From contig JAKPPP010000183.1 of the NCBI GenBank assembly GCA_029547265.1, forward strand, positions 1-63,519: DNA of 63,519 nucleotides, read 5' to 3'. Made by a program: the position numbers and the translations under genes. This document shows, piece after piece, positions 1 to 63,519 of this stretch (positions within the stretch are counted from its first letter, which is position 1; each line of letters opens with the position of its first letter). The DNA comes from Bacteroidota bacterium (GTDB lineage Bacteria > Bacteroidota > Bacteroidia > AKYH767-A > OLB10). The notes under the pieces are model-generated. The model made no database searches. It had not been told where the DNA came from and saw only the letters and a program-made list of their open reading frames with translations.

Positions 1-91
1 CTAATACACGTTCTATACCTAACCATTGGCTAAACCAATCGTTATCGAACATTTTACCGACTACTTTTTCAGCAATTGATTTCGCATCCAT
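1..91 (-). CDS. paaI: PaaI-family hotdog acyl-CoA thioesterase, 5' part only (runs off window edge)
   Basis: Not in the ORF track. Minus-strand ATG at 91 overlaps the ogt stop (TAATG) and reads MDAKSIAEKVVGKMFDNDWFSQWLGIERVL, matching the PaaI N-terminal 'M..D.FS.WLGI' pattern; last visible gene of the paa operon. Confidence 0.75.
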   Translation of the reverse strand, partial: MDAKSIAEKVVGKMFDNDWFSQWLGIERVL

Positions 92-600
92 TATTGTTGC
101 AATGTATTTTTATCTTCGAATAACGTTGGTGTATATACGCCTTTTTCATGATTGAGTAGCCATGATTTTTTCTCGATTCCACCGGCATATCCTGTTAAGC
201 TACCATCAGATCCAATTACACGATGACAAGGAATGACAATGGCAATTGGATTTTTTCCGTTGGCGGAAGCTGCAGCTCGGATTGATTTTTCATCACCCAA
301 GCGCGACGACATTTCATGATAACTCACCGTTTTCCCGTATGGGATATTTAAAAGCTCGTTCCATACTTTCACTTGAAAATCGGTACCACGGGGATTTAAC
401 TTCAGTTCGAAATTATTTCGTGATCCATTGAAATATTCTTCTAACTGTTTTATTGCAGCTATCAAAACATCATTCACTAATGTATTCTGCTCAAAAGGTT
501 GATCGCTAAAGAGCATCTCTGTAACGGCATCATCTTCAACCGTAACATTTATCCAACCTAAAGGCGATAAGTACGATGCTTTAGCGGCAAATAAATCCAT
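91..600 (-). CDS. ogt: Methylated-DNA--protein-cysteine S-methyltransferase (O6-alkylguanine alkyltransferase)
   Basis: GTDFQ..VW..L..IPYG.T.SY, NPIAIVIPCHRVIG (active-site PCHR), GYAGG..KK.WLL..E. Confidence 0.97.
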   Translation of the reverse strand: MDLFAAKASYLSPLGWINVTVEDDAVTEMLFSDQPFEQNTLVNDVLIAAIKQLEEYFNGSRNNFELKLNPRGTDFQVKVWNELLNIPYGKTVSYHEMSSRLGDEKSIRAAASANGKNPIAIVIPCHRVIGSDGSLTGYAGGIEKKSWLLNHEKGVYTPTLFEDKNTLQQ

Positions 601-1772
601 TAGTTATAAAATTTTTTATTTGCAGAACTCATTCTTCTTAGTAATACCGAAGCTCTATATCTATCTTCATGATATTCGTGATATAAATTATCCAATATAC
701 GAACAACCTCACTTACGCCAATTTCATCAGCCCAAGCAAGTAATCCTTTTGGATAATTTACTCCTTTCGTCATAGCAAGATCGATATCATTAGCAGATGC
801 AATTTGATAATGCAAGGCATCAGCAGCTTCATTAATCAGCATTGACAAAACACGATCAACAATTTGTTTTGCGAGTTCATCATTTTTTTCAGGAAGCGGA
901 TTAACAGCACCATCTGCATATGAGAAATATCCCATTCCTGTTTTTCGTCCCAGGCGCCCCGACTCCATCATTTTCTTTTGAATTAATGATGGCTTATAAC
1001 GGGGATCAAAATACATTTGAGTCCACACAGTTTCGGTAACAGTATAATTAATATCGTTACCAATTAAATCCATCAATTCAAACGGCCCCATTCTAAACCC
1101 TGCTTTATCTTTCAAAGCCCAATCGATTGTAGCCATATCAGCAATTCCTTCCTCGCAAATACGCAATGCTTCGCCATAATATGGACGAGCAACACGGTTC
1201 ACTATGAAGCCGGGAGTATCTTTCGTAATAACAGGGACTTTTTTCCACTGCAACATTAATTCCTTACAAGCAGCGGCCAAATCGACTTGCGTTTGAACAG
1301 CGGGGATCACTTCCACCAACGGCATTAAAGGAGCGGGATTAAAGAAATGCAATCCGATTACACGTGAAGGAATTTTGCAAGCAGCAGCAATAGAAGTAAC
1401 AGAAAGAGAAGAAGTATTCGATGCCAGAATAGTTGAATCAGAAACAATTGTTTCCAACGAAGAGAAAACTTCTTTCTTCACACTTAATATTTCAACGATT
1501 GCTTCAATAACTAATCCGCAAGGACTGAGGTCTTTCAAATCGAAAGCCGGTTTTATACGACTTAAGATACCATCGGCATCTTCTTTACTGATTTTCGACT
1601 TTTCAACTAATTTATTCAGTGTAGTTGACAATCCTGAAATTGCCTTCTCAACAGCTTCCTTACGAGTATCAAAAAGGAGAACAGAATGTCCAGCGGTGGC
1701 TGCTACTTGAGCAATACCACTACCCATTGCACCTGCGCCAATTACTCCAACAATTGTATTTTTATTAAACAT
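600..1772 (-). CDS. paaH: 3-hydroxyacyl-CoA (3-hydroxyadipyl-CoA) dehydrogenase
   Basis: GAGAMGSGIA Rossmann motif, SNTSS, GLHFFNPAPLMPLVEV, PGFIVNR, MGPFELMDLIG; paa context. Confidence 0.9.
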   Translation of the reverse strand: MFNKNTIVGVIGAGAMGSGIAQVAATAGHSVLLFDTRKEAVEKAISGLSTTLNKLVEKSKISKEDADGILSRIKPAFDLKDLSPCGLVIEAIVEILSVKKEVFSSLETIVSDSTILASNTSSLSVTSIAAACKIPSRVIGLHFFNPAPLMPLVEVIPAVQTQVDLAAACKELMLQWKKVPVITKDTPGFIVNRVARPYYGEALRICEEGIADMATIDWALKDKAGFRMGPFELMDLIGNDINYTVTETVWTQMYFDPRYKPSLIQKKMMESGRLGRKTGMGYFSYADGAVNPLPEKNDELAKQIVDRVLSMLINEAADALHYQIASANDIDLAMTKGVNYPKGLLAWADEIGVSEVVRILDNLYHEYHEDRYRASVLLRRMSSANKKFYN

Positions 1773-1793
1773 AACGTTAATGGGTATCCTAAA

Positions 1794-2576
1794 TTACTCT
1801 CCTTTAAATATAGGTTTTCTTTTTTCAAGAAATGCATTTACACCTTCTTGATAATCGTAAGTATTACCTGCAGCTGCTTGAATAATCTCTTCTCTATCAA
1901 GTTGAGCATCGAGCGTATTAGTCATTGAATCATTCAACAACTGTTTTGTTAGTGCTATTCCTTTTGTAGGCATATTTGATAAAGTAGTTGCGATTGCCAT
2001 CGACTCAGCAGTCAAATGAGCATCATCACAAACTTTATAAATCATTCCCATTTGCAAAGCATCAGAAGCTGAAACTTTATCACCCAGCATCATTAATGCT
2101 GCTGCGCGTTGAAATCCGATGATACGTGGCAAGAAGAATGTCCCGCCACTATCAGGCACCAATCCGATTTTACTAAACGCTTGAATAAAAGAAGCGGAAG
2201 CACCGGCTATAACTATATCACAAGCTAAAGCAATATTTGCACCTGCACCTGCAGCAACGCCATTCACAGCACAAACGACAGGCTTTTCAATGGCTCTAAT
2301 TTTCTTAATAACGGGGTTATAATGTTCGCGAACGATCGTTTGAATTCCGGGACCTGAAGTATCGATCGCCTCAGCAAGATCTTGTCCTGCACAAAATGCT
2401 TTCCCTTCAGCTGTTATCAATACAGCGCGAACTGATTTATCGCCTGCAAAAGCATCGAGCACCGACTGCAATGCCAATGCCATCTCGCGATTAAAACTAT
2501 TAAATTTATCGGGGCGATTTAAACGGATGATTCCTATTCCGTTTTCAACTGATGATAATATAGAGCTCATTTGCAA
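1794..2576 (-). CDS. paaG: Ring-1,2-epoxyphenylacetyl-CoA isomerase (crotonase family)
   Basis: LNRPDKFNSFN, AFCAGQDL, AVNGVAAGAGANIALACD, GLVPDSGG, EGVNAFLEKRKP. Confidence 0.92.
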   Translation of the reverse strand: MQMSSILSSVENGIGIIRLNRPDKFNSFNREMALALQSVLDAFAGDKSVRAVLITAEGKAFCAGQDLAEAIDTSGPGIQTIVREHYNPVIKKIRAIEKPVVCAVNGVAAGAGANIALACDIVIAGASASFIQAFSKIGLVPDSGGTFFLPRIIGFQRAAALMMLGDKVSASDALQMGMIYKVCDDAHLTAESMAIATTLSNMPTKGIALTKQLLNDSMTNTLDAQLDREEIIQAAAGNTYDYQEGVNAFLEKRKPIFKGE

Positions 2577-2636
2577 TAATCTTTACTGCAAAGTAAGCTA
2601 AAAAGAAGAAGAGAAACGAGGGAAAATGAAATTCTG

Positions 2637-3128
2637 TTAATGGCATTTAAAATGCTCGAAAGGCTGACGGCATTCGTTGCAGAAATACAGTGCTTTACAA
2701 GCTGTTGAACCAAATTGGCTTGTAAGGGCAGTGTCCTCGGAGCGACAAAAAGGGCATTTCAACGGACCCTTATCCGATTTAGCGAATGGATGCAGATTTT
2801 CGAACGATAATTTATCAGGAGGAGCGATGCCATAAGCTCTTAATTTCTCTTTAGTAGCATCGCTCATCCAATCAGTTGTCCAAGCCGGCTTAAAAACGAC
2901 ATTTACTTTCACGTCGAGGCCTTCCAACATTAATTTTGCTTTCACCTGGTCCTCCATCATTTTCATTGCGGGACAACCGGTATAAGTAGGAGTCATATCG
3001 ACTATCACGGAAGATCCTTCGACCTTCACATCACGCACAACGCCCAACTCAACAATACTGATAGCCGGAACCTCCGGATCAGGAATTGAATTAAGCATTT
3101 CCCAAACAGCCTCTTTCGAAATAGTCAT
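2637..3128 (-). CDS. paaD: Phenylacetyl-CoA epoxidase maturation subunit PaaD (PaaJ; DUF59 family)
   Basis: DPEVP.ISIVELG.VR, TPTYTGCPA, PAWTTDW, CPFC...FGSTACKAL..C..C..PFEHFKCH. Confidence 0.95.
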   Translation of the reverse strand: MTISKEAVWEMLNSIPDPEVPAISIVELGVVRDVKVEGSSVIVDMTPTYTGCPAMKMMEDQVKAKLMLEGLDVKVNVVFKPAWTTDWMSDATKEKLRAYGIAPPDKLSFENLHPFAKSDKGPLKCPFCRSEDTALTSQFGSTACKALYFCNECRQPFEHFKCH

Positions 3129-3140
3129 ATTAAAAAAATG

Positions 3141-3905
3141 TTACCAGATAGCATCAGGATAAGCACGAGGCAAGAACTGCATTTCTGCAAGAATATAGCC
3201 TAAATGCTCGGTATGCATTCCGTTAATTCCACCCGAAGATTGATATCCACCTTCAGCAGGTTTAGTCAATTTAGCTTGAGTGAAAATTTCATCTACTAAA
3301 TTCAACCAATCTTGTTTTAATGTAGTTAAATCGACAGCAATACCTTCTTTAACAAGAAGAGCATCCACTTCATTTTGCTCAAATAATTCAGCGGTATACA
3401 TCCACAATTCTTCTAAAGAATTATTGATGCGACGATGACTTTCTTCGGTACCATCACCAAGACGTACTACCCAATCGCCACAATGACGAACGTGATAAGT
3501 AACCTCTTTAATTGCTTTTGCAGAAAGTCCGGAAATTGTTTCATCCTTACTATTCATCAAAGCACGGAACTGGAGATAAGAAAGACAGCTATATAAAAAA
3601 GATCGCAACATAGCTGTTCCGAAATCTTTATGATCAGGTTGTTCAACCAAATTACGGTTTACAAATTCACGAGCATCACGACGGAAAGCCAAATCATCTT
3701 CAGTACGACCTTTACCCTCTAACGTTGCCGCATAGGAGTAAAATCCACGAGCTTGTCCGATAAGATCGAGCGCCATATTACTCATAGCGATATCTTCTTC
3801 GAGGATAGGACCGTGTCCGCTCCACTCCGACAAACGATGAGCAAGAATGCTTGAATTATCAGCTATTCTTAAACAATATTCTTTAAGTGCGTCGTTCAAG
3901 ATCAT
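3141..3905 (-). CDS. paaC: 1,2-phenylacetyl-CoA epoxidase subunit C
   Basis: LAHRLSEW.GHGP.LEEDIA..N.ALDLIGQAR, KEVTYH, RLGDGTEESH, HTEHLGYILAEMQ. Confidence 0.96.
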   Translation of the reverse strand: MILNDALKEYCLRIADNSSILAHRLSEWSGHGPILEEDIAMSNMALDLIGQARGFYSYAATLEGKGRTEDDLAFRRDAREFVNRNLVEQPDHKDFGTAMLRSFLYSCLSYLQFRALMNSKDETISGLSAKAIKEVTYHVRHCGDWVVRLGDGTEESHRRINNSLEELWMYTAELFEQNEVDALLVKEGIAVDLTTLKQDWLNLVDEIFTQAKLTKPAEGGYQSSGGINGMHTEHLGYILAEMQFLPRAYPDAIW

Positions 3906-4198
3906 GATATCTGTTTGATTCCTTCCGGAGTTTTAAAATAATTAGGCCAGCGATACATTTTATCGTTTGCAGGATCAAAGAAAGGTCCAACATCTTCGGG
4001 AGTAGAAGCCACAATAGCAGTAGCAGGAACAACCCACATATTAACACCTTCTAATCGGCGACCGTAAACATCTCTTGCATTTAGCAAAGCCATTTCTCCA
4101 TCGGGAGCATGTACGCTTCCTGCATGCTCATGAGCTGAACCATTTTTAGGTTGAATAAACACTTCCCAAATTGGCCACTGATGATTATTATCTGACAT
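3902..4198 (-). CDS. paaB: 1,2-phenylacetyl-CoA epoxidase subunit B
   Basis: WPIWEVF, H.GSVHA.D.EMAL.NARDVY.RR.EG...WVV. Confidence 0.96.
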   Translation of the reverse strand: MSDNNHQWPIWEVFIQPKNGSAHEHAGSVHAPDGEMALLNARDVYGRRLEGVNMWVVPATAIVASTPEDVGPFFDPANDKMYRWPNYFKTPEGIKQIS

Positions 4199-4225
4199 AA
4201 ATCTGTAGTTTTTACTTTTGAATAA

Positions 4226-5182
4226 TTATTTTTTAGAAGCCGCTTTTTTTGCAGAATACGCTGCTGCTGCTTCACGAACCCAAGCACCATTATTATGCGC
4301 ATCGGTACGTTGTTTCATTCTTAATTTATTACAAGGACCATTTCCGCTGATCACCTGGTTAAATTCTGCCCAGTTAATTTCACCGAATTCATAGTGACGA
4401 GTTGATTCATTCCACTTCAATTTATCATCAGGAATTCTCAAACCAATAGCTTCGGCTTGCGGAACAGTACGATCGATAAAGCGCTGGCGTAAATCATCAT
4501 TCGAATGCAATTTCACCTTCCATTTCATAAGGTCGGCGCTATTTGGCGAATTAGTATCGGAAGGGCCAAACATCATTAAGGCAGGCCACCAAAAACGGTT
4601 CATCGCATCTTGGGCCATATCGCGTTGTTCTTTCGTTCCACGCATTAGATAAGCCATAATTTGATATCCCTGTTTGTTATGGAAGTTCTCCTCTTTACAA
4701 ATGCGGAGCATTGCGCGAGAATAAGGGCCATATGAACATTTTGCCAGAACTGTCTGATTTACAATAGCTGCGCCATCAACCAACCAACCAATTGCGCCAA
4801 TATCGGCCCAAGATAAAGTAGGATAATTGAAAATTGAAGAATATTTTGCCTTACCGGAAAGGAGCTGATCGATCATTTCTGAACGATCCATGCCTAAAGT
4901 TTCAGCTGCGCTGTAGATATAAAGACCATGTCCCGCTTCATCTTGCACTTTAGCCAACAATACAGCTTTACGAGCCAAAGAAGGAGCACGAGTGATCCAA
5001 TTACCTTCCGGAAGCATTCCAACAACTTCAGAATGAGCATGTTGTGACATCATTCTCAACAACTGCTTACGATACCTTTCAGGCATCCAATCTTTAGGTT
5101 CGATTGTTTTGCCGCCGGCAATTTTTGCATCGAACTCCGCTTCACGTTTATTTAATTCTTCTACTGATAGAGTTGTTTCCAT
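4226..5182 (-). CDS. paaA: 1,2-phenylacetyl-CoA epoxidase catalytic subunit A
   Basis: [37 protein letters not shown] and CKEE.FH di-iron ExxH motifs. Start moved to ATG 5182 (METTLS). Confidence 0.97.
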
Positions 5183-5397
5183 ACCTATATTTGAGGTTTG
5201 TTTGGGGTTGGCTAAATTACGGTTTACAAAATGCATGAGCAAATGAGTAATATCAGATTATAACATAATTATGAATGGAAAAGTTCATTAGTTATCGAGG
5301 GTATTTATGTAACAACTAGACAAGAAAATCAGTATAAACACATCGAGAAACTTCACTAAATCGGCTGAAAACGATTTAGTTATCTAAAATTGCAATT

Positions 5398-6204
5398 ATG
5401 AGAAAAGCGCATTATCTATTGATTATGAGTACATTAGCTTTATTATTAAGCTCATGTCGACATGTCAAAGATGTAACTTACTTTCAAGCATCAAGGGACA
5501 CTTCGAGCAAAAAGGTAACCTACCCCAACTTCGATAAAGGTCATGAAATTAAAACTTCTATGTATGAAGCAATAATTCAACCTAACGACATTTTGTCGAT
5601 TTATGTATCGAGTTTAAGTCAAGAAGCGAGTAGTTTCTTCAATACAATCACAAAATCAGAGCGTCCCGATTTTGGCGACAGCTACTCTACACGTCCGAAT
5701 GTTGGATATATGGTAGATGTAAACGGCTATATTGAGATGCCATTAGTAGGAAAAGTAAAACTTGCAGGATTAACAACAACCGTTGCACGCGATACATTAC
5801 AAAAACGACTAGAACAATATCTTCAATCACCGAATGTGCGCCTTTATTTTGAAAACTTTAAGGTGACAATCCTAGGAGAAGTAACGCATCCCGGAGTATT
5901 TTCGGTAACCAATGAAAAAATCACTGTTCCTGAAGCGATAGGAATGGCCGGCGACTTAAATATCTATGGAAACAGAAGAGATGTTCTATTGATTAGAGAA
6001 GAAAACGGTGTTAAAACCTACACTAAAATAGATTTAACGCGTCGCGACTTATTTACCGCTCCATATTATTACTTGCACTCTAACGACATTTTATATGTTC
6101 CGCCTGTGAAAGATAAGTTAGCACAATCAGATAATTTCTACAGAGTTGCACCAATGTTAATCAGCTTAGGAACACTATTAGCCTTTGTATTAATCAATCG
6201 CTAA
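5398..6204 (+). CDS. wza: Polysaccharide export outer-membrane lipoprotein (Wza/OPX)
   Basis: Lipobox LSSC, IQPNDILSIYV, GYIEMPLVG.V..AGLT, SLBB VTILGEV..PG. Confidence 0.93.
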   Translation: MRKAHYLLIMSTLALLLSSCRHVKDVTYFQASRDTSSKKVTYPNFDKGHEIKTSMYEAIIQPNDILSIYVSSLSQEASSFFNTITKSERPDFGDSYSTRPNVGYMVDVNGYIEMPLVGKVKLAGLTTTVARDTLQKRLEQYLQSPNVRLYFENFKVTILGEVTHPGVFSVTNEKITVPEAIGMAGDLNIYGNRRDVLLIREENGVKTYTKIDLTRRDLFTAPYYYLHSNDILYVPPVKDKLAQSDNFYRVAPMLISLGTLLAFVLINR

Positions 6205-6237
6205 TTTTCACTTCCCTCCTATTATATACTGCGTATT

Positions 6238-8721
6238 ATGAATCAACAACAAGAGACAAATCCAAACGAATATAAAGTCTCGAATCCCAATAATGCTAAT
6301 GAGCAGCAAAATGACAACAACGGACAGATTAATTTTGGTCAGTTGTTTAACAAGTATTTTTTGCGCTATTGGTATTTATATATCTACACATTAAGTCTTG
6401 CCTTAGTAACATCATACTTCTACAACTGGTATGCAGATCGAGTTTACTATACTAGTTGTACTGTTTTAATTAAAGACGATAAGCAACGAATAAATAGTAC
6501 CGACTTATTAACTCAATTAAACGCATTCAACAATGAAGGCGGAATTGAAAATGAAATTGGAATTTTAAGATCAAGATTATTGATTTTGAAAACTATTGAA
6601 GAATTAGAACTCTACAAATCATATTCATTAGTTGGTGACGTAAAAACAACTGAAGTATATGCAGAGAATCCGATTCGATTAAAAGAAGATACACTATACA
6701 CGCTGGCATACAATACTAAAATCGAATTAGAGGTTGTAAACTCCAGAAAATATAAATTAACCTATAGAAGTGGAGCAACAGAACATATCGGGTATTATTT
6801 ATTCGGAAGAAAAATCAGTAATAAACTAGGTATCTTCTCAATTGACGCGACATCATATTTCCACAACAATCCTTATAATGATGCGAAGTATACAAAAAGA
6901 AAATTCTCGATTAGAATATCAGACAAAGATGCGCTAACCGATTTATATCAAACAGCATTAAAAGCTGAGCCTATCAGCAAACAAGCGTCTATGCTTCAAC
7001 TTTCGATTCAAGGAGCAACTCCTTCAAAGAATGAAGCCTTTTTAAATAAGCTATGTGCGTTATATGTACAAAAAGGAATTGAAGTTAAAAACGAATATGC
7101 GGTAAACACATTGAGTTTCATCGATGAACAACTTCGCCTATTAACAGGAGAAATCGATGCAAACGAAAACAATGTAGAGCACTTCAGGGTAACGCGAGGA
7201 ATTACTGACTTATCGATTGAAGCAAACTCCTATTTAGAAAGCGTTAAAAACTTCGACATTCAAATTTCAGAATTACAAGTTCAGTTAAGCTTCCTCGACT
7301 ACTTAGAAAAATACGTAACTACGGATAACAAGAACTTAACTGGAAACATTTCTCCTGCCAGTATCTTGGTAAAGGATCCATTGTTACAAAGTTTGGTATT
7401 GAAGTTAAATGAGATGGAGAACAGAAAAAAATCTCAATCCAACTTAGCTAAAGCCGACAACCCGATTATGGTAAGTTTAAATACCGAAATCGCAAATACG
7501 AAAGCTGCTTTACTTGAAAATATTAAATCATTAAGAAGCGGATTAAGAGCATCGTTGCAAGAAGCGATTAGTCAAAAATCGGAAGTTCAAGGTAAATTAC
7601 GCTTATTACCAGGAGCACAACGTGAACTACAATCAATGCTTCGTGGATCGAATATCAAAGAACAACTATACTCCTATTTATTACAAAAGAAAGCAGAAAC
7701 TGCAATCTTGTTAGCTTCAACAACAGCTGATAATAGAGTAATTGATAGTGCCAGAACATTTATCAAGCCATTAAAACCGGTAAAAAGTTTAAGTTATTCA
7801 TTAGCGATAATCCTAGGATTACTTTTACCTGCAATTATCATCTACCTAAGATCAGCTTTAAATGATCGAATTGTAGACAGAAACGATTTAGATGCGAAAA
7901 CAAATATTCCTGTAATCGGAATGATTGGACTAAGCGCATCGAAATCAAGTTTAGTAGTTTCAGAGAAACCGAATTCACATATTTCGGAAGCATTCCGATC
8001 GATACGAACCAACTTACAATATTTCAATCAAGGAAAGACTAAAAGCACTATCCTGATTACTTCATCTATTTCATCAGAAGGAAAAAGTTTTTGCTCTATC
8101 AACTTAGCCGCAATGATGGCAATGTCGGGAAGAAAAACTATCCTGGTGGGATGTGACTTAAGAAAGCCGAAAATCACCATCGGTTTTGACTTTGTTAGTG
8201 AAGTAGGTTTGAGTAATTATCTCATCGGAATTGCATCAGAAAAAGATGTGATTCAAAATTCGGGTACCATTCCGAACCTCGACATTATTCTATCAGGTCC
8301 TAAGCCACCGAATCCTTCGGAGCTCGTGATCTCACCGAAGATGGATGTGCTGTTTGAATACTTAAAAGCTAACTACGACTATATTATTCTAGATACACCT
8401 CCTATCGGATTAATTACCGATGCGATGGTATTATCGAAATACGCTGATATCAATGTTTATGTGGTACGTCAAAGAGTAACACGCAAGCATCACCTTAACT
8501 ATGTTAACAAGATTTACCAAGAAGGTAAACTTAAAAATGTATGTATTGTATTCAATGCCATCAAAGCTGTAAACAGAAATTATGGTTACGGATATGAATA
8601 TGGATACGGATATGGTTATGGCTACGGATATGGCTACGGATACTACGAAGAAGATAAACAAGAGCGCGGAGTTAAAGGCATATTCAAAAGGATCTTTAAA
8701 AAATCATCCTCAAAAGCTTAA
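6238..8721 (+). CDS. wzc: Polysaccharide co-polymerase / BY-kinase (Wzc)
   Basis: Two TM segments with coiled-coil periplasmic domain, EAFRSIRTNL, Walker A SSEGKS, DLRKP, IILDTPP, C-terminal Tyr cluster. Confidence 0.95.
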   Translation: MNQQQETNPNEYKVSNPNNANEQQNDNNGQINFGQLFNKYFLRYWYLYIYTLSLALVTSYFYNWYADRVYYTSCTVLIKDDKQRINSTDLLTQLNAFNNEGGIENEIGILRSRLLILKTIEELELYKSYSLVGDVKTTEVYAENPIRLKEDTLYTLAYNTKIELEVVNSRKYKLTYRSGATEHIGYYLFGRKISNKLGIFSIDATSYFHNNPYNDAKYTKRKFSIRISDKDALTDLYQTALKAEPISKQASMLQLSIQGATPSKNEAFLNKLCALYVQKGIEVKNEYAVNTLSFIDEQLRLLTGEIDANENNVEHFRVTRGITDLSIEANSYLESVKNFDIQISELQVQLSFLDYLEKYVTTDNKNLTGNISPASILVKDPLLQSLVLKLNEMENRKKSQSNLAKADNPIMVSLNTEIANTKAALLENIKSLRSGLRASLQEAISQKSEVQGKLRLLPGAQRELQSMLRGSNIKEQLYSYLLQKKAETAILLASTTADNRVIDSARTFIKPLKPVKSLSYSLAIILGLLLPAIIIYLRSALNDRIVDRNDLDAKTNIPVIGMIGLSASKSSLVVSEKPNSHISEAFRSIRTNLQYFNQGKTKSTILITSSISSEGKSFCSINLAAMMAMSGRKTILVGCDLRKPKITIGFDFVSEVGLSNYLIGIASEKDVIQNSGTIPNLDIILSGPKPPNPSELVISPKMDVLFEYLKANYDYIILDTPPIGLITDAMVLSKYADINVYVVRQRVTRKHHLNYVNKIYQEGKLKNVCIVFNAIKAVNRNYGYGYEYGYGYGYGYGYGYGYYEEDKQERGVKGIFKRIFKKSSSKA
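8581..8646 (+). repeat. (Tyr-Gly)n coding repeat = Wzc autophosphorylation tyrosine cluster (12 Tyr in 22 codons)
   Basis: tat ggt tac gga tat gaa tat gga ... tac tac; mixed synonymous codons. Confidence 0.9.
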
Positions 8722-8750
8722 TTTGAGGATGATGTTACCTCTCATAGTCG

Positions 8751-10103
8751 ATGAAAAAACGACTTAGCAAGAAAATTAGCGAACTATTCGACAAAGAATC
8801 TAAAACACTTTTCAAAAACAGTTCATGGGTATTTATTGCAAATACTTACGGAGTTGGATTAGCATTTCTTAGATCAATTGTAATTGCTCGTGGTTTAGGT
8901 GCCGAAATCCTTGGTATCTACACCGTAATTATTGCTTTCGTGGTAACAGTTCAAGAAATATTAAAGCTGAATGTCCCATTAGGAATTATAAAGTACGGTG
9001 CGCATTTCATCTCAGAAGATCGTCATGATAAATTAGTAAGCTTATTAAAAAGCGGAATAGCAGCTAGTATGCTATCGGCCTTCGCCTCCGTGATTATCAT
9101 AAGCATATTGACGCACTTTACCTATGAACATTTCTTTGATATTCCCGGTCTTCAAAAATTCATCATTTTATACTCAATAATCAATGGCATAGCATTCCTT
9201 GACAATATAGGAAGAGCGACGCTGAAGATCTATTATAAATTCAGGCTAAACTCCATTGTTCAAATGAGTATGGACACGTTTGAATTTATTACAATTACTA
9301 CTTGTATTTATTTATTCCACAATAATCTGGATTATTTCTTTTATGCAGTAGTATTTTCAAAATTGATTAATTCCACAATCTGCAATTTGGCAGTTTTCTA
9401 TGAATTACGAAGAGAATTAAAAAATCACTTAGGAACAGGAATCAATAAAATAAAAGACCAATACAAAGAGATAAGCAATTTCATCATTGGAAATTCCTTC
9501 GGAAATACATTAAAAACATTCCTTAACCAAGGAGATGTTTTACTATTAAATCTGTGGGGAAGTCATGCAGCAGTTGGATTATACAGTGTATCGAAAAAAC
9601 TTGCTTATGCTATACTAACTGTGACTGATCCACTGGTAACATCAATTTATCCTCAACTAGCACACTTAGTATCTCAAAAGAAATATGTTGAATTAAAATT
9701 AATGCTCAGCAAAATCACCAAATTAGCATTGATTCCGGTCACTTTCTTTACATTGATAGTATTTGCATTCAAAGGACATATCATAACATTTATCTATGGA
9801 GAAGAATTCAGATCTGCGGCACAAACATTCTTTATTCATTTCATTGGAGCTGTTCAAGGTTCATTATTCTTTTGGTGCTTACCATTAATTCAAGGACTAG
9901 GATTAACTTACTTAAGATTACAAAGCTATATCATAGCAATTATTATAGATGTACTATTAGCTTGGCAATTAACTCCACAATATGGAGCCAATGGAGTTGC
10001 TATTGGACTATTAGCGGCCAATTTAATTACTACATTCTACTTCGTATATTACTCTCAAAGAAAAATCAACACGGAAATTAAATTATCAGTTTCCACAATA
10101 TAA
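8751..10103 (+). CDS. wzx: Oligosaccharide flippase (Wzx, MOP family)
   Basis: KNSSW....N, ARGLGAE..G.Y, D.LLL.......VGLYS, multiple TM helices. Confidence 0.88.
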   Translation: MKKRLSKKISELFDKESKTLFKNSSWVFIANTYGVGLAFLRSIVIARGLGAEILGIYTVIIAFVVTVQEILKLNVPLGIIKYGAHFISEDRHDKLVSLLKSGIAASMLSAFASVIIISILTHFTYEHFFDIPGLQKFIILYSIINGIAFLDNIGRATLKIYYKFRLNSIVQMSMDTFEFITITTCIYLFHNNLDYFFYAVVFSKLINSTICNLAVFYELRRELKNHLGTGINKIKDQYKEISNFIIGNSFGNTLKTFLNQGDVLLLNLWGSHAAVGLYSVSKKLAYAILTVTDPLVTSIYPQLAHLVSQKKYVELKLMLSKITKLALIPVTFFTLIVFAFKGHIITFIYGEEFRSAAQTFFIHFIGAVQGSLFFWCLPLIQGLGLTYLRLQSYIIAIIIDVLLAWQLTPQYGANGVAIGLLAANLITTFYFVYYSQRKINTEIKLSVSTI

Positions 10104-10109
10104 GTTCAT

Positions 10110-10853
10110 ATGCCTATAAAAAATTCAAGTGCAACATTAGCGGCCATACGACATCCTTTGGCGGCACTTAAATTTAAGCTTGGAGATAAATCTGCAATGC
10201 ATGAAGCTGTCATTTTTGACAGTGTAAAACATCTTTGGGGAAATAATGCCGATTTAAAACCATGGAAAGGAGCATTGCTAGAATTAAAAAACAATGAGCT
10301 AGTTGCTCCGAATGAAAATAAATTCCAGACCATTGTCGGAAATAACTTGAACACAAGTTTCGGCAAATGGATTTACTGTTGTATTCGCGTAACTAAGCCG
10401 GAAACAGTAATTGAAACCGGTGTAGCTCATGGATATTCATCATGGATTATGCTTAATGCATTAAAGAAAAACAATAAAGGAATTCTTTATAGCATTGACC
10501 TACCAAATCACGATACAAATAGCGACTACAATTTCAAAGACCAACCGACAACAGGATGGATGGTTCCTGAATCGTTGAAAGACAGATGGAAATTAAATTT
10601 AGGAGATGCAAAAGTATTATTACCTGCGATTTTAAAAGAAATCGGAGAACTAAGCATTTTCTTCCATGATAGCGATCATAGCTATGAGCATATGAAATAT
10701 GAATTTGAAACGTCGCATCCCTTTATAATCAATGGAGGACTATTGCTTAGTGATGATGTACATAAAAATGCTGCATTCGCAGAACATGTAGATAAAAACA
10801 ATTTAACAGCCCTTCAATTTAACAAAGGTGGTGCTGCTATAATCAGAAAATAA
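10110..10853 (+). CDS. Class I SAM-dependent methyltransferase (Methyltransf_24-like)
   Basis: KPETVIETGVAHG.SS, LYSIDLP, FFHDSDHSY, GGLLLSDDV. Confidence 0.88.
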   Translation: MPIKNSSATLAAIRHPLAALKFKLGDKSAMHEAVIFDSVKHLWGNNADLKPWKGALLELKNNELVAPNENKFQTIVGNNLNTSFGKWIYCCIRVTKPETVIETGVAHGYSSWIMLNALKKNNKGILYSIDLPNHDTNSDYNFKDQPTTGWMVPESLKDRWKLNLGDAKVLLPAILKEIGELSIFFHDSDHSYEHMKYEFETSHPFIINGGLLLSDDVHKNAAFAEHVDKNNLTALQFNKGGAAIIRK

Positions 10854-12035
10854 TTGGAAACAGTATATATCTACATATCGCCTTACGACATACTTCGCCC
10901 GAGAACGAATCAGGTGAGTGATGTTCGATTTTGCGATGGATTTATACAAAACATTAGACAACTTCACCTGATAGTTCCCTATGTAGAACGACACGACAAC
11001 ATCAAAAAAGAAGATGTTTGTTCAATATACGGTATTTCAAATGAAATAAAAATCCACTACTTAGAAACAGGTTTAAAGAGTGACGTAACCGGAAAATGGA
11101 ATACAATAAAAATTGCATTTAAAGTTTATTCTCAAGTAAAGAAAATAATAAAAGCTTTACCGAAAGGGACAAAAGTTAATATAATATCAAGAAGTATACC
11201 ACAGCTATATCCTCTTTTAAAATTCAAGTCAATATTCAGTAAATCAAGCAATAACATTAAAGCTATTTATTGGGCACATGATTTAAAAAAGCGAAAAAGC
11301 TATGTAAATGCTTATCGACTTTGTGACTATATACTTGCTACAAATCAATCCATTTTAACAGATCTATGTGATATTAGTTCCTTCCCAAAAGAAAAAACTA
11401 TAACCACATCAAATCCGATTACACAAGAACAAGCACAAGAAGCAGTCGATAAAATTGAATCAAGAAATATTACCAATTTACAAAACATTGAAAAACCATT
11501 AGTAGTTTATACCGGCAAATTAGCAATAGACTATAATCTAGAAACAGAGTATATCCTAAAGGCAGCTAAACAATGTCCTGAATTTGAATTCCTATTTACC
11601 GGCGGAAAACCCGAAGCTGTAATTTATTGGAAACAGAAATGTGAAGAAGAGCAAATTAAAAACATACAATTCACAGGATATATTCCCGATTATAGAATAA
11701 TTAAACACTATCAGAGAAGTGCGGATGTGCTCATATCTTACTATACCAAACAAGGACATGACATAAAGTACAATCTACCTAATAAAATTTGCGAATACAT
11801 GCTAACAGGAAATGTAATAGTCACACCAAACTACCCTCCTACTGCGGAATTATTGACGGAAGAGAATTGTTGGTTTGCTTTACCGGAAAACGAAGATTCG
11901 TTAGCATCGACAATTAAAAAAGCGATAGAAAACAAAGAAATATCTACTACAAAAGCAAAGTTAGCAAGAGAAGAAGTTCTCAAAAACACGTTCACCTTAA
12001 AAGTAAAAAGGGTAATTGAATTTATTGAAAAATGA
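10854..12035 (+). CDS. Glycosyltransferase family 4 (GT-B)
   Basis: VVYTGKL, FTGYIP, ADVL, PNKICEYM..G..IV; TTG start directly after upstream stop. Confidence 0.85.
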   Translation: METVYIYISPYDILRPRTNQVSDVRFCDGFIQNIRQLHLIVPYVERHDNIKKEDVCSIYGISNEIKIHYLETGLKSDVTGKWNTIKIAFKVYSQVKKIIKALPKGTKVNIISRSIPQLYPLLKFKSIFSKSSNNIKAIYWAHDLKKRKSYVNAYRLCDYILATNQSILTDLCDISSFPKEKTITTSNPITQEQAQEAVDKIESRNITNLQNIEKPLVVYTGKLAIDYNLETEYILKAAKQCPEFEFLFTGGKPEAVIYWKQKCEEEQIKNIQFTGYIPDYRIIKHYQRSADVLISYYTKQGHDIKYNLPNKICEYMLTGNVIVTPNYPPTAELLTEENCWFALPENEDSLASTIKKAIENKEISTTKAKLAREEVLKNTFTLKVKRVIEFIEK

Positions 12036-13003
12036 GCGAATCATTGAGAAAATATCTTTCACATGGTTATTACGACAAATATTCGTCAGTAATAAGTCTT
12101 GTATTGGGTAAACTTGGTGAATCAATTGTTTGTCCGAAGTCGGCAAAAGCTAAAAAAGAAGAAAACACAAGTACAACAAAAAAGGAAATCCTTATTACTT
12201 CATATTCTAATCAAAATGCAACTGCGAAAAAAATTCAACAATACCTTATAAGTAAAAATCATCCTGCCATACATTTAGCTATTGTAGCCGGAAGCATTTC
12301 TGATAACACAGATAACAAATACAGTGACTTTGACGGCATTTTGATTATAGATGAAGAAAAGTTATCAAATAAGTCATCGATAAAATCGCTTAGAAGCATC
12401 ATTGAAAGCACTTCCATTTTGATGAAAAGCCAGGATGCTCTACAGCATCATGGATGGATGATTCTGTGGAAAGGTGAAATAAACAATTACAATGAGAACT
12501 ATTTGCCATCCGAAATATTTGTAGGCGCAAAGACACTTTATCCTGAGGGCGATCATAAATTATCACTTTCAATATTACCGACTACGCAGGACAAGAATAA
12601 ACTTAGAAATTTAGCAAAGAGCATTAGATCTAAATTAAATGACAAAGCCAATCTAAAAGACTTCTATTACTTCAAAAATTTGATAAGCGAATTGTTGTTA
12701 TCACCGGCCATATTCCTTCAATCCTGCAAGAATATCAACTGCAGTAAAAAAACTAGTTTTGAAATAATCGATCAACATATATCAGCAAAAAGCAGAGCAA
12801 CATTAAAAGAAATCGAAAGGTTTCGGAAAGAATGGAATCAAGAAAATATTGATATTGCCAAGCAAATCAAGCAAGAAAAGTACAAGCGCTTACCACTTAT
12901 TTCAATAGAAGGAGCACAAACACCTTCGTCATACTTACTTTGGCTAAGCAAAAATGAAAGTGAGATTAATGAATATCTAACGGAAATTAACAACAACCTG
13001 TAA
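12032..13003 (+). CDS. Hypothetical protein with Pol-beta-superfamily nucleotidyltransferase motif
   Basis: LAIVAGS-x10-DFDGILII fits hG[GS]x(9-13)Dh[DE]h; overlaps upstream gene (ATGA). Confidence 0.55.
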   Translation: MSESLRKYLSHGYYDKYSSVISLVLGKLGESIVCPKSAKAKKEENTSTTKKEILITSYSNQNATAKKIQQYLISKNHPAIHLAIVAGSISDNTDNKYSDFDGILIIDEEKLSNKSSIKSLRSIIESTSILMKSQDALQHHGWMILWKGEINNYNENYLPSEIFVGAKTLYPEGDHKLSLSILPTTQDKNKLRNLAKSIRSKLNDKANLKDFYYFKNLISELLLSPAIFLQSCKNINCSKKTSFEIIDQHISAKSRATLKEIERFRKEWNQENIDIAKQIKQEKYKRLPLISIEGAQTPSSYLLWLSKNESEINEYLTEINNNL

Positions 13004-13004
13004 A

Positions 13005-14411
13005 TTGAAAAATATTGCCATCATAACAGAAGAAAATTTCATGCGTGAAACAATTGATTCATGCATGAAGGAACTTTTGTCGACGAACCAATACAAAATA
13101 CAAGTTATCAGTTGGTCAAATTCATTCAGGAAAAATTTTGCTCAATTACCTGAAGTTGATTTGTATATTAATTTAACCACCCATTCATTTCACAATAAAA
13201 ACTTCAAAGGAGATAATCTCATTCAAGTTCCTTTTCTACAAAATCTGAAAGGAGGAATTTCTAGAGAGCTTTATCAATCCATCATAAGAAAAGAAGATGG
13301 GATTAACATTCCCGTAACAAAAACAAATACAGGCAAGCAAAGCTTTATTGTTTGTAATAGCAATTACTATCTATTTCATCACTCCTACGCTAAGTCATTT
13401 TCATCAATTATTAGGAAAATTCCGGAACTTGTAAAAGATGGAGCTAGCAATTTTTTTAATCGCGCAGAAAGAAAAACGATATTCGACAACCAGTATCCTA
13501 AAGAAATACCGATAGTAAAATTCAAAGTTATATTGTTCTTTAGAACAATTATACATCTTTTAAAAGTTCTTTTCACTTATGATCATTGGAAAGTAGCTGT
13601 TTGTGATTTCAGCATTCAAGAAGTATGCAGGAACAAAGAACTCTTGCTTAAGGTAAAATCATTGTCAAATCCCGGAGGAAAAGATTTTATTGCAGATCCA
13701 TTTGGATTTCAATCAGGCGGCAACGACTATATCATTTACGAACGATTTGAAAGAAACAAAAACAAAGGAATTCTAGAAATAAGAAAAAACGATTTCAAAA
13801 AACCATTCATAAAAATAGAAAAAGGAGAGCATTTAAGTTACCCATATATCTATGAAGAAAATGGAGACATCTACATGATACCGGAATGTCACCAATTAGG
13901 AGAAATACATCTGTACAAATGGAGTCGAACGAATGAAGAGTTTGAATTTGAATCGAAAATCATTGAAGGTTTTAACGGAATTGACAATTCATTGGTAAAA
14001 CACAACAACAAATACTGGCTATTCAGTAATAATGCTGATAATAAATCTGCCGACATTTCATTGAACATTTTTTATGCAGATACGCTTAGAGGACCCTATA
14101 AAGCACATCCATTAAATCCCGTAATTTCGTCAATCACACATTCTCGTCCCGCAGGTACAATCTTTAGAAACGAAGAACAACTTATCCGTCCAAGTCAAAA
14201 TAGTGGCATCACCTACGGTGGGAGCATTCAATTAAATCAAATCTTGAAGCTAACTGAAACAGAATACGAAGAAAAAACGATTGACAGCATCACTCCTGCT
14301 GATTTAAAAAGAAAGCACATCAAAGGAATTCATACCATTTCATCTATGGGAGGAAAAACCTTGATAGATTATAAATACAAGAGATTAAAAATTGGTTCCA
14401 TCCGATTCTAA
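13005..14411 (+). CDS. Beta-propeller protein resembling the glucosamine inositolphosphorylceramide transferase (GINT1) N-terminal / GH32-GH43-like domain
   Basis: FIADPF, HLSYPYIYEENGDIYMIPE, HPLNPV....SRPAG, RPSQ....YG, GIHT in the C-terminal ~280 aa. Confidence 0.75.
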   Translation: MKNIAIITEENFMRETIDSCMKELLSTNQYKIQVISWSNSFRKNFAQLPEVDLYINLTTHSFHNKNFKGDNLIQVPFLQNLKGGISRELYQSIIRKEDGINIPVTKTNTGKQSFIVCNSNYYLFHHSYAKSFSSIIRKIPELVKDGASNFFNRAERKTIFDNQYPKEIPIVKFKVILFFRTIIHLLKVLFTYDHWKVAVCDFSIQEVCRNKELLLKVKSLSNPGGKDFIADPFGFQSGGNDYIIYERFERNKNKGILEIRKNDFKKPFIKIEKGEHLSYPYIYEENGDIYMIPECHQLGEIHLYKWSRTNEEFEFESKIIEGFNGIDNSLVKHNNKYWLFSNNADNKSADISLNIFYADTLRGPYKAHPLNPVISSITHSRPAGTIFRNEEQLIRPSQNSGITYGGSIQLNQILKLTETEYEEKTIDSITPADLKRKHIKGIHTISSMGGKTLIDYKYKRLKIGSIRF

Positions 14412-15400
14412 TGGCTAAAACGAAATTAAATATCATTAAACGACCTATTGAATATTCTACAGCGGAATATCATCAGGTGTATGATTTTGTTGTTAACCAT
14501 TATAGAGACAACAAAAACGTTAAGTGTATTTGCACTTTCGGGAACATCAACAAGCCCGGAGTCTCCGATATTGACTTATTAGTTGTGTTTAAAGATCAAA
14601 CGTCGTGTGACGATAAAATTTTAAATATCATACCGGATCATCTTCATTACCTTTTTACTCACGGAGTAATGGCGCTAAATGAAAAACATTGGAGTGCTAA
14701 CAGAAAATATGCTTTATGGGACAACCAAAAAACAATATTTGGCACAGAACCGGAAATCGAAACAGAAACAATTGATGAAAGTTCGCGTCAAGCTTTAAAA
14801 ATTCAAACGGCCATTGAATTTTTAGTCGTGAATTATATTGACTTGAAGCTCCAATCCGAAAATAAAACTATTAAGCTTAGAGACCTACTCCAACATACCA
14901 AAGGGCTAGTATATGATTTAGAATATTTAAATATCACAAATTCTAAAATCATGCCCTATATTACTAAAGTAAAAAAATGGATAAGCAATTGGTTTCTTCA
15001 AATACCAACCGACCAAGAAATCAACAATTGGTTTATTGAATTTGAAAAGGAGTATGAAATTTTCTTAAAGGAAACGCTTAATCAATTTCCATTATATTTA
15101 CCAGAGGCCAAAAACTATCAATTCTCGAAAAGCATAAAACTAGTACCTTCGAAAAATTTGACATATTCACGAAAGGGAATAAATGCACCTTCAGGACTCT
15201 CCACATTTTTAGGAAAGACCTATTCAAAAGTTCAAAACAAACTTAATTCTTATACAATTGAAGTTCCGATTGTAAACCAACCTTCGCATAATATTTTAGA
15301 AGAAAGAGTACAATTCTTCAAGGAAATGAAATCTTACAACAACGAACATTTCCCGAACTTTGCCTCACTGACAACAAGTCTAATGTCAAAATTAGTTTAA
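14411..15400 (+). CDS. Hypothetical protein with nucleotidyltransferase-like motif
   Basis: ICTFGN-x7-DIDLLVVF near N-terminus (shortened spacing) followed by a helical C-terminal region; TAATG-coupled. Confidence 0.55.
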   Translation: MAKTKLNIIKRPIEYSTAEYHQVYDFVVNHYRDNKNVKCICTFGNINKPGVSDIDLLVVFKDQTSCDDKILNIIPDHLHYLFTHGVMALNEKHWSANRKYALWDNQKTIFGTEPEIETETIDESSRQALKIQTAIEFLVVNYIDLKLQSENKTIKLRDLLQHTKGLVYDLEYLNITNSKIMPYITKVKKWISNWFLQIPTDQEINNWFIEFEKEYEIFLKETLNQFPLYLPEAKNYQFSKSIKLVPSKNLTYSRKGINAPSGLSTFLGKTYSKVQNKLNSYTIEVPIVNQPSHNILEERVQFFKEMKSYNNEHFPNFASLTTSLMSKLV

Positions 15401-15401
15401 T

Positions 15402-16121
15402 ATGCTATTAGAAAATCCGGGTGCTATTATTGAAAACACCTACAGATATGATTATTTGAAAGAATACTTTGATCAATCAAAGTATTCTGATGGCACATTG
15501 CTAGACTTAGGATGTGGACCTAGGCCATATTATGATTTGTACAAAGACAAATTTGCAAAAACGATTGGAGCAGATATGGCTGATCTTCCCTTCCCAAAAA
15601 AAGGAATTGATATTTATTGCACAGCGACAAATGTTCCTTTACCCGACGGAAGTGTTGATTTCATCTTATGCACTGAAGTTCTTCAAGACATGGTAGAACC
15701 CAATGAATTGATGAAGGAAGCATTTCGTTTGTTAAAGAAAGGTGGAACTATGATTCTTACAACACCATATCTTGTTCCAATAGCTGATGGGAAATGGGAT
15801 AATTACAGATTCACGAGATACGGATTAGAATATCATCTTAACAAAGGAAATTTCGATATACAGACTATTCATCCGGTTTCGGATGTTGTTGGTGCCGGAA
15901 TAACTCTTCTTGTAAAGCCAATACTTAGAGGATGGAATGTAATTTCGAAATTACTCCACATGAAATTTATCTCGAAATGGTATAATCCATTATTATTTGT
16001 AACAGTAGCATTACCACAAATTCTATACGTAGTACTATCTCCTATTCCGGGCATTAAACAAATCCTAAAGAAATTCAATTACGGACCAATAGGTTATATT
16101 ACAATTTCTCATAAGAAATAA
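15402..16121 (+). CDS. Class I SAM-dependent methyltransferase (Methyltransf_11-like)
   Basis: LLDLGCG, DFILCTEVL, RLLKKGG.MILTTP. Confidence 0.9.
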   Translation: MLLENPGAIIENTYRYDYLKEYFDQSKYSDGTLLDLGCGPRPYYDLYKDKFAKTIGADMADLPFPKKGIDIYCTATNVPLPDGSVDFILCTEVLQDMVEPNELMKEAFRLLKKGGTMILTTPYLVPIADGKWDNYRFTRYGLEYHLNKGNFDIQTIHPVSDVVGAGITLLVKPILRGWNVISKLLHMKFISKWYNPLLFVTVALPQILYVVLSPIPGIKQILKKFNYGPIGYITISHKK

Positions 16122-17201
16122 ATGAAAAGTGTTATCCATGTAGTTTGGTCGTCGGGTATTGGAGGAATTGAAAGCCTCGTACTCAACCTATGCATGGAAG
16201 AAAGTAAAAACAGTAATTTAAATGTTGCCATATTTACTGCTAAATCGGGCGGACCATTGTCAGAAGCAGTAAAAAAGAATAACATCAAGTTATTTGAAGG
16301 AGATTTCAAAAAGGGATCGTTTAACATAAGCTCTTACAAAAGTTGTATTGAAATCTTCAAAAATTTCGACATCATTCATATACACTCATTCAATCCAATC
16401 ATTGCTTTAGCTGCCATTAATAGTGGAAAGAAAATAGTTTATACAGAACACGGTAACTTTGGATTTGAGAGAAAAATAAATTTAACTGAAAGAATAAACA
16501 GAAAACTCCTTTCGGCCTTTATAAACAAGCACATCGATTTTATCACATTCAATTCAAATTTCACGCAAGCAACATCACTTGAACGATATGGTTTAAACAA
16601 AACAAAGAAACAAGTTGTTTATAATGGAATAGCGATTAATTCGAATCCGATAAAACATTCAATTGACAAGAAAGAGATAGTAATAGGAACAGTTGGCAGA
16701 TTAGCATCTGTAAAAAGAATTGACCGATTAATTGAGGCCTTTGCGAAAGTAAAAGATCTTACAAACTTTAAATTACAAATAATCGGTGATGGTCCTTTGC
16801 GAAAGACATTGGAAGCACTCGTAGCTGAAAGAGGCATTTCATCTAAAGTTGAATTTATGGGATTCCAAACCAACCTAAACGACTATTTCGAAAACTGGGA
16901 TTTAGTTATTATCCCGTCTTCGGGCGAAGCCTTCGGACTAGTAGTATTGGAAGCTTACAATTGTGGGACACCGGTTTCTGTTTTTAACGATGGCGGAGGA
17001 ATGATAGAGATTGTTCAAAAATGTGATCCGAACTTGATCGTCTCTTCAATTGAAGCTCTAACATCACTTATTGAAAGTCTTCCGACTTTCAAAGAAAAAT
17101 TTCTTGCAACTAACAAAAAAGAAAAGCGTAAGAAAATAACTTATGACTTTTCCATTACAACAATGGAAAAGCAACTATATTCGATTTATAATTCTCTTTA
17201 A
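16122..17201 (+). CDS. Glycosyltransferase family 4
   Basis: GGIE, IVYTEHG, VYNGI, VGRL..VKR, IIGDGP, EAFGLVVLEA. Confidence 0.92.
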   Translation: MKSVIHVVWSSGIGGIESLVLNLCMEESKNSNLNVAIFTAKSGGPLSEAVKKNNIKLFEGDFKKGSFNISSYKSCIEIFKNFDIIHIHSFNPIIALAAINSGKKIVYTEHGNFGFERKINLTERINRKLLSAFINKHIDFITFNSNFTQATSLERYGLNKTKKQVVYNGIAINSNPIKHSIDKKEIVIGTVGRLASVKRIDRLIEAFAKVKDLTNFKLQIIGDGPLRKTLEALVAERGISSKVEFMGFQTNLNDYFENWDLVIIPSSGEAFGLVVLEAYNCGTPVSVFNDGGGMIEIVQKCDPNLIVSSIEALTSLIESLPTFKEKFLATNKKEKRKKITYDFSITTMEKQLYSIYNSL

Positions 17202-17203
17202 CT

Positions 17204-19102
17204 ATGTGCGGAATTAATGGATTTATGATACTTGGGAATCACCGGCCAGAGCTGGCAAGTGACCTATTGAATCATATGAACCAAGCTATAAAGCACAGGG
17301 GTCCTGATGATTCCGGCACATGGATTGATGAAAATCGAGGCATTGCTTTAGGACATTTAAGATTAAGCATTATCGATTTATCTCCGGCAGGGCATCAACC
17401 AATGTCAGATAGCACAGGCGATCAAATTGTTTTTAATGGCGAAATCTACAATTACAAAGAATTAAAAAAGCAACTTACAGATATCAATTTTAAGTCAGAA
17501 AGCGATACTGAAGTTTTACTTCAATTATACAGAAAGCACGGGCACAAAGCATTAAACTTGCTAAACGGCATGTTTGCTTTTGCCTTTTACGACAGCAAGA
17601 ATGAAGTCCTAAAGCTTGCAAGAGATCGAGCCGGCAAAAAACCATTGTATTATACTTCCACAAATGGAATTTTCGCCTTTTCATCAGAGATTAAGGCTCT
17701 TTTAACATTACCATGGATAAAACCCACTCCTGATAATCAGGCAGTGTATAATTTCCTAACGTTTAACAATCTCGATGCACCTGAAACGATGTTCAACGGA
17801 ATCCAAAAACTTGGTCCGGGTGAATGCATGACCGTTAGTAAGTCGGGCATTATTGAACATTATTCATATTACGATATTAACTACACCGACAAAAGAAACC
17901 TACCGGAATCAGAATTAGCCGACGAAGTATTCAATGCACTCGATAAATCAGTTGACTACAGAATGATTGCTGATGTCCCGGTAGGAGCATTTCTTAGTGG
18001 TGGAGTTGACAGTAGCGCAGTCGTAGCATTAATGCGAAAATACAGTGCGAATACAATAAAGACTTTTTCGGTAGGATTTGAAGGACAACCTGATTACGAT
18101 GAAAGAATTTGGGCTGATAAAATCTCTAAGATGTTCAACACTGAACATTATGAGAAGATAGTTACAAAAGATGACATAGAGGAATTTCTGCCGGAGATTG
18201 TAAATATATTTGATGAACCGATGGCGGATGCTACCTGTATTCCCATCTATTTCATTTCACAACTAGCAAGAAAGCACAATACAATAGTTGTACAAACAGG
18301 AGATGGAGCCGACGAATTATTTGCAGGATATAGAGGATGGAAAAAATATCAAACGCTCTATCCATGGTATAACAGAATTTCGGCCATGCCGGGTTTCGCA
18401 CGAAAAGCAATAGCTTCAATAAGTGCAGGAAAAAATGAAGAGTCGCCAATAAATGAAATTATTCAGCGAGCAAGTCAACAACAAGAACTATTTTGGGGAG
18501 GTGCTAAAGCTTTCAAAGAAAGCACCAAGAAAAGTTTCCTTGAGCAAAGCTGGATCGACAAGGTTCCACTACCCGATTCCTATCAAGTAATTAAAAAACA
18601 TAGAGCTAAGTTCGACTCAATCAAGAAGAAATATCCATGGCTTACCGATAACGATTGGATGTGTTATTTAGGTTATACGTATGTGATTCCATCGAAATAT
18701 CTTTATCGAATGGATAGAATCGGGATGGCTCATAGTATAGAAATAAGGAATCCGTTTTTAGATTATAACTTAGTTGATTTGGCATTATCGGTGCCATACA
18801 GCATGAAAACTAAGAATGGAGAACCAAAATATATTCTCAAAAAATCGTTGGAAAGAATACTTCCGAATGAAGTTCTATACAGAAAGAAGATGGGATTTTG
18901 CGTTCCTTTACGAGAATGGGCAGGAGATATTATGCTAGATTATGTTGAGCGAGAAATGAATTCATTTTGCAGCAATACCGGCATCTTTAAAAAAGAAGGA
19001 TTACAAAAGCATGTAAGGGAAATTCGGAACGGAAATCAGCAGTACACAAACAATTTATGGACTGTTTATTTCATGATGCAATGGTTCAAAAAATGGATGT
19101 AG
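17204..19102 (+). CDS. asnB: Asparagine synthase-family glutamine amidotransferase (likely sugar amidation)
   Basis: N-terminal MCGI, HRGPDD, LRLSIID, FNGEIYN, FLSGGVDSS, GDGADELFAGY, RKKMGF. Confidence 0.95.
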   Translation: MCGINGFMILGNHRPELASDLLNHMNQAIKHRGPDDSGTWIDENRGIALGHLRLSIIDLSPAGHQPMSDSTGDQIVFNGEIYNYKELKKQLTDINFKSESDTEVLLQLYRKHGHKALNLLNGMFAFAFYDSKNEVLKLARDRAGKKPLYYTSTNGIFAFSSEIKALLTLPWIKPTPDNQAVYNFLTFNNLDAPETMFNGIQKLGPGECMTVSKSGIIEHYSYYDINYTDKRNLPESELADEVFNALDKSVDYRMIADVPVGAFLSGGVDSSAVVALMRKYSANTIKTFSVGFEGQPDYDERIWADKISKMFNTEHYEKIVTKDDIEEFLPEIVNIFDEPMADATCIPIYFISQLARKHNTIVVQTGDGADELFAGYRGWKKYQTLYPWYNRISAMPGFARKAIASISAGKNEESPINEIIQRASQQQELFWGGAKAFKESTKKSFLEQSWIDKVPLPDSYQVIKKHRAKFDSIKKKYPWLTDNDWMCYLGYTYVIPSKYLYRMDRIGMAHSIEIRNPFLDYNLVDLALSVPYSMKTKNGEPKYILKKSLERILPNEVLYRKKMGFCVPLREWAGDIMLDYVEREMNSFCSNTGIFKKEGLQKHVREIRNGNQQYTNNLWTVYFMMQWFKKWM

Positions 19103-19108
19103 TAATTA

Positions 19109-20251
19109 ATGAAAAAAGTCGTCCTTATAACAAATATTCCAAATCCGTATCGGGTACCGCTCTTCAATGTGATGAGCAAAGTATTTGCTGCGGACAACTT
19201 TCAGCTGAAAGTAATTTTTGGATCAGAAGGATATAAGCGAAGATTGTTTACACTTGACAAATCGGAATTAAAATTTGACTATAGAATATTAAACGACCAC
19301 GCTCATCAACTTGGTAGTGATGAAGAAAAATCGGTATTCTTATACAAAGGTTTGAATGATGCTTTAAGAGAAGAAAAACCTGACATTATAATTGTATCGG
19401 GATTTTCCTCAGCAACGATGAAAGTTTTATCGTACGCACTACCTAAACGAATTCCATATATCATCTGGAGTGGTTCTATAGAAAAAGAAAACAGAAATAG
19501 CAGTATCATCAGAAAAATCCAGCGCAGACTATTAGTTAAGTTTGCATCTTCGTATGTAGCTTATGGGACTTTAGCAAAAAAATACTTAATAGGATTTGGC
19601 GCAAAGGAATCGAAAGTTGAAATAGCGATGAATACGGTAGATACTGATTTCTATTTCACCGAAACAAATAAGTTCAGGAACTCAAAAGTCGAATCAAGTA
19701 TTGCTCACTTTTTGTATTTAGGCTATCTGGTTCCGCGTAAAAATGTAAAATTACTTCTCACCGCTGTACTTCAGTTGTCAGCTCGAAGGAGAGATTTCAT
19801 ACTAGATATAGTTGGTGATGGTACCGACAAACCTGACCTCGAGAAATTCGTAGTCGACAATAAAATCGACGATTTAGTCAAATTTCACGGATTTCAACAG
19901 AAATCAGAGCTTCCTGCATACCTCGGAAACAGCAGAGCAATGCTCTTTCAGACTGATTTTGACATCTGGGGCTTAGTCTTAAATGAGGCTATGGCATCCG
20001 GAATTCCATGTTTAGCTTCCCAAAATGCCGGTGCAACAGTAGATCTGGTTCGAGAAAATGAAACAGGATTTGCCATAAACTATGAAAACACAACAGAAGT
20101 TGTCGAAAAAATAGAGTTTTTCATTGATAATCGAGAAAAAGCTGCACAAATGGGGCAACGTGCGGCCGATTTTATACGTACAAACGTTAATCTGGAAACA
20201 GCAGCAAACGGATTCTTAAAAGCCGTTAAAATTGCGTCGGGAAATAACTAA
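19109..20251 (+). CDS. Glycosyltransferase family 4
   Basis: TNIPNPYR, NTVD, YLGYL..RKN, WGLVLNEAMASG.P. Confidence 0.92.
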   Translation: MKKVVLITNIPNPYRVPLFNVMSKVFAADNFQLKVIFGSEGYKRRLFTLDKSELKFDYRILNDHAHQLGSDEEKSVFLYKGLNDALREEKPDIIIVSGFSSATMKVLSYALPKRIPYIIWSGSIEKENRNSSIIRKIQRRLLVKFASSYVAYGTLAKKYLIGFGAKESKVEIAMNTVDTDFYFTETNKFRNSKVESSIAHFLYLGYLVPRKNVKLLLTAVLQLSARRRDFILDIVGDGTDKPDLEKFVVDNKIDDLVKFHGFQQKSELPAYLGNSRAMLFQTDFDIWGLVLNEAMASGIPCLASQNAGATVDLVRENETGFAINYENTTEVVEKIEFFIDNREKAAQMGQRAADFIRTNVNLETAANGFLKAVKIASGNN

Positions 20252-20329
20252 ACAATCGTTATTTTTAGAGCCTCAAAGACTCGAACCAAAGCATTTTGCT
20301 TAGCTTGTTTCAGTCAATGTACGCAAATT

Positions 20330-21592
20330 ATGAATTTTAAAGCTTGGTTAAGTTGGTATCGATCACTGCATTTATCGCGCAAGTGGTTTGTCATACTCAT
20401 TATTATCCGCCCTATCATCGATAACTTCTATGAATTGAAAGAGGCTTCAGTATTAGCTAGTCCTCTTTATATCGTTGGGGTACTTACACCGGTTTTAATT
20501 TTATTAAGTTACACGGCAAATAAATTCCCGAAACCTATACCGGCCGCTCAAGATTTTCCTTTAAAACTATTTGCATTCTTTCTTTTTGGAAATTGTTTGG
20601 TATTTTATGCAACACAGTTATCAGTAACTTCATTAGGTGACGTAGTAAAATACACAACACCAATTCTTCTCTATTTTTATTCACGCTCTTTCATTCAATC
20701 TAAACAAGATCTTGATGGAATTATTTTCGCCTGTCTTATTGCATGCATATTCCCTTTCGGAATGTTGATGTATGAATCGTTTGTAAATCCGATTGCGATT
20801 GAGTATATCAGTACAGGAAGAGGAGGAGGATCACGTATTAGGGGTGCTTATGCCGATATCATGAATTATGCAGTCTACATCGAGTTATTCTTCATAATTA
20901 TCAGTTATTGGTTCTTAGCTAATCTTTACGGAAGAGTGAAATTGAAAATAAATGCGGTTCACGTTGCGATAGCTTTGGTATTTGTTTTTTACGGACTAAC
21001 TCGAATTAAACACGTTTCTACTTGGACAGTAACCTTGGTTGTATTTGTGCTAATGATGATCCATAATTTAAGAAATGCTAGAGGATTTATATTTGTTATT
21101 GTTCTTATTACTATCATATCAGCCTTCTTTGCTGAAGACATTTACAACTCTCAGATCGAACCATTAATCGGGAAAGAGTTACGTGTTGTTGACGGAGAAA
21201 GTGAATCAAGTCAGGCATTAAATGGAAGGATGAGCAGATGGGAAAGGTATTTCGAAATTTGGGAACAAATGCCAATGTCGAATCACTTCATCGGAATTAC
21301 AACAGCCAACTTCCCCGAAACTGACAATATGATAGGTGCAGGAATGCACTCTGATTATGTGCGACTATTATTCTTAACCGGATTTATCGGTGTTGGAGCT
21401 TATGTATTTTTTATTCTTGCTGTAGCAACAAGGTATTCGCAATTGAGAATGCCAGAGAAATTTTTACTTTCCGCTACAGTCGTCTCCATTTTATTATGGT
21501 CGGTAAGTACAATTCCTACGCTTTACGCTCCTCTACTCTACTTTACTTATCCTGTTTTTGCATACGCATTACTTCCAAAAAAGCTACAATAA
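20330..21592 (+). CDS. Wzy polymerase / O-antigen ligase-like membrane protein
   Basis: ~10-11 hydrophobic segments, periplasmic loop NGR..RW...G..HSDY...L...GFIG typical of Wzy_C. Confidence 0.75.
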   Translation: MNFKAWLSWYRSLHLSRKWFVILIIIRPIIDNFYELKEASVLASPLYIVGVLTPVLILLSYTANKFPKPIPAAQDFPLKLFAFFLFGNCLVFYATQLSVTSLGDVVKYTTPILLYFYSRSFIQSKQDLDGIIFACLIACIFPFGMLMYESFVNPIAIEYISTGRGGGSRIRGAYADIMNYAVYIELFFIIISYWFLANLYGRVKLKINAVHVAIALVFVFYGLTRIKHVSTWTVTLVVFVLMMIHNLRNARGFIFVIVLITIISAFFAEDIYNSQIEPLIGKELRVVDGESESSQALNGRMSRWERYFEIWEQMPMSNHFIGITTANFPETDNMIGAGMHSDYVRLLFLTGFIGVGAYVFFILAVATRYSQLRMPEKFLLSATVVSILLWSVSTIPTLYAPLLYFTYPVFAYALLPKKLQ

Positions 21593-21593
21593 G

Positions 21594-22703
21594 ATGGAAA
21601 GCGCAAAAGACACGATTATGATTTTAGGAAAGGTTCCTCCTCCTTATATGGGACCTTCAATAGCAACGGAACTACTACTTAAATCGGGATTAAATAATCA
21701 TTTTAATTTAGTTCATGTTGACACTAAAATAAATGATGATTTAAGAAATATTGGCAAATGGAGTTTTGGCAAACTCAAAAAAAACTTGAGTATTTATTCA
21801 TCCATGATCAAAAAGATCAACTTGAATAAACCCAAACTAGTTTTAATTCCTTTTAGCCAAAGTACAATTGGTTTCTTAAAAGATTCAGTTTTTATTTGGA
21901 TCGGAATAATAAAAGGCAAGAAAGTATTACTTCACTTAAGAGGAAGTGATTTCAAAAGATGGATAAATACAACATCTCCATTAACGAGATGGTTTGTAAA
22001 ATCTACTCTTAAAAAAACCGTCGGTGTAATTGTATTAGGGAATAACTTGAGATACTTATTCGAGGGATATTATCCTGACAATAAAATATTTGTTTGTCCT
22101 AACGGAGGAACCTATAAGATACCGACAAGAATCAAAGAAAATAAATTACCATTAAGAGTATTATATCTCGGCAACCTTCAACCCTCAAAAGGAATTGAAG
22201 ATGTAATTGAATCCGCATCAATACTTAAGAAAGAAGGTGTAAAAGATTTCGAATATGAAATTATAGGTGGATGGCGAAAAGATGATGTAAAAGAAAGATG
22301 CTTGAAGACAGTGGAAGAAGAGAATCTTCCTGTAAAGTTCTTTCCACCGGAAGCCAGCAAAGAAAAGTTTAATTTGATGGCGGATGCCGATATTTTTCTT
22401 TTTCCACCGAGAGAACCCGAAGGACACCCTTGGGTAATTGTTGAAGCGATGGCCTCATCTCTACCAATAATAAGTACTGACCAAGGTGCAATTATTGAAT
22501 CGGTTATTGATGGATATAACGGTTACGTAGTACCGTCGAAATCACCTAACGAAATTGCAGCCAAAGTAAAAAACCTATTAACCAATGATGAATTGAGAAA
22601 TACTATGGCAAAGGCTTCTCATGCTCATTATAAAAAAGAATTTACTGAAGAAAGAATGGTGGAGAAATTAACCAACATCTTTAATTCAGTTATTAAAAAC
22701 TAA
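21594..22703 (+). CDS. Glycosyltransferase family 4
   Basis: PPPYMG, LHLRG, LYLGNL..SKG, EGHPWVIVEAMA..LPII; start set at ATG 21594. Confidence 0.92.
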   Translation: MESAKDTIMILGKVPPPYMGPSIATELLLKSGLNNHFNLVHVDTKINDDLRNIGKWSFGKLKKNLSIYSSMIKKINLNKPKLVLIPFSQSTIGFLKDSVFIWIGIIKGKKVLLHLRGSDFKRWINTTSPLTRWFVKSTLKKTVGVIVLGNNLRYLFEGYYPDNKIFVCPNGGTYKIPTRIKENKLPLRVLYLGNLQPSKGIEDVIESASILKKEGVKDFEYEIIGGWRKDDVKERCLKTVEEENLPVKFFPPEASKEKFNLMADADIFLFPPREPEGHPWVIVEAMASSLPIISTDQGAIIESVIDGYNGYVVPSKSPNEIAAKVKNLLTNDELRNTMAKASHAHYKKEFTEERMVEKLTNIFNSVIKN

Positions 22704-22706
22704 ACG

Positions 22707-24836
22707 ATGGAACAACTGACTCAAAGTTTAAAAGACGGCAAGATGGAAATTCTTGAAGTTCCTTTTCCTGCACTAAATGCAGGTCAGGTTTTAGTTCGAA
22801 ATCACTACTCACTAATCAGTGCAGGCACAGAAGGCAAAACTGTTAAAGATGCTCGATTAGGATATTTAGGAAAAGCAAGAGCCCGCAAGGATGAAGTTAA
22901 GAAAGTGATACAATCAGCTCGTACTTTAGGAGTATTTGAAACATATCGCTTAGTGATGAATAAACTAGATGCTCCTAGTGCATTGGGTTATAGCTGTGCG
23001 GGTGAAATAATTGCGGTTGCGGATGATGTTAGAGATTTTAAAATTGGCGACAAAGTAGCCTGTGGCGGAGCGGGTGCTGTTCATGCTGAAGTAGTAGCAA
23101 TTCCAGTGAACTTGTGCGTTAAAATAGATGATACAGTATCATTGTCACATGCTGCATTTACAACAGTTGGCTCAATTGCGATGCAAGGCGTTCGACAAGC
23201 AGATTTACGACTAGGCGAAAATTGTGTAGTAATCGGATTAGGACTAGTAGGACAATTAACAGTACAACTTTTAAATGCATCAGGAATAAAGACTGTCGGA
23301 ATTGACATTGATAAAGCTCAATGCAATTTAGCGATCGCCTCAGGTGCAGAGTTAAGCTTTCAGCGAAATGAAGAGCAACTCGAACAAGCTATTCTTAATT
23401 TCACGAATGGATACGGTGCAGATGCAGTAATTATCACAGCAGGTACATCATCGAATGATCCAATTGACTTAGCAGGAGTTCTATGCAGGAGAAAAGGAAA
23501 GGTAATAATTGTTGGTGCTGTGCCTACCGGATTTAGTAGGAAAAATTACTACAATAAAGAACTCGAATTAAGAATGTCGTGTTCTTATGGTCCGGGACGA
23601 TATGATTCGGAATACGAAGAAAAGGGAATTGATTATCCTCAAGCTTATGTGCGTTGGACAGAAAACAGGAATATGCAAGCTTTTGCAGAACTCCTTAGAC
23701 TTAAGAAAATAAATCCTGAAAAGCTATTAACGCATACCTTCAATTTTCAAGAAGCTAAAAACGCCTATCAACTAATAGTAGATCGTACAGAACCTTTTGT
23801 GGGCATCGTTTTAAAATATGATACAGCAAAAGCACTTAGCGATAAGGTATTTACAAAACAAATTTCTACTCCTATTTCAGAGGTAAAACTAGGAATGATA
23901 GGTGCCGGTTCTTTCGGACAAAATTTTCTTTTACCGGCATTAAAAGGTAAAGTAAATTTTGTTGGAGTTGCAACTGCTCGTCCAAATAACGCTCGAAATG
24001 TAGCCGATAAATACGGATTTGAATTTTGTACAGGGAATGCTGACGAAGTAATCTCAAATGAAAAAGTAAATACTTTATTCATTGCTACTCGACATAATAC
24101 TCACGGTGAATATGTACTTAAAGGTTTAAAAGCCAACAAAAACGTATTTGTCGAAAAACCATTATGTATGTCGATCGATGAACTACTTGCAATTAAGGAA
24201 GCTAAATCGAAAACGAATGCTCAAGTAATGGTTGGATTTAACCGACGTTTTGCTCCACTTATCACGAAGTTAAAAGCATCTTTAAACAACTCAATTCCAT
24301 CGGCGATATTATACCGAATAAATGCAGGCATTATGCCTCCTGATCATTGGATACATGACCCTGAAGTTGGAGGAGGTAGAATCATAGGTGAAGTATGTCA
24401 CTTTATTGATTTATGCAGTTTCTTGTGCAGTTCACCTATTGAACATGTATCGGCGCAAGCCATGAAAGATGCACATCATAATAACGATAGTGTCGCAATC
24501 AACTTAGGATTCAAAAACGGAAGCATTGCAACAATCAGCTATTTTTCAAATGGGAATAAAGAATTTGCAAAAGAGTACATAGAAGTATTTAATGGAGGTC
24601 TGATTGCTAAAATCGAAGACTTTACTACACTAAGTGTTTACGGAAAGAATAAGAATATCACTAAGTCGAATCAAGACAAAGGACATAAAAACGAAGTTAC
24701 TGAATTCATCAGTGCGTTAAGCAAGGGCAAAGAATTACCAATTTCATTTGAGGAAATTTACAATAGCACATTTGCAACATTTGCAGTGTTGGATTCAATC
24801 AGTAATAACGGACAAAAAATCGTACTTCCTGAATGA
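22707..24836 (+). CDS. Bi-domain oxidoreductase (MDR/Zn-ADH-like + Gfo/Idh/MocA)
   Basis: SLISAGTE, LGYSCAG, GLGLVG, SYGPGRYD; then IGAGSF, VEKP, VGFNRRFAP, GGGRIIGEVCHFID. Confidence 0.9.
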   Translation: MEQLTQSLKDGKMEILEVPFPALNAGQVLVRNHYSLISAGTEGKTVKDARLGYLGKARARKDEVKKVIQSARTLGVFETYRLVMNKLDAPSALGYSCAGEIIAVADDVRDFKIGDKVACGGAGAVHAEVVAIPVNLCVKIDDTVSLSHAAFTTVGSIAMQGVRQADLRLGENCVVIGLGLVGQLTVQLLNASGIKTVGIDIDKAQCNLAIASGAELSFQRNEEQLEQAILNFTNGYGADAVIITAGTSSNDPIDLAGVLCRRKGKVIIVGAVPTGFSRKNYYNKELELRMSCSYGPGRYDSEYEEKGIDYPQAYVRWTENRNMQAFAELLRLKKINPEKLLTHTFNFQEAKNAYQLIVDRTEPFVGIVLKYDTAKALSDKVFTKQISTPISEVKLGMIGAGSFGQNFLLPALKGKVNFVGVATARPNNARNVADKYGFEFCTGNADEVISNEKVNTLFIATRHNTHGEYVLKGLKANKNVFVEKPLCMSIDELLAIKEAKSKTNAQVMVGFNRRFAPLITKLKASLNNSIPSAILYRINAGIMPPDHWIHDPEVGGGRIIGEVCHFIDLCSFLCSSPIEHVSAQAMKDAHHNNDSVAINLGFKNGSIATISYFSNGNKEFAKEYIEVFNGGLIAKIEDFTTLSVYGKNKNITKSNQDKGHKNEVTEFISALSKGKELPISFEEIYNSTFATFAVLDSISNNGQKIVLPE

Positions 24837-25990
24837 AAACAATAAAGGATGCAGCTGATAAATTAATTCATTATATTGAGTCGGAAAACTACAAAGGTTA
24901 CGACCCATATGATGGACTGCACTCCTATTTATTTTCAATTCCATTTTTAGGAACAAATAAAAAAATCCGATTCCTCGGACAACAATTCATCAAGCGCTTC
25001 CCATTAAACGTTCGCCCGTTGCTTGGAATTCATAAAGGACTTAATCCTGTAACAGCGGGTTTATGTTTACAAGCCTATGGTAATATGTGGGAATCGGGAT
25101 TATACGACAAGAAATCATTACAAGAAAAAATAAATTTCTTGATTGAATACTTAGACAAGACTTCATCGAAGAAATTCCATGGAAGATGTTGGGGATATGA
25201 TTTTGATTGGCAAGCAAGATATGCCGATATCCCTGCATTTGAGCCTACAGTTGTAGCAACTGGATTTATCACAAATGCACTTTATCGACTCTATCAACAA
25301 ACAGGGAATATCACTGCTAAAGAATGGGTTATATCAGCTTGTGATTTTGTGCTGAGTGATTTGAATAAATCATTCGACACAGAAGGCGATTTTTGTTTTT
25401 CATACTCCCCGTTCGACAAAGAACAAGTTTTCAATGCAAGCATGAAAGGAGCTAGACTCCTTGCTCAAGGTTATGATTTAACAAAACAAGAAAACTTCAA
25501 AACACAATCACGATCTGCTGTTGCTTGGATAATGAAACATCAACGAAGTGACGGAGCTTGGATTTACTCTAATAGCAAAGCAGGGACATGGATCGACAAT
25601 TATCATACAGGATATAATCTTGATTGCTTAGAAGCATACACAAAGTTATGCAACGACAATACATTTCAAGAACAATTGAACAAAGGATTAGAATTTTACA
25701 AACTGAATTTCTTTGAGAAATCGGGACAACCTAAATTCTATGATAAGGAAGCTTGGCCTGCCGATTGTACAGCAGCCGGACAATCAATCTTAACACTCTG
25801 CAGGTTCAATGAAATTGAAATGGCCAAGAAATGCGCCGAATGGACCATTCAAAATATGCAAGACCAAAAAGGATATTTCTATTTCAGAAAATTCTCGAAT
25901 AGAATAACTAAAACATCGTTTATGAGATGGTCAAATGCATGGATGGCAGCAGCACTTACGGAGATAACAACAGCTGATACGAGAAAATAA
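24833..25990 (+). CDS. (alpha/alpha)6-barrel protein of polysaccharide loci (epimerase/hydrolase-like)
   Basis: GYDPYDGL, WGYDFDWQAR, repeated Q..DG.W.Y units, IDNYHTG, MRWSNAWM. Confidence 0.65.
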   Translation: MKTIKDAADKLIHYIESENYKGYDPYDGLHSYLFSIPFLGTNKKIRFLGQQFIKRFPLNVRPLLGIHKGLNPVTAGLCLQAYGNMWESGLYDKKSLQEKINFLIEYLDKTSSKKFHGRCWGYDFDWQARYADIPAFEPTVVATGFITNALYRLYQQTGNITAKEWVISACDFVLSDLNKSFDTEGDFCFSYSPFDKEQVFNASMKGARLLAQGYDLTKQENFKTQSRSAVAWIMKHQRSDGAWIYSNSKAGTWIDNYHTGYNLDCLEAYTKLCNDNTFQEQLNKGLEFYKLNFFEKSGQPKFYDKEAWPADCTAAGQSILTLCRFNEIEMAKKCAEWTIQNMQDQKGYFYFRKFSNRITKTSFMRWSNAWMAAALTEITTADTRK

Positions 25991-26755
25991 ATGGAACGCG
26001 ATTTCACACTTAAGATATATACTGAACTGCTGGAAACAGCTTTACAGAAAGGCTATACTCTTTCTGCTTATGAGAATTTTGTACGAGGAGAAATCACTAA
26101 TAACAAAGTATACATTCTTCGTCATGATGTAGATGACCTACCTTACAACTCAGTAAGAACAGCTGAAATCGAAAAGTCATTGGGAGGACGAGGTGTTTAT
26201 TATTTTAGAATAGTCAAACAAAGTAATGTTCCGGATGCGATAGAGAAAATTGCAGCAATGGGACATGAAATCGGCTACCACTATGAAGACTTAGCGCTTT
26301 GTCATGGTAATTATGAAAAAGCATATGAGCAATTCTTAAGTAACTTAGAATACTTCAGAAAGTACTATCCTGTAAAAACAATTTGTATGCATGGTAGTCC
26401 GATGTCGAAATGGGACAACAGAAAAATTTGGGATAAATACGATTATAAATCATCAAACATCATTGCTGAACCTTATTTCGATACAGACTTTAATAAGATG
26501 TTATATATCACTGACACATCTCGTCATTGGAATGGCAGCAGCTATTCTATACGTGATAAAGTTGATGGATTGCAAGCGAATATTTCATCTACACGCAACC
26601 TGATTGAACAGTTGAAATCAGGAATGTTATCAAATCAAATAATGATGAATATCCATCCTCAGCGATGGCATGATAATATTGCAGGATGGGGAAAAGAGCT
26701 GATATTGCAATCAACTAAAAATGTGGTTAAGAAAATGATCAGTACAAATAAATAA
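25991..26755 (+). CDS. Polysaccharide deacetylase-like (NodB fold) protein
   Basis: ILRHDVD, GHEIGYHYE, MHGSP, HPQRW. Confidence 0.7.
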   Translation: MERDFTLKIYTELLETALQKGYTLSAYENFVRGEITNNKVYILRHDVDDLPYNSVRTAEIEKSLGGRGVYYFRIVKQSNVPDAIEKIAAMGHEIGYHYEDLALCHGNYEKAYEQFLSNLEYFRKYYPVKTICMHGSPMSKWDNRKIWDKYDYKSSNIIAEPYFDTDFNKMLYITDTSRHWNGSSYSIRDKVDGLQANISSTRNLIEQLKSGMLSNQIMMNIHPQRWHDNIAGWGKELILQSTKNVVKKMISTNK

Positions 26756-26758
26756 GCC

Positions 26759-27802
26759 ATGCTTGTTAAGAAAGAACGAATTCCGGTACTCCAATTATTA
26801 TTTGTAGGAATGCTTCCTTCTCCTCTGAAGAAAGCATATTACAGAATGAAGGGCTACAAAATCGGAAAGAATGTATCCATTAGTTTGGGCGCGGTTATCA
26901 TCGGAAAAAATGTATCTATTGGAGACGGAGTGAAAATCGGATTCCTCACAATGATCAGATCAAAAGAAATTGATATCCGTCGATTTGTAAAAATAGGATC
27001 AATGTCGGTGATCGATACCGAGAAATTATTTATTGATGATGATGCGCGCATAAACGAACAAGTATTTATTGGCGGAATGAAAACGCCACATAGTTCTTTG
27101 CACCTTGGCAAACGTACTATCATTATGCAACTCAGTTACCTTAACCCTACTCTACCGATTAAAATTGACGACGATTCAGGAGTAGGTGGTCACTGTTTGT
27201 TTTTCACACATGGATCATGGAATAATCAACTGGAAGGTTATCCCGTTAAATTTGCTCCTATCACATTAGGTAAAAAAGTTTGGCTTCCTTGGCGCGTATT
27301 TTTAATGCCGGGAGTTACTATAGGCGACAATGTTGTTATTGGAGCAAATTCATTAATCAGCAGTGATATTCCTTCGAATTCTCTTGCAGCAGGTGCTCCT
27401 GCTAAAGTGATAAAACAGGATTTTCCTAAACGCCCCGACGAACAACAAAAAGCTGAAATGCTTAATACTATCTACAATGATTTCATTGAGTATTTAGTTT
27501 ATAGCGGAATCTCATTGGAAAAAATTGATAATTCAGGTGGATTCGATTTAAAGATTAATCAGCAAGGAAATAAGAGTATATTAAAATACAGCAGCAATAA
27601 TACTATAGAGGCTCCTAGTGACAGCAACAATGCCTTAGTAGTATATGAAGCTAACGAAGCACAAATCTCTTCCTATCTAAACTTAGGATGGAAAATGGTA
27701 TTGTCGATTAACAATAATTTACGAATCGGATCATCAGATGCCGGTGAAGAGATGGCTACATTCTTCTCCCGTTATGGTGTTCGTTTCAGCAGACTCGATT
27801 AA
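26759..27802 (+). CDS. Hexapeptide-repeat (left-handed beta-helix) acyltransferase with C-terminal extension
   Basis: IGKNVSI repeats, PITLGKKVWL, PGVTIGDNVVIGANS, GAPAKVIK. Confidence 0.85.
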   Translation: MLVKKERIPVLQLLFVGMLPSPLKKAYYRMKGYKIGKNVSISLGAVIIGKNVSIGDGVKIGFLTMIRSKEIDIRRFVKIGSMSVIDTEKLFIDDDARINEQVFIGGMKTPHSSLHLGKRTIIMQLSYLNPTLPIKIDDDSGVGGHCLFFTHGSWNNQLEGYPVKFAPITLGKKVWLPWRVFLMPGVTIGDNVVIGANSLISSDIPSNSLAAGAPAKVIKQDFPKRPDEQQKAEMLNTIYNDFIEYLVYSGISLEKIDNSGGFDLKINQQGNKSILKYSSNNTIEAPSDSNNALVVYEANEAQISSYLNLGWKMVLSINNNLRIGSSDAGEEMATFFSRYGVRFSRLD

Positions 27803-27805
27803 TTT

Positions 27806-28867
27806 ATGAAAGTATTATTTTACTTAGGTCACCCCGCACATTACCATTTGTTTAAACATGCCATAAAATCGTTTGGTAATGAAAGAGCAGTGGTATTAAT
27901 CAAATCGAAAGATATCCTCGAGAAATTGCTTCAAGAGGAAGGCGTGAACTATTTTAATATCGACGAGAAAGCGAAGCCTGCGAAAAACAAACTTGAGATC
28001 CTGCGCAACTTCGGAAAAAGGATGTTACGCATTGCTAAAATAGTTCGTCAGCATAAACCTAAATTATTAGCAGGTAGTGCAGCTGAATTAACTGTATTGG
28101 GTAAAATTTTCAGAATTCCTTCTTGTGTATTTTTTGAGGATGACTTCGAAAAAGTTGCCGACTTCGCAAAAATTGCGGGACCAATGGCAACGCATCTAAT
28201 TTGTCCAGATTGCTGCAGTGCTTGGAAATGGAATTATAAAAAAATCCCATATAACAGCTACCACGAATTAGCATACCTCCACCCCGATCACTTCACTCCT
28301 GACATCAATAAAGTGTCGAGCATATTCGACTTAAACACTAAGAACTATATTATTCGTTTCTCTGAACTTGGTGCATATCACGATGTAGGAAAATCAGGTA
28401 TCAACGATGAAATAGCATCACGATTAATTTCTATGCTCGAAAAGCATGGCAAAGTATACATCACTTCAGAGCGTAAACTTCCGCCGCAATTTGAGCCGTA
28501 TCGAATAGTAATAAGGGCTGCCGACATTCACCATGCATTATATTATGCTGATATGTTTATCGGCGATAGCCAAACAATGACAGCTGAATCGGCAGTGCTG
28601 GGAACGCCTGCTTTGCGCTTTAACGACTTCGTTGGAGAACTAGGTTACTTAGAAGATCTCGAGCACGTGTATGGACTTACATATGGAGTTCGAACCAATA
28701 ATGTAGAAGGACTTTACACTAAACTCGACGAGCTATTGTCTGATCAGAATCTTAAGGAAACCTTCGCTGAAAGGAGAAAAACAATGTTGGCTGCAAAGAT
28801 GAACTTTGCAGATTGGATGATTCGCTTTATGAATAATTACCCGAAGAGTATCCCGGCTAAAAACTAA
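27806..28867 (+). CDS. DUF354 family GT-B-like protein
   Basis: HPAHYHLFK, YHELAYLHP..F.P, GDSQTM..E.A.LGTP. Confidence 0.82.
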   Translation: MKVLFYLGHPAHYHLFKHAIKSFGNERAVVLIKSKDILEKLLQEEGVNYFNIDEKAKPAKNKLEILRNFGKRMLRIAKIVRQHKPKLLAGSAAELTVLGKIFRIPSCVFFEDDFEKVADFAKIAGPMATHLICPDCCSAWKWNYKKIPYNSYHELAYLHPDHFTPDINKVSSIFDLNTKNYIIRFSELGAYHDVGKSGINDEIASRLISMLEKHGKVYITSERKLPPQFEPYRIVIRAADIHHALYYADMFIGDSQTMTAESAVLGTPALRFNDFVGELGYLEDLEHVYGLTYGVRTNNVEGLYTKLDELLSDQNLKETFAERRKTMLAAKMNFADWMIRFMNNYPKSIPAKN

Positions 28868-28870
28868 CGT

Positions 28871-30004
28871 TTACGCCTTAACTAAAAATAATTCTTTTAG
28901 TTTTTCAAGTGTGTAATCGATTTCTTCTTTAGTATTAAATCTGCAAAAAGAAAATCTGATTGACGGACGAGTCATGTCGGCCTTAATGCCTCTTAGTACA
29001 TGAGATCCAATATCACTTCCTGATGAGCATGCACTTCCTGCAGAACAGGCAATTCCTGCTATATCGAGATTAAACAAAAGCATTTCGGCATTTTCTGTTG
29101 GAGGAAATGACACATTCAAAACAGTGTATAAGCTATTATCTGAAATATCACCGTTAAAGCGAACTCCCGGAATATCATTTACTAATTGCTCAGCCATATA
29201 ATTCTTAAGGCCTTTGATATGATCAACATCTTCTTGCATATCATTGTATGCAATTTCAAGTGCTTTTGCTAAACCGATAATCCCATAAACATTCTCGGTA
29301 CCTCCACGCATATTACGCTCTTGTGCACCACCGGTAATGAAAGGCTTAATTTTCACACGCTTATTGATGTATAAAAACCCTACACCTTTTGGACCATGAA
29401 ACTTATGTGCTGCACATGTCACGAAATCAACAGGTAAAGTCGACAAATCATGAGCGAAGTGTCCCATTGTTTGCACAGTATCAGAATGAAAAACCGCATC
29501 ATACTTACGACACAATTCCCCAACTTGTTGTAAAGGAATTAATGTCCCGATTTCATTATTCGCATGCATTAATGAAATAAAACTTCTGTCATTGTTTTTT
29601 AGCAACTCTTCTAAATGCACTAAATCGATATGACCTTGTTCATCAACATTTACGATACTTAGTTTTACATCACCTTTATGGGCAAGTTCTTCTAATGTAT
29701 GCAGTACTGCATGATGTTCTAGTGCTGAAGTAATTGCATGCTTTAATCCCAAATCATGAATTCCACATCTGATTGCCATATTATCGGCTTCAGTTCCACC
29801 CGAAGTAAAGAAAATTTCTGAAGGGCTTGTCTTGAGTAATGTTGCTACTTTTTTTCTCGCAGCTTCTACCGCTGAGCGAACTTCTCTGCCGAAAGCATGA
29901 ATAGAAGAAGGATTTCCAAATTGATTTCTCAATACGGGGATCATAGTTTCTACAACATCAGGATGTATCGCCGTTGTAGCAGCATTGTCAAGATAAACTT
30001 TCAT
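28871..30004 (-). CDS. iscS: Cysteine desulfurase (IscS/NifS)
   Basis: YLDNAATT, GNPSS, FTSGGTEADN, HANNEIG, AHKFHGPKG, SAGSACSSG. Confidence 0.96.
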   Translation of the reverse strand: MKVYLDNAATTAIHPDVVETMIPVLRNQFGNPSSIHAFGREVRSAVEAARKKVATLLKTSPSEIFFTSGGTEADNMAIRCGIHDLGLKHAITSALEHHAVLHTLEELAHKGDVKLSIVNVDEQGHIDLVHLEELLKNNDRSFISLMHANNEIGTLIPLQQVGELCRKYDAVFHSDTVQTMGHFAHDLSTLPVDFVTCAAHKFHGPKGVGFLYINKRVKIKPFITGGAQERNMRGGTENVYGIIGLAKALEIAYNDMQEDVDHIKGLKNYMAEQLVNDIPGVRFNGDISDNSLYTVLNVSFPPTENAEMLLFNLDIAGIACSAGSACSSGSDIGSHVLRGIKADMTRPSIRFSFCRFNTKEEIDYTLEKLKELFLVKA

Positions 30005-30013
30005 GGTTTGGGA

Positions 30014-31411
30014 TTATTTTATGGAAGTTAATATGTCTTTTATATCAGAGATGATTTTTTCAGCGAGATTATTAGCAGTAGTCATTGATTGACTTTCCGA
30101 ATAAATTCTAATGATTGGCTCGGTATTCGACTTACGAAGGTGCACCCACTCTTTATCAAATTCTATCTTCACTCCGTCAACAATGTTGATCGGTTGCTTC
30201 GCGTATTTTGTGCGAATATTTTCGAGTATCAAGTCAACATTAATTTCAGGTGTTAACTCGATTTTATTTTTCGAAATAAAATAATCAGGATAAGATGCTC
30301 TTAGCATTGAACAACTCTTTCCGTATTTAGCAAGATGCGTTAAGAACAATGCAATACCTGCTAAGGCATCGCGACCATAATGCAACTCAGGAAGGATAAC
30401 TCCTCCGTTTCCTTCGCCACCTATAACAGCGTTCGTTGCTTTCATCATTTCAACAACATTCACTTCACCCACTGCTGCAGCAGAATGTTTTCCACCATGC
30501 TTTTCTGTAACATCACGCAATGCTCTAGTTGAAGATAAATTTGAAACTGTATTCCCTTTCTTATGCTGAAGAATAAAATCAGCAATCGAAACCAATGTAT
30601 ATTCTTCGCCAAACATTTCCCCGTCTTCGCAAACTATTGCTAAACGATCTACATCCGGATCAACTACTAATCCCAAGTGCGCACCCTTCTTAACTACTTC
30701 TTTAGAAATCTCCGTTAAGTGTTCAGGTAATGGCTCGGGGTTGTGAGGAAACTGTCCGTCAGGAGTACAAAACAATTCTATCACTTCAGATACTCCCAAT
30801 GCCTTTAAAAGCGCAGGAACAGCAATTCCTCCTGTTGAATTCACACAGTCAATAGCTACTTTGAAATTCTTTGCAGCAATTGCTTTGCGATCTACATATG
30901 GTAATGCAAGAATTGATTCAATATGTCTTGCGATTGATAGTTGATCAAGTGAAACTTGTCCGAGTTTATTTACATCAGCAAAAACAACTTCATCGCTTTC
31001 TGCAATTCTTAATAATTCTGTTCCGTCATTTGCCGAAATAAATTCTCCTTTTTCGTTTAACAACTTCAAGGCATTCCATTGCTTCGGATTATGGCTGGCA
31101 GTTAATATAATTCCGCCTTGTGCTTGGTGATACGGTACCGCCATCTCCACAGTAGGCGTAGTTGATAATCCGGTATCAATTACATCAATTCCTAAACTGC
31201 ACAAAGTAGACACTACTAATCCCGAAACCATTTCGCCGGATATACGTGCATCGCGACCAATAACTACTTTGCAACGAACTCCGGGATTTCGCATAGTTAA
31301 CCATGCGCCATATGCTGATGAAAATTTTATGATGTCGACAGGAGTTAATGCATCCCCCGGCTTACCACCAATGGTACCGCGAATTCCTGATATTGATTTT
31401 ATAAGCGTCAT
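30014..31411 (-). CDS. glmM: Phosphoglucosamine mutase / phosphohexomutase
   Basis: SISGIRG, GRDAR.SG, TASHNP, DPDVDR, GGEGNGG, RKSNTEP. Confidence 0.93.
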   Translation of the reverse strand: MTLIKSISGIRGTIGGKPGDALTPVDIIKFSSAYGAWLTMRNPGVRCKVVIGRDARISGEMVSGLVVSTLCSLGIDVIDTGLSTTPTVEMAVPYHQAQGGIILTASHNPKQWNALKLLNEKGEFISANDGTELLRIAESDEVVFADVNKLGQVSLDQLSIARHIESILALPYVDRKAIAAKNFKVAIDCVNSTGGIAVPALLKALGVSEVIELFCTPDGQFPHNPEPLPEHLTEISKEVVKKGAHLGLVVDPDVDRLAIVCEDGEMFGEEYTLVSIADFILQHKKGNTVSNLSSTRALRDVTEKHGGKHSAAAVGEVNVVEMMKATNAVIGGEGNGGVILPELHYGRDALAGIALFLTHLAKYGKSCSMLRASYPDYFISKNKIELTPEINVDLILENIRTKYAKQPINIVDGVKIEFDKEWVHLRKSNTEPIIRIYSESQSMTTANNLAEKIISDIKDILTSIK

Positions 31412-31462
31412 TACTTTACTCCGATTCTAATTTAATTTTATTTGTACTGATTTTAAGAGGCG

Positions 31463-31470
31463 CAAATATA
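31463..31470 (-). promoter_or_regulatory. Bacteroidota sigma-A -7 element for glmM-iscS
   Basis: TATATTTG on minus strand = TAnnTTTG, 52 bp before ATG. Confidence 0.6.
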
Positions 31471-31528
31471 CGCTTTTCAGAGGTACAGAACTACAAAAAC
31501 CTGATTGGAATAACATTTACTTGAAAAT

Positions 31529-31553
31529 AAAAAAGCCGGCATTTTACCGGCTT
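31529..31553 (-). terminator. Intrinsic terminator after ribBA
   Basis: AAGCCGG-N7-CCGGCTT followed by a U run on the minus strand. Confidence 0.7.
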
Positions 31554-31562
31554 CATCTATTT

Positions 31563-32780
31563 TTAATCGACTTTAATGGTATGTCCCATTTTATCGCGCT
31601 TGGTTTGCAAATAAAAATGGTTGTGAACATTTGAATGAACCTCTAATGCAACTTGTTCAACAATTTCTAGTCCGTAGCCAATCAATCCTACACGTTTTGT
31701 CGGATTATTTGTCATTAGCTTCATCTTCGTTATTCCAAGATCACGGATTATCTGAGCTCCCACGCCATAGTCGCGTTCGTCCATCTTAAATCCTAGTTGA
31801 AGATTGGCTTCTACAGTATCTAAACCTTCTTCTTGAAGCTTGTATGCTTTCAATTTATTTAAAAGGCCAATTCCTCTTCCCTCTTGGTTCATATAGACAA
31901 TTACTCCTTTGCCTTCTTTTTCAATTATCTGCATTGCCTTGTGCAACTGCGGACCACAATCGCAACGACATGACCCGAAAATATCACCCGTAATACAAGA
32001 AGAGTGAACCCTAACCAATACAGGCTCTTCTTTCTCCCATGTTCCTTTTACCAATGCGAGATGCTCTTGTTGAGTATTGGTTTGTGTATATGCTACAAGT
32101 CTGAAATTCCCATACTCTGTTGGCATGTCCACTTCTACTTTACGATCAATCAATGATTCATGCTCCAAACGATATTTAATCAGTTGCTCAATAGACACTA
32201 TTTTCATTGAGAACTTCTTGGCAATCTCTAAAAGCTCAGGAAGACGAGCCATGCTGCCATCTTCATTCATTATTTCAACAATTGTTCCTGAAGGTTGAAA
32301 TCCGGCAATTCGAGCCATATCCATCGATGCTTCAGTATGTCCCGCACGACGAATAACGCCACCTGTCTTAGCTCTAAGAGGGAAAATATGTCCGGGGCGA
32401 CCTAAATCTTCAGGCTTTGTATCTTTATTGATTAATGCTAAAATTGTTTTCGATCGATCAGAAGCTGAAATACCTGTTGTGCAACCATGTCCTAATAAAT
32501 CTACCGATACGGTAAATGCTGTTTCATGAGACGCAGTATTATTGTTAACCATCATCGGAAGATTCAACTCTTGACATCTTTCCTCTGACAGAGAAACGCA
32601 AATTAATCCACGGCCATGAGTAGCCATAAAGTTGATTACTTCAGGAGTAGCGCATTCCGAAGCAACAAGAAAATCTCCTTCATTTTCACGGTCCTCATCA
32701 TCAACTACAATCACAATTTTACCATTACGAATGTCCTCTAATGCCTCTTCTATGGTATTTAAAACACTATTTGTATTCAT
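31563..32780 (-). CDS. ribBA: Bifunctional DHBP synthase / GTP cyclohydrolase II
   Basis: [55 protein letters not shown]. Confidence 0.97.
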
Positions 32781-32810
32781 GGGGAGATTTTTTTCTTTTT
32801 ATTGGTACTG

Positions 32811-32818
32811 CAAAGTTA
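32811..32818 (-). promoter_or_regulatory. Sigma-A -7 element for ribBA
   Basis: TAACTTTG on minus strand, 30 bp before ATG. Confidence 0.65.
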
Positions 32819-32974
32819 CTGAATCCTTTTGCGGCATCCTTGTTTTATTATGATTTTCGACAGTTCTCGAATCATTTTGTCGATTTTCTTACAATCGATT
32901 TTTATGGCGAGAAATATAATTTATAGAGGTAACATTCAGTAGTCGTGCAAAGTTTTTGTCATATTTTAATCGTT

Positions 32975-33003
32975 TTACAACTCACTGACTTACAGTTGTA
33001 AGT
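32975..33003. promoter_or_regulatory. Nested inverted repeats, possible operator
   Basis: TTACAACT-N11-AGTTGTAA (32975-33001) and ACTTACA-GT-TGTAAGT (32988-33003). Confidence 0.35.
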
Positions 33004-33018
33004 AAATATGAAAAAAGG

Positions 33019-33051
33019 GTAACCTTAGTAGATCATGCCCGTTTAACTTCG
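33019..33051 (+). promoter_or_regulatory. Candidate promoter for the hairpin array (ECF-like AAC-N16-CGT, overlapping a sigma-A-like TAACTTCG)
   Basis: GTAACC at 33019-33024, CGTTT at 33040-33044; TAACTTCG at 33044-33051 (one mismatch to TAnnTTTG). Confidence 0.4.
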
Positions 33052-33114
33052 ATATAAAACCTAGAGTGATTAAGGTTTTCGTTCTTAAAAGAGCATTTAA
33101 AAAAGCAAAAACAA

Positions 33115-33386
33115 TAGGGTTTTGTTTGGTTTAGGTTGATGTCAGGTATGGGCTGCCCCGTAAGGCAGCCCGGGCTGACTAAATCAAATATTCTCTATGA
33201 CGATATTGCCCCGTAAGGCATAACACATGGTTTTGGTGTTTTTAGGTTGATTGTCAGATAAGGAGTAACCCCGTAAGGTTACTCCGGACTGACTCCTCCA
33301 AATCCGGTGTGAGAAGAATGGTTAGCTTTTCTGGTTGATTGTCAGTTCGTAAGCAGCCCCGTAAGGCTGCAAGAACTGACTTTTTT
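33115..33386 (+). ncRNA. Putative structured non-coding RNA made of tandem covarying hairpin units
   Basis: Four CC-CCGTAA-GG apices (loops at 33158, 33211, 33271, 33359); three full units with GGTTGAT(T)GTCAG...CTGAC frame and different but perfectly paired inner stems; ends in TTTTTT; no ORF >=60 aa. Strand inferred. Confidence 0.7.
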
Positions 33387-33390
33387 CATT

Positions 33391-34419
33391 TTAAGCCGTT
33401 TGTGCCTTCTTCTTTAAGTTCAATATTGAAAATTCAGAATCTTCTTTCTTTATAGTATTTGATAAACATCCTAATCCGTCGATTGTCATTTCTACAACAT
33501 CCCCGGCTTGCAACCATTGAACAGGATAATTCGGATCATTTAGTTTACCGGTTCCGTTTAATTCGAGGAAACATCCGGTTCCGACTGTACCGCTACCGAT
33601 TACGTCTCCGGGAAAAATATCTACACCGTAAGCACAACGTTCAACGATTTCTGCGAATGTCCAATCCATATCTCCCATATTTCCTTCACTAACCTGAATT
33701 CCGTTAACGGTACAAGTCATTCGCAAGTTGTAATTATTCCCTTCATGACCGGGTTTAGCTGGAATAAGAAAAGAAGCTAATTCATCGGGAGTTACCATAA
33801 ATGGACCGATAACAGTAGAAAAATCCTTCCCTTTAGCAGGCCCGAGGTTCAACTTCATCTCCTCCATTTGAAGCAAACGAGCACTCATATCGTTCATAAT
33901 CATATATCCTGCAATATATGCATCGGCATCTTTAGCTTTAACATTTCTTCCACGCTTTCCGATTACGATAGCGCCCTCTAATTCGAAATCGAGTTGACGG
34001 AAATGATCGGGCATACAATAGATATCTCCGGGACCTTGAATAGCATTATGATTTGTAAAGTAGAATATAGGATACTCGTCAAATTCAGCAATCATTTCAA
34101 CTCCGCGGTTGCGGCGAGCTGCTGCCACATGTTGACGGAAAGCATATCCGTCGCGGCAAGAAGTAGGCTGAGGTACAGGGGCTAGCACTTCAATTTCGTT
34201 CCATGAAAAAGAAGCAGAAGTCACCTCCCCGGCTTTAATTTTAGCCTCTACAACTTTCGCTTGATTCATTGCAGCCTCCTCACCTTCAAGCAATTCGCGC
34301 ATAGAAAAAGGAACAGAAAGTCCTAAAGCTTTTCCTGCTTCTTGATAAGGATAAATTTTATCGTTTACATAAATCCCTACTGCGGGACCACCTTGGTATT
34401 TAAAGCTAACTAATTTCAT
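33391..34419 (-). CDS. Fumarylacetoacetate hydrolase family protein
   Basis: SCRDGYAFRQHV, LDFELE, GYMIMNDMSAR, GPAKGKDF, PGDVIGSGTVG; start set at ATG 34419; divergent from hmgA. Confidence 0.93.
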   Translation of the reverse strand: MKLVSFKYQGGPAVGIYVNDKIYPYQEAGKALGLSVPFSMRELLEGEEAAMNQAKVVEAKIKAGEVTSASFSWNEIEVLAPVPQPTSCRDGYAFRQHVAAARRNRGVEMIAEFDEYPIFYFTNHNAIQGPGDIYCMPDHFRQLDFELEGAIVIGKRGRNVKAKDADAYIAGYMIMNDMSARLLQMEEMKLNLGPAKGKDFSTVIGPFMVTPDELASFLIPAKPGHEGNNYNLRMTCTVNGIQVSEGNMGDMDWTFAEIVERCAYGVDIFPGDVIGSGTVGTGCFLELNGTGKLNDPNYPVQWLQAGDVVEMTIDGLGCLSNTIKKEDSEFSILNLKKKAQTA

Positions 34420-34438
34420 GATAATTCTAATTTGGTTA

Positions 34439-34463
34439 CAAAAGTAGCCATTGGTTAAATTTG
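34439..34463. promoter_or_regulatory. Back-to-back divergent -7 elements (fah and hmgA)
   Basis: TACTTTTG on minus (34439-34446) and TAAATTTG on plus (34456-34463), both TAnnTTTG. Confidence 0.55.
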
Positions 34464-34520
34464 CACCATCTAAATTGCAAAAGATATTTCCGATCTTGTG
34501 CACCCAAACCTCAAATTACG

Positions 34521-35678
34521 ATGCCACAATATCATTCACAAGGAAGTTTTCCGAAAAAAAGACATACCCAGTTCCGAAAACCGGATGGAAATTTATATTC
34601 GGAAGAATTAGTATCCACTCACGGATTTTCGAATGTATATTCATTAATATACCATTGTCATCCTCCGACGTTGGTAAAATCGGTTGGAGAACCATTTTCA
34701 AGAGAGCCGAAAGTTGCATTTCAAAGATTTTTGCGTCATCAAAGCTTTCAAGGATTTCAGGTAAAGCCTGAAGAAGATTATATAGAAAGTAAAAAGGCCG
34801 TTCTAGTAAATAATGACCTACACATTTCGTTGGCGGCGCCAAAAAAATCTATCACCGAATATTTCTTAAAAAACGCCGATGCCGATGAAGTAATTTTCGT
34901 GCATCAAGGCTCAGGAGTTTTAAAAACCATTTATGGCGATATAAATTTCGGCTATGGCGACTATTTGGTAATCCCAAGAGGTACAATTTTTCAACTGCAT
35001 TTCAACGACGAAGACAATAGGCTATTTATTGTTGATTCATTTACGGCTATTGAATTCCCGAAAAGGTACATGAACACCTACGGACAATTAGAAGAACATG
35101 CTCCATTTTGCGAAAGAGACATCCGTAAGCCTCAGAATATGAAGACGTTCGACGAAACAGGAGAATTCAGAGTGATGATAAAAAAGCAAGGAATCGTTTA
35201 TCCTTATACTTACGCGACGCATCCGTTTGACGCTATTGGCTGGGACGGCAACTTATACCCTTACGCATTTAATATCAGCGACTTTGAACCTATTACAGGT
35301 CGACTTCATATGCCCCCTCCAATACACCAAACATTTGAAGCTCACAACTTCGTAATCTGTTCATTTGTGCCTAGAATGTACGACTATCATCCTCAATCAA
35401 TCCCGGCACCGTATAACCATTCGAACGTAGACTCAGATGAAGTACTTTACTATGTTGACGGGGACTTTATGAGTCGAAAATCGGTAACCAAAGGACAAAT
35501 AACACTCCATCCAGCGGGAATACCACATGGTCCGCATCCAGGTACGGTAGAAAAAAGCATTGGGGCAAAAGAAACACACGAATTAGCAGTGATGGTTGAC
35601 ACTTTTAAACCATTATGGCTAACTGAAGAAGGCTTAAAAATTATGTCGGACGATTATTACAAATCTTGGATTTCATAA
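34521..35678 (+). CDS. hmgA: Homogentisate 1,2-dioxygenase
   Basis: P.KRHTQFR, NADADE..FVH.G.G, HPFD..GWDG, H.PPP.HQTF, PYNHSNVDSDEV.YY, LHPAG.PHGPHPG, ELAVMVDTF; start ATG 34521. Confidence 0.95.
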   Translation: MPQYHSQGSFPKKRHTQFRKPDGNLYSEELVSTHGFSNVYSLIYHCHPPTLVKSVGEPFSREPKVAFQRFLRHQSFQGFQVKPEEDYIESKKAVLVNNDLHISLAAPKKSITEYFLKNADADEVIFVHQGSGVLKTIYGDINFGYGDYLVIPRGTIFQLHFNDEDNRLFIVDSFTAIEFPKRYMNTYGQLEEHAPFCERDIRKPQNMKTFDETGEFRVMIKKQGIVYPYTYATHPFDAIGWDGNLYPYAFNISDFEPITGRLHMPPPIHQTFEAHNFVICSFVPRMYDYHPQSIPAPYNHSNVDSDEVLYYVDGDFMSRKSVTKGQITLHPAGIPHGPHPGTVEKSIGAKETHELAVMVDTFKPLWLTEEGLKIMSDDYYKSWIS

Positions 35679-35712
35679 ATTAAGCAAGAGCAGTTCCTTC
35701 TGCATTACTCAT

Positions 35713-35750
35713 AACGAGGTGATTAGACAATAATCGCCTCGTTTTTTTTT
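35713..35750 (+). terminator. Intrinsic terminator after hmgA
   Basis: 13-bp stem AACGAGGTGATTA / TAATCGCCTCGTT, T9 run. Confidence 0.88.
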
Positions 35751-35930
35751 GTATTTAGCGGTGAATAAACCCTTCTAAACGAACTAACTTCACATAAAAT
35801 TGTAATTTGTTGAAAATTCCAATTAAAAATCGACTTTCAATTTCAAAACCGAAGTATTATTTTCTTATTTTTGAAACTTCCTGTGACATATACACATCAA
35901 AACTCAACTGAAAAACCAAATAATTACCTT

Positions 35931-38900
35931 ATGAAACGACTGATCTTTACGCTTTTACTTATCGTCAATGCTACGATGTTGAAGGCGCAGTTCACGGAAA
36001 ACTTCGATGGACCGGGGCCTTACGGGTTAACACCGACCGGCTCGCCGGGATGGAGCATCGACCCCACTTATTCGACTAGTAGCCCTAATAGCTACAAAGG
36101 AGAATATGGAATAGGTGGAACTGTTTACCTGACAAGTAACAGCTTCAGCACTGTCGGAAACAACTTCGTTGTACTGAACTTCAAACAAATTTGTAAAATT
36201 GAATTCGTAGATACTGCCAAAATCGAAATATCGATAGATGGCGGAACTACTTGGACTCAAGTTACTTCGGCTAACAGTTCTTACCTTGGTGCCGGGGATT
36301 TCGCAAATCAGTATGACAGATTTAGCGAAATATCATACCCTGCTGATTGGGCGCTAGGTAATGCTATTCCCCCAACTAATGGTTGGTGGAAAAATGAAGG
36401 ATTCGATATTTCTCAATTAGCGAATAATGCAGCTGATGTTAGAGTGCGATTTGTTTTAGTTGATTTCCTTAGTAATAATGGTTTGAACGGAAATTACGGA
36501 TGGTTGTTAGATGATATTTCTGTTGTTGCCTCACCTTGCGAACTTATCCCTCCTACTGTTACACCTCAAGTTGGATATCCAATTTGGCAAAATACTGTAT
36601 ATAACCTAGGACCATATGATGTTTATATTCATGGGGAAGACAATTCATTAGATCCTATTCAACCTATGGGAGAACTTTACTATTCAGTAAATGGTGGTTC
36701 ATATAATCCTGTTGGCGGTACATTTTTAGTTACCGGAGATAGTACTTGGTATACACAGATCCCTCCTGCTGACTCTGTTAATGAAACAATTTGTTGGTAT
36801 ACGGAACTATATGATAACTGTGGAAATATTGGTGTTTCCGACACTTTTTGCTTCACAACAGCGGATGGAAGTTCAGTTCCATTCTGCGACAATTTCGAGG
36901 ATCCAACTGCATCATTTGGACTTTGGGACACTACCAATGTTGCGGGTTCAAATTGGGATATTGGTGTCCCTTCAGGAATCACTCCTCATGGAGGATCAAA
37001 TGTAGCGGGTGTAAGTTTAAGCGGAAACTATGTTGTATTTTCTGAAGCATATATAACATCCCCAATATGGGATTTCTCAGGAGTTACTTTAGCGAATTTA
37101 CAATTCTGGAATACGTTTGATTCAGAGGATACTTACGATGGTACAGTTTTTCAGTATACTACTAATCCAACCGATCCGTCACCAACTTGGACAACTATCG
37201 GAACAACCAATGATCCTAATGGAGTTAATTGGTATAATGGAACTATTTTCGGTGGCGACTCTGCTGCTTGGACTGGTAACTCGAATTGGCAAGAATCAAC
37301 CTATGAATTAGGTACGGTTGCTGGCCTTCCGGGTGCAATAACAGCTCAATTCAGATTTAGATTTACGTCTGATGTAACCATAAATGGTGCAGGATTCTTC
37401 ATGGATGACTTCTGTATTAAAATACCTTGCGGTGATGACGTAGGTATTAAAGCATTAACATCTCCTTTAAATGGAACAGGTATTCCTGCCGGACAACCCA
37501 CTAATATTAACGTGGTACTTAAAAACTTTGGTTTAAACCCTCAAACAGGTTTCGATGTAGTTTATCAAGTTAATAGCAATGCGCCTGTTACAACAACATT
37601 TGCGGGATCACTTAATGCTTCTGCTCAAACAGCATATGGTTTAACAGGTATTGTTGCTCCATCAGGCGCATTTACCGTTTGTATGTGGACAAACTTAACA
37701 GGAGACTGCGACCTAACGAATGATACAATTTGTGTTAATTTAGTAGGAATTCCAACAATACCAGCTCCTTATTGTGATGATTTTGAAAGCGGTAACATTG
37801 GATGGGTTGCTAATATCGATCCGAATGCAGCAAATCAAACAGATGTTTGGGAACTAGGAACTCCGACTTCCGGTATTCCAGCTTCTGCATTTTCAGGAAC
37901 AAATGCATGGGACGTGAACTTAGCAAACCCTTATGGATCTGACGCATTAACATATTTATACACTCCATTCATTGATTTCAGCAGTGTTTCAACAGGAGAA
38001 GTCAAGTTTGATTTATTCTATGATGCGCAAGCTGGTGGCGATGGTGTAACTTTAGAATATTCTACTGATGGTGGTATTTCTTGGAATAATGTAGGAAATG
38101 ACCCAAATTGCGCTAAAAATTGGTATAATAGCAATATTTTAATTGGTGGAAATGCTACTGATGCATGGTCGGGCCCTAACTCAGGTTGGATATTCCCTTC
38201 TTACAAATTATGTTGTCTTGCTAACGTATTAGGTAATGCTACTCCTGTTCAATTCCGTTTCGTATTTGCTTCTAATGGATTTGCTACCTTAACTGGTGGT
38301 GCAACAATCGACGACTTCTGCGTTACAGGATCTAATGGTGATGATGTTGGAGTTGCGTCTGTTGGAAACGGAGTGACCAATTTCCCTTCCGGAAGTCCAC
38401 TAGCTTTACCAATTACTATTTCGAATTCAAGCTCGACAAATACTATAACAAGTATTCCTATTTCTTATTCTACATCTAACGGTCAAACCGGTTCATTCAT
38501 ATGGACAGGAAGTTTACCTCCTTGCAGTGTATTAGGAATTACCTTGCCGGCAATTAATATTCCTGCAGGCCCTATGGATGTATGTGCTTGGACGACATTG
38601 GCAGGTGACATAAACTTATTAAACGATACTTCTTGTGCTTCAATATTTGGTGTGCCAACTGTAACTGCACCTTATTGTGATGACTTTGAAGGTGGTAATT
38701 TAGGTTGGGTTGCAAGTATTGATCCCTCAACTGCAAACCAAACAGATATTTGGGAATTAGGAACACCGGGGCAAGCACCAAATGCTGCGAATTCCGGAAC
38801 TAATGCGTGGGACGTTAATCTTGCCAATGCTTATTCTGACGATGCTTTAACTTGGTTAGCTTCACCATTCTTTGACTTTAGCAGTATTACATCTGGTGAA

Positions 38901-41366
38901 CTTAAATTTGCTATTTACCATAATACTGAAAACAGCTGGGATGGTGTATTCTTACAATATTCAACGGATGCAGGTGCTACATGGAATGAAGTGCCAAACG
39001 ATCCTGCTTGCGCTAAAGAATGGTACAACGAGAATATTTGGTATAATAACGGAACTGATGCTTGGTCTGGTTTAAACTCTGGATGGAAATACCCTTCATA
39101 TAAATTATGTTGCTTAAATAATGTTTTGGGTAATACTGGTTTAGTGCAATTCCGCTTCGGATTCTCATCTGATCCTTCTGTAACTGTTCAAAGTGGTAAT
39201 GCCGTTATTGACGACTTCTGTATTACAGGTACTAATGGTGATGATGTTGGTGTTTCTGCAGTTAATGCCGGAGGACAGACAAATTATCCAACAGGTACTT
39301 CTGTAATCTTATCAGCAACCCTTACAAATGCAAGTGCTGTTTCAACAATAACAAGCATTCCTGTTTCTTATTTAACTTCTGATGGCCAGTCAGGTTCATT
39401 TGTTTGGACCGGAACTTTGCCTCCTTGCAGTAGTTTAGATATTACAATTCCACCTGTAACTTGTGCTACTGGTCCAATGCAAGTATGCGTATGGACAGAC
39501 CTTACAAGTGATAACAACGCATTAAATGATACTGCGTGTACAACAATATATGGTCAACCTACTATCGCTCCTACTTATGCAAACTATTATTCTGATGATT
39601 TTGAATCAGGAAATATTGGTTGGGCACCGGCAATCGATCCTGCTGCTTTAACAACTAGCGTATGGGAATTCGGCACACCAAACTTTGGTACTACAACAGG
39701 TGCATATACACCAACAACAGCTTGGGACGTAAACTTAAATTCAGCAGTAGCAGGTGATGTATTAACATACTTATATACACCTTATTTCGATTTAACAAAT
39801 GCTGTTGGTGCTACATTGAAATTCTACCAAAATCGTTCACTTGATATATTTGGACCACAATTTAATATTGAGTATTGCTTAAATAACAATAACACATGGA
39901 CAGAATTAGTTCCGGCAATACCTACAGACGCAACAAATTGGTATAACAATGGTAACTTCTGGGATGACTTAAATGGTGGATGGAAACAATCAATCTTGAA
40001 GAACATTGAAAATGCAACTAATGGTGGAGTACCTCCTTCATTAATTCAATTCAGATTTGTTTTAGATAATGGATTTGGAACAATGGATGGTGTTTCAATA
40101 GATAACTTCGAGATCTTTGTACCTATCCCATTAAGTGTTACTCCAATTATTGTAACTAGTACGGTTCAAAATTCATTGTTGTTCCCTGGTCAACCGGTTA
40201 ACTTCTCAGGAAACATTAAAAACAATGGTGTTATAACTGTAAATAACCATATGGCGGTTTTAACAATTGATGGCGTTGTAGCTAGCTCTGACTTCATCGA
40301 TTATACTTCAATTGGAGGTTTACAACCGGATAGCTCAATGCTACATGCTTTCGCTGCAAACTGGATTGCACAACCGGGATATCACAATGTTTGTGTTTAT
40401 ACGTACGATCCAAATAACCAAACAGATAACTACCAATTGGACGATACAATCTGTTCTACTGTTCTTGTATTTGACTCAGTTACTACTAATCAACTTCCAT
40501 TCTGTACCGGATTTGAAAGTGGATCTCAATGGGTAACTGCAAACTCTGATTCTTATGCCGGTCAAGATTCTTGGCAAATGGGATTACCATCAAAACCTAC
40601 TTTAAGTGGAGCTCATACAGGAAATGTGGCTTGGGCTACCGACTTATCAGGTAACTATGCTAATAGAGATTCTGCAGGTTTATTCTCTTCATTAATACGA
40701 GTTCAAGAAGGTCACTGCTATAAATTAGAGTTCTGGCAACGTTACAAAATGGAATATGGTGCTGATGGTGGTGCTGTAGATTATTCAGTTGACTATGGTA
40801 ATAGCTGGAATCGTGTTGATTTCACTGGAACACCAAATATTCAATTGTACGGATTTAGCCCTAACTATACTTATGTAACAGCATTAGATCCAAACAACCC
40901 AACAGGATTAGGATTTACAGGTTACAGAAATAGCTGGTTCAAGACTGAAAAAACACTTCGTCCTGATATTGATGCTCAATTGATCGTTAGATGGAAATTT
41001 GCTTCTGACTTCTCTGCAGTTGACGAAGGATGGGTAATTGATGACGTATGCTTCACTGACTTAGGAGTTTGTACTCCATTAGGAGTTAACGAATTTGCTC
41101 AAAACAACTTCGGATTAAGCCAAAACTATCCTAACCCTTCTTATTCAGCTACTTCAATTGATTACGTAATCCCTGAATTCGGTAATGTTAAATTAACTGT
41201 TACTGATCTTCTTGGACAAACAATCGCTGTTCTTGCTGATGGAAACGAAGGTGCAGGCTTACATACTGTATCTATCAATACAAATGATCTTGCTGCCGGA
41301 ATGTATATCTATACATTAAACTACAATGGAGAGCAAATCACAAAACGTATGATCGTTACGAAATAA
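35931..41366 (+). CDS. Large T9SS-secreted surface protein with alternating MAM/adhesin-like and Ig/CARDB-like repeats
   Basis: Signal peptide MKRLIF..LKAQ; repeated C/SDDFE.G..GW...WE.G.P...AW...L...Y...FRF.F.SD....G..IDDF modules and DDVG[IV] linkers; C-terminal LSQNYPNP...G.Y.Y.L......KRMIVTK T9SS type A domain. Confidence 0.88.
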   Translation: MKRLIFTLLLIVNATMLKAQFTENFDGPGPYGLTPTGSPGWSIDPTYSTSSPNSYKGEYGIGGTVYLTSNSFSTVGNNFVVLNFKQICKIEFVDTAKIEISIDGGTTWTQVTSANSSYLGAGDFANQYDRFSEISYPADWALGNAIPPTNGWWKNEGFDISQLANNAADVRVRFVLVDFLSNNGLNGNYGWLLDDISVVASPCELIPPTVTPQVGYPIWQNTVYNLGPYDVYIHGEDNSLDPIQPMGELYYSVNGGSYNPVGGTFLVTGDSTWYTQIPPADSVNETICWYTELYDNCGNIGVSDTFCFTTADGSSVPFCDNFEDPTASFGLWDTTNVAGSNWDIGVPSGITPHGGSNVAGVSLSGNYVVFSEAYITSPIWDFSGVTLANLQFWNTFDSEDTYDGTVFQYTTNPTDPSPTWTTIGTTNDPNGVNWYNGTIFGGDSAAWTGNSNWQESTYELGTVAGLPGAITAQFRFRFTSDVTINGAGFFMDDFCIKIPCGDDVGIKALTSPLNGTGIPAGQPTNINVVLKNFGLNPQTGFDVVYQVNSNAPVTTTFAGSLNASAQTAYGLTGIVAPSGAFTVCMWTNLTGDCDLTNDTICVNLVGIPTIPAPYCDDFESGNIGWVANIDPNAANQTDVWELGTPTSGIPASAFSGTNAWDVNLANPYGSDALTYLYTPFIDFSSVSTGEVKFDLFYDAQAGGDGVTLEYSTDGGISWNNVGNDPNCAKNWYNSNILIGGNATDAWSGPNSGWIFPSYKLCCLANVLGNATPVQFRFVFASNGFATLTGGATIDDFCVTGSNGDDVGVASVGNGVTNFPSGSPLALPITISNSSSTNTITSIPISYSTSNGQTGSFIWTGSLPPCSVLGITLPAINIPAGPMDVCAWTTLAGDINLLNDTSCASIFGVPTVTAPYCDDFEGGNLGWVASIDPSTANQTDIWELGTPGQAPNAANSGTNAWDVNLANAYSDDALTWLASPFFDFSSITSGELKFAIYHNTENSWDGVFLQYSTDAGATWNEVPNDPACAKEWYNENIWYNNGTDAWSGLNSGWKYPSYKLCCLNNVLGNTGLVQFRFGFSSDPSVTVQSGNAVIDDFCITGTNGDDVGVSAVNAGGQTNYPTGTSVILSATLTNASAVSTITSIPVSYLTSDGQSGSFVWTGTLPPCSSLDITIPPVTCATGPMQVCVWTDLTSDNNALNDTACTTIYGQPTIAPTYANYYSDDFESGNIGWAPAIDPAALTTSVWEFGTPNFGTTTGAYTPTTAWDVNLNSAVAGDVLTYLYTPYFDLTNAVGATLKFYQNRSLDIFGPQFNIEYCLNNNNTWTELVPAIPTDATNWYNNGNFWDDLNGGWKQSILKNIENATNGGVPPSLIQFRFVLDNGFGTMDGVSIDNFEIFVPIPLSVTPIIVTSTVQNSLLFPGQPVNFSGNIKNNGVITVNNHMAVLTIDGVVASSDFIDYTSIGGLQPDSSMLHAFAANWIAQPGYHNVCVYTYDPNNQTDNYQLDDTICSTVLVFDSVTTNQLPFCTGFESGSQWVTANSDSYAGQDSWQMGLPSKPTLSGAHTGNVAWATDLSGNYANRDSAGLFSSLIRVQEGHCYKLEFWQRYKMEYGADGGAVDYSVDYGNSWNRVDFTGTPNIQLYGFSPNYTYVTALDPNNPTGLGFTGYRNSWFKTEKTLRPDIDAQLIVRWKFASDFSAVDEGWVIDDVCFTDLGVCTPLGVNEFAQNNFGLSQNYPNPSYSATSIDYVIPEFGNVKLTVTDLLGQTIAVLADGNEGAGLHTVSINTNDLAAGMYIYTLNYNGEQITKRMIVTK
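37746..39551 (+). repeat. Intragenic tandem duplication, 903-bp (301-aa) period
   Basis: Module starts G[IV]PT..APYCDDFE at 37746 and 38649, third GQPT at 39552; long shared strings (ANQTD.WELGTP, WDVNLAN, PSYKLCCL.NVLGN, VQFRF, NGDDVGV). Confidence 0.85.
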
Positions 41367-41382
41367 TTAAAATCTTCATTTT

Positions 41383-41420
41383 TAAAACAGCCCCGCTAAT
41401 AACGGGGCTGTTTTATTTTT
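41383..41420 (+). terminator. Intrinsic terminator
   Basis: TAAAACAGCCCCG-N7-CGGGGCTGTTTTA then TTTTT. Confidence 0.88.
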
Positions 41421-41438
41421 GTACTGTACCTTTACATT

Positions 41439-42860
41439 ATGAAAAATCTATTTCTACTCCTTTTTTATGCTTTATTCTCTGTAAACGCAAATGCAGAATT
41501 TTTAAAAGATTATGAAGCATTAAGAAACACAAAGAACTTTAACGAACCTCACGTTGTTGCTTATTGCGATTCTTTAACAAATAAAGGTGGAGGAGTTTTT
41601 GTCTGGAAACAATACGATAATTCTGATGCGGTATGGGGACTAATAATTCCTAGTAACTCTGAAGCTAAAGGCAATTGGATTCGACAAGATCAACAGACAT
41701 TAAATCCAGATTGGTTTGGTGCAATCAATATTAGATTAACTATTGCCGGCTTACCTCCTACTTTCAAAAATTTAGGTTATTCAGAAGAGGTAATTCGTAG
41801 TCGTTATTTAGCATTAATACCCGATATATCACTCGATGATACTCCCGATTGGGCTGCACTTCAAATGGCGTGCAAACTGCAAGAGAAAGGATGGCTGTCG
41901 GTCACTTTAAACCCTAAGGATTATTATATCAATCGTACTATCCGACTTCCGGAAACAACGCGTCCGAGTTTCGAATATCATTTCCAATTAGAAGGAAATG
42001 GAGCTTGGTTGTATTCAACAAACAAAACAGGATTTCCTTTTCTATATACAATGCCTAAAAATCAAAAGATGAGTCAGGATGTTTTTTGCTCTCGTAGATT
42101 TAATATTCGTAATCTAAGTATTAAAGGAAATGCAGGAAAAGGTAATGGCGCAGTTGGAATTGCTATCGGAGGAACATTTCATAGCTTACTCGAAAATATT
42201 CAGTTGATGAGTCTCGATACTGGAATCGTTTTACGCCATGCCATGAGTACTGAAATCTATCGTTGTAACGCAGTAAACAATTATTTTATCTCTTATTACA
42301 TCGGATGCGGTAAAGATGTTTGGGAAGGTGCTACACCATCTAAAAGCGGAAGCAACCAAAGCAGAGTAATCGCATCAAGAACTTTTCCGTCAGACCAACA
42401 ATTTGCAGGTGTTATTATCGATCAAAGCAGCGAATGCAGAGTGATTGATTTTACGCTCGACGGAGGATCAAATCGTAATGTATCGTACGGAGTAATCATT
42501 AATACCGGCGGGACTTCCACCGTAAAGGACGGTTATATTGAAGGAATCCACGGTGAGACATTTTGTGATAGCGCATTAATTAAATTCAGAGGAAACGGTG
42601 CTTCCATATTTACCGCTAAAGATCTTTACGTGCAAATGAAAGGTGTTATTGTAGAACTCGACGCGATGAATAATGTTGCACAAGTAAATATCTCAAACGT
42701 TACTTACATTCCACCCGGAAGTACTTTCGCCAATAAAGGAAACGGTGCATGGGACTTTACCAATGTCTTCGGCAAACAACAAAACCCAATCTGGAAAACA
42801 GATAAAGGATATAGTTTTCCTGGAAAAGGAAAAGTTAGAAATACCGTTAAGTTGATGTAA
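41439..42860 (+). CDS. Secreted right-handed beta-helix (pectin lyase fold / tailspike-like) protein
   Basis: Signal peptide ..VNANA; GGGVFVW...G.II......G.W.R......P.WFGA, D.AALQ.A, Y.I..TI, LEGNGA, IRNLSIKG. Confidence 0.65.
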   Translation: MKNLFLLLFYALFSVNANAEFLKDYEALRNTKNFNEPHVVAYCDSLTNKGGGVFVWKQYDNSDAVWGLIIPSNSEAKGNWIRQDQQTLNPDWFGAINIRLTIAGLPPTFKNLGYSEEVIRSRYLALIPDISLDDTPDWAALQMACKLQEKGWLSVTLNPKDYYINRTIRLPETTRPSFEYHFQLEGNGAWLYSTNKTGFPFLYTMPKNQKMSQDVFCSRRFNIRNLSIKGNAGKGNGAVGIAIGGTFHSLLENIQLMSLDTGIVLRHAMSTEIYRCNAVNNYFISYYIGCGKDVWEGATPSKSGSNQSRVIASRTFPSDQQFAGVIIDQSSECRVIDFTLDGGSNRNVSYGVIINTGGTSTVKDGYIEGIHGETFCDSALIKFRGNGASIFTAKDLYVQMKGVIVELDAMNNVAQVNISNVTYIPPGSTFANKGNGAWDFTNVFGKQQNPIWKTDKGYSFPGKGKVRNTVKLM

Positions 42861-42869
42861 TAACAGAAT

Positions 42870-43145
42870 TTACTTCCTGATTTTTCTGAGTATAAAAACA
42901 AAAGCAAGCGAAAACAAAAAATTGGCGATAATCACAATGATTATTGAACCATAAACATCCGCTTTTATTCCTGCATAGTAACAGAACCCCGATACAATTG
43001 CAACCGGCGCTTCTAACATTGCTGTTATTGCACGAATAGGTTTAGGAAGATATTCATGAACGTAATAAAAGCCTGTTAAGAAAAGTGAAATAATTGCCGC
43101 TTTTAAAACGATAAAATTGATGTTATTGATTTTTTGATTCGACAT
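42870..43145 (-). CDS. Small hypothetical membrane protein (~3 TM)
   Basis: 91 aa, three hydrophobic segments, basic C-terminus; fills intergenic space. Confidence 0.55.
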   Translation of the reverse strand: MSNQKINNINFIVLKAAIISLFLTGFYYVHEYLPKPIRAITAMLEAPVAIVSGFCYYAGIKADVYGSIIIVIIANFLFSLAFVFILRKIRK

Positions 43146-43244
43146 ATCGCTCCTTTAAATCAAAGCTATTATTTTAATTTGAATTTAGAAATTCTATTTT
43201 CCATTCTTAAAATAAAATCAACAATAAAATCTTCTACCACCAAT

Positions 43245-43276
43245 AAAAAGAGGCTGCTCAATCAGAACAACCTCTT
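43245..43276 (-). terminator. Terminator downstream of tRNA-Ala
   Basis: Minus strand AAGAGGTTGTTC-TGATT-GAGCAGCCTCTT-TTT. Confidence 0.75.
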
Positions 43277-43278
43277 AG

Positions 43279-43352
43279 TGGAGAATATCGGAGTCGAACC
43301 GATGACCTCTTGCATGCCATGCAAACGCTCTAGCCAGCTGAGCTAATCCCCC
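43279..43352 (-). tRNA. tRNA-Ala(GGC), CCA not encoded
   Basis: GGGGGATTAGCTCAGCTGGCTAGAGCGTTTGCATGGCATGCAAGAGGTCATCGGTTCGACTCCGATATTCTCCA; anticodon GGC, GTTCGA T-loop, G3.U70 pair. Confidence 0.97.
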
Positions 43353-43388
43353 GATTTTTTTTCATTCAACTACTCGTTGATTGCGCTG

Positions 43389-43396
43389 CAAACTTA
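43389..43396 (-). promoter_or_regulatory. -7 element for tRNA-Ala, overlapping the pyrC stop codon
   Basis: TAAGTTTG(CAGCGC) on minus strand. Confidence 0.65.
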
Positions 43397-44677
43397 AACT
43401 AAATTATCGTAAAGGACTTGCTTGTTAAATGTCATCTTTACTTTTCCTGCGAATTCAGTATCGATAAATGGTGTGTTGCGCGATTTTGATTTGATATCTG
43501 CTTTACCAAAAATATACTTTTCTTCAGGATTGAATATTGTAAAATTAGCATTTGTACCTTCTGTTATTGAAGGAATTTCTAGTCCTAATATTTCTCGAGG
43601 ATTTATCGCCATCAGTTTTGCTGTAAACTCCGGCGACATCTTTCCTTCCATAGCCTTTTTTACAACTGAATAAGTAGATTCTAATCCGATCATTCCATAC
43701 GCAGCATAATCGAATTCTACATCTTTCGATTCAATGTCTTCAGGCGAATGATCACTCACCACTACGTCTATCGTTCCATCAGCAATCGCTTCACATAATA
43801 GTTCTCTGTCGCTAATCGATCTTAATGGAGGTTTAACTTTATAGTTCGAATCGAATCCTTCTAAACTGCTATCGTCTAATAACAAATGATAAGCATACGC
43901 TTCTGCAGTTATCGGCAAGCCCATTTTCTTGGCCATACGCACGACTTCTATCGCTTCAGCTGTACTTATACCCGAAACATGTAAAGGTTGTCCTGTATGC
44001 TCCATTAATCGCACATCGCGCTCAAGCATTACAGCTTCTGCAAACGATGGCGATCCTTTAAAACCTAATGATGTTGTTACCGTACTTTCATTGGCTAATG
44101 GTTCACCGGTAATTGCAGGATCATCAGCATACGCTATTAATTTGGTTCCGATATTTCCGGCATATTGCAAAGCGCGCATCATTAATCCGCTGTTGGTAAT
44201 CGCTCGCTTGTCATCTGTAAAAATCACCGCTCCGCCTTGCTTCATGTCGAACATTTCTGCAAGTTCTTTTCCTTCTCTATTATTCGTTACGCTACCTGCA
44301 GCAAAAACATCAACAGAAAAATTGCGCGACTTATTTAAAACATATTCTACATCTGATCGTGTTTGAATTGCAGGCTTAACCGATGGCATTAATAATACTC
44401 CGGTAAATCCTCCTCTCGCAGCTGATTGTTGTCCACTAACTATCGTTTCTTTTTGCTCGTATCCCGGCTCTCTGAAATTTACTTTCATATCGAACCAGCC
44501 CGGCGACAAATAACATCCCTTCCCATTCTTCTCTTCAACGCCGTTAGGAATATCAGCATCCGACATCTTCGTCGCAATTTTCGCGAACTTCCCGTCTTTC
44601 ACTAATACATCTACTAATTTTCCGTTGAAAGCCGAATTCGGATCAGCTATGGTCACTTGACGAATTAAAAGATTCAT
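43394..44677 (-). CDS. pyrC: Dihydroorotase (PyrC family; metal-binding HxH degenerate)
   Basis: PGWFDMKVNFREPG.E.KET, AARGGFT, KVKPPLR, SDHSP, SKSRNTPF. Confidence 0.85.
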   Translation of the reverse strand: MNLLIRQVTIADPNSAFNGKLVDVLVKDGKFAKIATKMSDADIPNGVEEKNGKGCYLSPGWFDMKVNFREPGYEQKETIVSGQQSAARGGFTGVLLMPSVKPAIQTRSDVEYVLNKSRNFSVDVFAAGSVTNNREGKELAEMFDMKQGGAVIFTDDKRAITNSGLMMRALQYAGNIGTKLIAYADDPAITGEPLANESTVTTSLGFKGSPSFAEAVMLERDVRLMEHTGQPLHVSGISTAEAIEVVRMAKKMGLPITAEAYAYHLLLDDSSLEGFDSNYKVKPPLRSISDRELLCEAIADGTIDVVVSDHSPEDIESKDVEFDYAAYGMIGLESTYSVVKKAMEGKMSPEFTAKLMAINPREILGLEIPSITEGTNANFTIFNPEEKYIFGKADIKSKSRNTPFIDTEFAGKVKMTFNKQVLYDNLV

Positions 44678-46734
44678 GATGTTTTCCAGTAACGTAAGAT
44701 TAATGTTTCAGCAAGTAAGAATAACAACACTAGAATTATACAATACTTCCAGAGTGATATTCCTTCTGCCAGTTGATTTAATGTTTTTGTTAGGTCCGCA
44801 GCAGTAGGCTTGTAGTAATTCATACTTCCAATGCGCGCCGACTTTCCTTTTTCTTGTAATGTGGCTTCATCAGAAAACTGCATTACCGATTCTTTACGAT
44901 TATAGTTGAACGAAAGTGTTGCGATATTTTTTCCGCTAACTGCTAAATCATATTGTCCCGCAACAGGTATTTGATCGTTTGCATTAATTGCAATTCCTCC
45001 CGGCAATACTCGATGCATCGGAATCAAATCAATTTTACTTTCTGCATTGGTGAGATGAAATGTTTCTTCTCCTCCCGGCTCCGCTGCTTCTACTTCTATT
45101 GATGCATCTCCGCCAATCACACTCATCATTGCCGGTGAATGCATGCTGTAGAGTGCAATCTTATACAACATTGGTACTACGATCGCATGTCGCGCTAAAT
45201 TGCTAAAGCCCGGAGTTAACGGAACAGCAAACAAAAATACTTTGCCTTTGTCTTTGCTGTATTCCGATAAGAACGCAGCTCCGCTTTGCAGCGACATTAA
45301 TACTTGTCGCGAGCTCTTCGTATTTCCTGTAAACACAAAATGTTTTGAAGTTACCGGATAGTCGATGTTTGATGCTGAGCGTTGATTTTTTTCGAATATG
45401 TCACTAAAAATGGGACTCTTTAAATCGATGTTTTCTACTTTGTCGTTTGTCGATTCAATTCCGGTGAAGGTCTCCCCTCCTATTTGTTGCAAAAACTGAT
45501 TGTATCCCGATAAATCGGCTGATGAATCAGGGAACCAAATGATGCTTCCTCCTTTGCTTAAATATTTCATTAGCTCCGCAGATAATCCCGACGACAACGC
45601 AGGCAACTCATTTAGTATTACTAAATCTTGTTTCTGTAATGATGAGTAGTCAACTTGATTTACCGGCACTTGATTGAATTTAAAAAACGGATCTTGTCCG
45701 AAGAGTGCTTTTAAATAGGGTCCACCGTTATGTCCGTCGAGACTCAATACATTCAACTCTTGCTTTACTTCAAACGATAAATAATATTTATCATCAAACG
45801 TGATTGGCTGATCAACAATCGATACTTCTAGCTTTTGCCAACCCGGCACTGTTACTGTAAAGCTCATTGTTGTCGTAACCGACTTCCCTGCGGGAACAGA
45901 AACTGTAGCTACTGCTCTTTGTGATCCGTTAATACTCAGCTTCACCGGTATATTATCGAGATCTTCTTCGCCACCGTTCGATACAACCACATTTAACTCA
46001 GATGGTTTATTCAACAAAACAACAGGACTATTTAAACTGCAAGTGTCGATGAATGCATTTGCAGTTGCTTGAACCGGCAAGGAAACAATATTCAGGTTCA
46101 TCAATGAATCTGATTTCACTTGATCTAAATCGGATGTAGATGATTGAAAGTCGGATACTATAAAGAAATCCTTTGCATCGTATTGCTGCTGACTAAATGC
46201 TTCTTTCTGACGTTCGATGACTGACGACAAATTTCTGCTGATAGGAGAAATTTTTACACGACTTAATTCATCTAAGAATTCATCTTTTGTAATCAATCGT
46301 TGGTGCACCGATTGAAAGTCGTTCGTTAATAATTGAAATCGAGTTGTAGGGGGATAAGCATTAACAATTTCTGTTGCCTTCTTCTTAGCTACTTCTAACA
46401 ATGAACCGTCTTTGGTCACTCCTTCCATACTAAAAGAATTGTCAACGAAAACGGAAACATTTTTTTGAGCCGATTGAACTCCTGCCTTTCCAATTGGGAT
46501 GATAGGTTGAGCAAATGCAAAAACCAAAAACATAACGGCTAACAAACGACAAGCAAGAACTAATAAATGCTTGAGTTTACTCACACGCGTAGTTTCTTCC
46601 TTTAATTCCTGTAAGAACCGAACATTCGTAAAAACGACTTTCTTGAATCTCCTGAAATTGAAGAGATGGATAATAACGGGAATAGCTAAAAGGGATAATG
46701 CGTATAGAAAGTTGGGGGTTAAGAAGCGTATCAC
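44674..46734 (-). CDS. BatA N-terminal domain + vWA membrane protein
   Basis: IPVIIHLFNFRR.K.V.F.NV.FL, VDNSFSM MIDAS, SDFQ, C-terminal LWK...L.L.FLL.E. Confidence 0.88.
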   Translation of the reverse strand: MIRFLTPNFLYALSLLAIPVIIHLFNFRRFKKVVFTNVRFLQELKEETTRVSKLKHLLVLACRLLAVMFLVFAFAQPIIPIGKAGVQSAQKNVSVFVDNSFSMEGVTKDGSLLEVAKKKATEIVNAYPPTTRFQLLTNDFQSVHQRLITKDEFLDELSRVKISPISRNLSSVIERQKEAFSQQQYDAKDFFIVSDFQSSTSDLDQVKSDSLMNLNIVSLPVQATANAFIDTCSLNSPVVLLNKPSELNVVVSNGGEEDLDNIPVKLSINGSQRAVATVSVPAGKSVTTTMSFTVTVPGWQKLEVSIVDQPITFDDKYYLSFEVKQELNVLSLDGHNGGPYLKALFGQDPFFKFNQVPVNQVDYSSLQKQDLVILNELPALSSGLSAELMKYLSKGGSIIWFPDSSADLSGYNQFLQQIGGETFTGIESTNDKVENIDLKSPIFSDIFEKNQRSASNIDYPVTSKHFVFTGNTKSSRQVLMSLQSGAAFLSEYSKDKGKVFLFAVPLTPGFSNLARHAIVVPMLYKIALYSMHSPAMMSVIGGDASIEVEAAEPGGEETFHLTNAESKIDLIPMHRVLPGGIAINANDQIPVAGQYDLAVSGKNIATLSFNYNRKESVMQFSDEATLQEKGKSARIGSMNYYKPTAADLTKTLNQLAEGISLWKYCIILVLLFLLAETLILRYWKTS

Positions 46735-46989
46735 CGAGATTTTTATTGCTGATTGCGAAAGTAAGCAATAAAAGCAGCATTTAAAAAGCCTAGGCTGCTA
46801 AGTTTAAGGGGAACTTCTGAAGTCATTCATGCAAAGTACATCTTTTACTGCACAAGGGATTTCATACAGGCTTTTAATTATCAAGCCTTTACCCTAAAGC
46901 CTTATTAACAAGATCATGCTGAATTCTATTTCAAATGATAATACAACATGGGCATCTTCTACCGTTACCTTAGAGAAAACACCTTGTAT

Positions 46990-48345
46990 ATGGCCAGAGC
47001 TTCTTCAATTAAAAACAAAGACAGGAAAATTTTTGTACTCGACACATCCGCCATTTTATTCGATCATAAGGCGATGTTTAACTTCAAGGAACACGATGTA
47101 GCAATCCCGATAACAGTTTTAGAGGAGATCGATCGTTTTAAGAAAGGGAATGATGTAATCAATTTTGAGGCAAGGGAGTTTATTCGTGGCCTCGACAAAT
47201 TATCGGGCGACTACTCACTCAACGACTGGATACCGCTCAACGGACCGACCAAAGGGAAGTTCAAGGTCTTGATGAATGAAAAGAGTAACAAGATCGATGC
47301 GAATGAAATCTTTGGAGAGCGCAAAGCCGACCACCAAATTTTGAATGCAGCATTATCGGTGCAAGCGGATCACCCGGGACGAAAAGTTGTATTGATATCG
47401 AAAGATATCAACCTACGATTAAAAGCTAAGTCACTCGATTTAAGTGCGGAGGATTACCTCACAGGAAAAGTAAAGGACATCAACGAACTTTACACAGGGA
47501 AATCGACAGTCGATAATATCACGAAGAAAACAATCGACAAACTTTATTCCGACGGATGGTGCAACTGGAAAGATGTTTCAAAAACAAGACCTATCTACAA
47601 CCACTATTTTATTTTGAAGAGTAAGACGGAAGGCAGCTCTGCCCTCGCCTATTTCAATCCGGAGACGGAAAGAATAGAAAGAGTAACGAAAGATGCATCG
47701 GCAGGAATTAGGCCACGCAATGCCGAGCAAGCCTTCGCCATGCATGCTGTTTTAAATTCCAATGTGCAGTTAGTAACCATTATGGGAGTTGCGGGCACCG
47801 GAAAAACATTACTGGCATTAGCATCGGCGATGGAACAAAAAAGTAAATACCGACAAATATTTTTAGCTCGCCCAATAGTTCCTTTGAGCAATAAAGATAT
47901 CGGGTTTCTTCCCGGCGATATCAAATCGAAGATCAATCCCTATATGGAACCACTATGGGATAATTTGAAATTCATACAAAGTCAGTATAAAGAAACCGAC
48001 AAAGAATTTCAGAAGATCAACGATATGGTAGAAAACGAAAAACTACATATCACTCCCCTAGCCTATATCAGAGGAAGAAGCTTAAGCAATATCTGTTTTA
48101 TTATTGACGAAGCGCAGAACCTCACACCACACGAAGTAAAAACCATTATTACAAGAGCTGGCGAAGGGACAAAAATTATTTTCACCGGCGATATCTTCCA
48201 AATTGATACGCCGTATCTCGATTCACACAGTAACGGACTAAGCACCTTGATCGACAAAATGAAAGATCAGCGAGTATATGCACATATCAACCTCGAGAAA
48301 GGCGAACGAAGCGAATTAGCAAACCTGGCGGGATTGCTGTTGTAG
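46990..48345 (+). CDS. PIN-PhoH fusion (PhoH2/YlaK-like ATPase/RNase)
   Basis: FVLDTS, VLEEID.FK, SKDINLRLKA (PIN); PRNAEQ, GVAGTGKT, RGRS, IDEAQNLT, GD..QID (PhoH); start ATG 46990. Confidence 0.93.
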   Translation: MARASSIKNKDRKIFVLDTSAILFDHKAMFNFKEHDVAIPITVLEEIDRFKKGNDVINFEAREFIRGLDKLSGDYSLNDWIPLNGPTKGKFKVLMNEKSNKIDANEIFGERKADHQILNAALSVQADHPGRKVVLISKDINLRLKAKSLDLSAEDYLTGKVKDINELYTGKSTVDNITKKTIDKLYSDGWCNWKDVSKTRPIYNHYFILKSKTEGSSALAYFNPETERIERVTKDASAGIRPRNAEQAFAMHAVLNSNVQLVTIMGVAGTGKTLLALASAMEQKSKYRQIFLARPIVPLSNKDIGFLPGDIKSKINPYMEPLWDNLKFIQSQYKETDKEFQKINDMVENEKLHITPLAYIRGRSLSNICFIIDEAQNLTPHEVKTIITRAGEGTKIIFTGDIFQIDTPYLDSHSNGLSTLIDKMKDQRVYAHINLEKGERSELANLAGLLL

Positions 48346-48363
48346 TACGAATTGGTTGAAAGC

Positions 48364-48392
48364 AAAAAAGTCCCTCAATGAGGGACTTTTTT
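48364..48392. terminator. Bidirectional intrinsic terminator
   Basis: AAAAAAGTCCCTC-AAT-GAGGGACTTTTTT between convergent genes. Confidence 0.9.
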
Positions 48393-48409
48393 ATTACCGT
48401 AACCGATAA

Positions 48410-48640
48410 TTATTTTTTCGCAGTTGTATCTGCAGTAGCTGTTGAATCCATAGCAGTTGTATCAACAGTAGCGGCAGCAGCAGCAGCGGCAGCTTCTTCA
48501 GCAGCTTTCATAGCAGCATCTGCAGCAGCAACTGAGTCAGCTTGACGTTTTTCTTCAGCAGCTTTTTCTTCAGCGCTAGGGCCGCAAGAAACTAAAGAGA
48601 ACATTCCTGCAACGAAGGCAAGAGCGATAACTTTTTTCAT
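48410..48640 (-). CDS. Small Ala-rich lipoprotein (76 aa)
   Basis: MKKVIALAFVAGMFSLVS-C-GPSAEEKAA; own TATTTTTG -7 element at 48674-48681. Confidence 0.85.
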   Translation of the reverse strand: MKKVIALAFVAGMFSLVSCGPSAEEKAAEEKRQADSVAAADAAMKAAEEAAAAAAAATVDTTAMDSTATADTTAKK

Positions 48641-48695
48641 GTTTTGATGTATTGATTGGTTAATTTGTTGTTGCAAAAATAATACTCCTAAAAAG

Positions 48696-48738
48696 AAAAC
48701 ATCCGCCATTCAATTAAGTTTTGAACAACGGATGTTTT
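48696..48738 (-). terminator. Hairpin / probable terminator between the two lipoprotein genes
   Basis: AAAACATCCG ... CGGATGTTTT inverted repeat followed by a U-rich tract on minus. Confidence 0.6.
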
Positions 48739-48757
48739 AATATCGGTGGATTAGGAA

Positions 48758-49111
48758 TTACCCTCTTCCTTGACCCGGCTTAGCAACTTTAGGAGCTGCA
48801 TCTTGCTTAGGCATTTCTTTAACTTTAGGTTTTACAGGAGCTTTCTTAACTGCAGCTTTTGCAGCAGCAGCTAATGAATCTGCAGTTGCAATTGAATCAG
48901 CAGTAGCTTGAGCAGCAGCAGCAACAGCAGCTAAACTGTCTTCTGTAGCCTTTTGAGCTGTAGCAATTGAATCTTGAATACGAGCCGACTCGATAGCTGC
49001 GATTGAATCAGCTTCGTGTTTAGCTTGTGCAGCTTTTTCTTCTGCACTTGGGCCGCAAGCAACTAAACTTAACATTGCCGCAGATAATAAAGTAAGGGTT
49101 ACTTTTTTCAT
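48758..49111 (-). CDS. Small Ala-rich lipoprotein (117 aa), paralog of neighbour
   Basis: MKKVTLTLLSAAMLSLVA-C-GPSAEEKAA, Lys/Pro-rich tail; TACATTTG -7 element at 49134-49141. Confidence 0.87.
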   Translation of the reverse strand: MKKVTLTLLSAAMLSLVACGPSAEEKAAQAKHEADSIAAIESARIQDSIATAQKATEDSLAAVAAAAQATADSIATADSLAAAAKAAVKKAPVKPKVKEMPKQDAAPKVAKPGQGRG

Positions 49112-49224
49112 GGTTTTAATTCATTTGAGTTTGCAAATGTATAAAATTGTAATTCTTTTGAACCTTTTCACCTAAAAGAATATATCTTCTTTTTATATTT
49201 GCAGCCTCAAACAACAATTAAATC

Positions 49225-49914
49225 ATGAAAAAAGTTATTCTTTTATTAAGTTTAGCAGTAATCACTTCTGCATTATTTACAGGATGTAGTAAAGATGATG
49301 ATACTGAAGCACCGGTAATCACGTTAAATGGTGACAATCCTTATGTAATCTCTTCAATCGGAGGCACTTACACTGAGCCTGGCTTTACTTGCACCGATAA
49401 CGAAGATGGTACCATCACTTCAAAAGTTAGTGTTGATGATTCTGAATTAAATGAAGATTCAACAGGTACATATGAAATTCATTACGAAGTAACTGATGCT
49501 GCAGGCAACGCTGCTGATGTTCACCGTGAAGTTATTGTTAGAAATGCTGCTAACGCTTTAGCAGGTACTTATGGCGTATTAATCCAACAACCGGGATTCG
49601 CTGATTATAACTACTCTGAAGCATTAGGAATGAGCGCTACAGTAAACAACAAAGTTATTTTCGGTAAATTCGGTGACTATGCAGGAGCTGAAAACAAGGT
49701 TTATGCTAACGTTACTCAAGTAAGTGGTACTTTCATCAGCATTACTATCCCTACTCAAACTGTAAATTGTGGTACTCCTGCGGCTAACAGAACTTTCTCT
49801 GGAAGCGGAAATATCTCTATTTCAGGTAGCACAACAACTTTCGTTATCAATGTTACTGAGTCTATTACAGGTAGCTCACCGGTAACTTCAACTTACACTT
49901 ACACGAAACAATAA
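49225..49914 (+). CDS. Surface lipoprotein with DUF5011 (Ig-like) domain
   Basis: FTG-C-SKDDD lipoprotein export signal; APVITLNG...YTEPG....D..DG....V.......G.Y.I.Y.V.D.AGN; TATATTTG at 49194-49201. Confidence 0.85.
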   Translation: MKKVILLLSLAVITSALFTGCSKDDDTEAPVITLNGDNPYVISSIGGTYTEPGFTCTDNEDGTITSKVSVDDSELNEDSTGTYEIHYEVTDAAGNAADVHREVIVRNAANALAGTYGVLIQQPGFADYNYSEALGMSATVNNKVIFGKFGDYAGAENKVYANVTQVSGTFISITIPTQTVNCGTPAANRTFSGSGNISISGSTTTFVINVTESITGSSPVTSTYTYTKQ

Positions 49915-49934
49915 TTGGTTTTCGTAGAAACAAT

Positions 49935-49959
49935 AAAAGGCCCCATTCGGGGCCTTTTT
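49935..49959. terminator. Bidirectional intrinsic terminator
   Basis: AAAAGGCCCC-ATTC-GGGGCCTTTTT. Confidence 0.88.
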
Positions 49960-49982
49960 CGTTTCTAACCTTTTCCTGCAAC

Positions 49983-50099
49983 CTATACAGGCATCCCTAC
50001 TAACAACCAGAGTCCAAATGCCATAATGGAAAGTGAAACCATTACCCTAGTGGTATTTTGGTTGTGCAGAGGCAGTTCTTCGTATTGTTTTGAGTTCAT
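49983..50099 (-). CDS. Putative 38-aa single-TM small protein
   Basis: MNSKQYEELPLHNQNTTRVMVSLSIMAFGLWLLVGMPV; A-rich leader, upstream sigma-54-like site, downstream terminator. Confidence 0.55.
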   Translation of the reverse strand: MNSKQYEELPLHNQNTTRVMVSLSIMAFGLWLLVGMPV

Positions 50100-50126
50100 A
50101 AAAAGTTTGTTTTTTGTTTCTATAAT

Positions 50127-50142
50127 TGCAAACACTGTTCCT
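50127..50142 (-). promoter_or_regulatory. Sigma-54 (-24/-12)-like promoter
   Basis: Minus strand AGGAACAGTGTTTGCA: GG-N10-GC with TTGCA. Confidence 0.6.
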
Positions 50143-50160
50143 AAATGGTTCATTACCACA

Positions 50161-50241
50161 AAGTTTTTCGGTACGTTCGTCAAGTTTATCGGTACGTTGG
50201 CCCAATTCGCGTTTTTTTGGACGCCAATTATGCTCGTTTGG
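50161..50241. promoter_or_regulatory. 21-bp-phased direct repeats (candidate regulator binding array)
   Basis: AAGTTTTTCGGTACGTT (50161-50177) and AAGTTTATCGGTACGTT (50182-50198), with weaker in-phase CCAATT/TTGG copies to ~50241. Confidence 0.6.
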
Positions 50242-50263
50242 CCTTCTTTGATACCTTTGGCAC

Positions 50264-52156
50264 ATGAAAATTCAGGGCATGCTTCAACTGCGATTCCTCT
50301 TATGGAGATTATCAATCGCAATGCTCCTTTTTTCTCTTTGCCGGGTGGTTTTCATAATCGCTAATCCCGAAACTATTCATGGATCGGTAATAGAGAATTT
50401 CCTCGTCGGACTCCGTTTCGATTTAGCAGCCGTGGTTATGCTCCACTCCCTGTTTATCTTACTCCACGTTTTTCCGGCGAAAATCTTCGCGAACAAATTC
50501 TTTCAATCATTCGCTTCCATTTTGTTTCATACCGTTAATGCGATAGCCATACTGTTTAACTTAATTGATACAGCTTGGTTTCCTTTTAGCGGAAAAAGAA
50601 CCACATCCGACTTTTTTAGCCTCATCAGTACCGGCGATGATGTATCAAATAACCTCACCCATTATCTGTTTTCTTATTGGTACCTACTCTTGGTGCTGCT
50701 TATCATGACCATTTTTTCTGTTCTCATATATAAAAAAGTATCGCTTAAACTTGTTAATTCTTCCCGAAATAATTCAGGCGATTCATTTGCAGGTTTCTCT
50801 ATCCGTTTAGCATTTTCAGTTGCTTTGATCATTATTGGTGCGCGCGGTGGATTACAACTTAAACCTATCTCTATGCAAAGCGCAGCAGGTCTTGTCGACC
50901 CCGGCGCTGTGCCAATGGTATTAAATACTCCGTTTACAATTTTAAAGTCGGTACGCGACGAGCCTATTCCTTCAATTCAATATCTAAGCGAAAAAGATGC
51001 TCTCGCGCTTTTCAATCCTCATCAACAAATGTTCAGCGCCGATTCGTTCAACAATAAGAACGTTGTTATTATTATCATGGAGAGCTTTTCGTCGCAGTTC
51101 ATCGGAAGCCTTCATAACGGTAACGGCTATACCCCATTCCTCGATTCATTAATGAAACATAGTCTTGTTTGCGATCAAACTTATGCAAACGGAAAACGAT
51201 CAATTGAAGGTGTCCCTGCCGTTGTTGCTTCTCTTCCTCATTTAATGGATGAGCCATTTATAACAAGTGCATATAACGTAAATCGAATTAATACTCCTGC
51301 ATCAATTTTAGGAAAGAAAGGATATTCATCGGCATTCTTTCATGGAGGAAATAATGGCACGATGGGCTTCGATAATTTTAGTCGCGTAGCAGGTTATAAT
51401 AATTACTTCGGCAGAAATGAATACGACGGACCAATTAGCGATTACGATGGACATTGGGGAATATTCGACGATCAGTTCTTTCAGTTTATGATCAGAAAAA
51501 TCAATTCAATGAAAGCTCCTTTTGTATCAACAATTTTTTCCCTTTCATCGCATGAGCCATATACAATTCCTGCACGACTAAAAAATAAATTCCCAAAAGG
51601 AACTGAACCAATTCACGAGAGCATCGGTTATGCCGATTATGCATTACAACAGTTCTTCGCTGAAGCATCAAAACAAAGTTGGTATAAGAATACATTGTTT
51701 GTCATTACTGCAGATCATACTGGTCCTGCTTCAGGGGAATTTAACATGAATCGCATCGGACAATTAAAAATTCCTTTGATAATTTTCGATCCGCAAATTG
51801 ACACAGGATCAGTAATTCACGAGGTAACACAACAAACCGATATCTTTCCTACCATCCTCGATTATTTACATTTCAACGGCAAATATGCTGCCTTCGGACA
51901 ATCTGTTTTCAATAGTAAAACAGATCGCTGGAATATAAGTTACCTAAACGGATCATGGCAATTGATTCAAGGAAAATATCTCTTGCAATTCAACGGCAAT
52001 GAATCAACTGCGTTATACGATATCGAAAGCGACAGCTTACTGAAAAATAATTTGATTGATCAATTACCCGAGATTAAAACTGAAAAAGAACGATTACTTA
52101 AATCTATCTTGCAGCAATACAGAAACGGACTTTTAAAAAATAAAATCGGCATTTAA
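50264..52156 (+). CDS. LTA synthase-family / sulfatase-like membrane phosphotransferase
   Basis: Five N-terminal TMs, RGG..L.P, NVVIIIMESFS, TPFLDSL, FFHGG, SSHEPY, NTLFVITADH, Q.DI.PTIL. Confidence 0.9.
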   Translation: MKIQGMLQLRFLLWRLSIAMLLFSLCRVVFIIANPETIHGSVIENFLVGLRFDLAAVVMLHSLFILLHVFPAKIFANKFFQSFASILFHTVNAIAILFNLIDTAWFPFSGKRTTSDFFSLISTGDDVSNNLTHYLFSYWYLLLVLLIMTIFSVLIYKKVSLKLVNSSRNNSGDSFAGFSIRLAFSVALIIIGARGGLQLKPISMQSAAGLVDPGAVPMVLNTPFTILKSVRDEPIPSIQYLSEKDALALFNPHQQMFSADSFNNKNVVIIIMESFSSQFIGSLHNGNGYTPFLDSLMKHSLVCDQTYANGKRSIEGVPAVVASLPHLMDEPFITSAYNVNRINTPASILGKKGYSSAFFHGGNNGTMGFDNFSRVAGYNNYFGRNEYDGPISDYDGHWGIFDDQFFQFMIRKINSMKAPFVSTIFSLSSHEPYTIPARLKNKFPKGTEPIHESIGYADYALQQFFAEASKQSWYKNTLFVITADHTGPASGEFNMNRIGQLKIPLIIFDPQIDTGSVIHEVTQQTDIFPTILDYLHFNGKYAAFGQSVFNSKTDRWNISYLNGSWQLIQGKYLLQFNGNESTALYDIESDSLLKNNLIDQLPEIKTEKERLLKSILQQYRNGLLKNKIGI

Positions 52157-52199
52157 TCGCCTTAGTAATTACGATTGATAATTCTAAATCTAATCCGAC

Positions 52200-53075
52200 T
52201 TGAAAAAACTTCATCTGCTTATAAACCCAATTGCCGGACATGGCTTAGCTCCTAAAATTGAAGGGATGATTGCTTCTTCAAATCTTTCGAAGAAGTATGA
52301 AATCACTGTGATGCATACCCAATATGCAGGACATGCAAAAGTTCTGGCGCAACAAGCTGTGGCTAATGGAATTGATGTTGTTGTAGCTGTTGGAGGTGAT
52401 GGAACTGTTAACGAAGTAGGTTCGGCATTAGTAAATACCAATACAACACTTGGAATTATTCCTGCTGGATCAGGAAACGGATTAGCGAATCATATCGGAA
52501 TGAAAAATAATCCGAAGTTAGCCCTCGGCCAATTGGCTTCAGGTTCTTTTCAAAAAATTGATAGTCTCCAAATCAACGGAAGGTTTGCCGTTAACGTTTC
52601 GGGATTCGGTTTTGACGGATATGTTGCTTGGCTATTTAACAACAGTGGCAAACGAGGATTAAGCAACTACACAAAAATCGGAATGCAAGAATATTTCAAG
52701 TATCCGATTGCGCAGTTTAAAATAAATCACGATGGCAAAACGTTCGATACGGAAGCGCACATGATCGTGATTGCGAATGCCAGTCAGTTCGGTAATGCGG
52801 CGGTGATTTCTCCTTTAGCCGACATAACCGACGGACAACTTGAAATGATTGCTGTTACTCGTCCCGGCTTGTTTAAAATTCCCGGAATGTTCTACCGACT
52901 ATTTACGGGTAAACTAAAAGACAATAAGTATTTGAGAACGGTTCATTGCACCTCATTTACGGCAGAAAGCAACCGACCTCTACACCTACATATCGACGGA
53001 GAAGCAATAGATCCGCTCAGTAAAATCGAAGTTAAACTCAACAAACATTCATTGCAAATCATTCAACCACAATGA
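52200..53075 (+). CDS. Diacylglycerol/lipid kinase family (YegS/BmrU)
   Basis: INPIAG, GGDGTVNEV, IIPAGSGNG.A, G.GFDG, DGE. Confidence 0.93.
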   Translation: MKKLHLLINPIAGHGLAPKIEGMIASSNLSKKYEITVMHTQYAGHAKVLAQQAVANGIDVVVAVGGDGTVNEVGSALVNTNTTLGIIPAGSGNGLANHIGMKNNPKLALGQLASGSFQKIDSLQINGRFAVNVSGFGFDGYVAWLFNNSGKRGLSNYTKIGMQEYFKYPIAQFKINHDGKTFDTEAHMIVIANASQFGNAAVISPLADITDGQLEMIAVTRPGLFKIPGMFYRLFTGKLKDNKYLRTVHCTSFTAESNRPLHLHIDGEAIDPLSKIEVKLNKHSLQIIQPQ

Positions 53076-53653
53076 AGCTTTCAAAAGAATATTGGCAAGA
53101 ACGCTATTCCAACCATGAAACAGGTTGGGACATCGGATCGGCATCGGCGCCCTTAAAAGAATACATCGACGGGCTTAGCGATAAATCGTTGAAAATATTA
53201 ATTCCCGGTTGCGGTAATGCATACGAAGCCGCTTACCTCTACGAAAAGGGATTCATAAACACCTATCTCGTTGATTTTGCAGAAGCTCCGTTGAAAGCAT
53301 TTGCAGAGAAATATCCCGAATTCCCTAAAGAACAGCTCATTTGCAACGATTTCTTTAACCTCGAAGGGCAATTCGACCTCATCCTCGAGCAAACCTTCTT
53401 CTGCGCCCTCGATCCGGCATTAAGAAACGATTATTGTCGTAAAATGTCGACCCTATTAGCCCCAAAAGGCAAGTTAGTAGGATTACTTTTCAACCAAAAA
53501 TTCGAAAAAGAAGGTCCTCCATTCGGCGGATTCTTAGAAGAATACAAGCCGCAATTCAGTCAATTCCTTAATATTCAAGTACTTGAAGAATGTCGCAATT
53601 CAATTCCTCCCAGAGCGGGAAAAGAGTTGTTCATGATTTGTTCAGAGAAGTAA
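53072..53653 (+). CDS. Thiopurine S-methyltransferase-like SAM methyltransferase
   Basis: YW..RY....TGWD.G, ILIPGCG.AYEA, EQTFFCAL.P, GPPFG. Confidence 0.88.
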   Translation: MKLSKEYWQERYSNHETGWDIGSASAPLKEYIDGLSDKSLKILIPGCGNAYEAAYLYEKGFINTYLVDFAEAPLKAFAEKYPEFPKEQLICNDFFNLEGQFDLILEQTFFCALDPALRNDYCRKMSTLLAPKGKLVGLLFNQKFEKEGPPFGGFLEEYKPQFSQFLNIQVLEECRNSIPPRAGKELFMICSEK

Positions 53654-53679
53654 TCGTAAGAATGATTAATTTCGCAGCA

Positions 53680-54237
53680 ATGATTAAAAAGTTCGGGATA
53701 TTATCTTTTCTACTATTTGCTTCTTTAGGTCTGAGAGCACAAACAGCTTTCAATGACCCGGAGGAGAACATAATCCATTTTTATCAGCAGAATTACTATT
53801 CTCAAGAATGCGGATTTACTGTTCCCGATCAAATTAACACTACGCTTTACGACACTATAGTTAATTGGTTAGGAACACCTTACCGATTTGCGGGAAACAG
53901 TGGACGAGGAATTGATTGTTCAGGATTCGTTACTGTTTTATACAATAGAGTTTACGGAAAGAATTTAGGCGCTCGTAACTCTGCAGAGATTTATAACTTA
54001 ATGGAGAAAATCGACAAAGATGATCTTCAGGAAGGTGATTTAGTATTTTTTAGAATCGGCAGAAGAAGAAGCGTTTCACATATCGGATTATATCTGGGAA
54101 ATGATAAATTTGTTCATTCAAGTACTTCCAGAGGAGTTATCATCAGTGATCTGAATGAGCCTTACTACAAGAGATATTTTGCAGGCGCAGGACGTCAGAG
54201 ATCTTTGGATGTAATTGGATCAACCGATACACAATAA
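53680..54237 (+). CDS. NlpC/P60 (C40) peptidoglycan endopeptidase
   Basis: WLGTPY..G....GIDCSGF, GDLVFF, SHIG.Y.G...FVH.S; start set at ATG 53680 (signal peptide). Confidence 0.92.
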   Translation: MIKKFGILSFLLFASLGLRAQTAFNDPEENIIHFYQQNYYSQECGFTVPDQINTTLYDTIVNWLGTPYRFAGNSGRGIDCSGFVTVLYNRVYGKNLGARNSAEIYNLMEKIDKDDLQEGDLVFFRIGRRRSVSHIGLYLGNDKFVHSSTSRGVIISDLNEPYYKRYFAGAGRQRSLDVIGSTDTQ

Positions 54238-54240
54238 TTT

Positions 54241-54747
54241 ATGCCTCAAGCTCCTACACTGATACTTAACAGTCATCAGATTCATCAACGCATCGACAGA
54301 ATCGCTTTTCAGATTTACGAAGATGTGGTGGGAGAAAAAGAATTGATAATTGCCGGTATTGCTAAAAGCGGTTTCGTATTCGCGAGGTTATTACTCGAAT
54401 CGTTGAATCGTATTTGCCCAATACCTACTCGCCTCATCGAAATTGCGCTCGATAAGGAAGTCCCAACCGATTACCGACTCACTCCTTCCCTCTCAAAACA
54501 AGACCTCGACAACAAAGTAATAATCGTTGTTGATGATGTTTTGAACTCAGGAAAGACTTTGATTTATAGTCTGCGTCCCTTTTTGGAAGCCGACACCAAA
54601 AAAATCAGAACTGTGTTATTGGTCGACCGCGACCATAAACGCTACCCCGTAGAGGCCGATTATGTAGGCATTACACTTAGCACTACACTGCAAGAACATG
54701 TACGTGTAGAACTAACTCCGGGACAAGAAGCTGTTTACCTACAATAA
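54241..54747 (+). CDS. PyrR-like phosphoribosyltransferase
   Basis: RIAFQIYE, IIVVDDVLNSGKT, LVDR.HK.YPV.ADYVG. Confidence 0.88.
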   Translation: MPQAPTLILNSHQIHQRIDRIAFQIYEDVVGEKELIIAGIAKSGFVFARLLLESLNRICPIPTRLIEIALDKEVPTDYRLTPSLSKQDLDNKVIIVVDDVLNSGKTLIYSLRPFLEADTKKIRTVLLVDRDHKRYPVEADYVGITLSTTLQEHVRVELTPGQEAVYLQ

Positions 54748-54830
54748 TTCAATTGAGTTAATGATTAGTTAAATTCAAACAACTTTCATTAACAAGCGTT
54801 TATTTTGTGTCCCGTAAAGAACGAAAAGCG

Positions 54831-56693
54831 ATGTATCGACTAAAATCAGCGACTAAAATCTCCATTCTCTTACTGCTTTACTTCTTTGTTGGCATGGTTT
54901 ACACTGCGCCGGCTCAAGCTCCTTTCTTATCAGGAACAGCAAGTAAATCGACAGTAGGCAGCAATGAACAATTTCAAATCAGCTATACGCTGAATACCTC
55001 AGGAAAGAATTTCAGAGCTCCTGACTTCAGCGATTTTATGGTACTAAGTGGTCCAAACCAAAGTACCAGCATGCAATATGTGAACGGAAGTTTCTCTCAG
55101 TCCGTTACTTTTTCTTTCATCCTACAACCAAAAGGTGAAGGGCAATTTAAAATTAGTCCCGCAACTGTTGAGGTAGAAGGAAAAAGAATCGCTTCAAATG
55201 TCATTAACATGACCGTAGTAAAAGGAAATGCTCAAGCGCAGGGCGGTAACCAGCGCGGAGGAAACGGAGGCGATGAAAGCGGCGGATTAAGCGATAAAAA
55301 TATTTTCTTGCGTGCAGTAGTAAATAAAGGATCGGTTTTAGAAGGCGAAGCAGTAACGGTAACGTATAAACTTTATACCAACGTTCAAATTACGAGCTAC
55401 TCTGTAATAAAAGCTCCGGCTTTCAACGGATTCTGGAATCAAGATATTGAAGTACCACAACCGCCACCAATGAACGTTGAAACTGTTGATGGCAATCGTT
55501 ATAATGTTGCGGTGATAAAAAAATCAGTTTTATTTCCTCAGCAAAGCGGAACGCTTACTATCGATCCGATGGAATTGGAGTGTATCGCCAGAATAAAAGT
55601 CAAAGGACAACGATCGAATGATCCGTTCGGAATGTTCAACGATCCTTTCTTTAGTGATCCTTTTTTTGGCAATGGAATTCGCGATGTGAAATACGGATTC
55701 AAAAGTAGTCCCGTAAAAATTGTAGTAAGAGAATTACCGGGAACAGCGCCTGCCGGATTCAGTGGAGCTGTTGGAAGCTTATCGTTCGAAGCTAAGCTCG
55801 ACAAATCAGAGACGAAAGAAAATGAGCCTGTCAATTTGAAAATTAAAATCAATGGAAGCGGAAACATCAAACTAGCCGCACCACCTGAAATTAATTTTCC
55901 TCCCGACTTAGAAACATACGATCCGAAAATCAACGAAAGCTATAAAGCTTCTGAAGCCGGAGTTAGCGGAGGTAAAACAGTTGAATACTTAATAATTCCT
56001 CGTCACGAAGGCGATTACGAACTCCCTCCTATTACCTTCTCGTATTACGACTTAAACAAAAAGCAATACGTTTCAAAAACAGAAGGTCCGTTTAAAATTA
56101 AAGTAGGAAGAGGAAGCGGAAATAATAGTGCGACGGTGAGCGGCGGAAATGAGAAATCAGAATTCCGTTTAATTGGAAAAGACATTCGTTATATCAAAAC
56201 CAACGAGACCGTTTTCTCTGATGGTGATGGTAAATTTTATGGTTCATTAGGATTTTACGGACTAACACTACTACCTTTCCTAGCAGTTGGAGGAACAGTA
56301 TTTTATTTAAGAAAGAAACGTTTCGAAGAAAGTAATTCAGTATTAATGCGCAGCAAGAAAGCAACTGGAATGGCGCAGAAACGTTTGGCTCTCGCCGACA
56401 AATCGTTGAAGGCAGGAGAACACTTACAAGTGTATGAAGAAATTTCAAGAGCATTGTGGGGATATGCCAGCGACAAACTAACGATACCTCTATCCGAACT
56501 TTCGAAAGAAAATATTGCAGGCAAATTATCGCAACGAAGTGTAAGTGAATCAACAGTAAATACTTTCTTACGAACGATAGAAGATTGTGAGATGGCGAGA
56601 TACGGTGGACAAACATCTGCAGCTAATTCGGCAACAGCATATTCATCAGCTATTGAGTTAATCACTAAAATTGAAGGGGAGGTAAAAGCATGA
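54831..56693 (+). CDS. batD: BatD family protein
   Basis: VLSGPNQSTS....NG, LFPQQSG.L.I, GAVG, G.GN, C-terminal TM and RY; start ATG 54831 (or GTG 54807). Confidence 0.9.
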   Translation: MYRLKSATKISILLLLYFFVGMVYTAPAQAPFLSGTASKSTVGSNEQFQISYTLNTSGKNFRAPDFSDFMVLSGPNQSTSMQYVNGSFSQSVTFSFILQPKGEGQFKISPATVEVEGKRIASNVINMTVVKGNAQAQGGNQRGGNGGDESGGLSDKNIFLRAVVNKGSVLEGEAVTVTYKLYTNVQITSYSVIKAPAFNGFWNQDIEVPQPPPMNVETVDGNRYNVAVIKKSVLFPQQSGTLTIDPMELECIARIKVKGQRSNDPFGMFNDPFFSDPFFGNGIRDVKYGFKSSPVKIVVRELPGTAPAGFSGAVGSLSFEAKLDKSETKENEPVNLKIKINGSGNIKLAAPPEINFPPDLETYDPKINESYKASEAGVSGGKTVEYLIIPRHEGDYELPPITFSYYDLNKKQYVSKTEGPFKIKVGRGSGNNSATVSGGNEKSEFRLIGKDIRYIKTNETVFSDGDGKFYGSLGFYGLTLLPFLAVGGTVFYLRKKRFEESNSVLMRSKKATGMAQKRLALADKSLKAGEHLQVYEEISRALWGYASDKLTIPLSELSKENIAGKLSQRSVSESTVNTFLRTIEDCEMARYGGQTSAANSATAYSSAIELITKIEGEVKA

Positions 56694-57472
56694 AAGCAAT
56701 TTTAAAAATCAGAATCGCAACGCTTGCTATCATCCTTTTCATTTCCACAATTGTTGTTGCAGGAAATAGCGGAGTATCACCGGAAGGAAGATATTCAAAT
56801 GCAAACAAATTATACCGCTCGGGAAATTATGCCGAAGCCGGAATACAATTTGAATCGTTGGTGAATGAAGGAAAACGAAGTACAGAATTATTCTTCAATC
56901 TTGGTAATTGTTATTACAAGCAAGGTGACTTTGCCAAGGCTGTACTTAATTATGAACGTGCGAAAAGAATTAGCCCTACCGACGAAGACATCACCTACAA
57001 CTTAAAGTTAGCTAACTCACAAATTACTGATAAGATAGAACCTATTCCTCAATTGTTTTACGAACGCTGGTGGGATATATTCTTAAACATGTTATCACCT
57101 ACATATTGGTCGGTAATTGCTATAAGTTTATTGTGGATTGCTGCAGCGTTTATCATACTCTATTTATTTGGAGATACCGTTGCAAAAAAGAAATCACGAT
57201 TTATTGCCGGAGGAATAACGTTAATAGTAAGTTTATTTTTATTCGTCATCGCAGGATGCTCTAATCACCGATTAAACAATTCGCAGCAAGCAATTGTAAT
57301 GAGCATGGGCACCTATGTAAAAAGTTCACCCGACGAAAAGAGCACTAACCTATTCATGTTACACAGCGGCACTAAGATCGATGTGATTGAAGAAGTCAGC
57401 GGCTGGAAGAAAATCAAAATCGCGAATGGCAACTCAGGGTGGATGAAGAATGAGGATGTGGAGAAAATTTGA
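56690..57472 (+). CDS. batE: BatE (TPR + TM + SH3b)
   Basis: AN..Y..G.Y..A, FNLGNCYYK, NYERA....P, LH.GTK.......W.KI....G..GW. Confidence 0.9.
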   Translation: MKAILKIRIATLAIILFISTIVVAGNSGVSPEGRYSNANKLYRSGNYAEAGIQFESLVNEGKRSTELFFNLGNCYYKQGDFAKAVLNYERAKRISPTDEDITYNLKLANSQITDKIEPIPQLFYERWWDIFLNMLSPTYWSVIAISLLWIAAAFIILYLFGDTVAKKKSRFIAGGITLIVSLFLFVIAGCSNHRLNNSQQAIVMSMGTYVKSSPDEKSTNLFMLHSGTKIDVIEEVSGWKKIKIANGNSGWMKNEDVEKI

Positions 57473-57479
57473 CTACGTC

Positions 57480-57585
57480 GTTTATGGTTCATAGTTCATA
57501 GTTCGGCAAAGCCGATTTGAATTATCATGTAAACTTATAATCCGCTTCGCGAAACATTGAACTTCGAACTTCGAACACACGAACT
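57480..57585. repeat. Intergenic element of inverted heptamer arrays with internal mini-hairpins
   Basis: GTTCATA x2 + GTTC (57487-57504) versus GAACTTC x2 + GAAC.. (57559-57585); TCGGC-AAA-GCCGA (57503-57515) and CGC-TTC-GCG (57543-57551). Confidence 0.55.
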
Positions 57586-57589
57586 CGCA

Positions 57590-58108
57590 TTGAAATCCAT
57601 CCTCCTCCTTTCCGACACTCATGGCTATATCGACGATAAAATATTATCGCATGCAGCAAAGGCCGATGAAGTATGGCATGCAGGAGATGTTGGTCCAATC
57701 ATAGTTACCGATAAGTTAAGCGCAATTACAACAGTTCGCGGAGTATATGGAAATATCGACGATCATATTGTGCGAAAAGTTTTTCCGCTCATTAATACGT
57801 TTACTGTTGAAGGACTAAAAGTTTACATGACGCATATTGGCGGCTATCCCGGACGTTATAGTCAAGGAGTGAAGCAACAACTGATGATGGAGAAACCGGG
57901 ATTATTTATTTGCGGTCATTCACATATTTTAAAAGTGATGCGTGATCCTACATTAAATTTATTACATATGAATCCCGGAGCAGCGGGAGTGCACGGATTT
58001 CATCAAATGAGAACCATGATCCGATTTAAAGTTTCGGAAGGCAAAATTTTAGAACCTGAAGTAATCGAATTAGGATTACGAGGCGCATTACCTCAATCTG
58101 TCGGCTGA
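57590..58108 (+). CDS. YfcE/MJ0936-family metallophosphoesterase
   Basis: SDTHG, HAGDVG, GVYGNID, THIGG, CGHSH, NPGAAG; TTG start at 57590. Confidence 0.92.
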   Translation: MKSILLLSDTHGYIDDKILSHAAKADEVWHAGDVGPIIVTDKLSAITTVRGVYGNIDDHIVRKVFPLINTFTVEGLKVYMTHIGGYPGRYSQGVKQQLMMEKPGLFICGHSHILKVMRDPTLNLLHMNPGAAGVHGFHQMRTMIRFKVSEGKILEPEVIELGLRGALPQSVG

Positions 58109-58570
58109 ACGTACTAAGGCATCGTCCTTTTTAACGCCTTTAAAGGCAAGAAAAGCTAAAATACTTAGGATTAATAGCGATGGACTAGCAAATCCAAAAC
58201 GAAGTATATGTCCGGGGTCAGCCATTTCACGAAGTTCCAATGTTCCTTTAATTAACATTCCGATTATTGCAATTGGCCAAAACATCAAAAGTCGACAAAG
58301 GCGCATCTGACGCTTTCTGTCCTTAAATGCCAACAAAGTTAAAACTGCGCATATAACTTGAGTTGAAACCATTAACACTAAAAACCATGAATGCTGAATT
58401 ACATTCGATTGACCGTTAAGTGTTTGCACGACAGAAACCATCGAAAAATGGTAAATTGACTGATCTACCGACGTTTCGCCGGGAATTAGTGAATATACTG
58501 GCATGGTTAATATTAGTCCGCCGAGAATGGCATATACCAACAAATAAACAGATTGAATACGTTGAATCAT
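58088..58570 (-). CDS. DUF4293 family membrane protein
   Basis: MIQRIQSVYL, FKDRKRQ, LA..G.KKD..LVRS.DRLR. Confidence 0.9.
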   Translation of the reverse strand: MIQRIQSVYLLVYAILGGLILTMPVYSLIPGETSVDQSIYHFSMVSVVQTLNGQSNVIQHSWFLVLMVSTQVICAVLTLLAFKDRKRQMRLCRLLMFWPIAIIGMLIKGTLELREMADPGHILRFGFASPSLLILSILAFLAFKGVKKDDALVRSADRLR

Positions 58571-58640
58571 GCTGCTAAATTATCAGAATATTAAATTAAG
58601 CAGGTATATGTTGAAAAAATAACCATAAATCAGAAACAAA

Positions 58641-58673
58641 TTTGTGTTTTATACGTTAAAAACCGTATTATTG
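58641..58673 (+). promoter_or_regulatory. Sigma-A promoter for rho
   Basis: TTTG (58641-58644), 21-nt spacer, TATTATTG (one mismatch to TAnnTTTG). Confidence 0.5.
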
Positions 58674-58811
58674 CATTGTAATTGCTCACGAAGCAATTTT
58701 TATACGAGTTACAACATCGGTTTTCCCGATTTATTAAACCCCTTCCCTTCTTGTATTAGTGCGCATTAATTGCGTTGTCGATTTGACCAAAACCCCCTAA
58801 TTATATTTTAC

Positions 58812-60596
58812 ATGTTTGATATCATTCAATTGAATGAAAAATTGCTTCCTGAGTTAAAGGAGATAGCAAAAAAATTAAAAATCGAAAGTTTCGAGAATTT
58901 AAAGAAGCAAGATCTTGTTTATAAGATTTTAGATCATCAGGCATTGAATCCTGAAATTAATTTTGCCGAATTAGGTATTGAAGTGCCTCAAAAACACGAG
59001 CCTGTTAAAGCACATCGCGGTCGCCCGAAAAGCACCGAAAAATCTCACACTAAAGAAGAAACTGCAGAACCTAAGAAGGCACATACAGAGAATCATACTG
59101 AATCAGCTCCTGAAGCTGCTCCGGCACCTGCAAGAGTTCATACTCCTGCTCCTGCACCGGCAGCATCTACAGGTAGTGATGATGGTCGCCCGAAGCGCCA
59201 ACGTATCATCCCTCAAAAAGATGAAAACGAAATCGCGGCAGCAGCGACTTACCAACCACATTCATTCGGCACCGAGAAGCCTGCTGCTAAAGCTGCAGAT
59301 GAAAGTCCGGTAGAATCAAAGCCGACTCCTAAACCTATCGAAGACAGTAAACCGGCGTTCAGAGAGCCTGCTCCTGCTCGTCAACCGATGGAATATCCGC
59401 GTCCACAGCAGCAAATGCCTGCACGTGAGTTTCCGAATCGTGAGCGCAAGCCCGTACAAACAGGAGAACCATTATTCGATTTTGGAGGAAATGTAATTGC
59501 AGAAGGAGTATTAGAATTAATGCCGGAGGGTTTTGGATTCCTTCGTTCATCCGACTACAATTATTTACCATCACCTGATGATGTTTTTGTAACACAAGCT
59601 CAAGTAAAATTATACGGATTAAAAACAGGCGATACTATCAAATGTGCAGTTCGTGCTCCTCGTGAAGGAGAAAAATATTTCCCTTTAGTAAAAGTTGAAA
59701 CTATCAACGGACAATCACCTGAAATCGTTCGCGATCGCGTTCCTTTTGATTTCTTAACACCGTTGTTTGCTCACGAAAAATTCAATTTAATTCATAATCC
59801 AACTAACTACTCTACTCGTGTAATGGATATGTTCACGCCGATCGGTAAAGGTCAACGTGGACTAATTGTTGCGCAACCTAAAACAGGTAAAACTGTTTTA
59901 TTGAAAGAAGTAGCAAATGCTATAGCATCGAATCACCCTGAGGTTTATTTGATCATTCTATTGATCGACGAACGTCCGGAGGAGGTTACCGATATGGCGC
60001 GTAGCGTAAAAGCAGAAGTAATCTCTTCAACTTTCGATGAGCCTGCTGATCGTCACGTGAAAATTGCCAATATCGTTCTCGAAAAAGCGAAGCGTTTAGT
60101 TGAATGCGGACATGATGTTTGTATCTTATTGGATTCAATCACTCGTTTAGCACGTGCTTATAATACCGTAGCTCCTGCATCAGGAAAAGTATTGTCGGGT
60201 GGTGTTGAAGCGAATGCTTTACAAAAGCCAAAACGTTTCTTCGGAGCAGCTCGTAAAATTGAGAATGGAGGATCATTAACAATCCTTGCAACAGCACTTA
60301 CCGATACAGGTTCTAAAATGGACGAAGTGATCTTCGAAGAGTTCAAAGGAACAGGTAACATGGAATTACAGTTAGAGAGAAAATTAGCTAACAAACGTGT
60401 ATTCCCAGCAATCGACTTAGTAGCATCAAGTACTCGTCGCGAGGACTTACTACTCGATCGTGATATGTTACAGAAAATGTGGATTCTTAGAAATCACTTA
60501 GCTGATATGAATCCGATTGAAGCAATGGACTTCTTACTCGACCGAATGAGAGGAACAAAATCAAACGAAGAATTCCTCGTTTCGATGAACGGATAA
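58812..60596 (+). CDS. rho: Transcription termination factor Rho with N-terminal low-complexity insertion
   Basis: [19 protein letters not shown]....[47 protein letters not shown]; start ATG 58812. Confidence 0.98.
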
Positions 60597-60664
60597 TAAA
60601 TAATCCGTCATACAATTTAATAAAACCAGGAATTTGTTTTAGCAAACACTCTCCTACACTTAAT

Positions 60665-60698
60665 AAAAGAGGCTGTCTTATTTACATAGGACAGCCTC
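60665..60698 (-). terminator. Terminator hairpin between convergent rho and T9SS gene
   Basis: GAGGCTGTC...GACAGCCTC stem, TTTT on minus strand. Confidence 0.7.
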
Positions 60699-60727
60699 AT
60701 TACTATTAGATAAACTTTTAATAATCA

Positions 60728-62536
60728 TCAATCCAAAGCAACTAAGGATACTACAGATGATTCATCACCCGATCTTATTACAAGTTGGTATATTCCTGCA
60801 GGTAATTTTCCGATTTCAAGATCATTATTTTCATCAATATTAAAATCAAACTTAATTGATCGACCGGCAATATCGAATAATTGCGTAGTAATTTCACTTG
60901 CTGAAATTTCATTCAAAGAAATTTTAAATCCTGTAGAAGAAGGATTCGGATAAGCATATAATTGGCTTGAGCTACTCAGCATTTCTTCACTTCTACAAGG
61001 AACAGTTACGTTGATACTATTCGACAATTTCGAACATCCATTTACATTAGTTACCAGGCAACGATAATATCCTGCAGTAGATGCTAAATACTGATTCGTA
61101 TTCGCCGAAGCAAGAGCTACACCATTCTTCTTCCATTGATAACTTAATCCGCTAGTTGAAGGACCTTGCAGTATAACACTTCCACCCTGACAAAAACTTG
61201 TACTGCCCAAAGCAGAAATTGACGCAGTAGGTAATGAATTAACCAAAATCTTCTTCACGCTCGAAGTACGATGACAACCGTGACTATTGGTAACTTCCAA
61301 TCTGTAATTCCCCGCTGTTTTTGCTGTATAATTCAGTGAATTCGCTCCCGGAATTGCAATTTGATTTTTTGTCCACTGATAACTTAACGTACTACCTGAA
61401 TTTCCGGTCAACAGTACCGAATCGCCTGAACAAAAAGTTGTAGACCCTTGAGTACTTATTTTAGCTGAAGGATTACTATAACGAGTAATCACCTGATTGG
61501 CACTTGTAGCAGAACAAGTGCCACCATTAGTTACAAAAACACTGTAATCACCAGCCGACAATACATTTAAGTCTTTAGATGTTTTACCCGGAATATCTAC
61601 ACCTGATTCCTTCCACTGATAATGCATTCCAGTATTTGGTGAAACAGCACTTAATTTCACACTATCACCGGCACAAAAAGCATTAGCAGTAGATTGAACA
61701 CTTACACTCGTTGTACTTCCGGTAGACCAAATTGTATCTAGAGGAGTAGTCCGATAGGAGCATGCATTACTGACATCACATCTATATACTCTATATCCTT
61801 GCGCACCACTCGTGGAAGTATAAGAATTATCAGGGGAATTTGCATTCAGAATGAAATATCCATTATTAAGCATTGTAACCCATGTGTACGTAGCACCGAA
61901 AAATGATGGAAGCGATAATGTAAATTGAGTACCTGAGCATAGTGTATCACCAACAGATGAAGTTAGTGCTAATGTAGATGGTAATGTCTGCAATACATAT
62001 GGAATATTTAGTCCATATGTATTAGTATCTGCTCCACAAGTATTACCAACCCAGCAATTATAAAACCCTCCTATAGTCGCATAATAATTCGGCAATGTGG
62101 CTCCCGGGATAATTTGCCCGTTTCTTGTCCATTGATAACTGCTAAATGCAATAGTGGAAGTATTTACATGCAGCTCAATATGATCACATTTATATCTATA
62201 ATCTTGAGAATCCCAGACAAATTCTCCAACCCAAGTTTGTCGGATCATTACTGTATTAGTTGTTGAAGACCCGCTTGAGTCCGTAACAATACAATAATAA
62301 TACCCAGTTCGAACAGCTGAAAAATAGTTCCCTGTAACAGAAGTTAAGTGATTCAAATGCCCATACACATCTTCAAAATACCAATCATAACTAATGGCAT
62401 TTGCAGGCATAGCATATAAATTTAAGGAGGGATTAGCAAAACAAAGGTCAGTACTTCCAGTATATGTGATATACGCTGCTTTAGAGAAATTACTATAAAG
62501 CAAACAAAGCATTACGAACGTAAGTTTTTTTAGCAT
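60728..62536 (-). CDS. T9SS-secreted protein with tandem Ig-like domains
   Basis: Signal peptide (start ATG 62536); repeated FC.G.SV.L...YQW.K.G..I.GA....Y.A...G.Y...VTN..GC; C-terminal YPNPS...FDI.GR...LPAGIY. Confidence 0.88.
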   Translation of the reverse strand: MLKKLTFVMLCLLYSNFSKAAYITYTGSTDLCFANPSLNLYAMPANAISYDWYFEDVYGHLNHLTSVTGNYFSAVRTGYYYCIVTDSSGSSTTNTVMIRQTWVGEFVWDSQDYRYKCDHIELHVNTSTIAFSSYQWTRNGQIIPGATLPNYYATIGGFYNCWVGNTCGADTNTYGLNIPYVLQTLPSTLALTSSVGDTLCSGTQFTLSLPSFFGATYTWVTMLNNGYFILNANSPDNSYTSTSGAQGYRVYRCDVSNACSYRTTPLDTIWSTGSTTSVSVQSTANAFCAGDSVKLSAVSPNTGMHYQWKESGVDIPGKTSKDLNVLSAGDYSVFVTNGGTCSATSANQVITRYSNPSAKISTQGSTTFCSGDSVLLTGNSGSTLSYQWTKNQIAIPGANSLNYTAKTAGNYRLEVTNSHGCHRTSSVKKILVNSLPTASISALGSTSFCQGGSVILQGPSTSGLSYQWKKNGVALASANTNQYLASTAGYYRCLVTNVNGCSKLSNSINVTVPCRSEEMLSSSSQLYAYPNPSSTGFKISLNEISASEITTQLFDIAGRSIKFDFNIDENNDLEIGKLPAGIYQLVIRSGDESSVVSLVALD

Positions 62537-62604
62537 AGGATTAATATTTATAATAAAGGTAAAAATATTTTCCAATTAAAAAGCAAATGTTAAAAAATAT
62601 TACT

Positions 62605-63519
62605 TTACATATCCGCAAGCTCCTTTGCAAACGAATTCAAATCGATTCCATCGAAGTTACCGGAACTCATTAAGAGCAAGACAGCTTTATCGTACACCTG
62701 GTCCCTCAAATAATTTACAACATCGGAGGATTCATTCATTACAATCAAATCCTTTCGACCAAAAGCTTCTTTCACTTGATCAGGTGTTATCGGAGCTAAT
62801 TTTTTATGAGCTATGGTATGAGGATTATAGTACACCAAAGCAACATCGGGATTATTCATTGAATTAGCATACTCCGCAAGAAAATCAGAATTCAAACTGC
62901 TAAAAGTATGTAGTTCCATGCACGCAATCACGCGGCGATTTGCATATTGAGCTTTAACCGCTTCGGTAGTGGCCTTTAACTTAGATGGAGAATGAGCAAA
63001 ATCTTTAAATACAATCAATTTAGGAGATTCAGCGATCTTCTCTAAACGTCGAGCAGCACCTTTAAACGATGAAATGGCATTGTAGAATTCCGCATCAGTA
63101 ATTCCTACTTGATTGCATACCAGTCGAGCGCCCGTTAGGTTCATCAAATTATGATCTCCGAAAATTTGTAATGGCACCTCTCCTATTTCGGTTTTCAGGT
63201 AGGTAATACCATCACGAATTTCATTGGCAGGAATACCGTATCCCAACTTCTTAACTCCTTCAACCGCATCATTGCTTACACTTCTTACCCATTCATCTTC
63301 TTGGCAATAAATAAGTGCTCCCGAAGCCGGAATTTGGCGTACAAAAATCCTGAATTGCTCAACGTAATTCTCGAATGTCGGGAATACATTGATATGATCC
63401 CATGCAATACCGCTCAGCAATGCTATATCGGGCTTATAGAGATGGAATTTCGGGCGACGATCTATGGGCGACGATAAATACTCATCACCCTCTAAAACCA
63501 TTATTGGGGCATCTGCAGT
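62605..63519 (-). CDS. Mur ligase family (Mpl/MurC-like), 3' part; start lies beyond window
   Basis: LEGDEY, WDHIN.F, G.HN..N, F.GA.RRLE, DFAHSP.K, ELHTFS, LMSSGNF. Confidence 0.9.
   Translation of the reverse strand, partial: TADAPIMVLEGDEYLSSPIDRRPKFHLYKPDIALLSGIAWDHINVFPTFENYVEQFRIFVRQIPASGALIYCQEDEWVRSVSNDAVEGVKKLGYGIPANEIRDGITYLKTEIGEVPLQIFGDHNLMNLTGARLVCNQVGITDAEFYNAISSFKGAARRLEKIAESPKLIVFKDFAHSPSKLKATTEAVKAQYANRRVIACMELHTFSSLNSDFLAEYANSMNNPDVALVYYNPHTIAHKKLAPITPDQVKEAFGRKDLIVMNESSDVVNYLRDQVYDKAVLLLMSSGNFDGIDLNSFAKELADM

Follow-up and report, generated by a model that had tools for sequence, protein, structure and literature searches.

The window analysed here, a 63,519 nt stretch of Bacteroidota DNA, carries at 33019-33386 (plus strand) a previously undescribed, stand-alone structured noncoding RNA gene that is built from repeated hairpin modules. 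The motif CCCCGTAAGG occurs four times in the window, on the plus strand only, against a chance expectation of 0.03 (none of 100 shuffles reached four copies), and is found nowhere else in the 3.70 Mb assembly. Together, the four motifs and three full hairpin units span 33116-33388 (+). An initial annotation of this DNA had described four directly repeated units within an ORF-free gap, and this description was borne out: all four were recovered at the positions given below, their motifs share the plus strand, and no ORF of at least 40 aa is present at 32927-33390. The features of the locus are:

33019..33046, plus strand: predicted ECF-sigma-type promoter (-35 GTAACCT at 33019-33025, 14-nt spacer, -10 CGTTTAA at 33040-33046)
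33052..33386, plus strand: whole predicted RNA of about 335 nt, as delimited by the putative promoter and the terminator
33056..33093, plus strand: 5' domain, with a small hairpin (AAAACC 33056-33061 / GGTTTT 33074-33079) followed by the boxA-like CGTTCTTAAAAGAG at 33080-33093
33116..33187, plus strand: module 1, with a U/G-rich leader (33116-33140, ending GGTTGAT) and a two-helix hairpin (33141-33179) bearing a CCGUAA hexaloop
33207..33220, plus strand: leaderless mini-hairpin (unit 2), TGCC-CCGTAA-GGCA
33228..33301, plus strand: module 2 (unit 3 of the initial annotation), leader 33228-33252 and hairpin 33253-33293
33313..33388, plus strand: module 3 (unit 4 of the initial annotation), leader 33313-33340, hairpin 33341-33380 and U tract (T6) 33381-33386, doubling as intrinsic terminator
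31563..32780, minus strand: ribBA (Pfam DHBP_synthase and GTP_cyclohydro2), the conserved divergent neighbour, outside the RNA

The repeated unit had been taken as a hairpin of about 40 nt, and the hairpin is real, but a conserved 25-30-nt, U/G-rich leader that had been overlooked also belongs to the module. The leader consensus is UUUGGUUAG(C/U)UUUUAGGUUGAUU, and GGTTGAT(T) lies directly 5' of units 1, 3 and 4. In each hairpin, the outer helix is (G)UCAG/CUGA(C), and an asymmetric, purine-rich internal loop separates it from an inner helix that covaries freely and carries a CCGUAA hexaloop closed by a C-G pair; the hexaloop is invariant in 64 of 64 aligned units. Leaderless hairpins and terminator hairpins bear this loop too, and the same short hairpin as unit 2 stands before the 'type 3' leader in related genera. 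Modules are spaced 85-115 nt apart. The covariance model used in the searches described below (R1) gave scores of 64.7 bits for module 1 (E 2e-12), 66.4 bits for module 2 (E 8.8e-13) and 54.2 bits for module 3. Between genera the inner helices have diverged, but a contiguous run of about 22 leader bases is conserved, and three position-specific types of leader are retained. The leaders are poor in C (4%); the module tails are A-rich and variable. Mimicry of an anti-Shine-Dalgarno sequence by the tails was considered and rejected, CCUC-like words being found in only 13 of 89 tails.

Both helices of the module hairpin covary, as the initial annotation had proposed from the four units, and they do so across genomes. 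Among 23 units of the same geometry, 92.5% of the cells in the 14-pair structure were paired, a level reached by none of 500 shuffles. Across 89 distinct units aligned with the covariance model, and hence fitted to the structure under test, the figure was 94.9%, with compensatory changes in 13 of 14 pairs and slid controls at 26-39%. The inner helix was also recovered by RNAalifold from a plain MAFFT alignment of 64 units, with compensatory changes in seven of its eight pairs. The region 33100-33400 folds far better than shuffled sequence on both strands (z of -5.97 on the plus and -5.84 on the minus strand). Wobble pairs distinguish the strands: G-U or U-G pairs outnumber A-C or C-A combinations 76 to 9 (of 1197 cells), and so the plus strand, which had been favoured earlier, is the RNA strand. 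The MAFFT-only alignment gave counts of 21 and 5, respectively. A third helix (P0), in which a leader pairs with its own tail, is present in many folds and lies outside the covariance model; in the minimum-energy fold of module 1, for example, the tail UAAAUCAAA pairs with the leader UUUGGUUUA. P0 is weakly supported, cognate leader-tail duplexes averaging -10.4 kcal/mol against -9.3 for non-cognate ones, a modest statistical difference.

Covariance model searches were positive for 66 of 83 genomes of the same uncultured family of Bacteroidia (a tally that includes one genome, G067, flagged as unpublished), representing 20 of its 23 genera; each positive genome has a single locus, its matches forming one cluster on one strand. 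The sole extra match among these 66 genomes was a single weak second one in G031. In the remainder of the order, one of 63 genomes was positive, and a sample of the class outside the family gave none in 146 genomes. The genome that carries the window has three matches, all at this locus. Genera g7 and g9 and family f3 are without the array. Two apparent absences (G018 and G035) involve assemblies in which ribBA sits at a contig edge. The loci contain one to seven tandem units and one to seven copies of CCGTAAG (mostly three or four), and the number of units differs between genera. Units are nearly identical within a genome only in G041 (family f6). Four of 33 pattern matches carried other taxon names; these did not match a profile HMM of the unit alignment and were taken as chance. 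The dispersed REP-like copies that the initial annotation had considered as an alternative were not seen.

The initial annotation had also noted an upstream promoter, and the boxes are indeed conserved, GAACCTT-N14/15-CGTT[T/A]AA preceding the array in 33 of 42 unique loci (ad hoc score of at least 7), but their class had been missed. With AAC in the -35 box, CGT in the -10 box and a fixed spacing of about 16, they suggest an ECF-sigma-type promoter, with a predicted RNA start near 33052. The spacer is 14 nt in 21 of the 33 promoter-positive loci and 15 nt in nine. In Flavobacterium psychrophilum, ECF-type promoters are taken to be marked by a CGT box at -10, and a promoter of this kind drives a putative sRNA, Rfp11 (PMC9723704). 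When a weight matrix was built from 18 other genomes, the site at 33019-33046 ranked first genome-wide (22.7 bits), and most other high-scoring sites fell inside long ORFs. Of 152 promoter-like sites above 14 bits, none lies upstream of the 18 sigma-70-family genes in the 428 contigs of the genome, and the cognate ECF sigma factor was not found among these genes by the same motif before its own gene. A consensus scan of 32700-33500 for sigma-70 promoters and terminators returned no sites; such a scan misses ECF-type boxes and the interrupted stem of the terminator.

The 5' domain, which had likewise gone unnoticed, resembles the leader of rRNA transcripts. The boxA consensus is UGCUCUUUAACA in Escherichia coli and AUGAUCUUUGAAA in Bacillus subtilis, rrn leaders contain a small hairpin and then boxA, and boxA also precedes suhB and CRISPR operons (PMC13753749). 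At the locus, CGTTCTTAAAAGAG compares with CGTTCTTTGAAGG in the 16S leader of the same genome, and it is found early in the predicted transcript, behind a small hairpin. CGTTCTTTGAAG and similar GTTCT boxes are present in the 16S leaders of all five family genomes examined. Upstream of unit 1, at a distance of at most 125 nt, 31 of 40 arrays have the pattern GTTC[TA][TAG] (8/40 and 6/40 in two controls); in 20 of these 31 the box has a hairpin ending no more than 6 nt away, compared with 4 of 31 controls. By analogy, the element may load NusB/S10 and protect the transcript from Rho. At the other end, the last unit is followed by a hairpin and T-run in 37 of 40 arrays on the plus strand, as against 11 of 40 in the opposite direction. 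The terminator is either the last module hairpin or an extra hairpin, often with the same CCGUAA loop; in the window it is the module 3 hairpin (-22 kcal/mol), with T6 directly 3'.

Nine sequencing runs registered as RNA contain part of the array region, and metatranscriptome contigs from four runs, each of a different study, match the array at 100% identity, covering 33119-33341, 33124-33332, 33135-33324 and 33236-33418. The array is thus present in RNA libraries; the evidence consists of contigs without strand, ends or level, DNA carry-over in the libraries is possible, and stretches without contig cover carry no meaning. The contigs end inside the conserved leaders, probably because words shared with relatives break the assembly, so these positions do not indicate RNA ends. 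The samples came from sludge, biofilm and bioreactors.

We tentatively favour, at somewhat below an even chance, a function as a multivalent decoy or scaffold for a factor that reads the invariant CCGUAA hexaloop. Transcription would start at the ECF-sigma-type promoter in cells with an active cognate ECF sigma factor. Its first 40 nt would form the small hairpin and the boxA-like sequence, which may shield the untranslated transcript from Rho by loading NusB/S10, by analogy with rRNA leaders. The body of tandem modules (three full ones and a mini-hairpin here, one to seven in relatives) would then display two to eight identical hexaloop/bulge sites, at which a bound factor would be titrated or assembled, and the last hairpin, or an extra one with the same loop, would terminate transcription. 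As for a binding partner, CsrA (PF02599) had no match in the genome, which is 93% complete, while controls from E. coli, B. subtilis and Thermotoga maritima were positive, and RRM_1 was not found in the same 93% complete genome. The ANTAR domain had no match either, in a search that also gave none in control genomes and so carries little weight. One feature sits uneasily with a decoy: the conservation of about 22 leader bases and the persistence of leader types look to exceed the needs of a protein site, and fit pairing with conserved targets at least as well.

That observation belongs to another possible reading, to which we give a clearly lower, doubtful standing: the transcript would regulate by base pairing through several seeds, or would be cleaved as a precursor into sibling sRNAs, and its leaders (and perhaps loops) would find their partners in A/C-rich mRNA regions. 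The only role of the hairpins would then be that of stabilising 3' structures, and carrying several seeds on one transcript would increase dosage or broaden the range of targets. Precedents are the sigma-E-dependent sRNAs of enterobacteria and sibling sRNAs encoded in tandem. The leader sequence is kept across genera, in its three position-specific types, while the stems drift, and at 4% C it could pair with A-rich start regions; an ECF-type promoter also drives the putative Flavobacterium sRNA (PMC9723704). When the three leaders were compared with 2291 crudely called start regions, however, duplexes of -16 kcal/mol or better numbered 151, 130 and 87, and four shuffles per leader gave 89-180, 48-84 and 46-105, so that the real leaders were not clearly better. 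In a scan with 13-mers from all segments of the RNA, the leaders among them, and at most one mismatch allowed, the matches listed elsewhere in the genome were only scattered. Leaders also tend to pair with their own A-rich tails in the folds, which leaves them less free as seeds, and base pairing would leave the invariant loop and the conserved outer helix unexplained. Pairing with, or mimicry of, rRNA was rejected: the best leader-rRNA duplexes (-19 to -21 kcal/mol) were no better than those of shuffles (means of -20 to -21). The first 9 kb of contig C61, which include the 16S gene and its leader, contain no CCGTAAG; a 15-nt match to C61:4887-4901, apparently within coding sequence, was taken as chance.

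Gene order raises the question of a cis-acting element of ribBA, either a minus-strand leader or attenuator or control by promoter interference. ribBA lies upstream and divergent in 27 of 28 loci tested, whereas the gene on the other side varies (glycosyltransferase in 16, FAA hydrolase in 10, Lon in one); a diverged copy in genus g2 still adjoins ribBA; a palindrome, TTACA-N2-TGTAA, lies between the two genes; and no FMN riboswitch was found in the genome or in the 12 orthologous loci searched. Nevertheless, such a role is improbable, given that the 76 to 9 wobble count favours the plus strand, that terminators, promoter and boxA all lie on that strand, and that the array is away from ribBA in family f6 (G041) and downstream of it in g2. 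In addition, ribBA appears, as read by eye, to be served by a TAACTTTG box of its own some 30 nt upstream of the ATG.

Two further readings are very unlikely, each to a similar degree. In one, the array would supply guide RNAs for a protein of the Cas12f/TnpB kind. Its 85-115-nt spacing, tandem layout, phylum and ECF link resemble the dCas12f-sigmaE guides of Bacteroidota (PMC13472631), and the genome has two Cas12f/TnpB-like ORFs. Both ORFs, however, keep the zinc-ribbon domain and lie on other contigs, one of them with its own unrelated repeat array, and the genes next to the present array are ribBA and FAA hydrolase or glycosyltransferase instead of dcas12f. The variable part of each unit is base-paired and covaries, in place of a free guide; there is no free 14-16-nt 3' guide, the tails being A-rich and variable; the last unit ends in a terminator with a U tract; and among the matches listed in the 13-mer scan, leaders and tails had no extended match elsewhere in the genome. 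A CRISPR array was rejected on related grounds, as stems differ and leaders are shared, unique spacers do not alternate with exact repeats, and no cas genes are adjacent. The other reading invokes DNA-level repeats (protein-binding inverted repeats or REP/MITE-like elements) or the repeat RNA of a type III antitoxin, with which tandem direct repeats of internal dyad symmetry would agree. Yet the arms covary, with G-T accepted and A-C not, which points to selection on RNA; units are not nearly identical within a genome, except in G041; and there is one locus per genome, all four motif copies and three model matches of the present genome lying together, which led us to reject a dispersed REP/MITE-like repeat. 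A ToxI-like system was rejected as well, as no co-oriented toxin gene is found 3': in all 27 loci tested, the gene that follows is convergent and encodes FAA hydrolase, glycosyltransferase or Lon.

Little is known of regulatory RNA biology in Bacteroidota, which lack the classical RNA chaperones; to our knowledge, the phylum is without CsrA, Hfq and ProQ. The present gene offers a useful entry point, with strong covariation, clear gene anatomy, presence in metatranscriptomes and an invariant loop for which a specific reader would be expected, and it may lead to a new RNA-binding protein, or a new RNA-RNA contact, in a lineage of uncultured bacteria from freshwater and wastewater. An ECF-type promoter would link the RNA to a stress regulon, and the boxA-like element raises the idea that Nus-factor antitermination may protect a small, repeat-rich regulatory RNA. 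The favoured decoy or scaffold reading can be extended, speculatively and with distinctly less confidence, to the first CsrB-kind RNA in a phylum lacking CsrA, Hfq and ProQ: induced by an ECF sigma factor and protected by boxA and Nus factors, it would capture an RNA-binding protein on its CCGUAA modules and so reprogram expression under envelope or nutrient stress. If so, processive antitermination would serve regulatory RNA and not only rRNA or CRISPR transcripts.

The RNA matches no Rfam family, and the initial annotation had likewise not recognised it as a known one. At gathering thresholds, Rfam 15 matched only a tRNA elsewhere in the window; an E-value search of 32781-33420 gave seven matches, all far below gathering score (E of 2-9), and twelve orthologous loci gave none. 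No published description was found in the literature search, whose scope did not extend to supplementary files, which might list related RNAs. The dCas12f-sigmaE guides are tandem 85-105-nt units in Bacteroidota, immediately downstream of rpoE-dcas12f, and end in a 14-16-nt guide; they share with the present array the phylum, the tandem units of about 85-105 nt, a stem-loop scaffold and high expression (PMC13472631), and differ in their position beside rpoE-dcas12f and in having a free 3' guide where the variable part is here helical and covarying. As for ECF-driven RNAs, Rfp11 of F. psychrophilum lies behind an ECF-type promoter (PMC9723704), and the promoters of this class share AAC at -35 and CGT at -10 with the present one. 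These RNAs show no homology to the array and are single, short, base-pairing sRNAs without repeated modules. Other members of the class are MicA, RybB and MicL, the ECF/sigma-E-dependent sRNAs of enterobacteria. ANTAR-binding RNAs also present tandem hexaloop hairpins, and the sponge EutX/Rli55 shows that an sRNA can act as a decoy. ANTAR substrates have two adjacent hexaloops with conserved A1 and G4; the tandem hexaloop sites are a shared trait, whereas the loop here is C-C-G-U-A-A in all units. The 5' domain is like rrn-type boxA elements in that a (C)GUUCUU(U/A)A... box, preceded by a small hairpin, lies close to the 5' end of a long, untranslated, repeat-rich transcript; in sequence the box is very similar to boxA of the family's own 16S leaders. 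In the literature searched, boxA contexts were rRNA, suhB and CRISPR only, and we know of no description of boxA before a small regulatory-type RNA with an ECF-like promoter. The CsrB and RsmX/Y/Z decoys differ in their loop (GGA instead of CCGUAA), and the sites here additionally comprise a two-helix stem and a conserved leader of 25 nt; the two match neither in sequence nor by covariance model, and CsrA had no match in the 93% complete genome. The analogy with CsrB is best taken as one of logic only: in both, a stand-alone gene with an intrinsic terminator specifies one transcript with many copies of a short loop motif on hairpins, in numbers that vary by lineage.

The four CCGTAA-apex hairpins described by the initial annotation were confirmed at their positions when the sequence was re-read, and the gap holding them is indeed free of ORFs, none of at least 40 aa occurring in the array region. 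The window has four copies of the motif CCCCGTAAGG, each in plus-strand orientation and lying between 33156 and 33366, against a chance expectation of 0.03, and none of 100 shuffles reached four. No other copies occur in the 3.70-Mb assembly (428 contigs, 92.8% complete), and the three full hairpins GTCAG...CCCCGTAAGG...CTGAC are found nowhere else in the genome. The array region is far more stably folded than its shuffles, with z values of about -6 on both strands.

Features of the array locus
31563-32780, minus strand: ribBA, flanking the array
33019, plus strand: GTAACCT, putative -35 box
33040, plus strand: CGTTTAA, putative -10 box
33391-34503, minus strand: fumarylacetoacetate-hydrolase-family gene, flanking the array on the other side

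Searches of the whole window at Rfam 15 gathering thresholds left the array unmatched, a permissive search of 32781-33420 gave seven matches, each far under its threshold, and twelve orthologous loci gave none, so the array corresponds to no described Rfam family. Elsewhere in the window one tRNA gene, at 43279-43352 (minus strand), was the sole Rfam match. A full-text literature search with motif strings and descriptive terms, supplementary files being outside its reach, found the RNA undescribed.

Searched at the DNA level, 60 related genomes gave matches in 28 of the 36 that belong to the same family, an uncultured one within Bacteroidia, and in none of the 24 that belong elsewhere in the order. 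Reading of the related loci revealed that the repeat unit is longer than the hairpin.

Parts of the repeat unit
Leader: U/G-rich and conserved, consensus TTTTGGTTAG(C/T)TTTTAGGTTGATT
Outer helix: (G)TCAG/CTGA(C)
Internal loop: asymmetric, purine-rich
Inner helix: variable, 6-9 pairs
Loop: CCGTAA, with a C-G closing pair

When 64 units were aligned with MAFFT alone, the loop, the pair that closes it and the outer-helix TC showed no variation, and from this alignment RNAalifold recovered the inner helix with compensatory changes in seven of eight pairs. A 14-pair structure was written by hand for 23 units sharing one geometry; 92.5% of cells are paired, compared to 82.8% in shuffles (0/500 reach the observed value) and 21-47% in slid controls. 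The covariance model built from these units (R1) detected three window units in the source genome, at 66, 65 and 54 bits, with no other match there, and 136 units (89 distinct) over 52 sources. Among the distinct units 94.9% of cells are paired and 13 of the 14 pairs vary at both positions, values attained in 0/500 shuffles (slid controls, 26-39%); the alignment is biased towards the model to which it was fitted, and the MAFFT-only results agree in direction. The covariation first seen between units of a single array is thus borne out across genomes. The occurrence of U-A or U-G as the second base pair below the loop favours a CCGUAA hexaloop over a GUAA tetraloop with a CC bulge.

The plus strand had been favoured from the outset, and two lines of evidence agree with that choice. 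Among 1197 paired cells of the R1 alignment there are 76 G-U/U-G and 9 A-C/C-A pairs (21 and 5 in the unfitted MAFFT alignment), counts that would be exchanged if the RNA were the minus strand. On the plus strand, 37/40 arrays have a hairpin of -9 kcal/mol or lower and a subsequent T-run at their last unit or beyond it, compared with 11/40 in the opposite direction. From the wobble-pair excess and these terminators the plus strand is therefore taken as the RNA, and the locus very probably encodes a real, structured, plus-strand RNA.

Within the family, R1 matched 66/83 genomes (65/82 without G067, a genome flagged as unpublished), including 50/61 of high quality and 20/23 genera. Each array-bearing genome has one cluster of 1-7 units on a single strand, the exception being a weak extra match in G031; the many dispersed, REP-like copies looked for as an alternative are thus replaced by a single locus per genome, which rules out a dispersed repeat. 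Five apparently array-less genomes were inspected at ribBA: in two (G018, G035) the gene lies at a contig edge, in two (G063, G017) another gene directly abuts it, and G012 (genus g2) has a diverged RNA gene copy, co-oriented with ribBA and situated downstream of it (L106:3040-3270; 18-20 bits), with one unit carrying another loop and CCGUAA retained on the terminator hairpin. In the rest of the order, one of 63 genomes matched (G041, family f6), and a class-wide sample of 146 genomes outside the family (62 families) had no R1 match. The G041 array (L099:1297-1794, minus strand) has six 87-nt units, nearly identical, which suggests recent amplification or homogenisation; the last differs in its loop and bears a U8 tract. 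Species-representative genomes scanned for the exact pattern gave 33 stretches, 29 in MAGs titled Bacteroidia, Bacteroidota, Bacteroidetes or Flavobacteriaceae bacterium; the four under other taxon names had no match to a profile HMM of the unit alignment and were taken as chance.

Pfam was run on 55 of 81 flanking ORFs, near-identical relatives being omitted. Upstream and divergent is ribBA in 27/28 loci (in the 28th the wrong ORF was picked), and the convergent downstream gene encodes an FAA hydrolase (10 loci), a group-1 glycosyltransferase (16) or Lon (1). G041 retains the glycosyltransferase gene, on which its array converges, and in place of ribBA has an ORF of 173 aa with no Pfam assignment, directly followed by the units. 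The linkage of array and ribBA looks inherited; a functional tie is possible, and the strand evidence does not support it. An FMN riboswitch before ribBA was found neither in 32781-33018, nor in 12 orthologous loci, nor in the whole source genome; since a Bacteroides thetaiotaomicron control was likewise silent, this lack may be usual for the phylum.

Before unit 1, 33/42 unique loci (by an ad hoc score) have boxes GAACCTT and CGTT(T/A)AA, 14-15 nt apart with an unconserved spacer. Such AAC/CGT boxes resemble the signature of ECF sigma promoters, and the RNA gene probably has a promoter of this type; in the available text of a Flavobacterium psychrophilum study, a CGT box is taken as an ECF-promoter mark, with a putative sRNA expressed from one promoter of this kind (PMC9723704). 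A weight matrix from 18 other genomes ranked the window site first genome-wide, and because the matrix loci are orthologous this shows conservation, not a regulon; the remaining high-scoring sites lie mostly within long ORFs. None of 152 sites in the source genome precedes any of its 18 sigma-70-family genes, as would be sought for a cognate sigma factor carrying its own motif. A palindrome, TTACAGTTGTAA, lies at 32990-33001, roughly 18 nt before the -35 box, further TCTTACA half-sites occur closer to ribBA (32830-32990), and 15/42 unique loci have TTACA-N2-TG[TC]AA no more than 330 nt ahead of the array. The palindrome may be an operator common to the divergent ribBA and RNA promoters.

Part of the stretch was present in 14 of the 17 sequencing runs listed; nine of these are recorded as RNA and come from separate studies. 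Metatranscriptome contigs from four runs of four studies (bioreactor, biofilm, sludge and activated sludge) match the array with no mismatches, covering 33119-33341, 33124-33332, 33135-33324 and 33236-33418, and additional contigs match units of relatives. Array sequence occurs in RNA records; the contigs carry no strand, end or level information, and DNA carry-over is possible.

Taken together, the array is well supported as a new modular noncoding RNA family, whose gene is unusual in its anatomy and confined to a single uncultured family of Bacteroidia. The RNA might serve as a multivalent platform, recognised by shape and a few fixed bases, because the loop is invariant in every unit and also sits on leaderless and terminator hairpins, both stems covary, unit number varies, and each leader tends to pair with the A-rich tail of its own unit (visible in most folds; means of -10.4 kcal/mol for cognate, -9.3 for non-cognate and -8.7 for shuffled pairs). 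Counting against it, the source genome has no match to CsrA or RRM_1, nor to ANTAR in a search without a working control, and a decoy or scaffold mechanism is best considered tentative, at slightly under an even chance. Some 22 leader bases are conserved and position-specific leader types are retained across genera, which also argues against a platform and would instead suit a regulator base-pairing through multiple seeds, a reading rated somewhat below the decoy or scaffold. CRISPR, REP/MITE and type III antitoxin arrays were rejected, their defining features being absent.

Guide RNAs of dCas12f-sigmaE systems, as far as the available text of PMC13472631 describes them, are 85-105 nt long, sometimes tandem, and placed right after dcas12f with a free guide at the end; neither dcas12f adjacency nor a free terminal guide holds at the array. 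Two Cas12f/TnpB-like ORFs occur in the source genome, both on other contigs. Behind one of them (PF01385 and PF07282; 271-1160 of the 1301-nt contig C419) stand three direct repeats of 36-37 nt, separated by spacers roughly 35 nt long; they form a small CRISPR-like array that has no connection with the RNA gene.

Another parallel concerns the segment between promoter and unit 1, where a small hairpin of variable sequence is directly followed by (C)GTTCTT(A/T)A. The box occurs in 31/40 arrays (8/40 and 6/40 in controls), preceded by a hairpin in 20/31 (4/31 in controls). In each of five family genomes examined, the source among them, the 16S leader has aaaCGTTCTTTGAAG some 130 nt ahead of the 16S gene and GTTCTAAAAAAGATTG after each TAnnTTTG-type promoter. 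These leaders (G000:C61:3850-4550 in the source genome; L094-L097) have three GTTCT-type boxes, two following such promoters (GTTCTAAAAAAGATTG) and the third (CGTTCTTTGAAGGATTGG) about 130 nt before 16S. The available text of PMC13753749 gives the boxA consensus as UGCUCUUUAACA in E. coli and AUGAUCUUUGAAA in B. subtilis, describes rrn leaders as a small hairpin then boxA, and places boxA also before suhB and CRISPR operons. Given the likeness to the family's own 16S leaders, the shared hairpin-then-box layout and the fit to both consensus sequences, the 5' domain is read as a putative boxA-type antitermination signal, with the balance tilting slightly towards boxA function.
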